This document shows positions 1 through 64,000 of a DNA stretch of 64,000 nt, in pieces. The position numbers were made by a program, and so were the translations under genes. The DNA lies in IMG/VR virus record IMGVR_UViG_2693429913_000001, positions 7,081 through 71,080 of that record, one strand, 5' to 3'. Origin of the DNA: a virus. Taxonomy: Duplodnaviria > Caudoviricetes. Numbering within the stretch: position 1 is the stretch's first letter; each line of letters opens with the position of its first letter. The notes beneath the pieces were generated by a model. The model was not told where the DNA came from. It did no database searches and saw only the letters and a program-made list of their open reading frames with translations.

Positions 1-1004
1 CTCGTAACAATCATTAAGCTGTCTTCCACATCATCAAAGGAGATCTTCTTCTCTCCCTTGGTATATAAGTTCTGGTCTTTTAGGAACTTATCAAGGACAA
101 AGGTAAAGGAGTTTTTTACGAAATCCTCTGGTGTACCACCATTCTCTAGCCATGAAGAATTGTGATAATAACGGCTAAATGAGGTCTCACGATTGAAGCT
201 GAAATAGATATCTGCTTTAATCTTGTAATCCTTATCATTCTCGTTGTCTCTTCCTTTTTGTTCCGTAGTCCATTTCACAACATCAGTAAGAGAGTGTTCC
301 TCTGAAGAAATGGATCGAATATAGTCCTTCACACCATCTTGAAAGTAAAAAACTTGCTCTTCCTCTAGTTGTTCATTCTTAAAGAGAAACTTTAAACCTC
401 CATTCACGATCGCTTGATCTTGAAGGGTGGTAATAATGAAATCATCATCAATCTCACTTTTCCCACGAAACACTTCTGCACTCGGTCTCCAAGTGATCGT
501 TGTACCGATCGCTATTTTTCCCTCATTTTTGCAAATCTGTATTCCATCCGATGTTTCTACGCCTTTTTCATACTCAACCTGATAGACCTTCCCACTTGAA
601 GCATGCACTGTTACTTGAAAGAAATCGGAAGTATAATTCGTTCCCGTGGCTCCAACGCCATTCGTGCCCAAACTATACTGATAACTTCCACCGTCTTCTT
701 CATTGTTCTGATACTTTCCACCTGCCCACAGCTCATCAAATACTTTCTTATATGACCAGTCTCCCACTCTATTTTGATCCATGGGAACTCCACGTCCAAA
801 GTCACGCACAGTTACTGAGCCATCTACATGCTTTGTAACGATAATCTCTTTACCCCATCCCGCTCGATGCTCATCAATGGAGTTTCCTAAAATCTCTAAG
901 AAGGTATGGTTATGAGATTCCAACCCAATCGAAGCTGGCTTGGCTCGCACTCCGCCCAGTATACCCAGCGATTGAATGGAATCTGAAGTATATGTATGAC
1001 TCAA
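1..1004 (-). CDS. type IIA DNA topoisomerase subunit B (GyrB/ParE-like), 3' end outside the window
   Basis: Not in the ORF track (no stop in window). N-terminal part translated by hand from TTG at 1004 (RBS GAGGGAGG): MSHTYTSDSIQSLG...LEILGNSIDEHRAGWG...VTVRDFGRGVPM...ELWAGGKY...SLGTNGVGA, the GHKL ATPase motifs of GyrB/ParE. Confidence 0.9.
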   Translation of the reverse strand, partial: MSHTYTSDSIQSLGILGGVRAKPASIGLESHNHTFLEILGNSIDEHRAGWGKEIIVTKHVDGSVTVRDFGRGVPMDQNRVGDWSYKKVFDELWAGGKYQNNEEDGGSYQYSLGTNGVGATGTNYTSDFFQVTVHASSGKVYQVEYEKGVETSDGIQICKNEGKIAIGTTITWRPSAEVFRGKSEIDDDFIITTLQDQAIVNGGLKFLFKNEQLEEEQVFYFQDGVKDYIRSISSEEHSLTDVVKWTTEQKGRDNENDKDYKIKADIYFSFNRETSFSRYYHNSSWLENGGTPEDFVKNSFTFVLDKFLKDQNLYTKGEKKISFDDVEDSLMIVT

Positions 1005-1069
1005 AGAAGAGACCTCCCTCATTCATTTATGCTACTAGATTACACTGCTTGTCCGAACGTCTAAAGGAA

Positions 1070-1099
1070 CATACTATGACAAACGATGGGTACGGTCAA
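1070..1099 (-). promoter_or_regulatory. putative promoter of the topoisomerase gene
   Basis: Minus strand TTGACC-17-TAGTAT (sigmaA-like); also readable as AC-N16-CATAGTATG (sigmaK-like). Confidence 0.35.
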
Positions 1100-1115
1100 T
1101 GTGATTTTTTCTTTT

Positions 1116-2735
1116 TCAAGCTAAGGAATAGTCATCGATCATGATTTGTGGGACGACGATCTTTTTCCTTAAACCAAAGTGGAACCACTCATTCCATCTC
1201 AGTTCGCCCACTACCGCTACTTCATCGAAACAACTCAATTCAGAACCATATTCTCCATCCGTTCTGAATTTGATTAGTTCACAATCATCCAAAGTATCAA
1301 TCTTTATTGTATCCTTCATTTTACCGATGACAACTCTTTTATCTACCACAATCCCATTGACTTTTACAGATATCTTTGGGAATCCATTCCCTGTTATCCG
1401 ATTGATTCTCTCAATTTCGTCGATATAATTCGGGATCTCCGTTATATTGATTTCTAGATCGTACATAAGAGATGGCTCGTTTATTTGTGGGATATGCCAA
1501 TCAATATACCGTCCAAAGTCTTGTAGCCGCTCTTCCTTGAGAAACAATCCCCCAGCACTCTCATGTCCTACTGCCTCAATATTCCCAAACCCTTGGAGGA
1601 AAGTCTTAAAAGGAAAGCCATTATAGGTTCGAAAACTACCTGAGATTACTCCATCTATGGCACTCCCTACAATAGCAGGGCGTTGAAAAGTTTGAGCTAT
1701 TTGCTGTGCAATCAAACCATTGAACCCCTTACTGGCTTGTTCATCAATGACGATCATTACTTTTTGTTTATCATCCAAATGCTTCATATAGCGGTTTGCA
1801 ATCTCTTTCTGACGCTTTTTTCTTTTCTCATTTATGCTCTTCATTTCTTGCAAGATCTTATGGCAAACTCTATCATCATCTTCCAAGAGTAAATCAATCG
1901 CCAACTTGATCTTATCCATTCTCGCAACACCATTTAATAGTGGAGCAATGGTAAATCCAATCACACTTGCGTTCATCTTATCGATGTTGATGTTAGCACC
2001 CTTTAACAGTTGTTTGATACCTGTATTTTGTATGTTCTGGAGCCCATATTGGATTATAAAGCGATTCTCCAGTACATCTACTTTCATTACATCGGCGTAC
2101 ATCCCAATTGCCACCAGATCTAAAAACTGATAGGGATCAACTTGTCCCAAAGTATCCTCCATCACTTGAATCACCTTGAAAACTACGCCTGCCCCGCTAA
2201 GGTGTGTATTCGGATATTCGCAACCTTCTTGTTGTGGATTGACGATGGTTGCATACGGATTGAGACGTTCAATAGAATGGTGGTCGAGGATGATGATATC
2301 GACCCCCTGTTCCTCTCTAATTTCCTTACATATCTCAACATCATTGGAGGATGAATCGATAATGATTAAGAGATCGGTTTCCTCTTCGATTTGATTGATT
2401 TGATTCTCTATCCCGTGCCCCTTACTACGCTCACTGTATGTGTAGTAGAGGTTGTTCGAGTAATTATTAAGGTATCGCAACATCGTACTCGTTGCTGTTA
2501 TCCCATCTGCATCTGGATCGAACGAGAGGCAAATGCGCTCGTTTTTCCCAATTGCTTTTATAATCCTGTTGCTGGCTTCCTCGATATTCTTCATCAGATA
2601 CGGATCATATAATTCTTGTATAGTCGGATTAAGGAAGCGATCCATATCTTTTATTCCACGGACTTTGGCAATCTTATCGTAAACGGAGTCGTGTTTTCTA
2701 AACGACTTTTCTGGTCTTCTCTGTACCCAATCCAA
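1116..2735 (-). CDS. recJ: RecJ-like ssDNA exonuclease (DHH family; SPbeta YorK-like)
   Basis: DPDADG, ILDHH and GHESAGG motifs; N-terminal DPYLMKNIEEA typical of RecJ. Confidence 0.9.
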   Translation of the reverse strand: MDWVQRRPEKSFRKHDSVYDKIAKVRGIKDMDRFLNPTIQELYDPYLMKNIEEASNRIIKAIGKNERICLSFDPDADGITATSTMLRYLNNYSNNLYYTYSERSKGHGIENQINQIEEETDLLIIIDSSSNDVEICKEIREEQGVDIIILDHHSIERLNPYATIVNPQQEGCEYPNTHLSGAGVVFKVIQVMEDTLGQVDPYQFLDLVAIGMYADVMKVDVLENRFIIQYGLQNIQNTGIKQLLKGANINIDKMNASVIGFTIAPLLNGVARMDKIKLAIDLLLEDDDRVCHKILQEMKSINEKRKKRQKEIANRYMKHLDDKQKVMIVIDEQASKGFNGLIAQQIAQTFQRPAIVGSAIDGVISGSFRTYNGFPFKTFLQGFGNIEAVGHESAGGLFLKEERLQDFGRYIDWHIPQINEPSLMYDLEINITEIPNYIDEIERINRITGNGFPKISVKVNGIVVDKRVVIGKMKDTIKIDTLDDCELIKFRTDGEYGSELSCFDEVAVVGELRWNEWFHFGLRKKIVVPQIMIDDYSLA

Positions 2736-2871
2736 ACGCTTTCGCTCCTTCTTCCTCTAGATGAAAAAACTCCTTAGAAAAATATAAATTCAATTCGGCC
2801 ATTTCTTTATAGCCTCTAGCAAGCACGCTCCATCTTTCCTTCCAAACATTCTTTCCCACGCCTTCTTGCAT
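2698..2871 (-). CDS. small AimX/MazE(EndoAI)-like MazF-binding peptide, 57 aa
   Basis: Below the ORF-track cutoff. RBS GAGGTGG, ATG at 2871; MQEGVGKNVWKERWSVLARGYKEMAELNLYFSKEFFHLEEEGAKAFGLGTEKTRKVV carries GYxEMAxxNLxxSxE..HLE.E, like the C-terminus of Bacillus MazE and like AimX (recalled sequences). Confidence 0.7.
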   Translation of the reverse strand: MQEGVGKNVWKERWSVLARGYKEMAELNLYFSKEFFHLEEEGAKAFGLGTEKTRKVV

Positions 2872-2880
2872 GTGACCACC

Positions 2881-3942
2881 TCAAACATGGATTGGATAAA
2901 TATCATTCTGAACAAGCCGATTCCAAATATCTATTCCTTGATCAATAGGAGAGTTTTTTTGATGTAGTAAATTCTGTGTATCAAACATTCCAAACACCTG
3001 ATGATCTTGGAGTTTCATTGCTTGGTTCTTTATGTCTTTAGCAGATTTACCTTGATCATAGCAGAGTATGATCTGAATATCTTTTCCTAAACTCTGGAGC
3101 AGACGAGCCTGCTCCAGAGAGAGTTCACTTCCCCCGATTCCAACTGTATTATATATTCCATGACTACATGCTTTCATCGGGGATTTTTCTGCTTCGAAAA
3201 CATAGACTCGTCCACTTTCAAGTATATGTTCGAGAGCCCGATGATAATTAAACAGCTCTAAACTATTTTTACATTTGTATGGATAGAGATACTTCCTATC
3301 ATCTTCCTCGTCTTTCATAATACGCCCCTTCACACCAACTAATTGCCCTGATTGGTTTCGAATCGGTATGGTGATTCTTTTGGTTTCCAAATCAAAACCG
3401 ATTTCATATGATAGTTGTGTTTCATATGAAATTCCTTCCTCGATCCACCCTTGAAAAGGAAGAGGGCTATCTTGAAAATAGTATTGATTCAGGATGGACT
3501 CAGGAAGAATGGGATTAGTCATGTGTTCGTTAGCTGTTTTTCTCTCTTTGCGCACTTTTACTAGCCAATCGATGCTATGCACCATTTTGTCTAATTGTAG
3601 TTGGCATATTTGGCTAATATATCGTTTTGAGTTAAATACATCGCTTGGAATTTCTGCCCCAGTTTTCCGATGATGTATATAAGAAACAAGTGCAAAAATA
3701 TCACCTGAAAAGTCAGCTCTACTTCGAATCACACAGGGCAAAGACTCCGTTAAACGGACTTGTACGGATCTTTTATTATCCGACTCTGGAAGACCACAAG
3801 TCAGGAGTGACCCTCGCTGTTCATACTTTAGATGATGGCATCCAATTGAATCGAGAAGAATCTCCATTTTTTCTGGACAATCTAGAAGTAGTTGTTTAAT
3901 CATTTGAAAATCATTCAATACTAAATCGCTCATTCGAAGCAC
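2881..3942 (-). CDS. DNA primase (YorJ-like, TOPRIM)
   Basis: RITIPIRN..GQLVGVKGR, VFEAEKS and LCYDQG TOPRIM motifs; adjacent to the helicase. Confidence 0.85.
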   Translation of the reverse strand: MLRMSDLVLNDFQMIKQLLLDCPEKMEILLDSIGCHHLKYEQRGSLLTCGLPESDNKRSVQVRLTESLPCVIRSRADFSGDIFALVSYIHHRKTGAEIPSDVFNSKRYISQICQLQLDKMVHSIDWLVKVRKERKTANEHMTNPILPESILNQYYFQDSPLPFQGWIEEGISYETQLSYEIGFDLETKRITIPIRNQSGQLVGVKGRIMKDEEDDRKYLYPYKCKNSLELFNYHRALEHILESGRVYVFEAEKSPMKACSHGIYNTVGIGGSELSLEQARLLQSLGKDIQIILCYDQGKSAKDIKNQAMKLQDHQVFGMFDTQNLLHQKNSPIDQGIDIWNRLVQNDIYPIHV

Positions 3943-3956
3943 CTACTCATTATAAG

Positions 3957-5471
3957 CTACACTTTCGACATCCTCATAACATCAAAATAAGCTACTTCCT
4001 TCCATGTATTGAACGTATAGTTCACCTCATACACAATCCCTGTCTCCGCTTCGCCCTCACGGTTCTTCGCAATAAAGAGGAGCATGTACATTTTCTCTAT
4101 ATTCAAATCGTATTTTCTTTTTCTCCATTCACCTGATGTCTTAAATTTTTCCTCATCCCAATTGTAGGCATAAATGGCATTGCTCCCACCTTCATACTCA
4201 TCCGAAAATATCAGTCGCCCCATCAATACAACTCCAGCAACTTCTACTATTTCAAGCGATTTCCCAATCGATGATAGATCTAGGGTTCGATATTCCTTCC
4301 CAATCTTCAACTGCACTGTAGCCAACGTTGCACAGTTATTGGCATCTGGTTTGATCACATCATAGAGAGTTTGGGCTGAATTACTAAACGCTTCCCACCG
4401 AGCATGATCCCCATTTCCCACTTCAGGCTTAAAGGTATCGAAAAACACGTACTTGTAACCGAGAGGTCTATATAGTTCAATCCGACTGGTGACATCATCA
4501 ATGCGATACTTTGTTAACCCAACGAACTTAATCATGTCAGAACGGTGCTTTCTTAACCAATCTCTCGCTTCTAACAATTTACTCTTCGTTTCTTCATCGA
4601 AATTACCCTTTGCTAATTTTGAACGAGGGATTGGCTTATTCAAGATACTTGAGGCAACAGTAGCTATAAGCAGTGTTCTCCACTTCAATACGCCTTCCTC
4701 ATTTGCGAAAATAATTCCTTTTTCATTACTTCGTAGTAGACTCATGATCCCAGTATGCATGCCAAACGAGGTTTTCCCCATTCCAGACGACATCACGAGA
4801 TAGATTAAAGTCCCTTCTTTCCAACCTTTAACTTTGTTATTGAGACGAGGAGTTTCAAAAAATGGCATCCCTACCGTTTCTCCCCGATCCATCAGCTCAA
4901 TCGTTTCATCTATATGATCAAGAAGGTTGTGTTCCTTCACTTCGCCAGAGTTAATGTGCATAAATGCCTCTTTGTTCTTGAACTGGAAGAACATCTTCAA
5001 TTGAGAGAGGTTCATTTTCACCAGTTTATCGATTAAATGAGGATTATGAGTATTAATCAATCCGTCTTTCGAAAACTTCCTTAGCGTCCAATATTTCTGC
5101 ACTTCTGTAAAATGATACTCATCATTTTCTTTATCTATATCACATTCGCTTTGTAGGAGTCGTATCGTTTCATAACCGCCAAACTCGTGATAGTAATGTC
5201 CAATGCCTTTGCTATGTTCCTTCTCATATCTGGAGTTTACAAAGGAATACACAGTGACATCATCAAAGGTACGTACCCCATGATCATACATCTCTTTACC
5301 AAGCCAATAGTAGTAAAACCAAATATCTTTGGTAAATGTGTCCCGTTCAATGGTATGACTTCGATATTTTTGGTAGAGGCTGGGTGTCCTCCATAAATAT
5401 CCAACATATAGTTGCTCATGTATTTCACTCGGAGTAATAAACTTGTGCTCATGGGTTTCTTGTTCTTGCAA
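3957..5471 (-). CDS. DnaB-like replicative helicase (YorI-like)
   Basis: Walker A SSGMGKTS, FFDTFK Walker B, ATVQL, IAKNREG. Confidence 0.88.
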   Translation of the reverse strand: MQEQETHEHKFITPSEIHEQLYVGYLWRTPSLYQKYRSHTIERDTFTKDIWFYYYWLGKEMYDHGVRTFDDVTVYSFVNSRYEKEHSKGIGHYYHEFGGYETIRLLQSECDIDKENDEYHFTEVQKYWTLRKFSKDGLINTHNPHLIDKLVKMNLSQLKMFFQFKNKEAFMHINSGEVKEHNLLDHIDETIELMDRGETVGMPFFETPRLNNKVKGWKEGTLIYLVMSSGMGKTSFGMHTGIMSLLRSNEKGIIFANEEGVLKWRTLLIATVASSILNKPIPRSKLAKGNFDEETKSKLLEARDWLRKHRSDMIKFVGLTKYRIDDVTSRIELYRPLGYKYVFFDTFKPEVGNGDHARWEAFSNSAQTLYDVIKPDANNCATLATVQLKIGKEYRTLDLSSIGKSLEIVEVAGVVLMGRLIFSDEYEGGSNAIYAYNWDEEKFKTSGEWRKRKYDLNIEKMYMLLFIAKNREGEAETGIVYEVNYTFNTWKEVAYFDVMRMSKV

Positions 5472-5485
5472 TTGAAATCACCGCC

Positions 5486-6064
5486 TCATAGGAAATCCGA
5501 TATATCCATTTCATCTGATTTTTTTGCTCCTACAAAGGTATATTCTCTATCCTCATGATGTTGATCCTTGGTATATACCCTTCGTTTAGAAATTTCCTCT
5601 CTCATTTCTTGTTCTCTTCTCTGTTTTTCAATGATCGGCAACTTATCACTCATAATCACTAAACCGTATCGAAATGCCTGCATAAATCCGCTAAACTCTT
5701 TCTTCCTGTTCCAATAGCGAATCGTTTCAGAGCAATGACTATATGCTTCTGAAATTAGTGAGAAATCATAACCTTCCTTGGTTTTCTTTATACGTTTCCC
5801 ATAAATCTCTTCCCCATTGCGTATTTTTTGTAGCAAGGGAAATGCAACCGTTGGGATAATTTTCACATCATATATCTCTTTGATGACATCAACTAACTGA
5901 TCTAATTCATTTCTTTCCTTATCTTTAAACTCTCTATCTTCTAGATGCTTCTTAAAGCAATCCTTATGGTAATACTTCTTTTGTTTGTATTGCGTTTCAA
6001 ATTCCATTTCATCTTTTGTTGTGTCAGATACTTTACACCAATTGCATTTTAGTATTCGAGCCAT
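5486..6064 (-). CDS. YorH-like protein (N-terminal Zn-binding CxxC...HxxC; possible helicase loader/initiator)
   Basis: CNWC...YYHKDC; position upstream of the helicase; acidic C-terminus DISDFL. Confidence 0.6.
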   Translation of the reverse strand: MARILKCNWCKVSDTTKDEMEFETQYKQKKYYHKDCFKKHLEDREFKDKERNELDQLVDVIKEIYDVKIIPTVAFPLLQKIRNGEEIYGKRIKKTKEGYDFSLISEAYSHCSETIRYWNRKKEFSGFMQAFRYGLVIMSDKLPIIEKQRREQEMREEISKRRVYTKDQHHEDREYTFVGAKKSDEMDISDFL

Positions 6065-6076
6065 AATTGCCTCCGT

Positions 6077-6361
6077 TTATTCCAGCTTTTGATGTTTTTC
6101 CAATGCCATAACTGTCATCACTGCATAGTTAGCTAAGTCAAGAAGAGTATCTGCAATGCTTTCATCTTTTACTTTTGCTTCATTAACCGATAATTGCTTT
6201 AATCTCTTCATCTTGTCATCCAAACGAATAATGGAAGATAAGATTCCATACTCTCTAAATTGGTCTTCGAAACTATTTCCATAATCAGCATTCTTCTTTA
6301 TATATATTTCATGCATGGAATCCAGTACCGCCTTATGGAAATCTGTATTGGATCGGTTCAT
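6077..6361 (-). CDS. DUF1599 / nucleotide-modification-associated domain protein
   Basis: KKNADYGNSF...RLDDKMKRL...DESIADTLLDLANYA signature. Confidence 0.8.
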   Translation of the reverse strand: MNRSNTDFHKAVLDSMHEIYIKKNADYGNSFEDQFREYGILSSIIRLDDKMKRLKQLSVNEAKVKDESIADTLLDLANYAVMTVMALEKHQKLE

Positions 6362-6391
6362 ATAAGCAAATATCCTCCTAAGTTATATAAA

Positions 6392-6418
6392 AATAGTAGC
6401 CCTGTACGAGCTACTATT
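6392..6418 (-). terminator. intrinsic terminator-like hairpin
   Basis: AATAGTAGC/GCTACTATT stem followed by a T-run on the minus strand. Confidence 0.5.
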
Positions 6419-6429
6419 CTGTTGGTATA

Positions 6430-7499
6430 TCAGTGTTGTTTCAATTCGTCTAAATAATCGATTGCCTTTTTTAGTGCATCCATATCATTTGATTTTCGGA
6501 AGTTAGCATCACCAAGGATTTCTCGAAATTTCTCTGCAACCTCTTTTTTTCTATCACTACTTAACTCCGCAACTTTACCCTGAATCTCCTCAATTAGTTC
6601 AGAGAGAGATTTATGTTCTCCTAGACTCTTGTTCGCTTGAGAACTCGTTTTGGCTTGTTCTATTTTGGCGGTCTCTATTGCTTCAGTGTCATTACTATAT
6701 AGTTCTAGAATCGTTTTATTGAATTCACATAAAAATGTCTGAACATCCAAATCTATTTCAGTAGGGAAGTTGCGAAATCTCGTTCCACAAAGAATATTGC
6801 CGTCACTACGGAATCTCAACTTCCGCCTTTCAATTGGCTTTCCATCTTTTCCCTTTTCAACAAATAAGTCTCCGTAGATAATCATATCTGCTTCACAAGC
6901 GATAATGTCTGATGTCTTAGTTTGCAAGTTAAACGTTGTATAGTCGTATTCAAATCCATCTCGGTTAGTAATTTTTTTATTTTTTTCATGCCCGATTATA
7001 AAAACACCAAATCCTGCCTTTAGCGATCAATCTGCTTATAAATCTCTTCTGATACGAGGGTGTAACCTTTACCCCATGGAATGTCGGATATGTCAGTGTA
7101 TCGTTTCCCATCTTGTCTACCCTCTCGCTTTGATATAAATGATATAGCATATCGTTCCAATGCAGTGATGGTATCGATAATGATAAAACGAAAAGGAATT
7201 TCGTCTTTGTATTCAATCAGCTCATCAATTACCTCGATAAACCCCTTACTTTCTACATTCGACGATGAATCTTCTGCGTAGTCAAAGTCTGTAACTGGAA
7301 TTGCCTTTACGCCCGATATCGTCTTATATCCTATTTCTGTAGCCAATAGTAAAATAGGGTCCCAACTTCCATAATGTTCTTTAGCTAAATCAAGTGCAAA
7401 GGTTGTTTTTCCAAACTTACTTTTTCCTAACATACTAATGAAATAGCCATCCAACGAAGCGACAGGCTTATTTGGTTCCAAATGTTTTAAGAAAGACAT
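6430..7499 (-). pseudogene. YorG-like AAA ATPase (Sak4/AAA_24-type) split by a frameshift at ~7020
   Basis: 7020..7499 has Walker A GKSKFGKTT and IIIDT, then stops at ...IDR*. The -1 frame continues LKAGFGVFIIGHEK...FNLQTKTSDII directly into ORF 6430..6927. Confidence 0.8.
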
Positions 7500-7539
7500 G
7501 TATCAATCTCCTTTTCTAATAGTTACTTAATGATGTCGA

Positions 7540-8661
7540 TTAAAAAGGCAATTCCAATTCATCATCTAAGTCATGTTTCGCCTTAAACGGGTTTGATCTA
7601 CTGCTACTTCTACCACCTAATTCTTCTACCAGCTTGTCCTCTCCAAAAAGTACATCCTTCACGAAATCTTCTTCCTGATACACTTTTTTGTCCCATGCTC
7701 GAACACCTTCTATCTGTAATTCGCTTATGTATGACTTAGAGGACCAAGAACGTGCATGGTTCGGTTTTGCTCGCCCTCCTAAAGCTAACAACAAATCCTC
7801 TTCCTCACGAAAATCTTCTTGGATAATAACTCGATTCACTATATTACCGTCAATTTTTATTACATCACCAAAATGAAACTTTTTTTGGAGGTTTGATGCC
7901 AATCGGTACATTGTTTCATCTATGCCACCTTTACCATCTGAAAAATCGAGGGCAAATTCACTATCAGCAAAGTTTGTTCTTTTATCAATCATACGCCCTG
8001 TCACATAAGCTTTTGAATTATCTCTATCTAACTCTACTCCAATGAACACCATTGCTTGTTCAAAAAATGAAAGTTCTTTGAATTCATTTGAATCAAATTC
8101 TATGTCTTCTTTCTGTTTTGTAATTCTTTTGATCCAAAAGTTTCTACTTCTTTTTTTTTCACCATTTCTACTTTCATATTCGCTATAGTTGATTTCACCC
8201 TCTATTAGAACAGAGTCGCCATTTTTGAAACAATCATGTATGTATTTAGAAGCAGTATATCTTGGCATCCCTTCCTTAACGATTCTTCCCGTTTCTTCAT
8301 CACTCACAAAAATCTTAGTTTGGAGAACTTCATATCCATCTGCTTCTAGTTTCTTCTTATTCTTAATCCACTCGCCATAGGCAACCATCTCTCCTTTGTA
8401 TTTAACCTTTTTTACTTTAGCTTCATTTGCCAATTTTTGATTCCATAGATGTACTTCTTTTGGTTGATAATCATGCATTTCAATTAGGATCTCATTGGTT
8501 TCAGAAGTCTTTACTCCAAAACGTAATTTTCGATACGTCTCTCCTTTTCGTTTCCCTTGCGCAGATACTTCTTCGTTAAAAGCCCCTTGTCGATCTAATC
8601 TAGTTAATTTACCCATTAACTTAAATTCATTTTTAGTTTGCTTCAATTCATTTGCCATCAA
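7540..8661 (-). CDS. phage single-stranded DNA-binding protein (YorF-like)
   Basis: OB-fold-like segments (NEFKLMGKL; GDSVLIEGEINYSEY), SSB-type acidic tail DDELELPF, first gene of the replication operon. Confidence 0.75.
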   Translation of the reverse strand: MMANELKQTKNEFKLMGKLTRLDRQGAFNEEVSAQGKRKGETYRKLRFGVKTSETNEILIEMHDYQPKEVHLWNQKLANEAKVKKVKYKGEMVAYGEWIKNKKKLEADGYEVLQTKIFVSDEETGRIVKEGMPRYTASKYIHDCFKNGDSVLIEGEINYSEYESRNGEKKRSRNFWIKRITKQKEDIEFDSNEFKELSFFEQAMVFIGVELDRDNSKAYVTGRMIDKRTNFADSEFALDFSDGKGGIDETMYRLASNLQKKFHFGDVIKIDGNIVNRVIIQEDFREEEDLLLALGGRAKPNHARSWSSKSYISELQIEGVRAWDKKVYQEEDFVKDVLFGEDKLVEELGGRSSSRSNPFKAKHDLDDELELPF

Positions 8662-8709
8662 TACACCACCAGTTATTATATAATTAATTTTATGTACATA
8701 ATCTAAAAA

Positions 8710-8744
8710 TTTATGGAAAGAGTATAATTAGCTCTTTCCATAAA
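8710..8744 (-). terminator. 13-bp stem hairpin in the leader of the replication operon
   Basis: TTTATGGAAAGAG...CTCTTTCCATAAA followed by TTTTT on the minus strand. Confidence 0.55.
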
Positions 8745-8763
8745 GAATGATTTTCATGCTTTT

Positions 8764-8793
8764 ATTATATCATTATTTTTATGTGCCAGTCAA
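8764..8793 (-). promoter_or_regulatory. sigmaA promoter of the replication operon with an operator-like motif in the spacer
   Basis: TTGACT-18-TATAAT with extended TG; spacer GGCACATAAAAATAAT matches the recurrent motif. Confidence 0.7.
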
Positions 8794-8797
8794 ACAC

Positions 8798-9256
8798 CTA
8801 CAGTATGTACTTTAAAATGCTAAAATTCTTGTTCTTCTTAAAATTTTCAAAGATACACTCAAGTGTAATCTTGCCATTATTGAGAGATTGTTTAATTAAG
8901 GATATATCAGTCACTTCAAATTGCAATAGAAACGTTGCTTCAAAAGCTATAGAAATTCCTTTGTTGTTACAGAGCTTTAAAAACTCTTCAAGCGTTATAC
9001 TAGAGCTCGATATTCTATACTCCCTGTAATCCATTAAATCCTCAATAGCATGCATATTGGTTCCGTAGTAGTTTCTGTAAAAATATTCACGTTCTCCGCT
9101 TGTTTTTAGTAATAGAAGCGCAATTGATGGTAAACATAAGTCATTGATAAGATTTTCCCAATCATCATTTGCTTTAATTAACATGAGATTCTCCTTCACA
9201 TAAAAATAGTATGAGATTCTCTCGTACATTTTTTCACTATAACAATGAACATTCAT
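8798..9256 (-). CDS. hypothetical protein (AT-rich)
   Basis: 152-aa ORF co-oriented with neighbours; no recognisable motif. Confidence 0.5.
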   Translation of the reverse strand: MNVHCYSEKMYERISYYFYVKENLMLIKANDDWENLINDLCLPSIALLLLKTSGEREYFYRNYYGTNMHAIEDLMDYREYRISSSSITLEEFLKLCNNKGISIAFEATFLLQFEVTDISLIKQSLNNGKITLECIFENFKKNKNFSILKYIL

Positions 9257-9417
9257 TCATTATAAATCTACTTCCAATTAATTATATACCTTTTTTTTGC
9301 AGTCAACAAACATTAACATATAATTTTTACTTATTATAATAGATTACACACTGTGATCGGTTAAAAAGAATTATCTCAGGATTGTTATTAGATTTAGAAC
9401 ATTCCCCAAAGATATCT

Positions 9418-9481
9418 AAATGTCTCCAGACCAAAAGATACTATTGTGATCACAATAGTATCTTTTGGTCTGGAGACATTT
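9418..9481. repeat. perfect 64-bp palindrome with no loop
   Basis: AAATGTCTCCAGACCAAAAGATACTATTGTGA|TCACAATAGTATCTTTTGGTCTGGAGACATTT; 32/32 complementary. Confidence 0.97.
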
Positions 9482-9494
9482 TAAAAATGCAAAT

Positions 9495-10478
9495 TTATTT
9501 AGGATAGATTTTTCGTATATTATCCATTGTTAAAAAGCCCTTTAAGTTATGGTATGATGTTAAGTTAAAACGATCGGCAACAATTTTAAGATCGTTCAGA
9601 GTAAGTTCCTTGGCATCTCCAATAATCTGATTTGCGTAACGCATCATACCAGAACGCTGAATCAGCTTCGGCTTTATATTATCAATACTCATTTTCCTCA
9701 TAACACTGTCTATCCTTTTATATATATTTTGTATTTCCAGTGGCGAATTTTTAAAATTGGAGTTACTATTAAGAGCCACACTTCTAACAACATATGTATT
9801 ATCTACCAAATCCTCAATAGATCCGTCTCTTGTCTTATAACTCTTTTGAATACGTGCGCCCATAATTAGTTCAATAGTACGCTCATCCACTTTCAGAGTC
9901 CGTTCTTTAAATCTCACAGGCAAACCTTTATCATCAGTTACAAGGCTATTAATTAATTGTACTGTATGATTATGAATATCAACATCGTCAATTTTTAAAT
10001 TCCGTATCTCGCTCATTTCCTTTCCTCCGACTCCTTCAAAGAGCAGGCGAAATATAACAGCATCTTGATAATTGTCACATTGGTCCTCAATTCTTCGCAA
10101 CTGGCCCTCTGCTAGATAAACTTCTTGATTGACCACATACTTCATAAAATCATCGGGTTTTAACTGTTCCAATAGATTGCTAGTAGCCAATCCTTTTTGA
10201 ACACACCATTTCAAGTAACCTGAAATTACACGTCCATATGATACAATAGTATTGCGATTATTCGATTTAAAACTATATAAAACCTTTTCTATTTCTTCAA
10301 ATGTAAACTGATTAAGATCTTTGTTCAACATTCGTTCCAATGCAGATGCAATTAACAATACCCTAGTATAATATTTTACTGTGTCTTGATTTGAAGATAA
10401 ACTATCAAAAAATAGATGCTTTATCTCTTCATTATATAAGGAACCATTCTTTCCACCCGTAACATCTCTTGACTTCAT
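9495..10478 (-). CDS. mrpR: MrpR/YopR-family lytic-cycle repressor (catalytically dead tyrosine-recombinase fold)
   Basis: YNEEIK...KDLNQFTFEEI...YLKW...NYQDAVIFRLLFEGVGGKEMSEI resembles SPbeta YopR; box I Arg and HxxR His are absent. Confidence 0.75.
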   Translation of the reverse strand: MKSRDVTGGKNGSLYNEEIKHLFFDSLSSNQDTVKYYTRVLLIASALERMLNKDLNQFTFEEIEKVLYSFKSNNRNTIVSYGRVISGYLKWCVQKGLATSNLLEQLKPDDFMKYVVNQEVYLAEGQLRRIEDQCDNYQDAVIFRLLFEGVGGKEMSEIRNLKIDDVDIHNHTVQLINSLVTDDKGLPVRFKERTLKVDERTIELIMGARIQKSYKTRDGSIEDLVDNTYVVRSVALNSNSNFKNSPLEIQNIYKRIDSVMRKMSIDNIKPKLIQRSGMMRYANQIIGDAKELTLNDLKIVADRFNLTSYHNLKGFLTMDNIRKIYPK

Positions 10479-10513
10479 TCAACAACCCACTCCCACTATC
10501 ATTTATCTCAATG

Positions 10514-10651
10514 AAGTACCGAAAAATAATTAAATAAACTGAATTCATCCTACTGTAATATCTTGAGGTTTTATTTAATCTCCCACTCTTAAATCGTTTA
10601 TCTCATCGTCTGTATTCCCTAAGTACAGAAAAATAATTACATAAACTGAAT
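10514..10651. repeat. 31-bp direct repeat (29/31) upstream of the mrpR-like gene
   Basis: AAGTACCGAAAAATAATTAAATAAACTGAAT (10514) and AAGTACAGAAAAATAATTACATAAACTGAAT (10621). Confidence 0.85.
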
Positions 10652-10677
10652 ATATGACAAGAAAAGTTTAATGTCAA
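10649..10677 (-). promoter_or_regulatory. sigmaA promoter of the mrpR-like gene
   Basis: TTGACA-17-TATATT on the minus strand. Confidence 0.65.
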
Positions 10678-10916
10678 ACCACAATCCAAATCTATGTAAA
10701 ATATTTCTAATATCAGCCTCCATTCGTTTATCAGAAAGTTAATTTATACACTTCAGGAAAATCAGGTTTCTAATATATTCATATAGCATAATTTCTCTAA
10801 CCATTTAACTATATAAAACAGCACCTCCAACTGTTGGGTTTCATTTCATGTCCAACAATTGGGGTGCTGTTTATTAACAAATAGAAAGTTTTTCGTCCAA
10901 TCCAATTATACAAGAG

Positions 10917-11343
10917 CTATTTCAACATCTCTTCCAACATACGCTCTGCATCATCAATTCTATCAAATACATCATCTAAATCATCATAGTCGCGATCGCT
11001 CAGAATTTCGGTTACTTCATCTAGATCACAATACCTCTCCTCTATTTTCTCTCTTCTGGATTCGGAAAGTTCATCCATATACTCATTCAGTTCCGAAGAA
11101 AATGACTCTACTTCATTGGATACATCATTTATACATTCTTCCAATACACCCGAGATAATCTCTTGCTTCAATTGGTCAGTATCCCAAGACTGTATATCAA
11201 GCTCTTGCAATTCTTCATCCAATTCATCCACTTTGGTCAATACTTTCAAGAATACTAGGCTTCTTCTCATTTAACTCTTTTCTTGCTTCTTCCATAGATA
11301 CAAGTATATCTGTCAATCTTTCTTTCTGTTCTGTACGGTTCAA
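10917..11343 (-). pseudogene. acidic coiled-coil hypothetical protein with a probable +1 frameshift at ~11237
   Basis: RBS AAGGAG + TTG at 11343 gives MNRTEQKERL...SILESIDQ, then a stop; the acidic body (VDELDEELQE...) continues in the adjacent frame as ORF 10917..11270, which lacks its own RBS. Confidence 0.55.
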
Positions 11344-11373
11344 GTTGTATTCTCCTTTTGACGTACTTATTAT

Positions 11374-11778
11374 TTATGCCTTGACCTTGTCTGTGATATG
11401 GCAAATTTCCTCTTCAAGCGTAGACTTAAGGATGCCTCTAGTTCTTGCAAACAGAGTGACCCCTCTCCGCATTTTGAAATCTAGCTTGTCCCATATATCG
11501 GAGTCTTCCATCTGTTTCAAGCCTGCATTCAATTCCTCTACCTTACCATTAAAACCATTCTTGATGGAAACTTTTCCAAAAAAAGTTTGAATCTGATCAT
11601 CATCCAAATAGTTGATAAGCTCAGCAAAGCATTTATATGATTCTGTATATTGAGCCAGAGCTTCATCACTAGTTCTTTCTTCAACCAATTCCTTACAAAT
11701 ATCTAGCAACTTAATCAAATCTGTTTTCATTATAAAAACTCCTCTTCGTATTTGTAGGTAGCCGTTTTCATAATACAT
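11374..11778 (-). CDS. hypothetical phage protein
   Basis: ORF with internal RBS GAGGAG before MKTDLI; co-oriented with the operon. Confidence 0.6.
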   Translation of the reverse strand: MYYENGYLQIRRGVFIMKTDLIKLLDICKELVEERTSDEALAQYTESYKCFAELINYLDDDQIQTFFGKVSIKNGFNGKVEELNAGLKQMEDSDIWDKLDFKMRRGVTLFARTRGILKSTLEEEICHITDKVKA

Positions 11779-11794
11779 TTATGTCGTGCAACGA

Positions 11795-12269
11795 TTACTG
11801 ATGAACTACCCCTTTTAAACATATTAACTTTTTCGAACAACATTTTGATAGATATTTCTCAATTTTTCTTTTTCGTGGAGTACCACCTAAATATACGTTG
11901 CATCCCGAGCAATGGTATAAATACCCCTCTCCTTGATATAAGGTTGTCTTGGTGCCCGAAATGCCAAGCCTTCGCAATTCACTTTCAAAATAAACTTCTC
12001 CATCTCTAAACGGCTTCTGCAACATAAAACATGCGTAATGAACTAACCCATGATATACGGTATCTAATATTTCCTCATCAGACCCGTAAACAAGAAGCTT
12101 TTTAGAGATGTCAATCTTTACTGGGATGCGGTTAACAACATCACAGTGAAAAACTCCCTAATACTTTTTTAATTCTGCCGTTACTCACGATCGGGATCAT
12201 GAGCTTCAGCTTGTACTCTTTTTCAAAAAAGGCATTAGCGATCCTAACAATCTCCTCTTCTGTCAACAT
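11795..12269 (-). pseudogene. SprT-like Zn-metalloprotease remnant (frameshift at ~12158; HExxH changed to HGLVH)
   Basis: RBS AAGGGAG + ATG 12269: MLTEEEIVRIANAFFEKEYKLKLMIPIVSNGRIKKVLG, then a shifted frame GVF...KIDISKKLL...EILDTVYHGLVHYACF...PFRDGEVYFESELRRLG...YHCSGC joins ORF 11795..12025. Confidence 0.7.
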
Positions 12270-12293
12270 GGCATCTCCCTTTGAAAAAACATA

Positions 12294-12311
12294 ATAAAAG
12301 TAACCTTTTAT
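12294..12311. promoter_or_regulatory. SPBRE-like palindromic box ATAAAA-N6-TTTTAT
   Basis: ATAAAAGTAACCTTTTAT; a second copy at 14312-14329 (ATAAAAATGCTCTTTTAT); degenerate copies at 8740-8757 and 14149-14166. Confidence 0.5.
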
Positions 12312-12408
12312 CCACTTTGGAATATGTAGGGGGCTACTAGGTTGACTCCCTACAAGAGCTTGTACACTTTCAATCAGAGTAACCTTATTGGGGTTGTCAG
12401 TAGGAATG

Positions 12409-13143
12409 TCAATTATTTTCTAGAAACGGTTTATGATGCTTTTCTTCTAAAGCTTTCCGTGCCGCAGTAGCATCCTCTATAGTATCATAATAACCTGCTC
12501 GGTATGTTTTTCCGTTGATCGTGAGGTAAGCGGTGTACTTTATACTACCGTTTGGCAACTCCATCCTACCAACGCCTTTTACCCCCGTTGAGTTGTTGCT
12601 TCCAACTTTTCTTTTAAGAGAAGGCACATGTGCGCCCGCTTTATTATTTTTCTCCCGATAATTTTGCATTGAAATTTGAACGTTTGATTTTCTTAAACAG
12701 CCACATGACTTGACATGTTCTCTTTTCAAGTCAAATGAGTGTACATCCTTTTGTTCCCCACAATCACATTGACATCTCCACAACGTATTGGATTTTCTCT
12801 CGATAGTCACAAGCAAACCGAAACGATCTCCTGCGTGTACATCATTGACCACGTTTCGGTTTCGCACACTCTCTACCTGTAAACATCCACACGATCTAGT
12901 TTCTCCGTTAGCGAGGCTACTCCCGCGTATAGCTTTCGTATTCCCACAGGTACATTTACAATGCCAGTAGCGACTGCGATTTTTCACTCCTGCATCTTCT
13001 ATGACAGTTAGTCTGCCAAATACTTTACCTGTTAAATCTTTTTGAGGTTTAGATGATTTGTTTAGGTCTTTAGGTGACATATACTCCAACTCCTCTCTCA
13101 TGTTGCACATCATTTCTTTTTGGTAGCCCCCCACCACATACAA
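12409..13143 (-). CDS. AP2-domain protein with two Cys-rich repeats (homing-endonuclease-associated architecture)
   Basis: Two G..FG.L.....W.C.C.CG......L.....SCGC repeats and a C-terminal NNSTGVKGV...Y.AY...AG.Y.TIEDA..AR AP2 domain; likely start ATG 13080. Confidence 0.75.
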   Translation of the reverse strand: MYVVGGYQKEMMCNMREELEYMSPKDLNKSSKPQKDLTGKVFGRLTVIEDAGVKNRSRYWHCKCTCGNTKAIRGSSLANGETRSCGCLQVESVRNRNVVNDVHAGDRFGLLVTIERKSNTLWRCQCDCGEQKDVHSFDLKREHVKSCGCLRKSNVQISMQNYREKNNKAGAHVPSLKRKVGSNNSTGVKGVGRMELPNGSIKYTAYLTINGKTYRAGYYDTIEDATAARKALEEKHHKPFLENN

Positions 13144-13168
13144 TGATGAGGGACTACTTTCATTTCAA

Positions 13169-13363
13169 TCATTCGATTTCGACGTATTTCCCTATAATGG
13201 ATAGGGCTTGGTTATAACTATCGCTATTTTCCACCTCCTCTATCATGGAGACGACTTGCTCGTCCATGTTTGCTTCTCTCAATGCTCGGCGGGCAATCAC
13301 CATCAGGTTATAAATGTTCCCGTCTTGCCCGAGTAATCGTACTGTTGGCTTATCTGTATTCAT
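13169..13363 (-). CDS. small conserved phage protein
   Basis: RBS AAGGAGG; KPTVRLLGQDGNIYNLM..ARRAL motif seen in Firmicute phages. Confidence 0.7.
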   Translation of the reverse strand: MNTDKPTVRLLGQDGNIYNLMVIARRALREANMDEQVVSMIEEVENSDSYNQALSIIGKYVEIE

Positions 13364-13509
13364 TTTTGAATCCCTCCTTTATATTGAATATTCCATAATT
13401 TATAGCTATCCTTGAGGGCTCCACTCCTAAAATCACACATCTTATTTCACATTCGATTCACCTACTTGTTCCTATTGCATTATAACCGCAACAACACAAA
13501 TCTTTAATG

Positions 13510-14130
13510 CTAGACTGCTATTGTTGTAAATCTAGGCAAGCCGCTTCTTCTTAAGGCCTCCTCACTTGCATGACATCGAATTGTGATACTATTTTCATCC
13601 ATTTCTCGAAGTGTAATTACAGTAAATCTTTCATTTAATGCCTTTTTATACATATCATCTATCTTTCGATATGCTTCTCTTCGTCGAGATGCTAATTCAT
13701 GGTTCACATCAAAATTATCAATTAGGTCATACTTATCCCGTTCCCTGTAGACATCGTAGCCATAGAACTCATCCAGCACTTCAACAGAATCAAACTGGCA
13801 ATTTACAACTTCATTGATCCATTCTGTAATGCTTGCTTTTGTATAATCCAATTTATAGATTTTATCAAAGTTCCTCTCTACTTCATGGCACTGTTTAAGA
13901 CCTTCAACAACATCACCAATCTTATATAAGTGTGGTACAGATAAAGCCCTTGCTTGATCTTTTATCTCCTTATAACTATTTTTCTTGTAACGAGGAGTTG
14001 CACTTAATTCCACATAATATGCAATCCCGTCCAGATTAGAAAATGCAGTACGAATTCGGTAGTTTCTCAAATCTCCTACCACTTCAGATGAAAATGGGTT
14101 TCCAACACCTTCAAAGTATAAGATTCTCAT
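13510..14130 (-). CDS. hypothetical phage protein
   Basis: 206-aa ORF with RBS AAGGAG. Confidence 0.7.
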   Translation of the reverse strand: MRILYFEGVGNPFSSEVVGDLRNYRIRTAFSNLDGIAYYVELSATPRYKKNSYKEIKDQARALSVPHLYKIGDVVEGLKQCHEVERNFDKIYKLDYTKASITEWINEVVNCQFDSVEVLDEFYGYDVYRERDKYDLIDNFDVNHELASRRREAYRKIDDMYKKALNERFTVITLREMDENSITIRCHASEEALRRSGLPRFTTIAV

Positions 14131-14325
14131 TTGTCACAGCTCCTTTTATTAAAATGTCATTTCTTAAGAGGGTCATGTACACGTTGTTTTGTACCATGAC
14201 TCTATCATCCGACCATTCTTGTTCGTAATCTCATATTTTGCCTCACCTCCCTATGTAGTAAATGCGACCGAACACTGCTATTCTTCTAAAGCTCTTCCAG
14301 AGTGCAACTGTATAAAAATGCTCTT

Positions 14326-14634
14326 TTATTCATCTCTTCGTATCAATTCGCCTTCATATGATACATCTTCCAGACGTTCAAACTGTTTGATCTGAAAGTA
14401 AATACTTTTATCCTTAAAGCCTTGTTTGCCATAATGTTTTTGTATGTGTTCCGACAAAACACGGTATTTCTCAGGGATTTTTGTGTATAGAGAAAGTTTT
14501 TTGTCTAACTCGCCTTCCACATCTGTTAGCACTATCTGTTGCGAACCTATAACAACGTACTGTTCTTTGCTCCAGTCAAGAAAAGATGCAGAATCATAAA
14601 ACGTAACATCATAATCAACTAGAAACTTTGGCAT
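14326..14634 (-). CDS. hypothetical phage protein
   Basis: 102-aa ORF with RBS GAGGGGG. Confidence 0.6.
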   Translation of the reverse strand: MPKFLVDYDVTFYDSASFLDWSKEQYVVIGSQQIVLTDVEGELDKKLSLYTKIPEKYRVLSEHIQKHYGKQGFKDKSIYFQIKQFERLEDVSYEGELIRRDE

Positions 14635-14730
14635 ATGTTAGTCCCCCTCTGGATACATCTGCTTTTTTAATCATCTTTGTTCCTGTGTGCATTTCATCGC
14701 CATTTAAATCATTTTTTGAAGAGAGAGGAG

Positions 14731-15306
14731 TTAGTCCCTCTCATATAAATCGATCCCTTCTTCATCTTCATCTTTGAATAAAATATATAAACTGCTTGGA
14801 CGGTTTGGATTTGATATAAAAGCACCTAAATCTGGAAAGAGTTTAAAAGGATTCCCCTCTATAAATAGACTTTCATAACTTTCAGAGTCAAAACTCTCAA
14901 CCCTTATTGACATATAGTCCTCCAAGTTTATACTTTCGGCTCTCTCTCGTGTTACTGGAACCACAGTGTATTTTAGATTACGCAAAACATCATGCGCTTC
15001 CTCATCAGTTAACGAAATGCTTCTCCCTTCGTCGTCATGCTTACAGATAATTAGCGTTCCAGCTAGAACATCCTTTCCCATAAGCAATTCTCCCCGATGC
15101 TTTTTAAAAGACACTAACCAACAGTTTGGGTCAAGACTATCAAGTTTCCCTTCTTCATTGATCCAGAGATCGTACCCGTTGGGTAACTCAACTACTTCTA
15201 CAAGCCCTTCTACTGTTTCTTGCAGAAATTTCAAACCCACTTCCTCACGGTCTAGCTCAACAACTTGATACTCTTCGAACGGATTTTTGATTATCACTTT
15301 ACCCAT
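14731..15306 (-). CDS. DUF3846-domain protein
   Basis: LQETVEGLVEVV...LWINEEGKL..LDPN...LAGTLII...G.SISLTDEE signature. Confidence 0.75.
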   Translation of the reverse strand: MGKVIIKNPFEEYQVVELDREEVGLKFLQETVEGLVEVVELPNGYDLWINEEGKLDSLDPNCWLVSFKKHRGELLMGKDVLAGTLIICKHDDEGRSISLTDEEAHDVLRNLKYTVVPVTRERAESINLEDYMSIRVESFDSESYESLFIEGNPFKLFPDLGAFISNPNRPSSLYILFKDEDEEGIDLYERD

Positions 15307-15339
15307 AACAACAACCCCGATCTATATAATAATATACAA

Positions 15340-15391
15340 CTTATTTTATGTACTTGTTTAGTATATTAAACTCTCAATCAACTATTGTCAA
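15340..15391 (-). promoter_or_regulatory. leftward early promoter plus operator-like motif
   Basis: TTGACA-17-TAATAT (15391-15363) followed by AAGTACATAAAATAAG (15355-15340). Confidence 0.65.
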
Positions 15392-15633
15392 TATGTTTGT
15401 ATAAATATTTTTATTCTAACTATTGATAGGGACACGGAACAATAGGGGGAGACTGTTTTCGATGAACACTACTTATCCATTTTTTGATTCAGTTTTGGGC
15501 GTATTAGATGATATAACTGCAAATATTCGATCTTACATGACATCTATCCTAATACAGATAAGACTATCCATCATTCCGATCTATTCAATTATCAATCTTC
15601 CATAGCCTTGGTAATGTGAGAAAGATAGAATAA

Positions 15634-15669
15634 AAAAACATGTATAGAATAAGCCCTATACATGTTTTT
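15634..15669. terminator. bidirectional terminator-like hairpin
   Basis: AAAAACATGTATAG-N8-CTATACATGTTTTT. Confidence 0.55.
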
Positions 15670-16080
15670 ATTTAATAATCCACCCCTCTACAAATTAACG
15701 ACATTTGAATGATGCAAATTAATATTGCGGCATCACACTAGCTATTAATAGATAGGTTGACTTATTTCATGAAACACCTAGACATTGACCGTCATAATCA
15801 CTAAGCACACCAGCATTATCCCTTTTCATCTTCTACTACCAATTTCCTTTGTCAACTCCACACTTTATTGACTCTCTCGAATTTACTACCATCTCTCTTT
15901 TTGAACACATAATAGACTTAGCAACTTTTACAGAAACCTGTTAATTATATTAATTATAGATTTCCTACATTTAACCTATGCGGTTATACATGTTTCAAAC
16001 TCATGGGACCCACGAATATATGAGATTATTCAATATTCAATTTAATTATATAAAATAGTTAATTTCTTTATATAAATATA

Positions 16081-16132
16081 TTGACAAGAGAAATTAGAGA
16101 GTCTAACATAATAATTAAAGTACATAAAATAA
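16081..16132 (+). promoter_or_regulatory. rightward early promoter plus operator-like motif
   Basis: TTGACA-17-TAACAT followed by AAGTACATAAAATAA (16118-16132). Confidence 0.65.
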
Positions 16133-16145
16133 ATCGTATATCTAA

Positions 16146-16565
16146 ATGTACTATTTGGAGGGAAGAAAAATGAACCGTGATAGGTCCTATATTGAGATTT
16201 TTAAGGATGTTGAGTATTTTCATCCTGACAATGGATGCGGTTATTACTACTGTGAAATATCAAAGAAGATCAAGCAAGACTCTTCTAAATGGTTAGTGTA
16301 TACAGATAGTAAAGTTCAGCGCTTAAACAAAAGTGAATTAGAAGCATTTCACTTGCCTGTTAGGATCGAGCAATGGAGCCTATCCGAAGATAAAAAGCAT
16401 CTTGTTTATAGCCGTTTGGAAAACATGGAGGGTTTCGAGACCGAACCGACAAGAGACAGAACCCTGTATCTAGCTACGTATTTGTTGTATTTGTCCCGAG
16501 TCACTTATTTTAGTACCAACGATTACAAAGATCTGCTAAACAATCAACCTATAGAGGAGAAATGA
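16146..16565 (+). CDS. hypothetical phage protein
   Basis: ORF downstream of the promoter; likely start ATG 16170 after GGAGGGA. Confidence 0.65.
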   Translation: MYYLEGRKMNRDRSYIEIFKDVEYFHPDNGCGYYYCEISKKIKQDSSKWLVYTDSKVQRLNKSELEAFHLPVRIEQWSLSEDKKHLVYSRLENMEGFETEPTRDRTLYLATYLLYLSRVTYFSTNDYKDLLNNQPIEEK

Positions 16566-16568
16566 TAT

Positions 16569-17129
16569 ATGGATACAGATATCAATATCTACATTGCCAA
16601 TTTAGGAAAATACAGCGAGGGGGAACTGGTCGGCGAATGGGTAGAGCTACCAGTTGATGACAATTTTCAAGAAGTGTTTTGTAAAATCGGTTTAGGCTAT
16701 CTGGATGATAGTGGAGATTACCACCATGGATTAGAGGTAAACGGCGTTTGTTATGAAGAGTTTGCAATACATGATTATGAAGCACCCTTTAGAATCGAAG
16801 AGTACGAGAGTATATATAAGCTTAACGACATTGCCGAAAAGTTGGACGAGCTGGAAGAGGAAGAAAAGAAGGTTGCTATTATCCTAATGGATGATATTGG
16901 TCTTACGATAGATCAAGCTGTTGACGATGTTAAGGACTACAATTATCGATTGTGGAATGAGGATAGCATGAGTGACATTGCTTGTGCATGGCATGAAGAG
17001 TGTGGAAGCTTTGATGACAACAATCCTTTATCTTGGTATATTGATTGGGAGAGAGTCGGACGAGATATGGAGATGGATGGGACGTTCATTGAAATTGAAA
17101 GTGGTTTGTGGCTGGAATATTTCAACTAG
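16569..17129 (+). CDS. ardA: antirestriction protein ArdA (DNA mimic)
   Basis: IYIANLGKYSEGELVGEWVELP, EEFAIHDYE, YIDWERVGRDM; highly acidic. Confidence 0.92.
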   Translation: MDTDINIYIANLGKYSEGELVGEWVELPVDDNFQEVFCKIGLGYLDDSGDYHHGLEVNGVCYEEFAIHDYEAPFRIEEYESIYKLNDIAEKLDELEEEEKKVAIILMDDIGLTIDQAVDDVKDYNYRLWNEDSMSDIACAWHEECGSFDDNNPLSWYIDWERVGRDMEMDGTFIEIESGLWLEYFN

Positions 17130-17154
17130 CTTAAAATAATGACAATTATATCTA

Positions 17155-17187
17155 AGTTAAAAGGTGTCCTATGGATGCCTTTTAACT
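17155..17187 (+). terminator. terminator after ardA
   Basis: AGTTAAAAGGTGTCC-TAT-GGATGCCTTTTAACT stem-loop. Confidence 0.6.
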
Positions 17188-17867
17188 GTGTATATAGTAG
17201 TTATATAGATTGGGTTATATTGGTGGTGGTGACAATGTTGGTGACTTACAGTTTTTGGAACTTGTTATATTAAATAGATCGTGTGTGTCTCCTTGTTGTG
17301 AAACAGCTAGTAACAATATCCAAACTATGGAAATCAACAAATACCCCTTTGACCGTCACCCGTCTCATTCACTCCAAAACTCCCCCTCCCCTATACCCTC
17401 CTTTCGATCTCATTTATTCCTAAGTACCCTATAATGTACGTTATAGGGGTACTTTTTGACCTTTTCAAATGACCGATTCGGCAGAGGACAGGGGAGCTGT
17501 ACCACTCCCACACCCTATTATCAAATCGAGGTCTCAGATCTAAAAATCATTTTTCTATTATCCTATAAATGGTAATTAACCTCTTAATCGCACGTTTTCT
17601 CGCACGAGAAAGCATTCTCTATTGAGACATTTGTGACGCACTTATTTGATCTAATATATTATCTATTGCTTAATTTTTACGATCATAACTCCCTTTATAG
17701 ACATACTTCTTTCGTGCGAATCTATCTATTTTTCTGGATTATCTATTTAAACTCCCCTCTATCAACATACTTACAGAGAGCTATTCTGTGCCTTTCACAA
17801 CATGAAAAAAAGCAAGGATCTCTATTATTGGAGTATCCCTTGCTTTTTTATTTATATAGACTACACA

Positions 17868-18488
17868 CTACAATGTACTAACTAATCCTGTACAAACAGC
17901 CGATATCATCCAAAATAGAATGGCAATGATCCATGACTTCTTAGGCGATAGATTGGTTAAGGTCGCTAGACCCATTGCAAAGAGAGTGGTAAACCATATT
18001 TCGAATAGATCAACACAGCTTAGAACCCCTGCCCAGAAGCCCTTAACAGGGAGCATACTGGCAAAACTGGTATAGTGTACCTCTGGATTAGTTCGGAATA
18101 GAAACGTAAGTAAAAGGCTCCCTATTAGACCCAATAGCGAAATAAACCAGAGATTCATATTTAGCGAGAATGAATGCTTAAATGAGATGTTTCCACCAAA
18201 TAGCTTGACGATCCCTTGCGTAATCCATGACATGATCATGATTGATAAGACAATGAACACATACATAATCATGAAAACGAATAAGGCCAACACTCCAACG
18301 AGTGCGATATGCACTCCAGAATTGCCTGCAAATGTGAAGAATGAAGGCTCATCTAGAAAAACGTATACCACCATAGTCAGAAGAGACAATACTGTTAATG
18401 GAATCCAAGCAATAGCGGGGTTGCTCTTCATCGCCTCAAATTGTTCTTTCGGTTTTGTGATAAGTCCGATTAAAGATGGTTTTTTCAA
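17868..18488 (-). CDS. Yip1-family membrane protein
   Basis: N-terminal LITKPKEQFEAMK..P..WIPL, about 5 TM helices, FGGNISFK, DLFEIWF; resembles the YknW/Yip1 type. Confidence 0.75.
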   Translation of the reverse strand: MKKPSLIGLITKPKEQFEAMKSNPAIAWIPLTVLSLLTMVVYVFLDEPSFFTFAGNSGVHIALVGVLALFVFMIMYVFIVLSIMIMSWITQGIVKLFGGNISFKHSFSLNMNLWFISLLGLIGSLLLTFLFRTNPEVHYTSFASMLPVKGFWAGVLSCVDLFEIWFTTLFAMGLATLTNLSPKKSWIIAILFWMISAVCTGLVSTL

Positions 18489-18556
18489 GTATATTCCTCA
18501 ATTTCTCTGTTTTATATGTAAAGGTTGCCTACGTCGATTAGGCAACTCGAAAGCTG

Positions 18557-18682
18557 TTATCTCATTGTCTGGCGAACGATCTCCTCAACCAAGTCCTTCG
18601 AATGAGACACAGGTTTAGATGTTTTCTGTATGATAAAATCCCCACTGCTGAAATACGATAGCAATTTCTCTAACAAATTCAT
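18557..18682 (-). CDS. putative small protein (41 aa)
   Basis: RBS GGAGG; MNLLEKLLSYFSSGDFIIQKTSKPVSHSKDLVEEIVRQTMR; start overlaps the upstream stop (ATGA); followed by a hairpin at ~18522-18546. Confidence 0.4.
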   Translation of the reverse strand: MNLLEKLLSYFSSGDFIIQKTSKPVSHSKDLVEEIVRQTMR

Positions 18683-18747
18683 AAAAATTCCTCCGAAATG
18701 TTGTAATAAGCCTTTCCACGATAAACAATACGATCTAAATATTGCAT
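18679..18747 (-). CDS. putative small peptide (22 aa)
   Basis: RBS AAGGAGGT; MQYLDRIVYRGKAYYNISEEFL. Confidence 0.35.
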   Translation of the reverse strand: MQYLDRIVYRGKAYYNISEEFL

Positions 18748-18914
18748 GATAGCCACAACCTCCTTATTTGTTTGATGTGCTTACGTCTTATAGATTCCCT
18801 TTTTAATATAAAGGAAACTTTTTAGTATATTAAATGTATTATGATAGTTGCTCTTCGATTCCCATAAGGAAAGGGACCTCCGAATGTATCAAGGAAGGTC
18901 CCCTCTATATGTGG

Positions 18915-19859
18915 CTATTTGATCCAGCGAAGTGGCTCTATTCCCTTTTGATTCGGCTTATCAATCTTTTGAATATGGGTTCCGTCTGCATTCATGGTGT
19001 AAAAAGGTGTGGATTGAAAAGAATTTCTCATATCGGAGAACAAGATACCTGATCCATCATTGGACCATAAGGGACAATAGGCAAATTCATCAAAGTCTTT
19101 CGTTAGATTCTGCTCAATTCCATCTAGTAGACTTTTCATATAGATATCCGATTGGGTGTCTCCATTTTCTGAGAAGCTTCTGGCAAACACAATCTTACTT
19201 CCATCAGGTGAAAGGGATGGACTTGTATCATCTTGCCCCATTAGGATATCCCTTGGTTCACTAGAACCATCGGTTTTCAACAAATTGAAATGTCTAGTTG
19301 AGGTCTCCCCTTGTCCGAGCCAAGTTGCGTACAGTACTTGAGATCCATCAAAATTACTCGTTGCGTCTGATTCATTGTCTAGAGTATGAGTGAGTCTGCG
19401 TTCTCCTGTTCCATCAGTGTTGATGAGAAAGACATCATCTGAGTGAGTGTCATCGCAGAAGCGAATAAATACGATCTTTTTTCCGTTCCCTGAATACTTA
19501 GCAAAGAGCCCTTTTGTCAAGACCTTTGGTCTTGTTCCATTCGTGTTCGATAGAATGATATTGTTATTTTCAAAAGGCGATACATATTGATTCTGTAATA
19601 CCTTTTTCCCATCTGGAGATACGTCCCATATCCGATCTAACTTAGGACTGAGTGTGCGTCCTCCACTCCCATCAGGATTAGCTACATTGAGAAAATAGCG
19701 AAAGATCGGCTCGTGATTCACCGTTCCATCTTGGATCATGTGCGAGTAATAGACTTTTCCATCTCCAGTAGGCGGTGAAGCAAATGTATTGGCAGGAGCC
19801 AAAATGAGCAAGCAATTAATGATACAGATTGTCAAAATTCGTTTCATATAGACCTCCAA
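18915..19859 (-). CDS. secreted TolB-like (PD40 repeat) beta-propeller protein
   Basis: Signal peptide MKRILTICII...ANTFA; repeats SPDGKKV, SPDGSKIVF, INTDGTGERRLT, MNADGT. Confidence 0.85.
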   Translation of the reverse strand: MEVYMKRILTICIINCLLILAPANTFASPPTGDGKVYYSHMIQDGTVNHEPIFRYFLNVANPDGSGGRTLSPKLDRIWDVSPDGKKVLQNQYVSPFENNNIILSNTNGTRPKVLTKGLFAKYSGNGKKIVFIRFCDDTHSDDVFLINTDGTGERRLTHTLDNESDATSNFDGSQVLYATWLGQGETSTRHFNLLKTDGSSEPRDILMGQDDTSPSLSPDGSKIVFARSFSENGDTQSDIYMKSLLDGIEQNLTKDFDEFAYCPLWSNDGSGILFSDMRNSFQSTPFYTMNADGTHIQKIDKPNQKGIEPLRWIK

Positions 19860-20276
19860 TGTTGTCGAATGATAGATCCATTATATCATATTATTATGAA
19901 TAGAAAAATTTAAATACAGAATGAAATATAGTCATTTTGCGAACCCCTCTTCCTTGCTTTCGGATAAGGAGATACCATTTCCATCTCCAATTTAACATCT
20001 AAATGTGGCATGAAGCTGGAACTACATAATTATCTCCCTTCACTTGGCTAAACCTCTCTTCAACAGATTGCATAAGGGATTCTATAAGAAAAGCTCATTT
20101 CATCACGCTCCCTATCTTATACACATTCTCAGATATTATTAAATATTAACATAAATATATTCAGATATATAATGATATGATAATTTTTATTATAAATATT
20201 TATTGATTTTTTAGTTATATTTATCGTAATATAGTGACTATAAACAAAAAGGGGAGTGGGTGGTTGACGACCAAGA

Positions 20277-20705
20277 TTGGCAGTGAGTGTTTACTTGGTA
20301 CAACTGACAGATTTTATAGAAAGGGTGAGGATAATCCGTATTCAACGAAGTCTTATGTATATGGGAATTATTCTGCTTGTCATAGTGAGCTCTTTGCATA
20401 TTAGACAATATTTGAAGTTAGGATCATCTTCGGATCTACATCTCTTGTTTGTCTGTTACTATCTTGTTATATTACTATCACTCACTACACTTTATATCGA
20501 AAGTAAATACAAGCATTTGCTAGTATATCTAATGCCAATTCCTCCATCATTTTTATTTCTGGGATTAATGGACCCACATGGTCTATATCCCATGATCAGT
20601 GTAGCGGCTATGTGGCTTATCGCATTTGTAGTTCACATGATTTGGTTGATGGTTTGCTTTTTTACAAAGGAAAATATAGAAAAGCGGTCGAGAAATCTAA
20701 GTTAG
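20277..20705 (+). CDS. membrane protein (about 4 TM)
   Basis: Four hydrophobic segments; true start uncertain. Confidence 0.6.
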   Translation: MAVSVYLVQLTDFIERVRIIRIQRSLMYMGIILLVIVSSLHIRQYLKLGSSSDLHLLFVCYYLVILLSLTTLYIESKYKHLLVYLMPIPPSFLFLGLMDPHGLYPMISVAAMWLIAFVVHMIWLMVCFFTKENIEKRSRNLS

Positions 20706-21001
20706 TATGGGAGTTATTTATAGTGAAAATTCAAAAGTGGCTCTATAGAATAGGGCTTGCTGTCATGGCTATAGGTTTCATGGCGGGTCTATTATTAGCA
20801 AACGTATCTGTTGTGACACCAAGTCAAGTATTCCCAGAATTGGGTCCCACAACAAAATCCACGTTTGTATGGTCTATAGCCCTTATGTGGTGGATCGGAT
20901 CAGCCGTGGGTGGAGGGATTTTGCTAGGGTTATCCCAAATGATCGAAAACCAACTTGCTCAAACCGACGAGTTACGAAAAAGTCGAAGCCGATCCTTCTA
21001 G
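20612..21001 (+). CDS. membrane protein (2 TM)
   Basis: Two TM helices and GILLGLSQMIE; likely start GTG ~20723 after GGGAG. Confidence 0.6.
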   Translation: MAYRICSSHDLVDGLLFYKGKYRKAVEKSKLVWELFIVKIQKWLYRIGLAVMAIGFMAGLLLANVSVVTPSQVFPELGPTTKSTFVWSIALMWWIGSAVGGGILLGLSQMIENQLAQTDELRKSRSRSF

Positions 21002-21011
21002 GGGTCGGCTT
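20986..21011. terminator. terminator between convergent genes
   Basis: AAGCCGATCC-TTCTAG-GGGTCGGCTT. Confidence 0.55.
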
Positions 21012-21027
21012 ATTCTATTTCACTGTT

Positions 21028-22098
21028 TTAATCGAATTCAGTGTACTTAGGTTGGATATGGTTTGTTAAATCATAAAAAATCAATAACATCTCCCACATG
21101 GGTACATAGTCTTCTAACACTTTCAGTTGCACAATATATTTATTGTCCGATTTGTTTTTTCGCATCTGTCTTTTTGTTGCCAAGGTTAACGAATGCTTTG
21201 CATATTGCTCTTTAAAAACCTCAAACATGTTATCACGGTCAATCTGGCTTAGTCTATGCTTAGTATATAACTCCTCCAAATCACCAAAATGTAATTCTGG
21301 AACCTGTATGACACAACCGTGTGATTCATAATAGTATTTGATACCCATTCCCATCAACAACTCATCATACTCCTTCTTAAAGGCATTAACGGCAGGATGA
21401 AAATGCTTGAAAGATAGATCTGTTAGAGAAACTCCATGCTTCAAACATAATTCTTTTCTTAAGTTTGAAATCTCTTGAACCTCAAGATTAGATAGAGCTC
21501 TATGCTCTTCGTCCTCTAACTGACAAGCATACATTTCTTTACGGTAAAGGATGATATTCTCCTCAGAAAGCCTAGTAAAAACAGAAGTTAACCCCCGTCT
21601 TAAGCGATTCAGCTCAGTTAAAACAAAATGACGTAAAACCACAATATCATCCTCAGTAAAAGCACTATGATATTTTTCCTTCAGCTTCCCAATATGTTCA
21701 ATCATGGTTAGATCATTGTTTGAAGCACTGATTATCTCTATATTCACAAAACCTATTTGAGTCAACCATTGATTCAACGACATTGATATGAACTTATCCC
21801 TGCAATATGTAAAAAAGTAATCCAAAACTAGATTATATAATGCATCGTTGTAAGGTACTACAGTTCCATTATTTCGGCGTTGATCCCTTCGCTCCACAAC
21901 ACTCTCAAATGGCTCCTCTAAAACAAACACCTTATTACGTCCACGTTTTTCTTCCTTAACAACACCATAATATTGCTTCATCGATTTCAGAAGACAATCA
22001 TTGCTTTCCTTTCTCCATTTACGACCGTTAGCAATACAGTTTCTTTGTGCTTTCGTTCCAAACCGTTCTACAGCCTCTTTCAGCATTAATACCAACAT
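21028..22098 (-). CDS. hypothetical phage protein (possible DNA-binding/replication protein)
   Basis: 356-aa ORF with a basic N-terminus (KRGRNKVFVL...RRDQRRNNG); preceded by a long inverted repeat. Confidence 0.65.
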   Translation of the reverse strand: MLVLMLKEAVERFGTKAQRNCIANGRKWRKESNDCLLKSMKQYYGVVKEEKRGRNKVFVLEEPFESVVERRDQRRNNGTVVPYNDALYNLVLDYFFTYCRDKFISMSLNQWLTQIGFVNIEIISASNNDLTMIEHIGKLKEKYHSAFTEDDIVVLRHFVLTELNRLRRGLTSVFTRLSEENIILYRKEMYACQLEDEEHRALSNLEVQEISNLRKELCLKHGVSLTDLSFKHFHPAVNAFKKEYDELLMGMGIKYYYESHGCVIQVPELHFGDLEELYTKHRLSQIDRDNMFEVFKEQYAKHSLTLATKRQMRKNKSDNKYIVQLKVLEDYVPMWEMLLIFYDLTNHIQPKYTEFD

Positions 22099-22119
22099 GG
22101 TTTCAGTCCTGTTCTGTTC

Positions 22120-22186
22120 AATAGGTACGTAAGATCAGTTTTAAAATAATATATATATATTTTATAATTGATTTTACGTACCTATT
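22120..22186. repeat. 29-bp inverted repeat (26/29) around an (AT)n core
   Basis: AATAGGTACGTAAGATCAGTTTTAAAATA-ATATATATA-TATTTTATAATTGATTTTACGTACCTATT. Confidence 0.9.
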
Positions 22187-22257
22187 ATTTAAGTAATGAA
22201 ATCATCCATCATATTTTTTTATACAATCTACAGTCAAAATAGGTTTATCTCTTCCCT

Positions 22258-23277
22258 TTACAAATCAAGCGTATCCAGAGATTGCAGTAATTTAATCTGG
22301 GTACTCCTATCTGCTTGTTTTACTAAATTCAACAACTGCTCATGTGATAAATCATCAAATCTTTCAATGGGTATATGATTATTCACATCGACGATAACTA
22401 AATCGTCAAGTGATTTCTTCGCCATATAATCATTTAGAGTGGTCGTAATAGAGGCATGATTCCCCTGTTGTTGCATGGCTTTCAAGTCATAGTTCGTTAT
22501 CACAGCAACTTCATTAATACTTGATTTTTTAAACGAATGGAAGGCGATCTTCCTGTCTTGGAAGTCCATATTATCTCTTAGATAGCTGATTAACCTATTC
22601 ACACTTTTATTAGTAAGTCGAAAAATTTTTTCTCCACCTACCAATTCTTTTTGCTTCATCAACGCATCATGAAGATCAGATGAGATTTTTTTGTAATCCC
22701 ATTTGTTCCCTTTGCCAAGAGTCCTTAAGAACCATACCCCATCACGTTCGATTAAACTGTCCCAAGTCAAATTCAGGATAGAGTCTTTTCGAAATGCAGT
22801 AGCATATGCCACTCGAATTAACAGCCCCTTTTCAAATCCCTTACGTGTTGTACCAACTAATTTGATAGCTTCTATGATTTCTAAATGTGTCATAGGATCA
22901 TAGGATACCTTGTCATGTTCAGCATATCGTTCCACTTCAAACCATGATGGTTTCACATCAAAACCGTACTCTGCTAATTTCTTATAGCATTTTTTCAGAG
23001 CGGAGAGACGAGAATTGACTGTTGCAGTTTTATATCGTTGTCGGAGCTGTACCTGATAAGACTCAATCTGCATTTTCGTGAATACCAAATCCCCTTCTAC
23101 TAGATCATCTACTGCCTTGCGACACATTGTCATGAAAAAATCTCTTATCGCAACCTCATAGGAAGTCCTTGTATGAATACTATTTTGCTCAATTCTCTCT
23201 AAAAATGTTTTAATACATTCCCATATGCTACTTCCAGTACTGCCATTTAACTGTAGTAAGTTATTTTGAAAGCTCAT
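22258..23277 (-). CDS. tyrosine recombinase/integrase-family protein (YopP-like)
   Basis: SAM-like N-domain, YATAFRKDS (R), GKGNK (K), FHSFKK, GNH...TTLNDY. Confidence 0.8.
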   Translation of the reverse strand: MSFQNNLLQLNGSTGSSIWECIKTFLERIEQNSIHTRTSYEVAIRDFFMTMCRKAVDDLVEGDLVFTKMQIESYQVQLRQRYKTATVNSRLSALKKCYKKLAEYGFDVKPSWFEVERYAEHDKVSYDPMTHLEIIEAIKLVGTTRKGFEKGLLIRVAYATAFRKDSILNLTWDSLIERDGVWFLRTLGKGNKWDYKKISSDLHDALMKQKELVGGEKIFRLTNKSVNRLISYLRDNMDFQDRKIAFHSFKKSSINEVAVITNYDLKAMQQQGNHASITTTLNDYMAKKSLDDLVIVDVNNHIPIERFDDLSHEQLLNLVKQADRSTQIKLLQSLDTLDL

Positions 23278-23304
23278 AAGATCACCACTCCCTATACTCT
23301 TTAT

Positions 23305-23520
23305 ATTATACGATTATTTTTATGTACTTATAAAGACCCAATTGAATCTTCTACATTAAGTTTAAAGATATTTCCTTCAATGAAAACTCAACCTCATACG
23401 CCGTTAAACCATTGTTAAAACAGGATCACTTACATAAAAATAGACTTTCACAAAACTAAAATCTAAACTAACTATCAGATTTAACATAATAGCCTCGTTT
23501 GACAAGTACATAAAAATAAT
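23305..23520. promoter_or_regulatory. divergent promoters, each with an AAGTACATAAAAATAAT box in the spacer
   Basis: Minus: TTTATA-AGTACATAAAAATAATCG-TATAAT (23334-23305). Plus: TTGACA (23499) AGTACATAAAAATAAT. Confidence 0.65.
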
Positions 23521-23548
23521 CATATAATATTAATATAGAGGTGACGAT

Positions 23549-25774
23549 ATGTCGAATAGAATCATAGTAATACCAAATAAAAAACTGTATTTCGATGAAA
23601 AAAACTATTATGGCATCTTTGCTTGCCAAGTTCATTCGAGGTCTGCTAACAAGATCACCCTAAACAAATATGGAACGATTAGTATTAAAGGCACTATGCC
23701 CCAACTTAAACTAGGTGAGAAATACTGCGTTTCACTAAAAGAAGATCCAAATGGTAAGTATCAAGGAAGTTACATTGTATTGAATCTCACGCAACTACTC
23801 CCTCAATCCAAAGAAGAACAGAAACTATTTTTTAAGTCATTCCTCCCTTCTGCTCAACTGAATCATATTTTTGAGATTTACAATGGGGAAGATATTATTT
23901 CGCTAATCAAAGAAGATAAATTTGACTATCGTAAGATCAAAGGGATGGAGAAAAAGGCTTTTGAAACAATCTATACAAAAGTAAATGAGATACTAACCAT
24001 AAATGAAATATCTACATTTATTCATCGGAACGGGATTCCATATCATTTAGTAGCCGATATATTTAAAAAATATACAAACACTGAGACTGTCATTGATCTA
24101 ATTGAGAATAATCCGTACTTGCTAACTGGAGTGATTGGTTTCCCCAAGGCAGACGAAATTGCAAAATCTATGGGGCATAGCTTAACAAGTCCCTTAAGAA
24201 TTGAAGCCTGCATTAAGTACGTGATCCAAGAAGAAAGTGTCAAAGGTCATACTTGGATTGACTATGATACACTACTTAATCGTTGTGCAACATATTTGTC
24301 CATTGATCGATCTTATATAGATACCTTGCTGACGGAAGGGACACCAGATATCGTCAAAAAGAGAAATCGATATACCTTGCGAGAGTTTTATAAGCAAGAA
24401 GAGTTAATAGCCATGAAAATGAACCAAATCAAGACTCAATCCAAACAGATTTTTACTCCAAAAGAAATAGACGCATTCTTGGACAATTATTGTACAAGCC
24501 ATCGAATCATACTTGATCACCATCAACGCAAATTCTTCCATGACTGGAACAACAACAATATTCTGTTCTTAATTGGAGGAGGAGGGATGGGAAAGAGCTG
24601 GATTCAACGCATCTTACTAGAGCTAGTAAAAAAGAAAAATCTTACGGTTGCCCTTCTAGCTCCTACTGGAAAAGCTAGTAAAGTGATGAGCCATTATACG
24701 GGAGAACAAGCATCCACCATACATAGAAAAATTAGAGCGAGTAAGTTCCTTGAAAAAGCTACGGGAAAGATTAAAGAAGACATCATCATCGTTGATGAGT
24801 CCAGTATGTGTGACATTTTTATTTTAGCTCAGTTATTTGACTCGATTGATAATCCAAATGTACGAATTTTGTTTGTAGGAGATGACTTTCAACTCCCCAG
24901 TATAGGAGCAGGAAACTTCTTCTATGATGCCATACATAGTCACTGTATCACCGCTTCGAAATTAGAAAAATTCTTCCGTCAAGAAGATGATGGCATTCTC
25001 AATGTAGCAACCCATGTTCGAAATGGAACCAACTTTTTAAAGGATCACTCAAAAGGTCAAATCTCTTTTGGCAATGATTGTCTATTCCATTTAGTCGATC
25101 CTCCTTACATTCAAAATCGATATTTACAACACTATAGTAAGCTTTTGGAACAATACGCCCCAGAGGATACCGTAATCCTCTCCCCTACTAAAAAAGGCAT
25201 ACTAGGGACAGCCATCATCAATCAAGAAATCCAGAATCTAGTTAATCCTGCAAGCCCCATGAAAAAAGAAATCGCATTTGGTAAAAGCTCTACTACTCGA
25301 TTCCGTGTGGATGATTTGGTAATGAATATTGTAAATTCATATGAAATGGAAGCAATAGGTGGAGAAAAATGTGAGGTTTTGAACGGAGATACAGGAAAAA
25401 TAGTCGATATTCTGAAGGATGAAAAGGTCATCATTGTAGACTTTGATGGTGTAGAGGTGAAAGTAAAGTTTAGCAATGTATTAAAGCACTTAGTTCATTC
25501 GTGGGCATTAACGATACACAAGAGCCAAGGTAGTCAGTATAAAGCTGTAATCGTCATTCTTGATGAGTCAATGGCCTACCAACTCAATGCAAATTTAATT
25601 TACACCGCTTTCTCTCGAGCCAAGAATCAATTGTTGGTTTTAGGACAAGCAAAAACGATTAACCATGGAGTCTCTAGATTTGCTAGTTTAGAAAGACGAA
25701 GTTTTTTACCTGAATTACTACATCAATTTAGTAAGCCCCATAAACATTCCGACCGTAACATTCATACCGCATAG
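23549..25774 (+). CDS. recD2: RecD2-like SF1B helicase
   Basis: NPYLL..IGFPKADEIA HhH region, GGGGMGKS, LLAPTGKA, IVDESSM, VGDDFQLPSIGAG, ALTIHKSQGSQY, YTAFSRAK. Confidence 0.92.
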   Translation: MSNRIIVIPNKKLYFDEKNYYGIFACQVHSRSANKITLNKYGTISIKGTMPQLKLGEKYCVSLKEDPNGKYQGSYIVLNLTQLLPQSKEEQKLFFKSFLPSAQLNHIFEIYNGEDIISLIKEDKFDYRKIKGMEKKAFETIYTKVNEILTINEISTFIHRNGIPYHLVADIFKKYTNTETVIDLIENNPYLLTGVIGFPKADEIAKSMGHSLTSPLRIEACIKYVIQEESVKGHTWIDYDTLLNRCATYLSIDRSYIDTLLTEGTPDIVKKRNRYTLREFYKQEELIAMKMNQIKTQSKQIFTPKEIDAFLDNYCTSHRIILDHHQRKFFHDWNNNNILFLIGGGGMGKSWIQRILLELVKKKNLTVALLAPTGKASKVMSHYTGEQASTIHRKIRASKFLEKATGKIKEDIIIVDESSMCDIFILAQLFDSIDNPNVRILFVGDDFQLPSIGAGNFFYDAIHSHCITASKLEKFFRQEDDGILNVATHVRNGTNFLKDHSKGQISFGNDCLFHLVDPPYIQNRYLQHYSKLLEQYAPEDTVILSPTKKGILGTAIINQEIQNLVNPASPMKKEIAFGKSSTTRFRVDDLVMNIVNSYEMEAIGGEKCEVLNGDTGKIVDILKDEKVIIVDFDGVEVKVKFSNVLKHLVHSWALTIHKSQGSQYKAVIVILDESMAYQLNANLIYTAFSRAKNQLLVLGQAKTINHGVSRFASLERRSFLPELLHQFSKPHKHSDRNIHTA

Positions 25775-25841
25775 TTCACTTTTCAATTTGATCCAATTCC
25801 AACACAACCAAAAAATCTTCTAACAAGGAGTGAACTAGAAA

Positions 25842-26204
25842 TTGCTAACACTAACAAAAAAACTATCTCAAAAAGAAGGGATAATAGAAGAGCTTACTTT
25901 AACCAATCCAATTGTAGTAAAACATCTCATTTTTTTTCGGGATCAGGTTGATATCACATATAACCCCAGCATACTTCCAACAAGTACTATATCTACTATC
26001 GATATTGAGATGGTTGCCACCTATATGTCATTGGACCTCGCCATTGCAAAGTGTAGATTCAGCAAAAAGGAACTAACGCTATTAAACTATTTATTTAAAG
26101 GCTATTCCGTTTTTGATGTGGTCAAGAAAACTCAACTTTATCCAACTAAAACAGCGTATCGAGTATTGGGTCGAATAGTCAACCGAATTGCACAAGTAAG
26201 CTGA
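25842..26204 (+). CDS. putative sigma70 region-4-like HTH protein
   Basis: C-terminal FSKKELTLL...KGYSVFDV...TAYRVLGRIV pattern; RBS AAGGAG. Confidence 0.5.
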   Translation: MLTLTKKLSQKEGIIEELTLTNPIVVKHLIFFRDQVDITYNPSILPTSTISTIDIEMVATYMSLDLAIAKCRFSKKELTLLNYLFKGYSVFDVVKKTQLYPTKTAYRVLGRIVNRIAQVS

Positions 26205-26288
26205 ATATAAGGAGTGAATAAAAATATTTCCTTAATAGTGACAAAAAAGTCGCTTCAAAAGGGGTATATATATGAAGGGATTTATATC

Positions 26289-26627
26289 ATGAAAATAATA
26301 TTGCCGAACGGAGAAGTAGTTGAATTAGACCAACATTTAAACATACATGAGAAAAAAGAGATAGTGGAGAAATTGAAATGCGAATGGATTGACACTATAA
26401 CAAAGGATAAGTATGCATGGTTTAACAATAACACCAAGTACTTCCTCGATTCACTTGCCAACTACTTAGTTTGGCATAAAGATAACATAGATAAATGTAA
26501 GCATGATAAAGAGGTTTTATCAAAAAAACGAGTCGATAAGCTTTCCAACTTCCGTAAAGATAGTAAAGAAATCCCCTTTTCTAATCTACCAAAGGAACAA
26601 CAACAAGACTTAGGTATCGAGGTTTAA
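26289..26627 (+). CDS. hypothetical phage protein
   Basis: ORF 26214..26627; ATG 26289 after GAAGGGA is the likelier start; FLDSLANYL motif. Confidence 0.65.
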   Translation: MKIILPNGEVVELDQHLNIHEKKEIVEKLKCEWIDTITKDKYAWFNNNTKYFLDSLANYLVWHKDNIDKCKHDKEVLSKKRVDKLSNFRKDSKEIPFSNLPKEQQQDLGIEV

Positions 26628-26630
26628 ATT

Positions 26631-26930
26631 ATGAACAGAGAAAAAAAGTTCGACTTGCTAGTAACAAATAACAAAGCCTACCAATGGTGCTACGTCGACA
26701 CCGAAAATACTTTCACTTTTATGAATCACACTCTCCAAATAAGTGAAGATGTAAAAGAATATGCCGTATATAACAAAGCTAAATATACAAATGGAGCACT
26801 AAACCAATACTCTAATAAAGCCTCTATGGAAAAAATTTTAATCGTAATGAACGCGAATAACCAACTAAATTTTTATAATGAAAACTTTAATCCCATTCCA
26901 TTTGAACACATTCAAGTCAAAGGAGCTTAA
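26631..26930 (+). CDS. hypothetical phage protein
   Basis: Tightly packed ORF in the operon. Confidence 0.6.
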   Translation: MNREKKFDLLVTNNKAYQWCYVDTENTFTFMNHTLQISEDVKEYAVYNKAKYTNGALNQYSNKASMEKILIVMNANNQLNFYNENFNPIPFEHIQVKGA

Positions 26931-26932
26931 CA

Positions 26933-27229
26933 GTGAATCTACAAAATCTCACGCACACTGTGTGGCAAGATGAGCGAATTCAAGAATTAGGAATTAAGAA
27001 AAAGGAAGTAGAATTGCTAATGAGTGTCTTATCAGACAAAATAGCAACTGGACTGGTAGATAAGAAGAAGATCAAAATTAAAGGTCTCTTTACTCTAGGA
27101 GTTCGTAAGGTAAAAGGTCGTAAAATCGCTCATCCACAGACCCATGAGCCTATGTACATCGATGACTACTATAGACTACATGTAAGCCCGTCAAAGAATC
27201 TGAAGGAACAGCTAAAAAAACTAGATTAA
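26933..27229 (+). CDS. HU/IHF-like DNA-binding protein (YonN-like)
   Basis: IKIKGLFTL.VRKVKGRKIAHPQTHEPMYI...PSKNLKE HU arm motif. Confidence 0.85.
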   Translation: MNLQNLTHTVWQDERIQELGIKKKEVELLMSVLSDKIATGLVDKKKIKIKGLFTLGVRKVKGRKIAHPQTHEPMYIDDYYRLHVSPSKNLKEQLKKLD

Positions 27230-27238
27230 TACACCCTT

Positions 27239-27313
27239 TAGACACACACAGCAAATCATATAAATTAGAAAATACAACTCAAAAATTACTAAGTATTCAT
27301 TGGTTGTGTCTAG
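27239..27313 (+). ncRNA. putative structured RNA unit 1 (ACAGCAAATCA hairpin)
   Basis: TAGACACA (27239-46) pairs with TGTGTCTA (27305-12), enclosing ACAGCAAATCA-N7-TAGAAAA; 75 nt. Confidence 0.6.
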
Positions 27314-27356
27314 TCCCCTCACTCATTCGAAGTACCTCTCCCCCCTCTCTCCAAAT

Positions 27357-27431
27357 GAGGCACATACAGCAAATCAAACTACATAGAAAACTAAAAGAAA
27401 ATCCCCCTCATCTAAGACAATCCGTGCCTAG
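27357..27431 (+). ncRNA. putative structured RNA unit 2 (ACAGCAAATCA hairpin)
   Basis: AGGCAC (27358-63) pairs with GTGCCT (27424-29); same ACAGCAAATCA-N7-TAGAAAA, same 75-nt length; A-U to G-C compensatory change relative to unit 1. Confidence 0.6.
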
Positions 27432-27495
27432 TTATATTTATCTCTATCATATCAATTTACAAAACATCTATTCCATTAGGGAAAGGGACAAACAA

Positions 27496-28971
27496 ATGCT
27501 AAATCTTCTTCGAAATGAGTTTAATCAAGCTCAAACCGCAAATGGTGCTGTTTCATATAGAAGTACGGAGTCTACTGTGCTGGACCTTTTCTCTATGGGC
27601 GGAGCATACAGACAACGGAATGATACCGATATTAAAATGTTATTTTCCCAAGCATACGCAGAAGACAAACTATTAACCATGAAGACCCTCTTCTATCTTC
27701 GGGATATCCGTGGTGGTCAGGGTGAAAGACGATTTTTTAGATTATCGTTGGAGCATCTTGCACTACATGATCGAGATGTGCTATTAAAAAATCTCCATCT
27801 AATCCCTAAGTTCGGTCGCTGGGATGATCTATGGGGACTACTAGAAACACCATTAGGACAAGAAGTCGTTGCTATAGTGAAAAGCCAACTAAACATAGAT
27901 CGATCATCTGCTATGCCAAGCTTACTTGGTAAGTGGATGCCGAGTGAAAATGCTTCTTCCCGTATAACAAAAAAATACGGAAAAATACTACGTGAATCAC
28001 TTGGCTATTCTTCTAAAACTTATCGGAAGACGTTATCCGACCTTCGTAAGAGGATCGATATTGTTGAAAATAAGATGAGTTCCAAGCATTGGCATGAGGT
28101 TGAATACGACAAACTGCCTTCCAAAGCAGGATTGATTTATCGAGATGCTTTCTATCGACACGATGAAGAGCGATATCGATCCTATCTTGACAACTTAAAA
28201 CAAGGGAAAACAAAAGTAAATGCTAACACCTTGTACCCTCACGAAATTGTTGGAAAAATCCTAGATAGTGAAAGATATCGTTACTGGAGTTCCTCAGATC
28301 CACTCACCCCACAGGATATTCAACTATTTGAAGCGCAATGGAGCGCACTACCTGATTTTATTGGTGAAAAGAGCGAAGACTCACTCGTCATGGCAGATTG
28401 TTCAGCCAGTATGATGGGGACCCCCTTGAATGTCGCCATCTCCTTAGCGATGTATATCGCAGAACGCAACAAAGGAGCCTTTAAGGACCACTTTATGAGT
28501 TTCTCCTCTCGCCCCAATCTAGTTAAAATCCAAGGGAATAACATCGTTAATAAAGTAACGAATATTTCTAAACACAACTTCGTGGAATCCACCAATATCG
28601 AATCAGCATTAAGCGTAATCCTCCAAACTGCTATTCGAAATAAGCTCCCCAAAACAGACATGATCAGAAAGCTATATATCATCTCGGACATGCAGTTCGA
28701 TGTTGCAACGGAAGGCGCAGAAGTTCATATCTTCAGGAGCATGGAGCGCAAATTTGTAGAAGCAGGCTACGATCTACCAAATCTAGTTTTCTGGAATGTA
28801 AACGCATTTACTACGAACGTTCCATTCACGATGAATGAACAAGGCGTACAACTTGTCTCAGGCTTCTCGCCGAGTATATTGAAGCATCTCATGAATGCTA
28901 GAGAGCAAACACCTTATTCATGGATGTTAGAAGTGATTCAGTCTGAAAGATATGCGGAGGTCAGTGTGTAA
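27496..28971 (+). CDS. DUF2828-family TROVE-like helical + vWA domain protein
   Basis: Real start ATG 27496 after AAGGGA; TANGAVSY.ST...LDLF, FYLRDIRGGQGER, FGRWDDL, LGKWMPSE, LYPHEIV, MIDAS-like DCSASM, ISDMQFD, VFWNV, VSGFSP. Confidence 0.85.
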   Translation: MLNLLRNEFNQAQTANGAVSYRSTESTVLDLFSMGGAYRQRNDTDIKMLFSQAYAEDKLLTMKTLFYLRDIRGGQGERRFFRLSLEHLALHDRDVLLKNLHLIPKFGRWDDLWGLLETPLGQEVVAIVKSQLNIDRSSAMPSLLGKWMPSENASSRITKKYGKILRESLGYSSKTYRKTLSDLRKRIDIVENKMSSKHWHEVEYDKLPSKAGLIYRDAFYRHDEERYRSYLDNLKQGKTKVNANTLYPHEIVGKILDSERYRYWSSSDPLTPQDIQLFEAQWSALPDFIGEKSEDSLVMADCSASMMGTPLNVAISLAMYIAERNKGAFKDHFMSFSSRPNLVKIQGNNIVNKVTNISKHNFVESTNIESALSVILQTAIRNKLPKTDMIRKLYIISDMQFDVATEGAEVHIFRSMERKFVEAGYDLPNLVFWNVNAFTTNVPFTMNEQGVQLVSGFSPSILKHLMNAREQTPYSWMLEVIQSERYAEVSV

Positions 28972-29017
28972 AAGCACCTCCTCCTTTTTGAATCTAATGA
29001 GAATGAGGTTGAACAAT

Positions 29018-29188
29018 ATGGCTAAACGTACCAATAAATTTTCTGCAAAAGGTGAATTGGCAATAGAAGAAGGAAAGATTTATGAACTAAAGAAAGACGA
29101 GATGATTGAAGTCCCCTTCTTCAATATCTTAAAAGAGTTTGATGGTAAAACTGTCACTGTCTCCATTTCAGAAGAGATCGAGATTTAA
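29018..29188 (+). CDS. yonK: YonK-like small protein
   Basis: MAKRTNKFSAKG...ILKEFDGKTVTVSISEE; RBS GAGGT; start refined from the track ORF 28952. Confidence 0.75.
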   Translation: MAKRTNKFSAKGELAIEEGKIYELKKDEMIEVPFFNILKEFDGKTVTVSISEEIEI

Positions 29189-29241
29189 CATCGATATATC
29201 TTCTCTATTGTCCATGTCAGAGATAAAAAGGAGGATTTTCC

Positions 29242-30516
29242 TTGCGAAGCTTTACGAATCAAGATGGTGAAAAAATTATAGTTAGTAAAGATCACCTAGA
29301 GACAGCCGTTCGAGTAAAAAAAGAACTTCAGAAAGCCTCTCCCTCTCGAAGGTGTTCATGGAATCTACTCGCATCACTTATGCAGAAGGAAGGCTTTCCA
29401 GAAGCTGAAAACTCCGAATCGTACCGATGTCTCATCAAAGCTTATCAAAAAGAGATTGGCGAGCTTCCTGAAGTAGCCAAACACGCCGATATGGTGGCGA
29501 GTTCAAAGTTAGAATCGATTAAAGAACTCGTTGGAGAAATCCAATACGAGAAACAAGAAAATATCCAGTACTTGCGACAAATCAACAAAGGCAAACGAGA
29601 ACTCATCAACTTCTCCCTTATCGCAGAACAAATACGAGATGCATTTCAAAACTACGACTTCTCCTCCCTTCAATTCAGCCATTCTCCTCCTAAATCAATC
29701 ACTCAGAAGAAAATGGTTGTATGTTTGTCGGATTTGCACATTGGGGCCCAATTCGAAAATAAATTCAACTCTTACAGTTACGACATAGCGAAAAATCGAT
29801 TGGAAAAATACTTACATAAGGTCGTTGAAGAATGTAACATACATAAGGTTCAAGAAGTATTAGTCGTCAACTTAGGAGATGTGATCGAGCACAGCTATAT
29901 GCACAATCTCGGGTTTAATACCGAGTTCTCCATGTCAGAACAGATCGTTCGAGCTACCGATCTAATCATCAAGTTTTTGATCGGATTAAGTAGTCAGGTT
30001 CCGATCGTTAGATACGCTGGAATAGCTGGGAATCATGATCGAATCCATGAAAATAAGGATAAGAACTTAGATGGAGATCATGTTGTAAAAGCGATCAATT
30101 ATTCCATCAAAGAGTTTATCGCCAATGCTCAAATCCAAAATATCCTCTATGAACAAGCAAAGGATTATGACTACTCCACTCAGATTCATGGTCGATATAT
30201 CAAGTTCATTCACGGAGATCGAGATTCGATGAAGGATGAAGCATTAATCGCTCGACACTCTCTCATCGATAATATCGGATATGATCTCATTGTAATGGGG
30301 CACTATCACAATCACCGAGAAATCGAAGTAGGGATTGATAAACGAATTGCTGTCTTTGGCTCTTTGAAAGGGGTAGACGACTATGCGATGAGGATTCGAA
30401 AACTCTCGGCTCCCTCACAAGGAATCATCATCATTGATGAAACGGGCGAGATTGTTATTAAGCGAATCGAGTTAGGAACCAAATCCATACAAAACTCAAT
30501 CACCATTGCAACTTAA
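29242..30516 (+). CDS. calcineurin-like metallophosphoesterase (YonJ-like)
   Basis: SDLHIG, LGDVIE, AGNHDR, IHGD, MGHYH motifs. Confidence 0.85.
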   Translation: MRSFTNQDGEKIIVSKDHLETAVRVKKELQKASPSRRCSWNLLASLMQKEGFPEAENSESYRCLIKAYQKEIGELPEVAKHADMVASSKLESIKELVGEIQYEKQENIQYLRQINKGKRELINFSLIAEQIRDAFQNYDFSSLQFSHSPPKSITQKKMVVCLSDLHIGAQFENKFNSYSYDIAKNRLEKYLHKVVEECNIHKVQEVLVVNLGDVIEHSYMHNLGFNTEFSMSEQIVRATDLIIKFLIGLSSQVPIVRYAGIAGNHDRIHENKDKNLDGDHVVKAINYSIKEFIANAQIQNILYEQAKDYDYSTQIHGRYIKFIHGDRDSMKDEALIARHSLIDNIGYDLIVMGHYHNHREIEVGIDKRIAVFGSLKGVDDYAMRIRKLSAPSQGIIIIDETGEIVIKRIELGTKSIQNSITIAT

Positions 30517-30521
30517 TAAGG

Positions 30522-31484
30522 GTGTCTAGAATGAGTAAAAAAACAACGAAGACTACGAATCTTACCAAGAAAAAATGTAAAGCTTGTAACAAAGAAAAAA
30601 CCACAACCTACTTTTACAAGATAGATAGTCCACTCTTCCCTGACGGAATGATGACCATTTGCCGTGATTGTGTTCGCAAAACAGTCGATGTGGAAGATAT
30701 CGAACAAGTCATACTCTTTTTAAGGCAAATCGATAAGCCTTTTATCAAAAGCTATTGGAATGAGGCATTGCAGACCAACAAACATCCATTAGGTGAATAT
30801 ATCCGAAAGATAAATTCCTTACATCAAATTCGAGACAAAACGTTTAAGAACAGTGACGGAATGAGCGATATGGGTAAAATTGAATTGCATACCATTCAAG
30901 AACTCGAAAATGTGAAAGGGGAAATGATTGTTTACTCCGATACTCTCATTGATAAATGGGGAATCGGATATGCAAAACATGAATATCTAAAAATGGAAAA
31001 GTTCGAGCAAGATATGCGACTCACCCATGAAATCCATACCCCCATTCATGTTGATATGCTTACACAACTAGCTTATATGTCCGTGGAACGAGATCGTTTG
31101 AGACAAGAAGGGGATTGGGGCAACTACGCTCGGCTTTCCAAAACCATTGAGGAAATGACAAAATCGGCAGGCTTCCGACCTGTAGATCGTCAAGGAACTG
31201 ATGAAGCCACAGGACTTAAAAGTTTCTCACAGATTTTCGAAGAGGTTGAAAAACGTGGGTTTCGAAAACCTCCACCACTTGAATTCCGTGAAGATATCGT
31301 CGATGCTATGATCCTTTCCTTGTCCAATTACTATCATCGATTAGTGGGCAAACAGATTCTAACTGATATCCCTGAAGAGATGAAACAAGAGCTGGATGCA
31401 TTTTTCGAAGAGGATCTCACCCCTGTAGACTTAGAAGCGAATGAATATGAAGAGCTGGATTTTAGCGTGGGTGATGATGCCTAA
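30522..31484 (+). CDS. YonG-like protein (candidate terminase small subunit)
   Basis: N-terminal CKAC...CRDC Zn finger; immediately precedes the large terminase. Confidence 0.6.
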   Translation: MSRMSKKTTKTTNLTKKKCKACNKEKTTTYFYKIDSPLFPDGMMTICRDCVRKTVDVEDIEQVILFLRQIDKPFIKSYWNEALQTNKHPLGEYIRKINSLHQIRDKTFKNSDGMSDMGKIELHTIQELENVKGEMIVYSDTLIDKWGIGYAKHEYLKMEKFEQDMRLTHEIHTPIHVDMLTQLAYMSVERDRLRQEGDWGNYARLSKTIEEMTKSAGFRPVDRQGTDEATGLKSFSQIFEEVEKRGFRKPPPLEFREDIVDAMILSLSNYYHRLVGKQILTDIPEEMKQELDAFFEEDLTPVDLEANEYEELDFSVGDDA

Positions 31485-33184
31485 TGTCTAAGTGGAAAAA
31501 CTGGAGCGAATTAGAGAATGTAAAAGGAACAAATATCCGAAATCTTACCTCCATGCTCCCTGATTTTGCAGATATGTTAGCCTATTTTCAAGTCTATCCA
31601 GATCGTTTCATTGACTATATCAAAGATCCAGATAGTACATTCGAACTATACCCATTCCAACGAATCTTCTTGCGAATTATGGCTAGACATAAAAAAACGT
31701 ACATTACCGCCACTCGTGGAACATCCAAATCCTTCCTCAATATCCTCTCGATGTACTTGAAGTGTATTTTCTTCCCCAATATCAAACTGTCTCTTGTTGC
31801 TCCCCAAAAAGATCAAGCTTCGCAAATCGCCCAGCAAAATATCGAAGCAATCTGGAACTTCCTTCCTATCTTAGAGAAAGAAGTGAAATCCAAAACATTT
31901 GCGAAAGACTTTACTAGGCTAAAGTTCAAAAATGGAAGCGTACTCGATATCGTAGTATGTTCGCAAGGATCTCGTGGTCTTCGTAGGCACGGACTCAGCT
32001 TCGAGGAAATTGTACAAATGGAAAAACATCGTGAGGTTATTGGAGAAGTACTACTTCCCTTGCTCGCCAACAACCGAAAAGGCGCAGATGGTAAAGTTTC
32101 CAAACATGAGATCCATAAACAGCTAACATACATCACCACCGCCTCCTCCAGACAGTCCTACGCTTGGGAACAGTTATTCGCAGTCATGTTAGATATGGCT
32201 CGTGGAAGATCCGCCTTTGTAATCGGTAACGATTTTGAACTCCCTGTCATGTTTGACCAGCTCGACCCTGACTACATCGAAGAAGTAAAAGTAGACCCTT
32301 CTATGTCCCCTCTCCAATTTGCTAGAGAATACATATCGGTCTGGACAGGCTCTAGCGAAAATAGTTTGGTTCAACTGAAGGACTTGGAGAAGTGTCGAGT
32401 ATTACCGAAAGCTGAATTTGTGGCTAGTAAGGGTGATCACCAATATGTGGTCTCAGTCGATGTAGCTCGCTCGGAACGAAAAAATACTGCTACTACAGCC
32501 ATTGCCATCTTCAAGCTAATCCCTCGTGGAAATGGAACCTACTTCAAACAGTTAGTCAACGTCCATACTTACAAGGGCAACATGCACTTTGAGGATCAGT
32601 CGATTTATATTAAAGAACTAGTGGATAAGTATCGTGCCTCCGCAGTCATCATTGATGGCAACGGGTTAGGTCGTGGTCTCATCGATTATCTGGTTAAAGA
32701 AGATCGATATCCTTCTTACTCGGTCGTCAACGATAACTCCTATGACAAATATAAACTTCCTAACTCCCTCCCTCTTATCTTCAATGTCATGTCCAATACC
32801 AAACAAACAAACGCTTCCGACATGCACAACAATTTTATGACCGTGATTTCGAACCATGATTTAAAGCTTCTGGTATCCGATTCTACTGTCAAAGAAAAAT
32901 CTCGAGAAAAAGATTATGAGAAACTAGCCGAACAATTACTACCTCATATTGAGACAAGCTTATTTGTCGATGAAGTAATGAACCTCACTTATGTAGCCGA
33001 AGGAAACAAGACCAGAATCAAACGAGTCTCAAAACAAATGGATAAAGACCGTTATTCTGCCGTTTCTTATGGACTATGGTATATCTATCTAGAGGAAAAG
33101 AAGAATCAACAAAAAAAGCGACAAATCCTTGATGTAGCTGGGTTTCTGGCTATCAAGCAAGGAAGATACAAAGTTTGGGACTAA
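31484..33184 (+). CDS. terminase large subunit (YonF-like)
   Basis: LYPFQR, ATRGTSKS Walker A, RGLRR, ITTAS, FAREY, VSVDVAR, IDGNGLG, KDRYSA. Confidence 0.92.
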   Translation: MSKWKNWSELENVKGTNIRNLTSMLPDFADMLAYFQVYPDRFIDYIKDPDSTFELYPFQRIFLRIMARHKKTYITATRGTSKSFLNILSMYLKCIFFPNIKLSLVAPQKDQASQIAQQNIEAIWNFLPILEKEVKSKTFAKDFTRLKFKNGSVLDIVVCSQGSRGLRRHGLSFEEIVQMEKHREVIGEVLLPLLANNRKGADGKVSKHEIHKQLTYITTASSRQSYAWEQLFAVMLDMARGRSAFVIGNDFELPVMFDQLDPDYIEEVKVDPSMSPLQFAREYISVWTGSSENSLVQLKDLEKCRVLPKAEFVASKGDHQYVVSVDVARSERKNTATTAIAIFKLIPRGNGTYFKQLVNVHTYKGNMHFEDQSIYIKELVDKYRASAVIIDGNGLGRGLIDYLVKEDRYPSYSVVNDNSYDKYKLPNSLPLIFNVMSNTKQTNASDMHNNFMTVISNHDLKLLVSDSTVKEKSREKDYEKLAEQLLPHIETSLFVDEVMNLTYVAEGNKTRIKRVSKQMDKDRYSAVSYGLWYIYLEEKKNQQKKRQILDVAGFLAIKQGRYKVWD

Positions 33185-33188
33185 GGAG

Positions 33189-34691
33189 GTGGTTCAACCT
33201 ATGAGTGAGCAGATGAATGTGAAACAAAGAGAAAGTGCCATGGCATTTAGTCACTTTGATTTTGCAAAATTGATATTAAATGATGTATCCAAATCGAATG
33301 AAGGCCGCTCTTTCCTGAAGAAATATACACAAAGTGAAGTTCGGGAGTTAATCGAGGGGTATCAACTTCCTAAGAATCAAGAAAAACTCCGAGAAATCTC
33401 GCGAATTCTTTGGTCAAAAAGCGGACATTATCAGAGACTCATTCATTATTTTGCAGGGATGCCACTCTTCCCCTGTGTCATCACTCCGATAAAAAATATC
33501 CGTCTTCTTAATCAGGACAAGGTGTTGAAACAGTATACACAAATTGGAGAACTCCTCAAAATGATGAATCTGAAACATGAGATGGCCAAGGGGCTCCAAG
33601 TTGCCTTCCGAGAAGATGCTTTCTTCGGCTATGTCCATCGGGATAAAAAGTCGTTCTATATCCAGCTCATGCCACCAGAGATGTGTAAGATCACGTCCAT
33701 TGAGGATGGATGTTTCAACTATAGTATCGACATGAAGATCTTTGAAAAAAACGAGACGAAACTACTCTCCTATGCCAATGAGATCCAACAAAAATATCAA
33801 GCTTGGAAGTTTTTAAAAAAGAAGAATCCCCGTATCAGTGAGTGGGTAGAGCTTGATCCCACCAACACCATCGCTATCAAAGTAAATGAAGAAATGATCG
33901 AGTCTCTCCCACCCTTTGTGAGTGTCTTCGATTCCGTATTTGATATTGATGCCTTCAAAAAGCTTCGGAAGGATCGAGAAGAGGTCGGTAACTACATGGC
34001 AGTCTCCCAACAACTTCCGATCCGAACCGATAGCGAAAATAATAACGATTTCCTCATCGATAAAGAATACATGACCTTGTTCCACAACATGATTGCTGAC
34101 CATGCTCCTGAAAATGTGGGGGTGTTCACTTCCCCTATGAAATTAGATGTCCTTCGTTTCGATAAGGACAAAGCAGGAAGTGATGGTGTGGCGGAAGCTC
34201 AACAAAACTTTTGGACTGCTTCTGGAATCTCTTCCCTCCTGTTCAACTCAGATAAATCTACCTCTCAAGGTTTATTGATGAGTATTAAAACAGATGAAGA
34301 GATTGTATTCAAGCTACTTGTTCAGATTGAAAGATGGTTGAACCGTTTTTTGAAGTTTTTGTATCGAGACCTTCTCTTTCATGTAAGTATTTTGCCCGTT
34401 ACGATCTTCAATCAACAAGATATGTACAAGATGTATCTGGAAGTAAGCCAATATGGGGTTCCCATCAAAAACCATCTCTGTGCAACGGTCGGATTATCGC
34501 CAATCGAAACGATGAATATGGCTTACCTTGAAAACGATCTTCTGGAACTCCATGATAAATTCATCCCACTACTCTCCTCTCATACCATGTCTCCTGATGA
34601 ACTGAAAAATGAAGGTCGTCCTCCCGCAGAATCCAATGAAATTTCCGATGAGGGTTCCCGATCACAAGATAAACCTAATAAATCCTTATAG
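33189..34691 (+). CDS. portal protein (YonE-like)
   Basis: 500 aa after the terminase; SGISSLLFNS, IERWLNR, PLLSSHT..EGRP C-terminus. Confidence 0.8.
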   Translation: MVQPMSEQMNVKQRESAMAFSHFDFAKLILNDVSKSNEGRSFLKKYTQSEVRELIEGYQLPKNQEKLREISRILWSKSGHYQRLIHYFAGMPLFPCVITPIKNIRLLNQDKVLKQYTQIGELLKMMNLKHEMAKGLQVAFREDAFFGYVHRDKKSFYIQLMPPEMCKITSIEDGCFNYSIDMKIFEKNETKLLSYANEIQQKYQAWKFLKKKNPRISEWVELDPTNTIAIKVNEEMIESLPPFVSVFDSVFDIDAFKKLRKDREEVGNYMAVSQQLPIRTDSENNNDFLIDKEYMTLFHNMIADHAPENVGVFTSPMKLDVLRFDKDKAGSDGVAEAQQNFWTASGISSLLFNSDKSTSQGLLMSIKTDEEIVFKLLVQIERWLNRFLKFLYRDLLFHVSILPVTIFNQQDMYKMYLEVSQYGVPIKNHLCATVGLSPIETMNMAYLENDLLELHDKFIPLLSSHTMSPDELKNEGRPPAESNEISDEGSRSQDKPNKSL

Positions 34692-34712
34692 TGGGAAGGT
34701 GGTGAAATCCCA

Positions 34713-35861
34713 ATGAAATACTTTCACTGTGATATCAGCCAAATCACTCCGATCAATCCTCAATTCTCAAGCTGTAAAGTTCGAGTCTTGCATACGGGGA
34801 AGAATCAAAACCTGTCCCTGATCTCCAAAGAAGCCATTACAAGAGCTCTCCCTACTTTGCGAAATATCCCCATCGTTGGAGAGTTTCTAGAAGAGAACGA
34901 TGACTTTGGTGGTCATGGAGGAACCATTGATTTAGATACATATAAGTACATTCATACAACCAAACCTTATGGAGTCGTCCCTGAATCCGCTACCTTTGAG
35001 TGGGAGCATGTCAAAGGAGAAGATGGCTATACCCGTGAGTACCTTACCATCCACGGTTGTTATTTATGGACGGGTCGCTATGAAGAAACAAACCATATTC
35101 TGGAACAAATGAAAGGTCAATCGATGGAAATCGAGGTGACAAATAGCACTTGGAACAGCTCAGAAGAGACTTACGAAATCCACGATTTTATTTTTTCAGC
35201 TCTCTGTATCCTCGGAGATAGAGTCTCTCCTGCATTCCCTGAAGCCGTTATTACAAGCAGTCGTCCCTTTAAACAGGAATTCTCTCTGATGATGAAAGAA
35301 CTACATTTCTCTTTATCCCCTAACGAGGAGGTGAATACCACCATGACTACAACGACTTCCGATCTACAAGAAGAAACAATCCTCCACAACGAAACCGAAC
35401 CACAATCGAGTGAACAGACCATAGAGAAGACGGAACAAGTACCTGAGCAGGAGAACCAAGAGGAGACCTCCGAAGAAGTTTTTTCTCCATCCGAAAAGCT
35501 AGAAGAGGAATTCCAAGAATTGAAAGCACGTTATCAATCTCTTCTCCAAGAAGCAAACGAGCTACGTTCTTTTAAACATGAGGTAGAGAAGAACGAACTT
35601 GAAGATAAAGCTACCAGATTGTTTGAGAAGCTCCAATTGGATGATGGAGATCTAAAAGAGATCGATATCCACTCCCTCACGTTCGAACAAATTGAAGAAA
35701 AATGCTATTCGATTTTAGGCCGTAAGATGGCAAACAGCCACTTCACCAAAAAGGATAGTAAAAGTTCTAGACCCACACACTTACCTTTATTTAACGAAGA
35801 AAATCAAGATCAGCCAAATAGTCCTTATGGGAATTTATTTGAGAAGTACTGGAGGAATTAA
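34713..35861 (+). CDS. prohead protease/scaffold (YonD-like)
   Basis: HTGKNQNLS.I, NIPIVG, LWTGRY, QSMEI, FSALCILG..PAF protease domain plus acidic coiled-coil C-half. Confidence 0.8.
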   Translation: MKYFHCDISQITPINPQFSSCKVRVLHTGKNQNLSLISKEAITRALPTLRNIPIVGEFLEENDDFGGHGGTIDLDTYKYIHTTKPYGVVPESATFEWEHVKGEDGYTREYLTIHGCYLWTGRYEETNHILEQMKGQSMEIEVTNSTWNSSEETYEIHDFIFSALCILGDRVSPAFPEAVITSSRPFKQEFSLMMKELHFSLSPNEEVNTTMTTTTSDLQEETILHNETEPQSSEQTIEKTEQVPEQENQEETSEEVFSPSEKLEEEFQELKARYQSLLQEANELRSFKHEVEKNELEDKATRLFEKLQLDDGDLKEIDIHSLTFEQIEEKCYSILGRKMANSHFTKKDSKSSRPTHLPLFNEENQDQPNSPYGNLFEKYWRN

Positions 35862-35864
35862 TAT

Positions 35865-36374
35865 ATGGCGATTGTTCGCAAAGACAAGATGTTAGCAAGT
35901 TATAACGGGAACCTCGAAACCGTAAAAATCTTCGGCAATGATGGCAAAGACAAAACATCCACAACCAATGGAGTCTTTGTTGTAGTAGAAGGCTTACTTG
36001 CTGGTGAACGTGAGATCAAGAAAGCTCGCTTAGGAGCAACAAGCGATCATGCGAAAGACTTGTTGCTGGTTCATAATCCAGAAGTCATGTACGATCAACG
36101 ACTAAACAAATTAGATGATTATATCACCCCAACCGATAAAGTAGCTCGTGCCTACCGACTCTATGACGGCGATGTGATCACCCTAACTCAAGACCTGTTC
36201 GCAGAGGCGGTTGCAGTGGGAGACAAGTTGATTATCAAATCCGCTGGGAAATTAGGAAAAGATGCCACCAACCTTCCCAATGCAAAGATCGTTTTCGAGG
36301 TAATAGAAGATTCTGGATACGAGTTACATAAAACGATGAAGTCTTGGGCGGTGCAGATCGTCCGCCAAAAATAA
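35865..36374 (+). CDS. head decoration/capsid-associated protein (YonC-like)
   Basis: Position between scaffold and capsid; 169 aa. Confidence 0.6.
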   Translation: MAIVRKDKMLASYNGNLETVKIFGNDGKDKTSTTNGVFVVVEGLLAGEREIKKARLGATSDHAKDLLLVHNPEVMYDQRLNKLDDYITPTDKVARAYRLYDGDVITLTQDLFAEAVAVGDKLIIKSAGKLGKDATNLPNAKIVFEVIEDSGYELHKTMKSWAVQIVRQK

Positions 36375-36393
36375 TTACGAAACCATACTTGAG

Positions 36394-37407
36394 GTGGATA
36401 CCTATATGCAAAATGAATTAATAAAACTAGGAGTTGATCTCGCCCAAGGGAAGGTCAAGCACTATTCCTCGGACGAAGCAAACTCTACTCTTCGACAAGC
36501 CTTCTTGGATCTCATGGAAGTTTCCGATAATGGAAAAATCGATCGAAAAACGTTCCGTCGACATAAAACAGAGGTCTTCGAAATCCTTGAAGTCATCTTA
36601 GAGGAAGTGGTAAATGAGAGTATCGAAAATCAATTTTCCGATCTCGCAGAGTACCGCAACCTAAAATGGGGAGATGCAAACGAATTCATTGTTCCAGATA
36701 ATGAACTTTTCCGAGTCGCCATTGTCTCGGATGGGAACGGAAACATTCGTAGGCAGAGATTGCGTGACGGTGAAGAGTTCATGGTCAGTTTGGATACTTA
36801 CGCAGTAAAGATTTATGAGGAGTTCCACCGCTTCCTTGCAGGACGTATGGATTGGGTAGCCATGATCAACAAAGTGGCTCAATCCTATCTACTCGATCTA
36901 AACCAGAAAATCTATGATGCCCTATACTCCGCCTATGGCAAATACAATTCCACATATCACAAAACGCTTGCTGGACTAAATTCCACACAAATGGAAGACG
37001 AATTAGTTCAGTTGGCAATGCACATTGAAGCAGTCACGGGCGAAAAAGTAGCTGTGTATGGTTCTAAAATGGCACTTCGAAAGTTTGCCCCTTCTGCTAT
37101 TTCAGAAAACATGAAGGATGCCCGAAACAAGATTGGCTTTTATGGTGAGATTGCAGGAATTGAATTGCGAGAGCTAAAGCAGAGCCATCGTTTTGGTACT
37201 GACGAATTTAGTATCGATAACAACTTTATTTTAATGCTTCCTCAAAACGCTGACCGCATGATCAAAATTGTCAATGAGGGTGAAGCGATCATCCAAGAAA
37301 CCGAAGGCGGAAAACATGCGGATATGAGCCTTGAATACTTAATTGCTCAACGCTTTGGCGTTGGTGTGATCTGTTCCAAAGTATTCGGGTTTATCAAACT
37401 ACAGTAG
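36394..37407 (+). CDS. major capsid protein (YonB-like)
   Basis: 337 aa; VFEILEVIL, NLKWGD.NEF, FLAGRMDW; followed by a hairpin. Confidence 0.8.
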   Translation: MDTYMQNELIKLGVDLAQGKVKHYSSDEANSTLRQAFLDLMEVSDNGKIDRKTFRRHKTEVFEILEVILEEVVNESIENQFSDLAEYRNLKWGDANEFIVPDNELFRVAIVSDGNGNIRRQRLRDGEEFMVSLDTYAVKIYEEFHRFLAGRMDWVAMINKVAQSYLLDLNQKIYDALYSAYGKYNSTYHKTLAGLNSTQMEDELVQLAMHIEAVTGEKVAVYGSKMALRKFAPSAISENMKDARNKIGFYGEIAGIELRELKQSHRFGTDEFSIDNNFILMLPQNADRMIKIVNEGEAIIQETEGGKHADMSLEYLIAQRFGVGVICSKVFGFIKLQ

Positions 37408-37467
37408 AATTTTGGAGGGTCTTCTCTCCCTCCTATTCCACAACAGAAAGGAAGATCAGGAATAACT

Positions 37468-38061
37468 ATGGCATTAAAAAAAGACTTGATTCAAGAGTTA
37501 GTAGAGAAGCATGGGTATGAGAAGAGTAAGGTAGTCGACTTAACCAGTGCTGAGTTAACCGACTTAATTGAAAAAGAACAATCCAATGATGATCCTACGA
37601 AAAAAACAAAAAGTACTGAGGTAGATCGAGATGATCTCATCGAAGTGATGAACGGAACATCTGGTGGATTAAAGATTGGCTCGTCAAGGACAGGCTATAT
37701 ATGGGAGTTTTCCGAGTATGGTCAGATGGACTCTATCGAGTACCACGAGTTGGAAGCGATGCGAAATCGGAATCCTAAGCTATTTGCAGATGGGGTTCTC
37801 ATTCTCTTAAACGATGAAGTGGTGAAGAAGTTTCGTATGGAAGAGGTGTACGAAAATCTGGTTACTCCTGCCAACGTAGAGAAAATCTTTGAGAAAAGCG
37901 TAGAAGAACTCCAGTTATTCATTGAAAAAATTCCAAAAGGGATGTTGCAAACATTAGTGGGACAAGCAGTCGCCTTATACAGACAAGGGAAATTAACCAA
38001 TATTCAAATGATCAAGTTCCTAGAAGAACGTTTCAACCTCACCTTTGATGATATGTTGTAG
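37468..38061 (+). CDS. YonA-like virion/head protein
   Basis: Synteny; WEFSEYG...IEYHEL motif. Confidence 0.55.
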   Translation: MALKKDLIQELVEKHGYEKSKVVDLTSAELTDLIEKEQSNDDPTKKTKSTEVDRDDLIEVMNGTSGGLKIGSSRTGYIWEFSEYGQMDSIEYHELEAMRNRNPKLFADGVLILLNDEVVKKFRMEEVYENLVTPANVEKIFEKSVEELQLFIEKIPKGMLQTLVGQAVALYRQGKLTNIQMIKFLEERFNLTFDDML

Positions 38062-38069
38062 GTGATTCG

Positions 38070-38489
38070 ATGACTCCATTGAGACAAGTCTATGAAGTGT
38101 TCCTCTCCAAGATCTCCGACTACACATTTCTCTCCCTCACACCCTCCCAAATTGAAGAAGATTTATTTGGTTATCTCCGTTCTGCTACAACACGCTTCCA
38201 TCGATGCAAAAAAGACTTATCCATTCAATCCAACTCACTTGTATCTACATTAACCCTGTTTGAAATTGAGATTTTGGTTACTCTCATGATCTGTGAGTAT
38301 ATGAAGCCACTTATTCTCTCTTCCGAGCTCATGAAACAATCCCTCAGCGACAAAGACTTCCGTATCTATTCTCAAGCCAATCAGATTCGAGAACTAAACC
38401 TCACTTATCGGATGTTTCGTACAGAAGCACAACGACTCATGACAGACTACAACTACTTAGATTTGTCCGAGACGGATTTTCGTGATTAG
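38070..38489 (+). CDS. head-tail adaptor-like protein
   Basis: MTP...VYEVFLSKISD, DKDFRIYSQAN; synteny. Confidence 0.6.
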   Translation: MTPLRQVYEVFLSKISDYTFLSLTPSQIEEDLFGYLRSATTRFHRCKKDLSIQSNSLVSTLTLFEIEILVTLMICEYMKPLILSSELMKQSLSDKDFRIYSQANQIRELNLTYRMFRTEAQRLMTDYNYLDLSETDFRD

Positions 38490-39231
38490 GGCGGTGATGT
38501 CAATGAGTTATTTAGAATCCTATCAAAACCGTCTCAAGAGAAACGGAAGTCATAACGGTGAAGCTTACACAAACAATACCATTGCCATGATCCAATCTAC
38601 GTTCCATGCCTCTCCTACCTTCCGTGTATTGGGAGTTAGAAGTGCCCAGTATCCCGATCTTATGCAAATGGATGCACGGATCATCAAGATAGAAAGATTA
38701 GGATCATTACGAGAGGTCATCTTTCGGCCTAATCAGCGATTGGAGATCGGAACTTACATCACTTTCGATGATGACACTTGGATTATCTTCGATCAATTTC
38801 GAGGACTTGTTTCCAAGGTCATCGTAGCAAAGTGTAATCACACATTGAGATGGAAGAATCAGCACGATCAAATACTGGAATTCGATTGTGTCGCCAGCAC
38901 CATGGATCTGGGTTCTAAGACGAAAAAAAGTAAGGATGAAATTCGGTGGAACAAATACGATGTCCCTCTTCCGATGGGTCAACTCTTGGTCTTCGTAGAG
39001 TCCAATTCAGCTACTAGTCAAATCGAATTAAATCACCGATTCATCTTTAACCGAAAGGCTTATGAAGTGGTGGGAATCGATGGTACTACTTTAGTCAATA
39101 AAAGTGGGTTTGGTGTCCTCCAGTTAACTTTATCTCTCACAACCCTACAAGAAGGCGACGATCTAACAAATCGGATTGCTTCCAATCGATATCCACTTGA
39201 AGAATCACCTACAAGGGAGGGACTATGGTGA
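38482..39231 (+). CDS. head closure/neck protein
   Basis: KCNHTLRW; synteny with the SPbeta yom neck genes. Confidence 0.55.
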   Translation: MIRAVMSMSYLESYQNRLKRNGSHNGEAYTNNTIAMIQSTFHASPTFRVLGVRSAQYPDLMQMDARIIKIERLGSLREVIFRPNQRLEIGTYITFDDDTWIIFDQFRGLVSKVIVAKCNHTLRWKNQHDQILEFDCVASTMDLGSKTKKSKDEIRWNKYDVPLPMGQLLVFVESNSATSQIELNHRFIFNRKAYEVVGIDGTTLVNKSGFGVLQLTLSLTTLQEGDDLTNRIASNRYPLEESPTREGLW

Positions 39232-39746
39232 GACTAGACTCCTTATCAAAAAATATCGTAACAATCCTTACCGAGTTGGCAAAAAACGAAGGACTTGCCA
39301 AACTGTTACTCAACGATGTAAGCACCCCCTTCTCCTCTCGTTTACCTCCTATTGATTCGAATAAGATCCTCAATCAGAAAAGCGAGCTATGCCGAATTTT
39401 TCCCTTCCCCTTTAGCCCCGAAGCCCATACAGAAGATCATTCCTTTATTCGTGTCTACTATCCCAACGGATCATTCAACGAAAATGAAGTCATCGCTGAA
39501 ACCCAAATCAACTTTGATATCGTCGTCGCTAAAAGCTTGTGGTTGATTGAGGACGGTAATCGAAAACTAATACGCCCCTATGAAATCATGAGTAGAGTCA
39601 CAGACATGCTAGGTAAGAGAAGTATTGGATCAACCATCCAACTTAAATTCTCAGGTTGGAACCATCTCTCCGTAAACAACCGATTTGATGCCCTCCGTCT
39701 CTACAGTGAGTATATGTCGGTGGAAGCAGGTTCGCATGGAGTATAA
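39225..39746 (+). CDS. tail completion-like protein
   Basis: Synteny; FDIVVAK..W, IRPYEI. Confidence 0.5.
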   Translation: MVRLDSLSKNIVTILTELAKNEGLAKLLLNDVSTPFSSRLPPIDSNKILNQKSELCRIFPFPFSPEAHTEDHSFIRVYYPNGSFNENEVIAETQINFDIVVAKSLWLIEDGNRKLIRPYEIMSRVTDMLGKRSIGSTIQLKFSGWNHLSVNNRFDALRLYSEYMSVEAGSHGV

Positions 39747-40587
39747 AAAGTTAAATGAAGTCGATCTCAAACTGAAACTGCTCAGTGGATCTAGTATCTA
39801 TGTAGACGGGTTAGAGATTCAACCCTATACCCTGAAAGAAATCTGTGATTACGGCTACTCGAATTATATGAAATACCTGCAATGGGTTGCCCTTTCTATG
39901 GAAGACTTTCTACATGGGATCAAAGACGAAAGCGAAAAGGAAATTCTAGCTAAACAAAAAGACCATCTAAAAGTATTCGATTTTTATATCAAACTAGGCG
40001 GTCAAGAATTACAACAAGATCTGCTTACTAGTCTCTCCATGATATTCCGCACTGAAGATGTCTCCGTTTTGGATGATGGTGTTATTGCCCTCGATTGGGT
40101 TCGTTTGGGCATTTTGCAACGTTCTGATTCCAATCAACCTCAAATCAATGAGCAAAAGCTCAACTCCCTCCACGAAAAAGAAATCAAGCTCATCCATCGA
40201 GATAATTTTGACGACATCATTCAAGTCGTAAAGCTCCAAAACTACATGAGCAAACCCCATATCAGCAAACAGACCATAGAGAATCCCTCAGATGATGATA
40301 CTCGTCAATTAATCGATCAAATGAAGAAACTACAGCAAAAAGTAGAGACAGCAAAAAAATTGAGTAGCAGTACTGGTGAATCCGAAATGGATCTCGCTGA
40401 CCTAATCTCTGCGGTAAGTAGTAAAAGCCACTCTCTCAACAAGTTCAATATTTGGGATTGTACTCTCTATCAGCTTTACGATGAGTACGCTCGTCTGGAA
40501 TGTATTGAACAATATGAATTTAGCACCAAAGCCATGCTTGCAGGTGCAGACAAAATCAAGCTGAAACATTGGTCTGCCCCATTGTAA
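39685..40587 (+). CDS. YomV-like tail-associated protein
   Basis: IWDCTLYQLYDEY.R...AGA..KLKHW; likely start ATG 39736. Confidence 0.6.
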   Translation: MMPSVSTVSICRWKQVRMEYKKLNEVDLKLKLLSGSSIYVDGLEIQPYTLKEICDYGYSNYMKYLQWVALSMEDFLHGIKDESEKEILAKQKDHLKVFDFYIKLGGQELQQDLLTSLSMIFRTEDVSVLDDGVIALDWVRLGILQRSDSNQPQINEQKLNSLHEKEIKLIHRDNFDDIIQVVKLQNYMSKPHISKQTIENPSDDDTRQLIDQMKKLQQKVETAKKLSSSTGESEMDLADLISAVSSKSHSLNKFNIWDCTLYQLYDEYARLECIEQYEFSTKAMLAGADKIKLKHWSAPL

Positions 40588-41354
40588 TTTACATCAGGAG
40601 GAATACATACATGCCCAACATTCAATACGGTTTAAAAGAGGTTGCAAACGTAATTTTCTTTGATGCCTCCACCAATAAACCCATTATTTTCTTCGATACC
40701 TTGAAAGTATCTTCCATTGAAAACGAATCCGAAAGCACTGAAGCCCGTGGTGGCCAAGGGAACGGTAAATTGATGAGCTGGGACTTCGGACGAACAGCCA
40801 CCCTAACCATGCAAGATGCTCTGCTTTCAGATGCATCCCTTGCAATGCTATCAGGTAATGCATTACAACAGTCAAATATTAAAGTAGTAGGCCGTGAAGT
40901 TCTATCAGCCACAGGAGCAACCGCTACCAAAGTTACTTTAAAAGAAACTCCTCTTACCAACTCTGTCACTGTCTATAAGATGGCAGGCGGGATGATGACC
41001 ACAGAAGTCACTACATTTACGACGAGTGCAAAAGATGTGAGCTTTTCCGCAGGAGTAAAAGACGGGGATCAGCTAATGGTTTTCTATGAATATACCATTG
41101 CTGATAACACAGCAACACTCGTTACCTTCTCAGCAGAAAAATTCCCTGCTACTTATCGAGTAGTGGGAGACACTGTTGTTCGTGGTCGTGATGGTGTAGA
41201 CCGTAAAATGCAATTTCTTATTCCTAGAGCGAAGTTGCAATCTTCCTTCACCTTCACCATGGATGCAGAAAACGTTTCCACTTTCGATTTCAACTTGGAT
41301 ATCATCGTAGAAGCAGGAACCAACAAGCTATACGATATTGTCCGTTTCGCCTAA
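40569..41354 (+). CDS. major tail tube protein (YomU-like)
   Basis: YGLKEVANV, DTLKVSSIE, ARGGQGN..LMSWD, FPATYRVVGDT; likely start ATG 40611. Confidence 0.8.
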   Translation: MVCPIVIYIRRNTYMPNIQYGLKEVANVIFFDASTNKPIIFFDTLKVSSIENESESTEARGGQGNGKLMSWDFGRTATLTMQDALLSDASLAMLSGNALQQSNIKVVGREVLSATGATATKVTLKETPLTNSVTVYKMAGGMMTTEVTTFTTSAKDVSFSAGVKDGDQLMVFYEYTIADNTATLVTFSAEKFPATYRVVGDTVVRGRDGVDRKMQFLIPRAKLQSSFTFTMDAENVSTFDFNLDIIVEAGTNKLYDIVRFA

Positions 41355-41362
41355 TTTCTAAG

Positions 41363-41393
41363 AGAATGGTAGAGGTTCTCTCTGCCATTCTTT
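41363..41393 (+). terminator. terminator after the tail tube gene
   Basis: AGAATGGTAGAG/CTCTGCCATTCT stem followed by a short T-run. Confidence 0.6.
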
Positions 41394-41467
41394 ATATATA
41401 AGATCTCTTTTATCAACTTGACATGAACAAATCTGCCAACAGAAATACCCAAAAGGAGTTTGAATAA

Positions 41468-42400
41468 ATGAAGGTATTGGATTTATTCGCAGGGGTTGGG
41501 GGCTTTCGCCTTGGAATGGAGATGGCAGGGCATCAAACTGTAGGATGGGTGGAGATAGATAGATTCGCACGAGAATCATATGAAGCTATACACAAGCCAA
41601 AGGGAGAATGGACACATGACGACATCGCAACAGTCGATCACAATGACTTGCCCACAGCGGACATCTGGACGTTCGGCTTCCCGTGTCAGGACATTAGTGT
41701 CGCTGGATCACGAAGTGGATTCAAAGGAAGTAGATCAAGTCTCTTTTTCTCAGTTACAAAGCTACTTAGAGAAATCAAGAAAGAAGATTCCAGCCAACTA
41801 CCTAGCTACCTTATCATTGAAAATGTTAAAAACTTTCTTGCAGTCAACGGAGGATGGGATTTCCTCGCTACCCAAATTGAATTGGATGAAATCGGGTACA
41901 ATCTGGAATGGCAAGTACTCAATTCACGAGATCACAGAGTCGCACAGAATCGAGAACGGATCTTTATTATCGGACATTTGCGAGGAAGAGATACCAGAAA
42001 AGTACTTCCTATCGGAAGCAATAACAAACAGACTGCACTTAAACAAGTTGGAGTTCTAACAGGTCAGAAATTCAAACAGAGTGCTAGAGTATACAGTCCT
42101 AAAGGCATATCGCCCACTCTTTGTGCTAAAGGTGATGCTCCTAAGATTTTAGTAGAAACTTCGCAAGGTGAACGATCTGTTACTATCCATAATCTAGAGA
42201 GATTAAAGAAGCTGGCTAAGAGTGGATACAGATTACGTAGATTAACACCGCTGGAGTGCTGGCGGGCACAAGGATTCCCAGATTGGGCATTCCATAGAGC
42301 TAGAGATGCAGGTATATCAGACACTCAATTATATCGACAGGCAGGAAATACGGTCACGGTTCCTGTTGTGTATGAGATTGCAAAGAGAATTCCAATTTGA
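41468..42400 (+). CDS. dcm: DNA (cytosine-5) methyltransferase
   Basis: DLFAGVGG, FGFPCQD, IENV, QNRERIF, RRLTPLEC, QAGNTV motifs. Confidence 0.93.
   Translation: MKVLDLFAGVGGFRLGMEMAGHQTVGWVEIDRFARESYEAIHKPKGEWTHDDIATVDHNDLPTADIWTFGFPCQDISVAGSRSGFKGSRSSLFFSVTKLLREIKKEDSSQLPSYLIIENVKNFLAVNGGWDFLATQIELDEIGYNLEWQVLNSRDHRVAQNRERIFIIGHLRGRDTRKVLPIGSNNKQTALKQVGVLTGQKFKQSARVYSPKGISPTLCAKGDAPKILVETSQGERSVTIHNLERLKKLAKSGYRLRRLTPLECWRAQGFPDWAFHRARDAGISDTQLYRQAGNTVTVPVVYEIAKRIPI
41616..42059 (+). CDS. overlapping +1-frame polypeptide (M.EcoHK31I beta-like partner of the methyltransferase)
   Basis: RBS AGGGAG 9 nt before ATG 41616; ends WMKSGTIWNGKYS...ES...SLLSDICEEEIPEKYFLS. Confidence 0.6.
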   Translation: MTTSQQSITMTCPQRTSGRSASRVRTLVSLDHEVDSKEVDQVSFSQLQSYLEKSRKKIPANYLATLSLKMLKTFLQSTEDGISSLPKLNWMKSGTIWNGKYSIHEITESHRIENGSLLSDICEEEIPEKYFLSEAITNRLHLNKLEF

Positions 42401-42416
42401 CATGGAGGAATGCATA

Positions 42417-42923
42417 GTGGCAAAAAGCAAATCCGAAATAAAACGACTTACCTCTCATGAGCTAAAGAAACAAGACAAGAAACTAGAGGGCACATATCCA
42501 GTCGATCTAGTAATAAATGAGACAGTATACGAGATCATAGTAGATGAACATTTCCGCAAATCAAAAATCTTCCAGTTACTTGATGATATGATCCGATTCT
42601 ACAACGAAGCAAATAAACCCCTTAATGCCTCTCTACTCGAACTCAGTACCCCCTACTCTACTCTTCTCATTATCAAACACTTTACGGACTTTGAGGTTTC
42701 AGATGATATCAACGAAGCTCTAGCCGTGTTAAATCTATTAATCGACCTAGACCTCCTTGATAAGATCCTTAATGCGATGCCTGAACAGGAAATCACTAAA
42801 GTCTACGAGATGTTGTCTCAGATGCTCACCAACATGCAAGTTAATCTAGAAGAAGCCGAAAAACAAGCCGATGAGCTAGGTAAGCAAGTTGCAAACAGCG
42901 AAGTGAAAACATTGGTTCAGTAA
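42417..42923 (+). CDS. putative tail assembly chaperone
   Basis: GTG start after GGAGG (track ORF 42306); helical acidic protein between tail tube and tape measure. Confidence 0.55.
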   Translation: MAKSKSEIKRLTSHELKKQDKKLEGTYPVDLVINETVYEIIVDEHFRKSKIFQLLDDMIRFYNEANKPLNASLLELSTPYSTLLIIKHFTDFEVSDDINEALAVLNLLIDLDLLDKILNAMPEQEITKVYEMLSQMLTNMQVNLEEAEKQADELGKQVANSEVKTLVQ

Positions 42924-43381
42924 TGGCATTCAATCTACATGGACTTCGTGCGATCGGAGAAGAGGAAATCAAAAAGTTGCTTCTCCAAGAAGGAAAACAA
43001 CTAGAGCGAATCGCCAAACACACTTGGCAAAAATACCTAGATTCCTATCATCCTATTGAGTATATCCGTACAGGAGCCTCTATGAAAGCAATAAAACTGG
43101 GGCGAATTGAGAGATTGTCTTCTCTAGAATATGGCATACGTCTAGAGTTTGTTGATGATCTTAGTTACCATGATTCAGTTATAAGAGGCGGTGATCAAGG
43201 TCATGCAATTATGCTAATTAGTGACGGTTGGAAGGCTACTCAAGGAAGGCAAGCTAAAGTTTATCGATTCGGATATTATGAAGGCTTTCAATATATCGAA
43301 CAAGTTCTGAAAGCATATGAACAATCCAAACCTGATCTAGTTCAAATTCAATTTCACTGGAATGGAGCCTATACCCGTTAA
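42923..43381 (+). CDS. phage tail/neck protein
   Basis: Y.SYHPIEYIRTG motif; synteny. Confidence 0.5.
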   Translation: MAFNLHGLRAIGEEEIKKLLLQEGKQLERIAKHTWQKYLDSYHPIEYIRTGASMKAIKLGRIERLSSLEYGIRLEFVDDLSYHDSVIRGGDQGHAIMLISDGWKATQGRQAKVYRFGYYEGFQYIEQVLKAYEQSKPDLVQIQFHWNGAYTR

Positions 43382-44247
43382 CGGAGGTGATCAGTTGGCT
43401 CATAAGAACGTGGACAGAAAACATATTGTATTTTATAGTGGTGGACTCGGAAGCTGGATGACAGCCAAGCTTGTAATAGAGAAATATGGGAAAGAAAATA
43501 TCATCCTCTTATTTACCGATACCCTAATAGAAGATAAAGATTTATATCGTTTTCTCAACGTCACTGAGGAACATTTCGGGATTCAAATTACAAGGATTGC
43601 AGATGGGAGAACTCCTTGGCAGGTGTTTAGGGACAATCGCTGGCTTGGAAATGCTAGAGTCGCACCATGTAGTCACCATTTAAAGCAGAAAACTGCTAGA
43701 AAATGGATTGAAGCGAATTTCCTCCCTAATGAATGTACCTTATATCTTGGAATAGATTGGACGGAAATGCATCGAAGAAATGCACCTATCAAAAATTGGC
43801 ACCCTTATCAAGTGGAGTTCCCACTCTGCGAAGAACCCTATATTAGTAAGCAAGAAATTGTTGGAGAATTAGCTAATACTGGAATAGAACTCCCCAAACT
43901 TTACAAGCTTGGATTTTCTCATAATAACTGTGGAGGCATTTGTGTTCGAGGTGGACAAGGGCACTGGATTCATTTATTAAAAACGATTCCAGAGAGATAT
44001 TTGGAAGCAGAACAAAAAGAACAAGAAATGAGAGAATTTCTTCAAAAGGATGTTACGATTTTAAGCCGTCAACGGAATGGTAAAAAACATAAATTAACCT
44101 TACGAACATTACGTAAAGAATACGAACAAGACAAGCCTATCGATATATTGGACATTGGTGGATGTGGCTGTTTCGTAGATAATGAACCCGATCAATATCC
44201 CAATGTAAATTGAGCTGGATAGCCAACGGAGGTGATTACTTGGCTCA
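43380..44247 (+). repeat. 23-bp direct repeat (21/23) duplicating RBS and start codon around the PAPS-reductase-like gene
   Basis: AACGGAGGTGATCAGTTGGCTCA (43380) and AACGGAGGTGATTACTTGGCTCA (44225). Confidence 0.85.
43395..44213 (+). CDS. PAPS-reductase-like adenine nucleotide alpha-hydrolase (PP-loop) protein
   Basis: VFYSGGLGS PP-loop, FTDTLIED, PCSHHLK, LGIDWTE, HNNCGGICV, GGCGCF; TTG start after GGAGGTG. Confidence 0.8.
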   Translation: MAHKNVDRKHIVFYSGGLGSWMTAKLVIEKYGKENIILLFTDTLIEDKDLYRFLNVTEEHFGIQITRIADGRTPWQVFRDNRWLGNARVAPCSHHLKQKTARKWIEANFLPNECTLYLGIDWTEMHRRNAPIKNWHPYQVEFPLCEEPYISKQEIVGELANTGIELPKLYKLGFSHNNCGGICVRGGQGHWIHLLKTIPERYLEAEQKEQEMREFLQKDVTILSRQRNGKKHKLTLRTLRKEYEQDKPIDILDIGGCGCFVDNEPDQYPNVN

Positions 44248-45220
44248 ACCATATCGAAAAATTGAAAACGTAGACACTGAATTTTGGGATATCCAAGCAA
44301 ACCCCTACAACAAAGAATTAATCGAAGAATTTCTATCTCAACAACACCTCTCCCCTGCTACACTCAAACAGTATACTTCTGCCTTAAAAGTGTTTGCAAA
44401 ATGGATATACGACTTTGCCCGAAATAAGAATATCCATGAATTAAAACCAAGGGATGCTTTAAAGTATCAAAACTGGCTCATCAGCTTAAATCTCTCCTCT
44501 AACTCAATCAAGTTCAAACGGAGCGCTGTCTCCAGCCTTTGTGGATTCATTGAGTTATACTACCACGACGAACATCCAACCTTCCGAAATATCTTTACCA
44601 AATCTATCCCTGCTGTCCCTAAGTCAAATATAAAAGAGAAAGTCCCTCTCACAATCGAAGAGATCCAAACCCTCATTGACGAATTAACCCGTCGTCAGGA
44701 ATGGCAAAAGATTGCTTACATTTGCTTCACTTACTCCACAGGTTGTCGACGTGAAGAGACACGTCAGTTACGAACAGAAGTTGCTACCTATGAGAAGTAT
44801 AAAGAGAAAAATTTCTATGTCAGCCATAAGATACGAGCCAAAGGGCGTGGCAAAGAAGGAAAACTCCGTCACTTTGCATTTGACGAGAGATCCATGAAAG
44901 CAATTCAAAAATGGTTATCCCATCGTTCTAATCAAGTCGAGCAAGACAATTGCCCTTATGTATTTGTCCGAAAGACGAAGAACGGCTATCAGCAAATCTC
45001 TGCTAATAGCTTCAATTTATGGTGTAAGGAGTTTAGTGAAATCCTTGGTGGAAAAACCGTATATCCCCATTTATTCCGAAGCTCCCGAGCTACCAATGCT
45101 GTTATCGAGGAAGGTAAAGATATTCAATCTGTCCAGAAATTACTGGGACATGAAAGCTCCCAAACAACAGAAATCTATGTCGTTCGGGATGATTCGGATG
45201 ATCTAGACGATTTGTTTTAA
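44240..45220 (+). CDS. tyrosine recombinase (YomM-like) within the tail operon
   Basis: Intact R-K-H-R-H-Y: STGCRREE, GRGKEGK, PHLFRSS, LGHESSQTTEIY. Confidence 0.9.
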   Translation: MAQPYRKIENVDTEFWDIQANPYNKELIEEFLSQQHLSPATLKQYTSALKVFAKWIYDFARNKNIHELKPRDALKYQNWLISLNLSSNSIKFKRSAVSSLCGFIELYYHDEHPTFRNIFTKSIPAVPKSNIKEKVPLTIEEIQTLIDELTRRQEWQKIAYICFTYSTGCRREETRQLRTEVATYEKYKEKNFYVSHKIRAKGRGKEGKLRHFAFDERSMKAIQKWLSHRSNQVEQDNCPYVFVRKTKNGYQQISANSFNLWCKEFSEILGGKTVYPHLFRSSRATNAVIEEGKDIQSVQKLLGHESSQTTEIYVVRDDSDDLDDLF

Positions 45221-45270
45221 ACCAGATCCAAGCATAATATCCAAATATCCAGAAATGGGGTGAGAAAAAG

Positions 45271-48200
45271 TTGGCAAAATCCAGTGCAAATATCCTATTA
45301 CGAGCTAAAATTGATATCTCCAAGTCGATGCCCGATATCCGAAAACAAGTGGACGAGATCAGTCACAAGCTAGAAAACAAACCTGTTAAGCTAAAAGCAA
45401 AACTGGATCTGAAGATGAAAGACTTCGTTCCTCAACTGAGACTTATATCTAAAAAGATTGAGAATAAACCACTTAAACTAAAAGTCCATTTAGATGTCCA
45501 CGGCTCCGCACTCGCTATTAAGAGACAGCTTCAAGATGTCCACAAGACAGTGGATGATTTCAACAAAAAATACAGCAAACAATTGTCCCGTATGCAAGAT
45601 CAAACGAAAAAAGGGTTCTCCACTCCCTCTTTAGGTGGGTTTGATCTTAAGCAATACGTATCACATATAAAAGAAGCCGAAAGAATGATGAAGCAGACTT
45701 TTGGAAAAGGTCTCTTCTCTTCTGTTGAAACAAAGGATGCTTTTGGGAATCTAAATGGATTCGTCGCTCAATTAGAAAAGGTAAACGGAGTTGTCCAGCG
45801 AATCCGCTATAACTGGAATCAGGACGAAGATAAATTTAAAGTCATTGACATCAAAACAGCTACTACAACGGAAAAAGTAGTGCAGAAATCTATAAACTCC
45901 CTACGAGAATTGGAACGAGAAATTCTAAAGCTCGGAAAAAACAGTACTCAGTTTTGGAAGGAATACAACCAACTTCAAAACCAAGGAAAATCAGGCACTC
46001 TCACTCCCTCCACTGTAGCTGATCTCAAACAACGTATTCGAGATGAACAAATTCTCCAACAACAAATCAGTAAGGAAAACCAGTTTCTTCTCGAACAAAA
46101 AAAGCTCATTGAAGAAATTCGCCATACCCGATCCCAGCGTACCGCCGAACGAAATCAAGTAGCCTATCGTCCCTTGGATCAGAGTGCCCGAAAAGCTACT
46201 ACTGCGGAAGAGTTAAAAGAGATCCGTTTCCAAACAGAACAGTTGGCACGTCGTCATCAAAAAGATGAGCAGTATCAGAAAGACCAAATCAATCTATTGA
46301 AAGAGCGCATCAAGATCATGCGTGAACTAAGAAAGATTGAAGCCCAAACCCCTACGAATCCGAACAACGGAAAACTCCGCCAACAGTATGTAGAAGAAGC
46401 GAAAGCTATTACCCAATCAATCCGATCCTATCGAGATTTGGAGCAAGCTCGGAATCGTCTTAGCGCTCTAAAAAATAACCAGTGGCAAGATTCAGATCAA
46501 CGCCGAGCAAGAAAGCTTTTAGAAGACTTGAAAGCAGTTGGGGAACAGCTTAAAGTCACAGGTCACAACATGTCTCGCTTTAATCGTGAAATTGGAAAAA
46601 TAGATGTAGGGCAAGGTCAAAAACTGAATACCAAAGATATTGAGTTGCAATTAGATGCTTATACCCGTCTACTCCGTCGGAAGAAAGCTGAAATTCGAAA
46701 TGCCGAAAAGGAGTTACGATTAGGCGAGGATATTACCCAATCTGTGAATCGACGAATGGGTCCAACTGGAGTCTCACAATTAGAAGGGTTAATTAAATCC
46801 AGAGACATCCAAGGGTTACAGGAATTCATCGGGAAAATCTATGGAGCCAAAGTCGCTACTGTATCTTTGAGAAATGATGGAGTTGATCCGACTGGTCGTG
46901 CTGTAACCAAACTGGTCACAACATTTGATAGTGCTGGGAAATCCGCTCGTCGTGTGAGCTTGACCATGGCAGAAGGATCTCGTACCCTCCGACAATCCTC
47001 CGAAGAAATGGTTTACAACGCTAACCGAAACTTAGGTGTCTTTGAGCAACTGCGTATTGCGATGTCTAGGGTTCCTGTTTGGATGACAGCTATGACCGCT
47101 TTTTATGGTTCGATTAATGCTGTCAGAGCAATGGCTACTGAAATCCTACAATTGGACAAGGCTTTAACAGAATTAAAGCGGGTAGCCGATGGGAATCTCT
47201 CCATTGACACCCTTTTCCAAGGAGCCATTCAACTCTCTAGCGAACTCGGGAACAATCTTCATGATGTGATGAAATCGTTAGCCGAATTCACTCGTACCTT
47301 TGGTGATTTTAACGAGCGACAACTTCTTGCCATCACCAAAACGGCCACCCTCATGTCAAATGTCTCAGATCTATCCGCTCCTGAAGCAACCGAATCACTA
47401 GTTGGAACAATGAATGCTTTTAACATAAGTGCAGAAGAATCGATTCGAATTGTGGATGCCTTGAACCAAGTCGATAATGACTATGCCATCTCTACAAAAC
47501 AGTTGGCGGAAGGATTATCGAAATCTGCTTCTACTGCTAGGACATTTGGTGTTTCAATGGAGGAGTCCGTTGGTCATATTACCGCTATTGGCGCTGTCAC
47601 GATGGAATCAGGGAAGGTCATCGGGAACGGCTTGAAAACCATTTATTCGAGAATCACTACTTTGGCAGATGCTCGGGAAGTTCTGCAAGGAATTGGGATT
47701 GACATCAAGCAGATCAAAAACGGGCAAGAAACCGTAAGGCCCGTTGCCGATATACTGGGAGACTTACATAACCGTTGGGACTCACTCAGCAATTCCCAAA
47801 AACAAAATATCGCTGTTACAGTAGCAGGTCGTTACCAACTAAGCCGTTTTCTTGCGTTAATGAACAACTATCAAATGGCTCTTGATTCAACCGAAACAGC
47901 CGAGACCTCACATGGTTCAGCCATGAGAGAAAATGCCGAGTATCTAAAGTCCTTTGAAGCGAGAATCAATCAGTTGAAAAATGCTTTCGCTGAACTCTCT
48001 CATTCCGTTGGGGATGCAGTCTTAAGTGATGGAATGTTAGCCGTCATCTCAGGTTTAGGTGCACTTACTCAAGCAGGAATTTCGATTGCTCAGACTTTTG
48101 GTGCATTGCCAGTCATATTTGGTGTGGTTGCACTCGCCATGACCAAAATGGGAATGTTTGAGAAAGTTACAAAGGGATTAACAGAAGGCTTTGATGCATT

Positions 48201-51200
48201 CGGAGATGCCATGAAACGTTCCATGTCTACTACAGGCGGGATTCGAGGGGTCTTAGTTGGTGCTTCCGCAGGATTTGGAGCATTAGCCGAAAGTACTCGG
48301 GGAGCTACTGTAGCTACCAAAACCTTTAGCATAGCTTGGAAATCCATGCTTGCTGAAACGGTTATTGGAGTAGCATTTGTTGCTCTTGGAGTTGCTATCG
48401 AAAAACTTGCCAGCCATTTCGCTGAACAAAAACAAAAAGCTGAAGAGCTAAAAAAGCTGAATGATCAAATGGTGCAATCCTATCGTCAACATGCAGATGG
48501 CATGCAAGGTCTCATCTCTCGATATGAAACTCTCAGCAATAAACAAAACAAAACGGCGGAAGAGCAAAAAGAATTCAACCGTATCCAAAAAGAACTTGCT
48601 ACCTCCATCCCTACTGTAGTCCAATATGTGGATGCAAATGGGAAGGCACATCTTAAAAACACGGAAGCTATCAGAAAAGAAATTGATGCCGTAGCCAAGC
48701 TCTCTCAAGAACAAGCACGGTTAACCGATTTGAACTTTGCGGAAAACGTGAAGAAACAAGCAGAGGCTTATCAAGATGTAATCGATAAGATTAGCGACCT
48801 CCAGTCAAAGAAAAAAGACTTAGAACAATCAAATGGCAAATTGGATATATCAGCAGGTACTAGGGCCAACTATGGGATAACTGACAATCTTCTTCAAGAC
48901 AATTCGAAGGCGATCCAAAAGTCCAAAGTCGAGATCATGATGGCTGAAGCAGAGAAAACGGAAGCTATCAAGAAGACCATCAAGGTCATTCAAGAGCAAA
49001 CTCTCACTCATCTTGAAGCAGGCGGAAAACTATCCAGCCTTGGTGATGCTCAACAAGCCGTCATTGAAAAGTTCATTCAATCCAATGAAGGAATACTTCG
49101 TGGAGCCCAAAGTGTAGAGGAGTACAAAACGAAAGTTCAAGAACTATTTACACTGGGTACAACCATTGGAGATGTGTTCGTTAAAGCATTCCAACAAATG
49201 TCTGCTGGTTTTGAAAACGATCCGCTCAAGTTAGATAGTATTAAGCAACAGTTAAATGATGTAGCTAAAATACTACCTGAAAGCTTCTTCACTTTGGATC
49301 AAAATCGGAATGCGGATGTGGTTGCTGGGCAACTACAAAAAATCTTAGACATTAGCAACCAAATCGCACAAGGTTCAACAGACTGGAACGGTTTACTACA
49401 AGCCTTGCAGAACTCTGGGCTTTCAGCCGAACAAGCAGGTGGTTTCCTCTCCCGCCTTGCAAGGGAGCATGATAATGCTAGTTTACGTGCACAAGCTCAA
49501 GCGCAAGGAATTGGAGAATTAACAGGATCTCTTGAAGACCTCAATGAGAAAACACTTGCCACTGTAGAGATTACAGAGACTTTGTTCGGTTTCAAATCTG
49601 GCAATCTATCCGCAATGAAGTCTCACATTGAAAGTTTACAAGTGCTGAAACAAGTCTATCGAGATAATGCATCTAACACCTCTCAGTGGAAGGCTTCCTT
49701 GAGTTCCCTAGCGGATGCCCTCGGGGTTACAGAGTCCGAAATCGCCAGCAATTTATCACATTACCATCAAATCATTGGGGCTTTACAGAACGTAAGAGTA
49801 AAAACGGATGATGCAGGTAAATCGACTCTAGATCTATCCGAGCTAAATAAACAACAGAAGGCAATCCTCCAAGAGTGGATCTCTACCGCTCAAAATAAGG
49901 GTGCAGTTATTGATATCCTGACTGGAAAAACAAATGCACTCGTTTCAGGAGAACAACAAACCCAATCAGCAATCAACGCCACCAAGCAGTCCATGCAGGA
50001 TATGAACAGTGTGAGTATCTTCACTCCCCAATCTCAATTAAATGCTCTCGGTAATCAAGCGATCTCTACAAAAGGGCAAGTACAAGGATTACAAACTACG
50101 ATCTCTTCCCCACTTCTACTAAGTCCGTCACTTACCTATACTCTGAACCAATACACTCAATTGGGAACCACAGCTAATACAGCAAAAGGACAAGTTCAAG
50201 GTATGCAAGGCGCAGTCAACTCTCCTGTCTACAGTCCTACCCTTCCCTTGTTAATCGGGCAGTACAATAACCTAGGAACATCCTTAGATAGCACTGCATC
50301 AAAAGCTCAAAATACTGCTTCTGTTGTTCAAAACGTCGGGAACCAAGCAGGAGCTGTATCTCAAGTCAGTAGCCAAATGCAAGGTATGCAGTCCTCGGCT
50401 CAAGGTGCAGGAGCTTCGGTTGGAACCATGAACCAGCAGTTAGGCGAAACCTCTCAAAAAGCTTCGAATCTGACTCAAGTTCAAACGGGTATTCAAAGCA
50501 TTGCCTCAGCTTCGCAAGGAATTAGCTTTGATTCGATCAATGGATCTTTAGAGAGATTAGGTGCAGTGGCATCAAGTGTAAAAGCGAAGATAACTGAATT
50601 TGCTCAGTCCCTCACTCAAATCGGAGCATCTGTAAGTTCCTCGTCAGGATCAATTAATAGCTCTGTCTCGACAATGAACAACCTTGCTTCAACTATGGTT
50701 CGTAGTGCCTCCTCTGCAAAAGCGAGTGCAGACTCTTATTCGAGTATCGCCAGTTCGTTTAAATCAGGAGCAAGCTCTGCTATCTCCTATACGAATGCAA
50801 TCAATCAAATATCTTCCGCCTCTAATGCCTCTGTCTCTGCTTCATCCAAAATAAAAGCATCCTTATTACAACAGGCTCAAGTATTGGCACAACTACAACA
50901 AGCATATGGACAAGTAGGTAGTGCGGTATCATCCGCATTTAGTAGCATGGCAAGCACTGTCAATTCCCGTACCAATAGTATGATTAGCTCCCACCAATCA
51001 CAAGCTTCTGCAATGAATAGTTTGGCCTCCTCCGCTCGGAGTGCAAAATCTGCTATTGAGAGCCTAAACTCCTCTGCTCGAAGTGCGATGGATACTTTGA
51101 ACGATTATATTGCTCGAGCCAAAAGTGCAAGATCTGCTGGTTCAAGCGTTCCTTCTGCCCCTAGCTTCCATGCCAATTCCTATCAAGATCTCTCTTCTTC

Positions 51201-53532
51201 GTTCCAAGGAAACATCGCTTCTGCTATGAATTCATTCTCTGCATTATCAGTTGATTCGATTGGTGAAAGTGTTTCTGCTAGTGGCGATACTGCTTCATCG
51301 GGTACGTTGAGATCTTCTATCTATGAAGGCGGCATTGGAGTAAATGGTAAGTTCTATGCATTGGCACTAGCGGACAAAGTAGTTGGTGATCCCGAAGAAC
51401 GTCAAATGACAGTCTACGATGGACTCATTCGCCAACAAGAAGCTATGCTACAGCGTATGATCAAAGCAAATGTTCAATATCGGGATGTTTTAAAGACTGT
51501 GATTACCTATGAAAATTTGAGACTGGAGTTGGCGAAAAAAGAGCTATCCCAAACTCAATCTCGAAATTCATGGGTTAACAATCGAATCAAACAGTTGGAT
51601 TCGTTGAAAAAACATACGGAATCCCAACGGGAAGAATACAACAAGCTCCAACAAGAATACGATCAAAATCTCAGTAAAATAGCTAATCTCCAAGGTGAAG
51701 TAGAGAGTAGCTTTAATAGCATCCGCCAGAACTCCATTAACATGTTTACAGATTTTGTAGATGAGATCGTCGATAAGTATGATCGAGCAATTAACGAAAT
51801 CAAAGCTAAGGTAGATGATTTCGATTTCAAAATTGATGTCCTAACCCTGACACAACCAGATAACATTCAAGATATGTTAAACGCTCAGATTGAAAAGGCT
51901 CTAGCTTTACAACAGTCACAAACTCAAGAATCTGGAAAGGTCTCTGCTCTCTCAACAGAATATGAAACCACAAAAGCTAAATACGGGATTAACTCGGAAC
52001 AAGCGAAAGTGATTAAAAAAGAGTTAGATCAAGCGAAAGAAGCTTGGGAAGATGCTGTGATGGGTGTTCTTCGAGCAGAAAAGGACATCAGGGAAACCCG
52101 TGGAAAAGTGGCAGATGAGTCGATCAAGCAATTGCAAGACTACTACAAGAACATGAAGTCCATGGCAATCGGAGCAATCGATATGGAAAAAGAGGCTCTG
52201 AAAAAAGCTCACGATGAAAAGATGGAGATGTATGATCGTGAGATTGACCAGATCAACTCGGTTTACGATCGTAAGTTGAAAGCCATGGATAAGGAGCAAA
52301 GTGAGTCCGATTATCAAGAGAAACTGGATGAAAAGAATAACAAGAGATCCGAGTTAGTTCAACAAATCTCCCTCCGATCCCGTGATAACTCTCTAGAAGG
52401 TCGCAAAAAGCTGGAAGAACTCAGAAAGCAATTGGCTGATCAAGATAAGGAAATTGCCGATTTTCAAAAAGATCGCCAAAATGAGCTTCTTCGCCAGTCC
52501 ATCGAAGAGCAAAAGAAACAACAGATTGATGCGCTTAATGATAAGAAAGAAAATGAGAAAACGGGGTTAGATACCCGATTAGGTGAATTGGATCAAGAGA
52601 AAGAATCCGTCATCAAATACTATGACGATCTCTTGAATAACGATCAGCACTGGGCAAATAGGCGAAACGAATTCATTACAGGTAGCTTCTCTACTCTCCA
52701 GACAGAGTTAGAAAGTTTGAAGACAAACCTAGACAATATGAATCATGGGGTTTTTGATGGACTCACTAAGAGTTTCTCTACTTTCTCAGATGAAGTTAAG
52801 AAAAAGATCGCCGAATTAAACTCCCTTGAAGTTGATAATATGTTGTTCCGTGCTAATAAGCTGGAGCAGTTTGATCAAGTGAAGAATGTGAATCCTTATA
52901 CTTACACCAATGGCGAGTTAAAAACAAATCTCCCCTATACACCACCGATTTTTAACACTCCTCCACCACCAGAACCACCCAAACCAGATCCTCCGCCTAA
53001 GCCTACGACTCCTCCCACTACTTCTAAACCTGTACATGGTTGGAAAACAACTTCGGACTTAAACCTCCGAAGATCTCCAAGCTATGGGCGAAATGTTATA
53101 GCTGTTATGAGACGAGGAGATTTGGTTGAGTTCCTCGGCATGGAAAGAGGCTGGGCGAAGATTCGTTGGAAAGGGAAAACGGGTTATGCGGGGAAACGTT
53201 ATCTCCAACAATTTGATACGGGTGGATATACAGGTACATGGGCTGGAAATGATGGCAAAATCGCTATGCTTCATAAAAAAGAGCTTGTCCTCAATGAACG
53301 TCAAACCTCCGACATCCTTGATACTGCCAAGATCTTAGATCGATTAAAAAACATTATTCCAAATTTGAGTTCCATACGAAATGGTACCGACCAATTGGCT
53401 ACAGTAGGCTCCGTTCATTCAAATCAAGTTTCCTATGGAGATATCTATGTAACCGTTGAAGGCGGAGATAAAAAGAAAGCCAAAGACATCGCAAAAGAAA
53501 TACTATCAAGCTTGAAAAAGAAGGGGCGATAA
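45271..53532 (+). CDS. tail tape measure protein with C-terminal SH3b domain
   Basis: 2753 aa; TP901-type TMP core (LDKALTELKRV, ESGKVIGNGLKTIYSR), coiled coils, Pro-rich linker, LNLRRSPS...GWAKI..G..GY SH3b, FDTGGYTG. Confidence 0.92.
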   Translation: MAKSSANILLRAKIDISKSMPDIRKQVDEISHKLENKPVKLKAKLDLKMKDFVPQLRLISKKIENKPLKLKVHLDVHGSALAIKRQLQDVHKTVDDFNKKYSKQLSRMQDQTKKGFSTPSLGGFDLKQYVSHIKEAERMMKQTFGKGLFSSVETKDAFGNLNGFVAQLEKVNGVVQRIRYNWNQDEDKFKVIDIKTATTTEKVVQKSINSLRELEREILKLGKNSTQFWKEYNQLQNQGKSGTLTPSTVADLKQRIRDEQILQQQISKENQFLLEQKKLIEEIRHTRSQRTAERNQVAYRPLDQSARKATTAEELKEIRFQTEQLARRHQKDEQYQKDQINLLKERIKIMRELRKIEAQTPTNPNNGKLRQQYVEEAKAITQSIRSYRDLEQARNRLSALKNNQWQDSDQRRARKLLEDLKAVGEQLKVTGHNMSRFNREIGKIDVGQGQKLNTKDIELQLDAYTRLLRRKKAEIRNAEKELRLGEDITQSVNRRMGPTGVSQLEGLIKSRDIQGLQEFIGKIYGAKVATVSLRNDGVDPTGRAVTKLVTTFDSAGKSARRVSLTMAEGSRTLRQSSEEMVYNANRNLGVFEQLRIAMSRVPVWMTAMTAFYGSINAVRAMATEILQLDKALTELKRVADGNLSIDTLFQGAIQLSSELGNNLHDVMKSLAEFTRTFGDFNERQLLAITKTATLMSNVSDLSAPEATESLVGTMNAFNISAEESIRIVDALNQVDNDYAISTKQLAEGLSKSASTARTFGVSMEESVGHITAIGAVTMESGKVIGNGLKTIYSRITTLADAREVLQGIGIDIKQIKNGQETVRPVADILGDLHNRWDSLSNSQKQNIAVTVAGRYQLSRFLALMNNYQMALDSTETAETSHGSAMRENAEYLKSFEARINQLKNAFAELSHSVGDAVLSDGMLAVISGLGALTQAGISIAQTFGALPVIFGVVALAMTKMGMFEKVTKGLTEGFDAFGDAMKRSMSTTGGIRGVLVGASAGFGALAESTRGATVATKTFSIAWKSMLAETVIGVAFVALGVAIEKLASHFAEQKQKAEELKKLNDQMVQSYRQHADGMQGLISRYETLSNKQNKTAEEQKEFNRIQKELATSIPTVVQYVDANGKAHLKNTEAIRKEIDAVAKLSQEQARLTDLNFAENVKKQAEAYQDVIDKISDLQSKKKDLEQSNGKLDISAGTRANYGITDNLLQDNSKAIQKSKVEIMMAEAEKTEAIKKTIKVIQEQTLTHLEAGGKLSSLGDAQQAVIEKFIQSNEGILRGAQSVEEYKTKVQELFTLGTTIGDVFVKAFQQMSAGFENDPLKLDSIKQQLNDVAKILPESFFTLDQNRNADVVAGQLQKILDISNQIAQGSTDWNGLLQALQNSGLSAEQAGGFLSRLAREHDNASLRAQAQAQGIGELTGSLEDLNEKTLATVEITETLFGFKSGNLSAMKSHIESLQVLKQVYRDNASNTSQWKASLSSLADALGVTESEIASNLSHYHQIIGALQNVRVKTDDAGKSTLDLSELNKQQKAILQEWISTAQNKGAVIDILTGKTNALVSGEQQTQSAINATKQSMQDMNSVSIFTPQSQLNALGNQAISTKGQVQGLQTTISSPLLLSPSLTYTLNQYTQLGTTANTAKGQVQGMQGAVNSPVYSPTLPLLIGQYNNLGTSLDSTASKAQNTASVVQNVGNQAGAVSQVSSQMQGMQSSAQGAGASVGTMNQQLGETSQKASNLTQVQTGIQSIASASQGISFDSINGSLERLGAVASSVKAKITEFAQSLTQIGASVSSSSGSINSSVSTMNNLASTMVRSASSAKASADSYSSIASSFKSGASSAISYTNAINQISSASNASVSASSKIKASLLQQAQVLAQLQQAYGQVGSAVSSAFSSMASTVNSRTNSMISSHQSQASAMNSLASSARSAKSAIESLNSSARSAMDTLNDYIARAKSARSAGSSVPSAPSFHANSYQDLSSSFQGNIASAMNSFSALSVDSIGESVSASGDTASSGTLRSSIYEGGIGVNGKFYALALADKVVGDPEERQMTVYDGLIRQQEAMLQRMIKANVQYRDVLKTVITYENLRLELAKKELSQTQSRNSWVNNRIKQLDSLKKHTESQREEYNKLQQEYDQNLSKIANLQGEVESSFNSIRQNSINMFTDFVDEIVDKYDRAINEIKAKVDDFDFKIDVLTLTQPDNIQDMLNAQIEKALALQQSQTQESGKVSALSTEYETTKAKYGINSEQAKVIKKELDQAKEAWEDAVMGVLRAEKDIRETRGKVADESIKQLQDYYKNMKSMAIGAIDMEKEALKKAHDEKMEMYDREIDQINSVYDRKLKAMDKEQSESDYQEKLDEKNNKRSELVQQISLRSRDNSLEGRKKLEELRKQLADQDKEIADFQKDRQNELLRQSIEEQKKQQIDALNDKKENEKTGLDTRLGELDQEKESVIKYYDDLLNNDQHWANRRNEFITGSFSTLQTELESLKTNLDNMNHGVFDGLTKSFSTFSDEVKKKIAELNSLEVDNMLFRANKLEQFDQVKNVNPYTYTNGELKTNLPYTPPIFNTPPPPEPPKPDPPPKPTTPPTTSKPVHGWKTTSDLNLRRSPSYGRNVIAVMRRGDLVEFLGMERGWAKIRWKGKTGYAGKRYLQQFDTGGYTGTWAGNDGKIAMLHKKELVLNERQTSDILDTAKILDRLKNIIPNLSSIRNGTDQLATVGSVHSNQVSYGDIYVTVEGGDKKKAKDIAKEILSSLKKKGR

Positions 53533-53567
53533 TCGCTCCCCTTCCTTAAGTTTCTGGAGGTGAGAGT

Positions 53568-54335
53568 ATGCCGACTACAAAAGACCGTTTGCACTTCAAC
53601 TATGATGGGATTTCTTCTCGAAAGTTCGGTTTGATCCAAGTCAATCTAGACAGCGGAATGTTTGAAGAAGCACTCATAGCAGAAAGAGCGATTCAAGAAA
53701 CGGAAGTGAGAGGTCAAAAACCCCTCTTCCACTCGATTGAAGAATCACCCTTGGAATTCGATCTCACTCTCGCATTCGAAAGGAAATTTAATGAATCCGA
53801 CCTAGACAATATAATCCTCTGGCTGTTTCCAGATACATACAAACCTCTCTATTTTGAAGATAAGCCAAATAAAATCTACCATTGTCTACCCGTTGGCAAT
53901 TCCTCAATTACTCATAACGGATTGAACCAAGGGTATCTCACCGTAACCATGCGATGCGATTCCCCTCGGATTGTTTCACCGCTCTACTACACTCCTGAAG
54001 TAGAAGTGGCGAATGAACAAAAAACATCCATCACGATTGAAAATAAGGGGCATCTGACAATCTATCCTGAAATCTCGATCAAAAAAATCGGAGCAGGGAA
54101 CATTACTCTTATGAAGGATGAAAAAATCTTTGAAATCAGAGACTTAACCGATCAAGAAGACATATACCTCCATTGTGAAAAAGAAGTCATCGAAACAGAT
54201 CTCATTGGGTTTTATCGATATGACCAAATCATAGGAGATTTCTCCACACTTTCCCTTCAACGTGGAACAAACAAGATTGAGATTGAAGGCGCATGCAAGA
54301 TTCAATTTCGATATCGGTTTCTATATAAAACGTAA
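53568..54335 (+). CDS. distal tail protein (Dit, YomH-like)
   Basis: FNYDGISS..FG, YKPLYFED, TMRCDSP, L.RGTN.I. Confidence 0.8.
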   Translation: MPTTKDRLHFNYDGISSRKFGLIQVNLDSGMFEEALIAERAIQETEVRGQKPLFHSIEESPLEFDLTLAFERKFNESDLDNIILWLFPDTYKPLYFEDKPNKIYHCLPVGNSSITHNGLNQGYLTVTMRCDSPRIVSPLYYTPEVEVANEQKTSITIENKGHLTIYPEISIKKIGAGNITLMKDEKIFEIRDLTDQEDIYLHCEKEVIETDLIGFYRYDQIIGDFSTLSLQRGTNKIEIEGACKIQFRYRFLYKT

Positions 54336-54343
54336 CACCTAAT

Positions 54344-54372
54344 TAGACAAAAGAAATCAATAATTATATAAT
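54344..54372 (+). promoter_or_regulatory. internal sigmaA-type promoter in the tail operon
   Basis: TAGACA-17-TATAAT in an AT-rich intergenic gap. Confidence 0.55.
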
Positions 54373-54426
54373 TACACTATAATAGTAAATAAAATTTGTA
54401 ATAAACATAGATGATCATAAACATAT

Positions 54427-57400
54427 ATGAGAGGGGTAATTCTACGATTGTTTGTCGACATCGACTACTCAAAAAAGCCCAAAGATATTCGCCTCCACTT
54501 ATCAAAACCTAATAAGCAAGTCATCTCTCACATCTCCGAAAAATGGAATGTAAACCTCTCCTTAAAACTCGGTAATATCAGCGAGTTATCCTTTTCCATC
54601 CCCTATAAAGTAGCAAATAGGCACAACTCCCATGTAGAACTGATAAAGGAAAAAATGTTGATCAAAGTGACCATGGAGGGACATATCGAATGGTTCATTG
54701 TCGATGAGATTGAAGAAGACAGTGATGACTCCGACACCTTTCATGTAAAAGCATTTTCCTTGGGATATGAATTGCAACACAAACGAATTTCGGTACAAGA
54801 AGATAGCATCAATGCTCATGAACTGTTAACGAAACTAGTAGCCAATACGATTTGGACAATTGATTCGGTTGATCCCATCTTCCACTCGATTTATCGACAG
54901 TTTGATCTTAGCGATACCAATGTCTTAGATGGTATTCTCCAATTAGGAGAAACCTTTCAGGCCCTAATAAAATGGGACACCACACAACGAAAAATTTCTC
55001 TTCACTCATTTACTACATATGGAAAGTTCCGAGGTACAACGATTGACTATGGAAGGTTTTTACGTTCCATTAAGAGAACTCGAACAACGGATGAATTGGT
55101 CACAAGATTATATGTCTATGGTAACGAAGGAACCAGTATCCACTCAATAAACCCCACTGGCCAAAGTTATATAGAAGACTTCAGCTATTTCCTCTACCCC
55201 TTTGAACGTGACAAAGATCGAAAAATCATCAAAAGCTCTCACTTCATGTCCGACGATCTGTGTCATGCGCTCCTAGATCATCAAGAATTGGTAAATCAAA
55301 ACTCCCCTCAAATTAAAACCCTTTCCAATCATAAAAACCCAAAAGAGACTCAGTTAGTCACTGAGGAATCAAAATTGGCTCAACTCCATCTGGAACTCAC
55401 CAACATCCTCCAACTCTTAGATCTCGCTAAGGCGACAGAAGACACCAATCTAATTAAACAAAGAATAGAAGAAAGAAACCTCAAAGAAGCACAAATCACT
55501 TCTCAAACCACAATCGTCTTCAACCTCAAAAATGAAATCTCTCATCTTAACTCTCAAATCCAAACTCTACAAGATCAAATTTCCAATGATCCTCAATTCA
55601 CTTCTGTATTAAAGAAGGAACTAGATCCTTATATCATTGAGAAGGAATGGCGGGACGAGCGATACACTAATCCCCAAGAGCTTTATGATGATGGATTAAA
55701 GAAATTCAATGAAATGAGAATCCCCAAAGTCGTGATTGAAGCAAATGTCGAGAATCTGATCGATGTAGCCCAACTACAACTAGGAGACCTGATTAAGACA
55801 AAGTACAGGCCAATGAATATTGAATATATGGCTCGCTTCATCGAAATCCAAATCGACTTTGAATCACATGATACAAAGCTGATCATTTCAAATACTCAAG
55901 ATCTACTTGATGAATCGGAAAAACTCGTTCAACTCCTATACAGCACTTCTGCTACCAGTTCTCTAGTAGAAGCTAACAAGCATATCTGGAATCAGATCCA
56001 ACCAGCAGTCGAACAAGTAAACAGCATCCTATCTAACCAGTGGGAGGCAAATAAGAACAAGATCGTTGCAGGTGTCAACAACCAAGTAGAAATCGGGAAT
56101 CGAGGAATTGTCATTCGAAACCCTGACACTCCAGAGGAAATTGTGATTGCCCAAGCAGGTATTATCGCCCTCTCGAAAGATAATGGAGAAACTTGGAAGA
56201 CCGCAATTAAGCCAGATGGTGTGGTAGCAGAACGGCTAATCGGAAAAGTAGTCGCTGGTGAAAATCTCCTCATCACAAACGGAAATGGTCACTTTGTTTT
56301 TGATAACCGTGGAGCACGTATTAAAGCTGATTCGTTTGTCATTGAATCAGGTACGGGTAGTAACTTAATTCAGGACTGGACAAACAGTCTAAACCACCTT
56401 GAATTTAAGCTACAAGATGATCAAATCGCCTCGATTGTCACCAGAAATGAACCCTTCCTTACTTCTCTTGATAGCAAACTACGAAATCATGACTTCCAAA
56501 ATGATCTCTTATACTGGAAAGAAGACCACAAACTATCCACTCCCTTGAAAGCTCCTATCATCAGTGGACAAGGGAAATATGGAGATAAAGTAGTTCAAAT
56601 ATCGGGTTCCAAAACGGTATTCTATGGCAAGATGATTCCCATCGATCCATCCAGAACTTATCGAGTTCAGTTCCGTGTCAGACAAACCAAAGATTCCTCA
56701 GTCAGTGAGAAGTCCAAAGTTTTTGCAGGTGTCGCTTCCTTTGATGTAGCCAAGCAACCTATCACGACCGTTCATTATGGAGAGCATCGTTACTGTGCTG
56801 TACAAGGTCAGAATCTAACGGTGGCAGACGGTTGGCAGGAATTCAATGGGATTATCACGGGTGAAGGGGTGGATAGTTACAATCAGTTTATTCAAGGAAC
56901 AAAGTATGCCGTTCCTGTGTTTGTAGTCAATCATGATGATGGAGATGGAGTTGCGGAAGTAGATAGTTGTAGCCTTGATGACATTACGTTAGAAAGTAAT
57001 ATGGACGGGCTCTCTACTCGAATCTCCAATGCGGAAGAACGAATTACCGATGACTCAATCGTTAATACCGTGACCCAATCGATTTCTTATCAAAATGATC
57101 TAGACAGTAAAGCAAGCTTTGATGACCTATCCCGATATACAACATCAGAGGCTCTAGAGAAATCTAAAACGGAAGCCAATTCCTACACCGATAACCAGAT
57201 TCGAAATATTGATTTCTCCCCCTATGTAACCCAGTCCAAACTCGAACAAAAAGCAGATAGTATTACTGCTAAGTTTGCTTCGAGTGGCGGAGTCAACCTT
57301 CTAAAAAATAGCGTTGGCTATGCAGGAATCGATTTCTGGACAATCCATAGCCAAAACATGCTCCCTAATAGTTCTCTTCAAAACGGAACTACTCACTATT

Positions 57401-58506
57401 CTCTTTCAACAGGCTGGTCGCTTGACAATATGATGCAATATAAAGGATTTAACACCTTGATATGTGATGTAACAAGTCTCACTACAAATGAGATGCGAGC
57501 CGTTACCACTCCATTTGGGAATGTGAGAGCAGGAGAAACCTTTTCAGGTAGTTGGTTTGTGAATATCCCTTCTACTCACAACATCGATATGGGTGCAAAG
57601 GTAGAAATGGAATGGTATGATGCTGAATCAAAACTCAGCTCCATTACGACTAATGTAAATTTATCCATGATAAACCGATGGCAAAGAATTGTAGCCAAGG
57701 GAACTGCTCCAAATGGTGCAACGAGAGTACGAGTAAAGATTTATCCAGTCCAAAACGGGAGCTTCTGGGCAACACTCCCTCAATTAGAAAAAGGAAATCT
57801 CACAGAATGGTCGCCCAATTCCTCCGACCCTGCTATTGGCAAGTTGATTAAGGTTATTCAAAATGATGAAGTCAAAACCAAAGGATCGGGCAGTGGTTTC
57901 TCACTCTCTACAGGTGGGAAGATGGTTCAATCGATCATTCCGATCGAAGGCGCATCTTATTCCATATCTGCAATGTGTAAGTCATTGAATGGAAACGGAT
58001 ATATTCGACTTTATGATGGAGATGTGACCAGTACGCAATATGCAGAAATCTTGTTAAATGGCTCACATAACTATTCTGCTCAACATATCACACTGAAGCC
58101 CACCACTAATAAAGTGACCGTAGAATTATGTTGTAGTTATCATCAAATACTTTTCACTAGCATCATGTTAAACATTGGAGAGATTCCCCTTCAATGGCAA
58201 CATGCATCAGGGGAAGTGTATAACACTCACATTCGAATGGATGTAAACGGTCTTCGAGTTTCCCACTCCGATTACTCTGGGTACACAACGATGACACCTG
58301 AAAAGTTCGCTGGCTATTATGATGTGAATCAAGATGGCTTGATTGATGAATCGCTTGGCTCTACAGATGAAGTGTTCCGTATGGATCGTGATGAATTCGT
58401 GATGAAAAAGGCGAATGTAAAGCAAGAAATCTTGCTGGGTTCAATCAAACTCATGAAGATACATTCGGGAGATAAAAATGGATGGGCATTTGTGGCTACA
58501 GGATGA
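54427..58506 (+). CDS. Tal/baseplate hub-tail spike protein with carbohydrate-binding-like modules (YomG-like)
   Basis: VTRLYVYG..INPTGQSYIEDFSYF, DNGETWKTAI.PDG, NLLKNS and PQLEKG modules. Confidence 0.8.
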   Translation: MRGVILRLFVDIDYSKKPKDIRLHLSKPNKQVISHISEKWNVNLSLKLGNISELSFSIPYKVANRHNSHVELIKEKMLIKVTMEGHIEWFIVDEIEEDSDDSDTFHVKAFSLGYELQHKRISVQEDSINAHELLTKLVANTIWTIDSVDPIFHSIYRQFDLSDTNVLDGILQLGETFQALIKWDTTQRKISLHSFTTYGKFRGTTIDYGRFLRSIKRTRTTDELVTRLYVYGNEGTSIHSINPTGQSYIEDFSYFLYPFERDKDRKIIKSSHFMSDDLCHALLDHQELVNQNSPQIKTLSNHKNPKETQLVTEESKLAQLHLELTNILQLLDLAKATEDTNLIKQRIEERNLKEAQITSQTTIVFNLKNEISHLNSQIQTLQDQISNDPQFTSVLKKELDPYIIEKEWRDERYTNPQELYDDGLKKFNEMRIPKVVIEANVENLIDVAQLQLGDLIKTKYRPMNIEYMARFIEIQIDFESHDTKLIISNTQDLLDESEKLVQLLYSTSATSSLVEANKHIWNQIQPAVEQVNSILSNQWEANKNKIVAGVNNQVEIGNRGIVIRNPDTPEEIVIAQAGIIALSKDNGETWKTAIKPDGVVAERLIGKVVAGENLLITNGNGHFVFDNRGARIKADSFVIESGTGSNLIQDWTNSLNHLEFKLQDDQIASIVTRNEPFLTSLDSKLRNHDFQNDLLYWKEDHKLSTPLKAPIISGQGKYGDKVVQISGSKTVFYGKMIPIDPSRTYRVQFRVRQTKDSSVSEKSKVFAGVASFDVAKQPITTVHYGEHRYCAVQGQNLTVADGWQEFNGIITGEGVDSYNQFIQGTKYAVPVFVVNHDDGDGVAEVDSCSLDDITLESNMDGLSTRISNAEERITDDSIVNTVTQSISYQNDLDSKASFDDLSRYTTSEALEKSKTEANSYTDNQIRNIDFSPYVTQSKLEQKADSITAKFASSGGVNLLKNSVGYAGIDFWTIHSQNMLPNSSLQNGTTHYSLSTGWSLDNMMQYKGFNTLICDVTSLTTNEMRAVTTPFGNVRAGETFSGSWFVNIPSTHNIDMGAKVEMEWYDAESKLSSITTNVNLSMINRWQRIVAKGTAPNGATRVRVKIYPVQNGSFWATLPQLEKGNLTEWSPNSSDPAIGKLIKVIQNDEVKTKGSGSGFSLSTGGKMVQSIIPIEGASYSISAMCKSLNGNGYIRLYDGDVTSTQYAEILLNGSHNYSAQHITLKPTTNKVTVELCCSYHQILFTSIMLNIGEIPLQWQHASGEVYNTHIRMDVNGLRVSHSDYSGYTTMTPEKFAGYYDVNQDGLIDESLGSTDEVFRMDRDEFVMKKANVKQEILLGSIKLMKIHSGDKNGWAFVATG

Positions 58507-58524
58507 TAATGAAAGGAGAATGGC

Positions 58525-60741
58525 ATGGCACTAAGCGGAAGTTTCTATACAAACGTAGGGAGTGGGTATCGCCTTCAGTTAGAATGGTCAGCTACTCAGG
58601 ACATTACCTCTAATACAAGCTCTGTGACCGCAAAACTATATTGGATGTCGCTTGGTTCACCATACACGGTAAATTCGAGTGCATCGAAAGATTGTACTAT
58701 CTCCATTGATGGTTCATCCTCTTCTACATCTGGAGCAGGCATGGCCTCATTACGAGGGAATCAAAAGAAGTTAATCTATCAAGTTACCAAAAATGTTCCC
58801 CATAATAACGATGGAACAAAATCAATCTCATTTGACGGTTGGTTCGATGCAGAGGTTACGTTAAGCGGTACGCATTATTCTCGAATCAAATTACCAACCA
58901 AAATCTATACACTCAATACCATTCCTCGCTCCTCCTCTTTAAGCTCTAACCCCTCTTGGATAGCAGGTGAAGATCTCCCCCTAGCGATTTCAAGATCGAG
59001 CACGAGCTTTATCCATACCATCAAACTCTATGTAAATGATATTCTCATCAAAGCTCTCAACAATATCGAAACTTCCACTACCATTACTTTCTCGGAATCA
59101 GAATATAGAACGATTTTTACTCAACTTAATCAAACGGGTAGTAAACCCTCTACCATTCTGCTCGAAACGTATCAGGGAAGTAATCTAATAGGCTCTAAAG
59201 AGTATACAGGTCTCTGTAAGGCTCCCTCTCCCAGCAAAGTTGCCTCTGGTAGTAGCTTTAACATCGGGGATACGGTTCTCATTTCCCTATCAAGTGCGAA
59301 TCACTCCTTCACTCACGATCTAAAGCTATATGTAGGTGAAAGCCTAATCAAAACGTATTCTAGTGTTGGCTTAGAGGCTCAGTGGATACCTACACAAGCA
59401 GAAAAAGAGGAAATGTATGCAACCACTCCAAATGCGAATACTGTATCGACTCGAATGGAATGTATAACATACTATCAAGGCATTCAAGTTCAATCCCTTA
59501 CATCTGTAGTGGGGACAGCAATCGTTACAAATAGTGATCCTACTTTCAACGATTCTTTCATCTATAAAGATACCAATGCTACTACCTTAGCGATCACAGA
59601 AAATGATCAATATATCATTCAAAACCATTCCACTGTACTAGTAGAAATCCCCTTCCTTTCCAAAGCAATCGCAATCAACGGCTCCACTATGGAGTACTAT
59701 GTGGCCACATTAAATGGTATGTCCATCTCCAGACCTTATTCAAGCTCCAACATAGTATCCTTTGATTTTGGATCAGTTCAAACCAATACCTCCGTCACAC
59801 TATCGGTCAAAGCCGTAGATAGTCGTGGCAACTCCACCATCGTAACGAAAGCCGTTTCGATTCTCGAATACTCCAGTCCTACTCTTACCTTCTCTGCAAG
59901 ACGATCGAATGACTTTGAGAGTGAAACCATCCTAAAAGCAGGAGGGAATCTATCTCTTTTAAGTATCGGGAAAGTCCCTAAAAATCGAGTAAAGACCCTC
60001 CAATATCGCTTTAAAGAAACGATTTCTCCTACTTGGAGCGATTGGGTGAGTTTGTCCGCATCATTCGTCCAAAACGGGAGCACCTATACGAACTCGGATA
60101 CTCCTATTAATACATCATCTGGCCTAGACAATTTGAAAGCATGGAACATCGAAGTCCAAGTCGTCGATCTGCTCTCCTCTTCTCTTTCCTCAGCCATTGT
60201 TCCAGTTGGACAACCCCTTTTATTTATTGATTCCACCAAGAAATCAATTGGTATCAATCAATTCCCCAATGCTCCATCTTCGCTAGAAGTAAATGGGAAC
60301 CTCAATGTAACTGGAGGTATTACACTTGGAAGCACTGGCATCGTCCAAGTAAAAGAAGACATGTTGTATTTCAACGAAAAACCCATTGCTAGTGCAAATA
60401 TTGGTACGGGCTATTTATGGACAGGCTCTCTATTTATGTCTCCCGACCAATCCATCACTCCCACAAAAACCATCTCCTCCTGTCCCAACGGCTGGATATT
60501 AGTCTGGAGTGAATACAGCGAAGAAGAGGTTCGGAATTGGGATTTTGTTTTCCATCCCATCCCCAAATATATTGCCTCTAACCATTCAGGAGCTGTCTCC
60601 ATGTTTTCTATCCCAGTTGATTCCATTGTTAATGTGGTAAAAGAGCTAGAGATCTACGATGACCGAATCAAAGGTTTTACAGATAAAAATGCTACAGGGG
60701 ATACTACTCAAGCTACCCTACGATATGTATTGGAATGGTAG
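58525..60741 (+). CDS. siphovirus minor tail/receptor-binding protein (DUF859-like)
   Basis: MALSGSF...LEWSATQ...HNNDGTK, TIPRSS, AVDSRG, C-terminal LWTG...CPNGWILVWS. Confidence 0.75.
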   Translation: MALSGSFYTNVGSGYRLQLEWSATQDITSNTSSVTAKLYWMSLGSPYTVNSSASKDCTISIDGSSSSTSGAGMASLRGNQKKLIYQVTKNVPHNNDGTKSISFDGWFDAEVTLSGTHYSRIKLPTKIYTLNTIPRSSSLSSNPSWIAGEDLPLAISRSSTSFIHTIKLYVNDILIKALNNIETSTTITFSESEYRTIFTQLNQTGSKPSTILLETYQGSNLIGSKEYTGLCKAPSPSKVASGSSFNIGDTVLISLSSANHSFTHDLKLYVGESLIKTYSSVGLEAQWIPTQAEKEEMYATTPNANTVSTRMECITYYQGIQVQSLTSVVGTAIVTNSDPTFNDSFIYKDTNATTLAITENDQYIIQNHSTVLVEIPFLSKAIAINGSTMEYYVATLNGMSISRPYSSSNIVSFDFGSVQTNTSVTLSVKAVDSRGNSTIVTKAVSILEYSSPTLTFSARRSNDFESETILKAGGNLSLLSIGKVPKNRVKTLQYRFKETISPTWSDWVSLSASFVQNGSTYTNSDTPINTSSGLDNLKAWNIEVQVVDLLSSSLSSAIVPVGQPLLFIDSTKKSIGINQFPNAPSSLEVNGNLNVTGGITLGSTGIVQVKEDMLYFNEKPIASANIGTGYLWTGSLFMSPDQSITPTKTISSCPNGWILVWSEYSEEEVRNWDFVFHPIPKYIASNHSGAVSMFSIPVDSIVNVVKELEIYDDRIKGFTDKNATGDTTQATLRYVLEW

Positions 60742-60757
60742 GGAGGGAGTAGAGAAA

Positions 60758-61297
60758 TTGAAAGTGTTTCTAGAGCTAGATTCTCAAAATAGGGTTACTG
60801 GCTGGGGTAGTAGTCTAGTTAGTGAGAAGTGCGTGGAGATAGACATACCCGACCACCACGAATTCTTCTCATTGCCATTTTCTTGGTTTGTTTATATCAA
60901 CAACGCCTTAGTTAAAGACGACACGCACTTGCTAGATCTTGCGAAAGAACGGAAAAATAGAGAACTGAATGAGGCTTGTAATCAAACTATCCTAAATGGT
61001 TTCGATTATACGATTCATGAATCTACCTATCATTTCTCCTTTGATATGGAGGCGCAACTAAACTTTCAGGATGCAGAAAGCGCCCTAAAAAATGAAGATC
61101 TTGAATCAGTCAATTGGACTGTGATGAAGGATGGAAAATACGAACGGATCGCCATTACAAAAGAAATAATGGATGAACTAAAGAGAATGATTTTCCAACA
61201 TAAGAACAGCAACATTTCAAGGTATCGGGATTTCTTTCTCCCTAAAGTTTCCTCTGCATCAAACATTCAAGAGGTAGAAAGCATCTCTTGGTACTAA
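60758..61297 (+). CDS. DUF4376-like tail fibre assembly protein
   Basis: ELNEACNQTILNGF...FSFD.EAQLNF...VESISW; TTG start after GGGAGGG. Confidence 0.65.
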   Translation: MKVFLELDSQNRVTGWGSSLVSEKCVEIDIPDHHEFFSLPFSWFVYINNALVKDDTHLLDLAKERKNRELNEACNQTILNGFDYTIHESTYHFSFDMEAQLNFQDAESALKNEDLESVNWTVMKDGKYERIAITKEIMDELKRMIFQHKNSNISRYRDFFLPKVSSASNIQEVESISWY

Positions 61298-61370
61298 AGA
61301 ATGATCTCTCAACACATGACTGCTGGATGAGAGTGTAGTCCAGCAGAATACATAACTAAGGAGAAACTAT

Positions 61371-62411
61371 ATGTCAGTATGGCAAGATAAATATATTGTA
61401 GTCAATTCAAAATCACGCCCTAGCTTTAAGTTACTTGGTGTGAGAAAGTTAGTTATCCACTATACCGCCAACAACGGCGGAACCGCAATGAACCACTTTA
61501 ACTACTTTAACAACTATCGAAGTCTTCCCCGTGCCGCCTCAGCTCACATCTTCGTCGATCGAACACAAGCGCTTTGCATTGTCCCCTTGAACGAAGTGGC
61601 GTATCATGCCAACGATAAACCTTCTCTTATTCCCGCATTGCGAGCAACCGCTTCCTACTATAAAGGTGGAAATGCGAACCTAACATCTATTGGTGTAGAG
61701 ATGTGCATGGAACGAAATGGAACTTTCCATCCCGATACGATCTCACGAACCGAAGATGTATTTGTGGAACTATGTAGGCGTTATCGACTTGATCCACTCA
61801 CAGATATTGTCCGTCACTATGACATTACCCGAAAGAACTGCCCTGCTCCATGGGTTAGTAATCCTCAAGCATTTACTAACTTTAAGAATAGAGTATATGC
61901 AAAATTAAAAGGCACAGTTCCTCCTTCCTCCCTCCCCTCTACCACTTCCTCTTCTTCAGATCCCATCCTTCGAAAAGGAAGCCGATCCGATGCAGTAAAA
62001 AGTCTTCAATCCTACTTAAATAAATTTGGATACAATCTGAATGTAGATGGAGCTTTTGGTCCACTAACCCAGAATGCAGTTAAAGACTTCCAGCGAAAGA
62101 ATGATTTAGTTGTAGACGGAATCGTAGGCGAAAAAACATGGTCAAAACTGAAGTCTGCCTCCCCTGCACAACAATCCTCTAAATTCCCACTCCCTTCTGT
62201 CATTCTCAAATATGGATATCACGGTTCAGAGGTACGTCAGTTACAGGAAGCATTGAATGAAGCAGGTTTTTCATGTGGCAGAGCAGATGGTGTATTTGGA
62301 AAGAAGACTTTAACAGCCTTAAAGAGCTTCCAAAGATCAGCAAGTCTTGTTGTAGATGGAATCTATGGAAATAAAACAAGACAGGCCCTACATAGCAAAG
62401 TAAATACATAG
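61371..62411 (+). CDS. N-acetylmuramoyl-L-alanine amidase endolysin with two PG-binding domains
   Basis: VIHYTAN, SAHIFVD, AYHA, SIGVEMC, RHYDIT.KNCP; two LQ..L...DG.FG..T..A.K.FQ...VDGI.G..T repeats. Confidence 0.92.
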   Translation: MSVWQDKYIVVNSKSRPSFKLLGVRKLVIHYTANNGGTAMNHFNYFNNYRSLPRAASAHIFVDRTQALCIVPLNEVAYHANDKPSLIPALRATASYYKGGNANLTSIGVEMCMERNGTFHPDTISRTEDVFVELCRRYRLDPLTDIVRHYDITRKNCPAPWVSNPQAFTNFKNRVYAKLKGTVPPSSLPSTTSSSSDPILRKGSRSDAVKSLQSYLNKFGYNLNVDGAFGPLTQNAVKDFQRKNDLVVDGIVGEKTWSKLKSASPAQQSSKFPLPSVILKYGYHGSEVRQLQEALNEAGFSCGRADGVFGKKTLTALKSFQRSASLVVDGIYGNKTRQALHSKVNT

Positions 62412-62458
62412 GCGGTACTGCCTCTTTGAACTAAGAGCATTTAGAAAAAATCAGAAAG

Positions 62459-62800
62459 GTGGGGGTGCTATCCCAAATGAATTTCTTTGGAATACATATC
62501 GGGATTGAATGGTTTACTACTCTCATTACTCTGATCGGCGCAGTCCTTGGCTATCTTGGAACCAAGCTGACAACGAAAAAAGACCTTAGAATTAGTGAGC
62601 GTGAGCAACTCTCTAATGACCAACACCATCTGATCTCAGAATTAAAATCATTATTACATGAGCATAGAGAACAGATTGACGAACTGAAAACAGAAATCAG
62701 TAAACTTCAACAAGCAAACATCCAGCTCACTATAGAAAATAATAAATTATCCCATGAAATCGCCGAATTAAACGAGAAGCTAACTCGCTTCAATCATTAA
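62459..62800 (+). CDS. lysis-associated membrane/coiled-coil protein
   Basis: One N-terminal TM plus coiled coil, between lysin and holin. Confidence 0.6.
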   Translation: MGVLSQMNFFGIHIGIEWFTTLITLIGAVLGYLGTKLTTKKDLRISEREQLSNDQHHLISELKSLLHEHREQIDELKTEISKLQQANIQLTIENNKLSHEIAELNEKLTRFNH

Positions 62801-62824
62801 CCACTCAAAGGAGACTTATCATAT

Positions 62825-63157
62825 ATGGAAAACTTAAATATGGAACTATTTAGCGTAATCGCAAGCTTTTTAACCGTATGCACGGGTATTGTTACACGAT
62901 ATGTTGTTAGATACCTTAGCGAAAAAGGTATCATCCACAAGCTAGAAGCTAATAAAGAATGGGTAAATCTTGCAGTGCAGGCCGTTGAGCAAGGCTATAA
63001 AGACCTCAAGGGAGCAGACAAATTAAATCAAGCTAAAATTGAAGCTACCAAGTTACTAAATGAGAAAAAAGTCAAAATTACTGAGGACGAGCTAGGACTT
63101 CTCATTGAAGCTTGTGTGAAGCAAATGAACGATGGGATTGCGAAGGAGCTTAAGTAG
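62825..63157 (+). CDS. holin (LL-H family)
   Basis: N-terminal TM, AVQAVEQ...GADKL..A...LIEACV..MN. Confidence 0.85.
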   Translation: MENLNMELFSVIASFLTVCTGIVTRYVVRYLSEKGIIHKLEANKEWVNLAVQAVEQGYKDLKGADKLNQAKIEATKLLNEKKVKITEDELGLLIEACVKQMNDGIAKELK

Positions 63158-63203
63158 TTAAATTTCCATAGTGGAAAATCAAAGAAAATAAGTGAATACA
63201 AAC

Positions 63204-63243
63204 AGAAAAAAACCTTGCCCGATATGAAAGCAAGGTTTTTCTT
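63204..63243 (+). terminator. terminator at the end of the lysis cassette
   Basis: AAAAACCTTGC...GCAAGGTTTTT. Confidence 0.7.
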
Positions 63244-63289
63244 TACTCATCTCTATTTCATTGCACAAATCGAACAACAGGAGGAGTAA

Positions 63290-64000
63290 ATGGAACTTAA
63301 TAAAATATATCATATGGACTGTTTAGAAGGCATGGGGTTAATAAAAGATAAAAGCATAGATATGATTCTTTGTGATCTCCCCTACGGCACTACTAGAAAT
63401 AAATGGGATACCGTTCTTCCTTTTAAAGTAGTGTGGAGCCATTATGAAAGAATCATTAAAGATAATGGAGCAATAGTTCTTACTGCACAAACGCCATTTG
63501 ACAAGGTGCTAGGGTGTAGTAATTTAAAACTGTTACGGTACGAATGGATTTGGGAAAAAGAGTTTGCAACTGGTTTTTTGAATGCAAACAGAATGCCACT
63601 GAAAAAACATGAAAACATACTTGTTTTTTACAAGAAATCACCAGTGTATAATCCACAGTTTACTTCAGGAAAGCCCTACAAGGCTGGACGTTCGAGTTAT
63701 ACCACCAATTATGGTAAATTTGATCCAAACAAGAAACCTGATAATAGTGGCTTTCGTTATCCTAAGTCTGTTTTGCAATTTAAGCATGACCAAAAGAGAT
63801 TACATCCTACACAAAAGCCAGTGGCATTGTTTGAGTATTTGATTAGAACATATACAGATGAAGGTGATACTGTTTTAGATAACTGTATGGGATCGGGAAC
63901 TACTGCTATAGCTTGTATTAAAGCAAACAGAAATTTTATCGGGTTTGAGATTCAAAAGGAGTATGTAGATATAGCTAGTAACCGCTTGAGACAATTTTAA
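63290..64000 (+). CDS. DNA N4-cytosine/N6-adenine methyltransferase (beta group)
   Basis: DCLEGM, CDLPYG, HPTQKP, VLDNCMGSGTT, FIGFE. Confidence 0.92.
   Translation: MELNKIYHMDCLEGMGLIKDKSIDMILCDLPYGTTRNKWDTVLPFKVVWSHYERIIKDNGAIVLTAQTPFDKVLGCSNLKLLRYEWIWEKEFATGFLNANRMPLKKHENILVFYKKSPVYNPQFTSGKPYKAGRSSYTTNYGKFDPNKKPDNSGFRYPKSVLQFKHDQKRLHPTQKPVALFEYLIRTYTDEGDTVLDNCMGSGTTAIACIKANRNFIGFEIQKEYVDIASNRLRQF

Follow-up and report, generated by a model that had tools for sequence, protein, structure and literature searches.

A candidate stand-alone MazE-helix mimic overlapping recJ in a prophage replication operon

The window analyzed here, a stretch of 64,000 nucleotides, carries on one strand the gene string helicase-primase-P0001-RecJ-topoisomerase II, with gaps of at most 14 nt (Table 1). 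P0001 is an open reading frame that starts with ATG, ends with TAG and encodes the 57-aa protein MQEGVGKNVWKERWSVLARGYKEMAELNLYFSKEFFHLEEEGAKAFGLGTEKTRKVV. Its start codon lies 9 nt past the primase stop and is preceded on the minus strand by GAGGTGG-TCAC-ATG, which places GAGG 7 nt from the ATG (position 2871); GAGGTGG and the primase stop interval share one base, the last of the former and the first of the latter. At the opposite end of the gene, the distance from the RecJ Shine-Dalgarno sequence to the RecJ TTG is 9 nt, and RecJ homologues align from residue 1-3. A first-pass annotation of this DNA had described an ORF with a GAGGTGG ribosome-binding site, situated between primase and recJ and overlapping the recJ start. 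All of these elements are present in the sequence, and the placement in a replication operon that it had proposed agrees with the gene string. The best promoter-like site of a consensus scan lies upstream of the minus-strand string, promoter-like sites being no more numerous than in shuffles, and a scan for terminator-like sites on the minus strand found none in positions 1 to 9000.

Table 1. Positions in the window of P0001, its sequence signals and its neighbors in the replication operon
Feature	Position	Strand	Evidence or remark
P0001, candidate stand-alone mimic of the MazE C-terminal (MazF-binding) helix	2698..2871	-	ORF, homology and AF2 helix
Shine-Dalgarno-like GAGGTGG of P0001	2875..2881	-	Read from sequence
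MazE-like motif codons, P0001 residues 17-43	2743..2823	-	Sequence and alignment
RecJ Shine-Dalgarno AAGGAG	2745..2750	-	Inside P0001 codons E40-E41-G42; read from sequence
Out-of-frame overlap, 38 nt	2698..2735	-	P0001 tail (residues 46-57) with RecJ codons 1-12
RecJ-like ssDNA exonuclease, 539 aa, TTG start	1116..2735	-	phrog_2484, E 3.3e-159; overlaps P0001 downstream
DnaG-type DNA primase, 353 aa	2881..3942	-	phrog_47; upstream neighbor of P0001
DnaB-like replicative helicase, 504 aa	3957..5471	-	phrog_19; P0001 operon member
Best promoter-like site, TTGACT-18-TATAAT with TG, 11/12	8764..8793	-	Consensus scan; upstream of the minus-strand gene string

P0001 is located within a low-GC block at about 20-160 kb of its contig (C15), with a large serine recombinase at the left edge, and belongs to an integrated temperate prophage of about 140 kb. 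A MazE-type match is retained in all 40 related host genomes searched, with one MazE-sized match in each (40/40), while a second, short copy occurs in this genome only. This restriction of the short copy to a single genome among relatives, together with the low-GC block and its serine recombinase, indicates that P0001 is phage-borne. At the DNA level (megablast), the replication region had no match among 50,697 phage records, its relatives being detectable only as proteins.

Residues 17-43 of P0001 read L-A-R-G-Y-K-E-M-A-E-L-N-L...F-H-L-E-E-E-G. In a single-sequence search of 177,635 PDB sequences, the best two matches were AimX (8anv_C, E 0.014) and EndoAI/MazE (4me7_E, E 0.32), whose alignments cover this same motif; the EndoAI and AimX strings quoted in the first-pass annotation match these two chains as aligned. 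Comparison with the host MazE gave 9 identities over 17 positions. Against NCBIfam, the sole match was antitoxMazE_Staph NF041459 (E 4.8e-4), which aligned residues 17-41 with profile positions 16-40 at 20.2 bits, far below the curated cut-off of 108. When the genome was searched by blastp with YosL itself, P0001 was reached only at E 0.23. In these sequence comparisons, the single-sequence matches are weak, and significance is reached at the profile level only.

Profile A1, built from P0001 and nine syntenic phage homologues, matched AimX in the PDB with an E value of 8.3e-13 and EndoAI (4me7_E) with 2.9e-5, the next match standing at 0.33. A leave-one-out profile, consisting of the nine other phages' syntenic proteins without P0001, was then run with filters off against 52,605 six-frame segments (at least 30 aa) of the whole genome. 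P0001 ranked first (E 1.9e-9, 38.7 bits) and the host MazE second (E 9e-6), everything else having E values of at least 2.7. The HMM or BLAST comparison with EndoAI and AimX suggested in the first-pass annotation as a check of its proposal came out in favor of the relationship. Out of 1.84 billion, a profile including P0001 picked out 361 cluster representatives with E≤0.001. Searches at other levels were empty: a protein-homologue search with P0001 returned the query itself alone, an IMG/VR related-loci search with P0001 alone found none, and neither did a search of a genome-contig collection with profile A1.

The gene had been presented as hidden and unannotated. This wording was overstated, as the exact protein is already in a public protein collection with a precomputed PF27083.1 tag. 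The ESM-Atlas names PF27083 MazE_antitoxin_C, and the clusters nearest to P0001 carry this family, with a score of 0.90 and 169 of 256 features in common. A search of a local Pfam copy that lacks the PF27083 model gave no match for P0001 at E≤10, and none for AimX, YosL or the phage forms; our literature search found no paper mentioning PF27083. The AF2 model of P0001 predicts a single helix spanning residues 3-45, with pLDDT values of 91-94 at residues 11-30. Ahead of the motif, the first 16 residues form an N-terminus unique to P0001, for which the alignment offers no AimX counterpart.

Residues G20, Y21, M24, N28, E39 and E41 are invariant in a 12-sequence alignment of MazE, AimX, YosL and the P0001 family, and the conserved G-Y-x-x-M ... 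N-L ... E-x-E helix motif, common to EndoAI, is present in P0001. The AimX contact residues given in PMC10769878 are M14, Y18, E20 and M21. Three of them are identical in P0001 (Y21, E23 and M24), and M14 corresponds to the hydrophobic L17. According to the same source, the M14D substitution abolishes the binding of AimX to MazF. Of the 149 best representatives, 138 matched the pattern used; at the L17 position, 110 of these have M and 8 have L. In addition, the near-invariant Ile of the INL..I motif is a Phe (F31) in P0001. As described in bioRxiv 10.1101/2023.04.27.537455, AimX Y18A and YosL Y82A each abolish MazF neutralization, and the YosL C-terminal domain alone is enough to neutralize MazF.

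All 17 related loci, 13 of them in GenBank phages and four on IMG/VR contigs, have a P0001-type gene directly upstream of RecJ that overlaps the RecJ start by 38-50 nt. This gene comes in two sizes, a short one (49-57 aa) and a long one comparable to YosL (124-133 aa); at 10 of the 17 loci it is the long form, with an extra N-terminal domain. The orthologous position and the same motif characterize genes of large Bacillus siphophages (Tsamsa gp106, Nate gp113, KoopaTroopa, Thrax1-5, PBC2_089 and BcoS-136, as well as the short FADO gp40), whose replication proteins are 45-59% identical to those of this prophage. Of all relatives in the databases, FADO gp40 stands closest to P0001 (tblastn E 5e-4; 44% identical across 45 aa). 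Several differences separate these genes from P0001. First, most of them encode 124-133 aa with an N-terminal domain matching no Pfam family in the local copy, whereas P0001 is short. Secondly, one or two extra genes lie between the primase and the RecJ-adjacent gene in the siphophages, whereas P0001 directly follows the primase. Thirdly, P0001 belongs to a prophage integrated in another host lineage, neither B. subtilis nor B. cereus. In FADO, gp41, encoded between the primase and the short form, was considered as a detached N-domain of the long forms and rejected (BLASTP E 3.8).

The first-pass annotation had overlooked that the synteny of this gene is conserved across an entire group of large Bacillus siphophages, in several of which it is already annotated 'antitoxin EndoAI / MazE'. 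Several records label the RecJ-adjacent gene 'antitoxin endoai', 'anti-toxin MazE' or 'antitoxin', while the short forms in databases are mostly unnamed or 'hypothetical'. Our literature search met with no description of the RecJ-adjacent gene, homologues of which may be listed in the supplementary files of the AimX papers.

The host genome encodes a MazEF system in an alr-mazE-mazF-rsb locus. Its MazF aligns with B. subtilis EndoA of 4ME7 over all 116 residues (222.6 bits) and has its nearest named matches in Thermoactinomycetaceae and Brevibacillus. Chromosomal MazE/EndoAI (NdoAI, 4ME7 chain E) shares with P0001 the MazF-binding C-terminal helix R-G-Y-x-E-M-A-x-x-N-L and the acidic tail. It differs by an N-terminal RHH_1 DNA-binding and dimerization domain, found at residues 11-47 of the host MazE (E 7e-7), and by a gene located directly upstream of mazF, both of which P0001 lacks. 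With its 57 residues, no RHH match and one long modelled helix, P0001 conforms to the earlier description of an antitoxin-like peptide devoid of the DNA-binding domain.

Neither the window nor the genome as a whole yielded an arbitrium system. The lack of aimR and aimP, first noticed for the window, extends to the genome, which is 99.95% complete: neither a protein query nor the NF038310 model detected AimR (best model score 19.2 bits on contig C24, versus a cut-off of 70), and no AimP, phi3T_93 or phi3T_92 came up when the six-frame segments were all searched by blastp at E≤1. On the sense strand of ORFs of at least 120 aa, we also counted UACAU, which we take to be the B. subtilis MazF site, although this host may have another one. 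The density of UACAU was 1.35 per kb in the prophage (observed/expected 0.92) versus 1.09 elsewhere (0.87). This density is unremarkable; it offers no separate indication that MazF is of importance to the phage, and is evidence for neither side.

The gene was compared with the known phage mimics. YosL of SPbeta and phi3T shares the C-terminal MazE-like helix with P0001, and both genes stand in replication-gene operons that are not under arbitrium control (for YosL, as described in bioRxiv 10.1101/2023.04.27.537455). Their presumed common role is to block the host MazF so that the lytic cycle can run. According to this report, YosL has 115-116 aa, and its N-terminal part is an unrelated domain whose overexpression is toxic. 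This domain of about 75 residues contrasts with the 57 aa of P0001, which consist of the helix only. At the loci where the YosL-position protein was examined (BUCT083 and IMG/VR loci L029-L035), YosL lies upstream of nrdI, whereas P0001 lies between primase and RecJ and overlaps the latter. AimX of phi3T (8ANV chain C), the best PDB match, resembles P0001 as a stand-alone helix of similar size (51-52 versus 57 aa). However, in phi3T the aimX gene follows aimR-aimP, and AimR switches it through antitermination (PMC10769878), whereas the flanking genes of P0001 are primase and RecJ. In position and timing, P0001 resembles YosL more than AimX.

P0001 is most likely the MazF-binding helix of MazE on its own, which would inactivate the host RNase MazF while the phage replicates. 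A MazE-helix mimic that neutralizes MazF/NdoA, expressed from the replication operon and coupled to RecJ, is the best explanation overall, and we hold it with good though not full confidence. The ORF, its homology, the conserved synteny, the MazF target system of the host and the absence of arbitrium are established; from them we infer translation, binding, neutralization and a benefit to the phage. On this reading, P0001 would join the known phage antitoxin mimics directed at MazF, of which AimX and YosL are examples, as a new member that is independent of arbitrium. In the proposed mechanism, P0001 would be co-transcribed with helicase, primase, RecJ and topoisomerase II, made early in lytic growth, and would probably hand ribosomes on to RecJ, whose Shine-Dalgarno sequence and start codon sit in its 3′ end. 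Its helix is expected to enter the dimer-interface groove of the host endoribonuclease MazF/NdoA, like those of MazE, phi3T AimX and SPbeta/phi3T YosL. MazF would thereby be kept inactive even if the labile host MazE were lost during infection, phage transcripts would escape cleavage and the lytic cycle could proceed.

AimX binds both MazF and the phage partner phi3T_93 with one and the same helix (PMC10769878), and a MazE-like helix therefore need not target MazF solely or mainly. We regard it as improbable that the main partner of P0001 is another one, be it a phage or host protein that binds MazE-type helices or another PemK toxin. Three PemK/MazF matches are present in the genome, on contigs C18, C7 and C45 and none on C15, so that two further toxins of this family would be available as targets; the L17 found in place of the AimX M14 and the 16-residue extension could likewise point to a different partner. 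However, the other two PemK loci have antitoxins of another type, AbrB/SpoVT-like as read from the sequence, which lack the motif. The only other carrier of the motif in the genome is the host MazE, paired with the NdoA-type MazF. Moreover, the second partner of AimX has no detectable homologue in this genome, and the same holds for phi3T_92 and AimP.

A decaying YosL-like remnant, which lost its N-terminal domain and is kept mainly for the RecJ ribosome-binding site and start, appears more doubtful still. The frequency of the long form among the related loci and the conserved overlap that encloses the RecJ signals would be expected in this case, but P0001 is intact, with its own Shine-Dalgarno sequence and an ATG close behind the primase stop. 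Independent short forms with their own Shine-Dalgarno sequences occur as a 49-aa protein in FADO, PK-3, 2S-4 and PJN02, and also in IMG/VR locus L026. Among the 149 best cluster representatives, 66 have at most 69 aa, three of which resemble truncated MazE calls. The conservation of the motif is not attributable to a RecJ coding constraint, since its codons lie entirely upstream of the RecJ start, and the functional residues are kept. Finally, the YosL C-terminal domain neutralizes MazF unaided in the bioRxiv report cited above. A chance ORF or mis-call, that is, an untranslated primase-RecJ spacer with a coincidental motif match, for which the short length and the marginal single-sequence E values might speak, is very unlikely and was rejected on the profile matches to AimX and EndoAI, the top rank of P0001 in the genome under the leave-one-out profile, the position kept at 17/17 loci and the number of representatives retrieved.

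Phage MazE mimics have so far been studied by experiment in the SPbeta group of B. subtilis phages alone, where they are tied to arbitrium signaling. The P0001 locus would place the same weapon in another phage lineage and another host, as a bare helix without arbitrium that is wired into a replication operon by gene overlap. The 17 syntenic loci suggest that neutralization of an NdoA-type MazF is a routine need of large Bacillales siphophages. More tentatively, and with a probability that we place somewhat below even, the RecJ-overlapping MazE-helix gene may be a conserved counter-defense cassette shared by an entire clade of large Bacillales siphophages (Tsamsa-like phages, FADO-like phages and this prophage lineage, including plaque-forming isolates), translationally coupled to replication and repeatedly shedding its N-terminal domain to yield AimX-sized peptides. 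If this were true, phages would generally face NdoA/MazF as an obstacle to their replication throughout the order, one that many of them, though unrelated, have to disarm, and the arbitrium-controlled AimX of phi3T would be a late regulatory offshoot of an older replication-operon antitoxin, not the reverse.

The principle of a phage MazE mimic is itself not new, and for annotation the value of this locus lies in the short forms that are unnamed or listed as 'hypothetical'. The short and long variants constitute a compact natural panel for mapping which helices make good MazF inhibitors. A routine need to neutralize MazF, together with the MazE-type match kept in all 40 related host genomes, would count in favor of MazEF acting as a real anti-phage system outside B. 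subtilis as well.

P0001, the product of a 57-aa ORF (MQEGVGKNVWKERWSVLARGYKEMAELNLYFSKEFFHLEEEGAKAFGLGTEKTRKVV), matched AimX best when compared alone with 177,635 distinct PDB sequences (8anv_C, 'Arbitrium putative lysogeny regulator', E 0.014), followed by 4me7_E 'Antitoxin EndoAI' (E 0.32), both matches falling on the same RGY-EMA-NL motif. A tblastn search of 50,697 phage records returned 34 Bacillus-phage records, the best being FADO, PJN02, PK-3 and 2S-4 (44% identity, E 5e-4); 60 non-Bacillus records gave weak matches (E ~6-7), to an unrelated scaffolding gene. A profile (A1) was built from an alignment of P0001 and the C-terminal portions of nine phage proteins found by tblastn; in the PDB it reached AimX with an E value of 8.3e-13 and EndoAI with one of 2.9e-5, the next match being at 0.33. 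As a leave-one-out control, a second profile, built only from the nine other phages' proteins, was searched without filtering against all 52,605 six-frame segments (at least 30 aa) of P0001's own genome. P0001 ranked top at E 1.9e-9 (38.7 bits), ahead of the host chromosomal MazE (9e-6), and every other segment had an E value of at least 2.7. The relationship to MazE/EndoAI and AimX claimed by the first-pass annotation is thus upheld by the A1 E values and by this genome-wide rank.

The sole NCBIfam match was NF041459, a short staphylococcal MazE (E 4.8e-4), well under its curated cut-off, and the PHROGs matches were two families of unknown function, aligned at their C-termini. The exact protein is already present in a public collection with the precomputed Pfam tag PF27083.1, PF27083 being named MazE_antitoxin_C in the ESM-Atlas listing. 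An ESM-Atlas lead, at score 0.90, placed P0001 nearest to clusters of 52-66 aa that bear the name 'MazE/EndoAI antitoxin, C-terminal domain-containing protein'.

Analysis of a 12-sequence alignment (P0001, seven phage homologues, one YosL-position protein, two AimX and host MazE) revealed G20, Y21, M24, N28, E39 and E41 as invariant, and A18, I31 (F in P0001), E34 and H37 as nearly so. According to the phi3T study (Nature Microbiology, PMC10769878), AimX M14, Y18, E20 and M21 are partner-contacting residues that MazE also has, and M14D abolishes MazF binding. A second study (bioRxiv 10.1101/2023.04.27.537455) reports loss of antitoxin activity in AimX Y18A and YosL Y82A, a YosL C-terminal domain sufficient to block MazF toxicity, and MazEF defence acting on SPbeta without yosL. 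Y21, E23 and M24 of P0001 are identical to AimX contacts, and the M14 position is occupied by L17, still hydrophobic. Searching 1.84 billion proteins with a further profile (A3) gave 361 cluster representatives at E<=0.001; 138 of the best 149 fit the search pattern, with M at this position in 110 and L in 8.

An AF2 model of P0001 from a 10-row alignment is a single helix over residues 3-45 (pLDDT 91-94 over 11-30). A local Pfam search found no RHH domain in P0001, versus RHH_1 at residues 11-47 of host MazE, in agreement with the proposed lack of a DNA-binding domain. Alongside the observed homology, anatomy and synteny of P0001 and the presence of its target, we infer that it is translated, binds MazF and benefits the phage, a MazF inhibitor being its probable function. 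The helix could have another binding partner, which we consider unlikely. As a MazF inhibitor, P0001 would be a stand-alone antitoxin mimic produced alongside replication proteins in lytic growth; its helix would fill the MazF-dimer groove used by MazE, and this occupancy would keep the MazF RNase silent.

Features of the P0001 region, the prophage and related loci (window coordinates unless another locus is named)
Feature	Coordinates	Strand	Detail
P0001 ORF	2698..2871	-	ATG to TAG, 57 aa
DnaG-type primase	2881..3942	-	phrog_47
RecJ-like exonuclease	1116..2735	-	phrog_2484, E 3.3e-159; TTG start at 2735
Topoisomerase II-like gene	3-1022	-	
Sak4-like piece	7020-7499	-	phrog_124 positions 31-155
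Sak4-like piece	6430-6927	-	phrog_124 positions 189-342; ~92 nt from other piece
Promoter-like site	8793..8764	-	TTGACT-18-TATAAT with TG; consensus scan, strongest sigma-70-like in first 9 kb
PF00589 match	44648-45190	+	80.6 bits
PF00589 match	22417-22848	-	34.8 bits
Large serine recombinase, 563-aa ORF	G000:C15:25518-25844, outside window	-	PF07508, 90.5 bits; near left edge of low-GC block
PemK/MazF-domain ORF, 202 aa	L003 1360-1968 (G000:C45)	-	55.3 bits
FADO gp38	L004 6125-6835		(p)ppGpp synthetase/SpoT-like
Nate gp116	L005 6130-6906		(p)ppGpp synthetase/SpoT-like

Every detail first described for the ORF, namely the frame itself, its ribosome-binding site, its place between primase and recJ and its overlap with the recJ start, is present in the sequence. 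The minus strand reads GAGGTGG-TCAC-ATG, the GAGGTGG pairing well with the Bacillus-type anti-SD, and the ATG follows the primase stop by 9 nt. The 3' end shares its last 38 nt, out of frame, with the RecJ start region, and the RecJ AAGGAG, 9 nt ahead of the TTG, is formed by P0001 codons E40-E41-G42. Since RecJ overlaps P0001 and its SD lies inside the P0001 ORF, translational coupling of the two is suggested. That P0001 is a functionless remnant, kept for these RecJ signals, seems improbable.

The surrounding genes form a string on one strand, with gaps of at most 14 nt around primase, P0001 and RecJ: phrog_2367 (unknown function), two Sak4-like pieces, a further pair of unknown-function proteins, a DnaB-like helicase, primase, P0001, RecJ and a topoisomerase II-like gene. 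With helicase, primase, RecJ and topoisomerase in the same string, the proposed wiring into a replication operon holds. The promoter-like site, which directly precedes the string's first gene, is a candidate operon promoter, the count of sigma-70-like sites overall being no higher than in shuffles; a consensus scan of 1..9000 found no terminator-like site on the minus strand. The Sak4-like ssDNA-annealing gene is apparently split in two ORFs (6430-7499), and could be frameshifted or broken, or a genuine two-part arrangement. Shortly downstream of RecJ, FADO and Nate have annotated (p)ppGpp synthetase/SpoT-like genes, where the window has the topoisomerase II-like gene. Such phages may carry a second stress-response manipulation gene beside the anti-MazF gene.

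Comparison of 13 GenBank phage and four IMG/VR loci revealed a RecJ homologue (49-59% identity to the window RecJ) beside the MazE-like ORF in 17/17, aligning from its own residue 1-3 and starting 38-50 nt before the ORF end, with a primase homologue upstream in every locus extending far enough. A chance ORF is the least credible reading, at a very low probability. The homologues occur in a long form of 124-133 aa (Nate, Tsamsa, C30-3, KoopaTroopa, Sophrita, Chewbecca, Kirov, PBC2, BcoS-136, L025, L027 and L028, the last containing an N) and a short form of 49 aa (FADO, PK-3, 2S-4, PJN02 and L026), P0001 being a short form with an N-terminus of its own. In the long forms (e.g. L005 3758-4159, L006 3752-4147, L016 1270-1650), the N-terminal domain of ~85 residues matched neither a Pfam nor an NCBIfam family. 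In several records the RecJ-adjacent gene already carries an annotation, as 'antitoxin endoai', 'anti-toxin MazE', 'antitoxin' or 'hydrolase/hydrolase inhibitor', and the PK-3, PJN02, Kirov and Izhevsk feature tables have no separate entry for it. A long-form query also reached Spbetavirus genes of two kinds, though weakly (E 0.05-0.5): AimX downstream of aimR-aimP, and a gene upstream of nrdI, taken to be yosL because of its position, size and a phi3T annotation note. Besides P0001, the best 149 of the 361 representatives included 66 of at most 69 aa (three resembling truncated MazE calls), 22 of 80-89 or 90-99 aa, in or near the MazE range, and 38 of 110-139 aa, the YosL/long-form range; nine short ones looked up were nameless or 'hypothetical protein'.

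The host genome (3.19 Mb, 53 contigs, rated 99.95% complete) contains the canonical alr-mazE-mazF-rsb locus, its MazF matching EndoA of 4ME7 at 222.6 bits across all 116 residues and its MazE matching 4me7_E at E 2.3e-24. The antitoxins of two other PemK loci lack a MazE-like motif. On contig C45, a 202-aa ORF has a PemK/MazF domain in its C-terminal half and a ~90-residue N-terminal extension; it adjoins a 54-aa AbrB-like ORF and a serine-recombinase-like gene, and is an unusual fused PemK toxin, possibly on a mobile element. Each of 40/40 related genomes (3 same genus, 21 same family, 16 same order) has exactly one match, the open frames concerned being 90-158 aa long; the additional short copy was seen only in the window's genome.

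The window (C15:55532-119531) lies on a 348,646-bp contig with a low-GC block (~0.35-0.42; flanks ~0.43-0.45) at ~20-160 kb. With a large serine recombinase, probably the integrase, at its left edge, this block is read as an integrated prophage of ~140 kb with approximate edges. Two tyrosine-recombinase-fold matches lie inside it; 10.1101/2025.11.27.690993 reports an integrase-fold repressor in SPbeta-like phages, and by analogy one of them could be a repressor instead of an integrase. No aimR/aimP was found in the window, as the first-pass annotation stated, and the whole-genome search was also empty: a protein query found no AimR, NF038310 reached 19.2 bits at best, on another contig, against a cut-off of 70, and blastp at E<=1 found no AimP, phi3T_92 or phi3T_93.

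P0001 resembles YosL in its lytic, replication-operon setting and its independence from arbitrium but lacks the YosL N-domain; it resembles AimX in size and bare-helix form, without the aimR/aimP of the latter, and lacks both the RHH domain and the adjacent mazF of MazE. Its most fitting classification is as a stand-alone MazE_antitoxin_C-domain protein from the RecJ-adjacent phage lineage. The literature searched gave no published description of the RecJ-adjacent gene; 10.1101/2023.04.27.537455 does describe proteins like YosL as 'coded by many Bacillus phages'. The principle of phage MazE mimicry is already established, and the conserved RecJ overlap adds a neat, testable detail.
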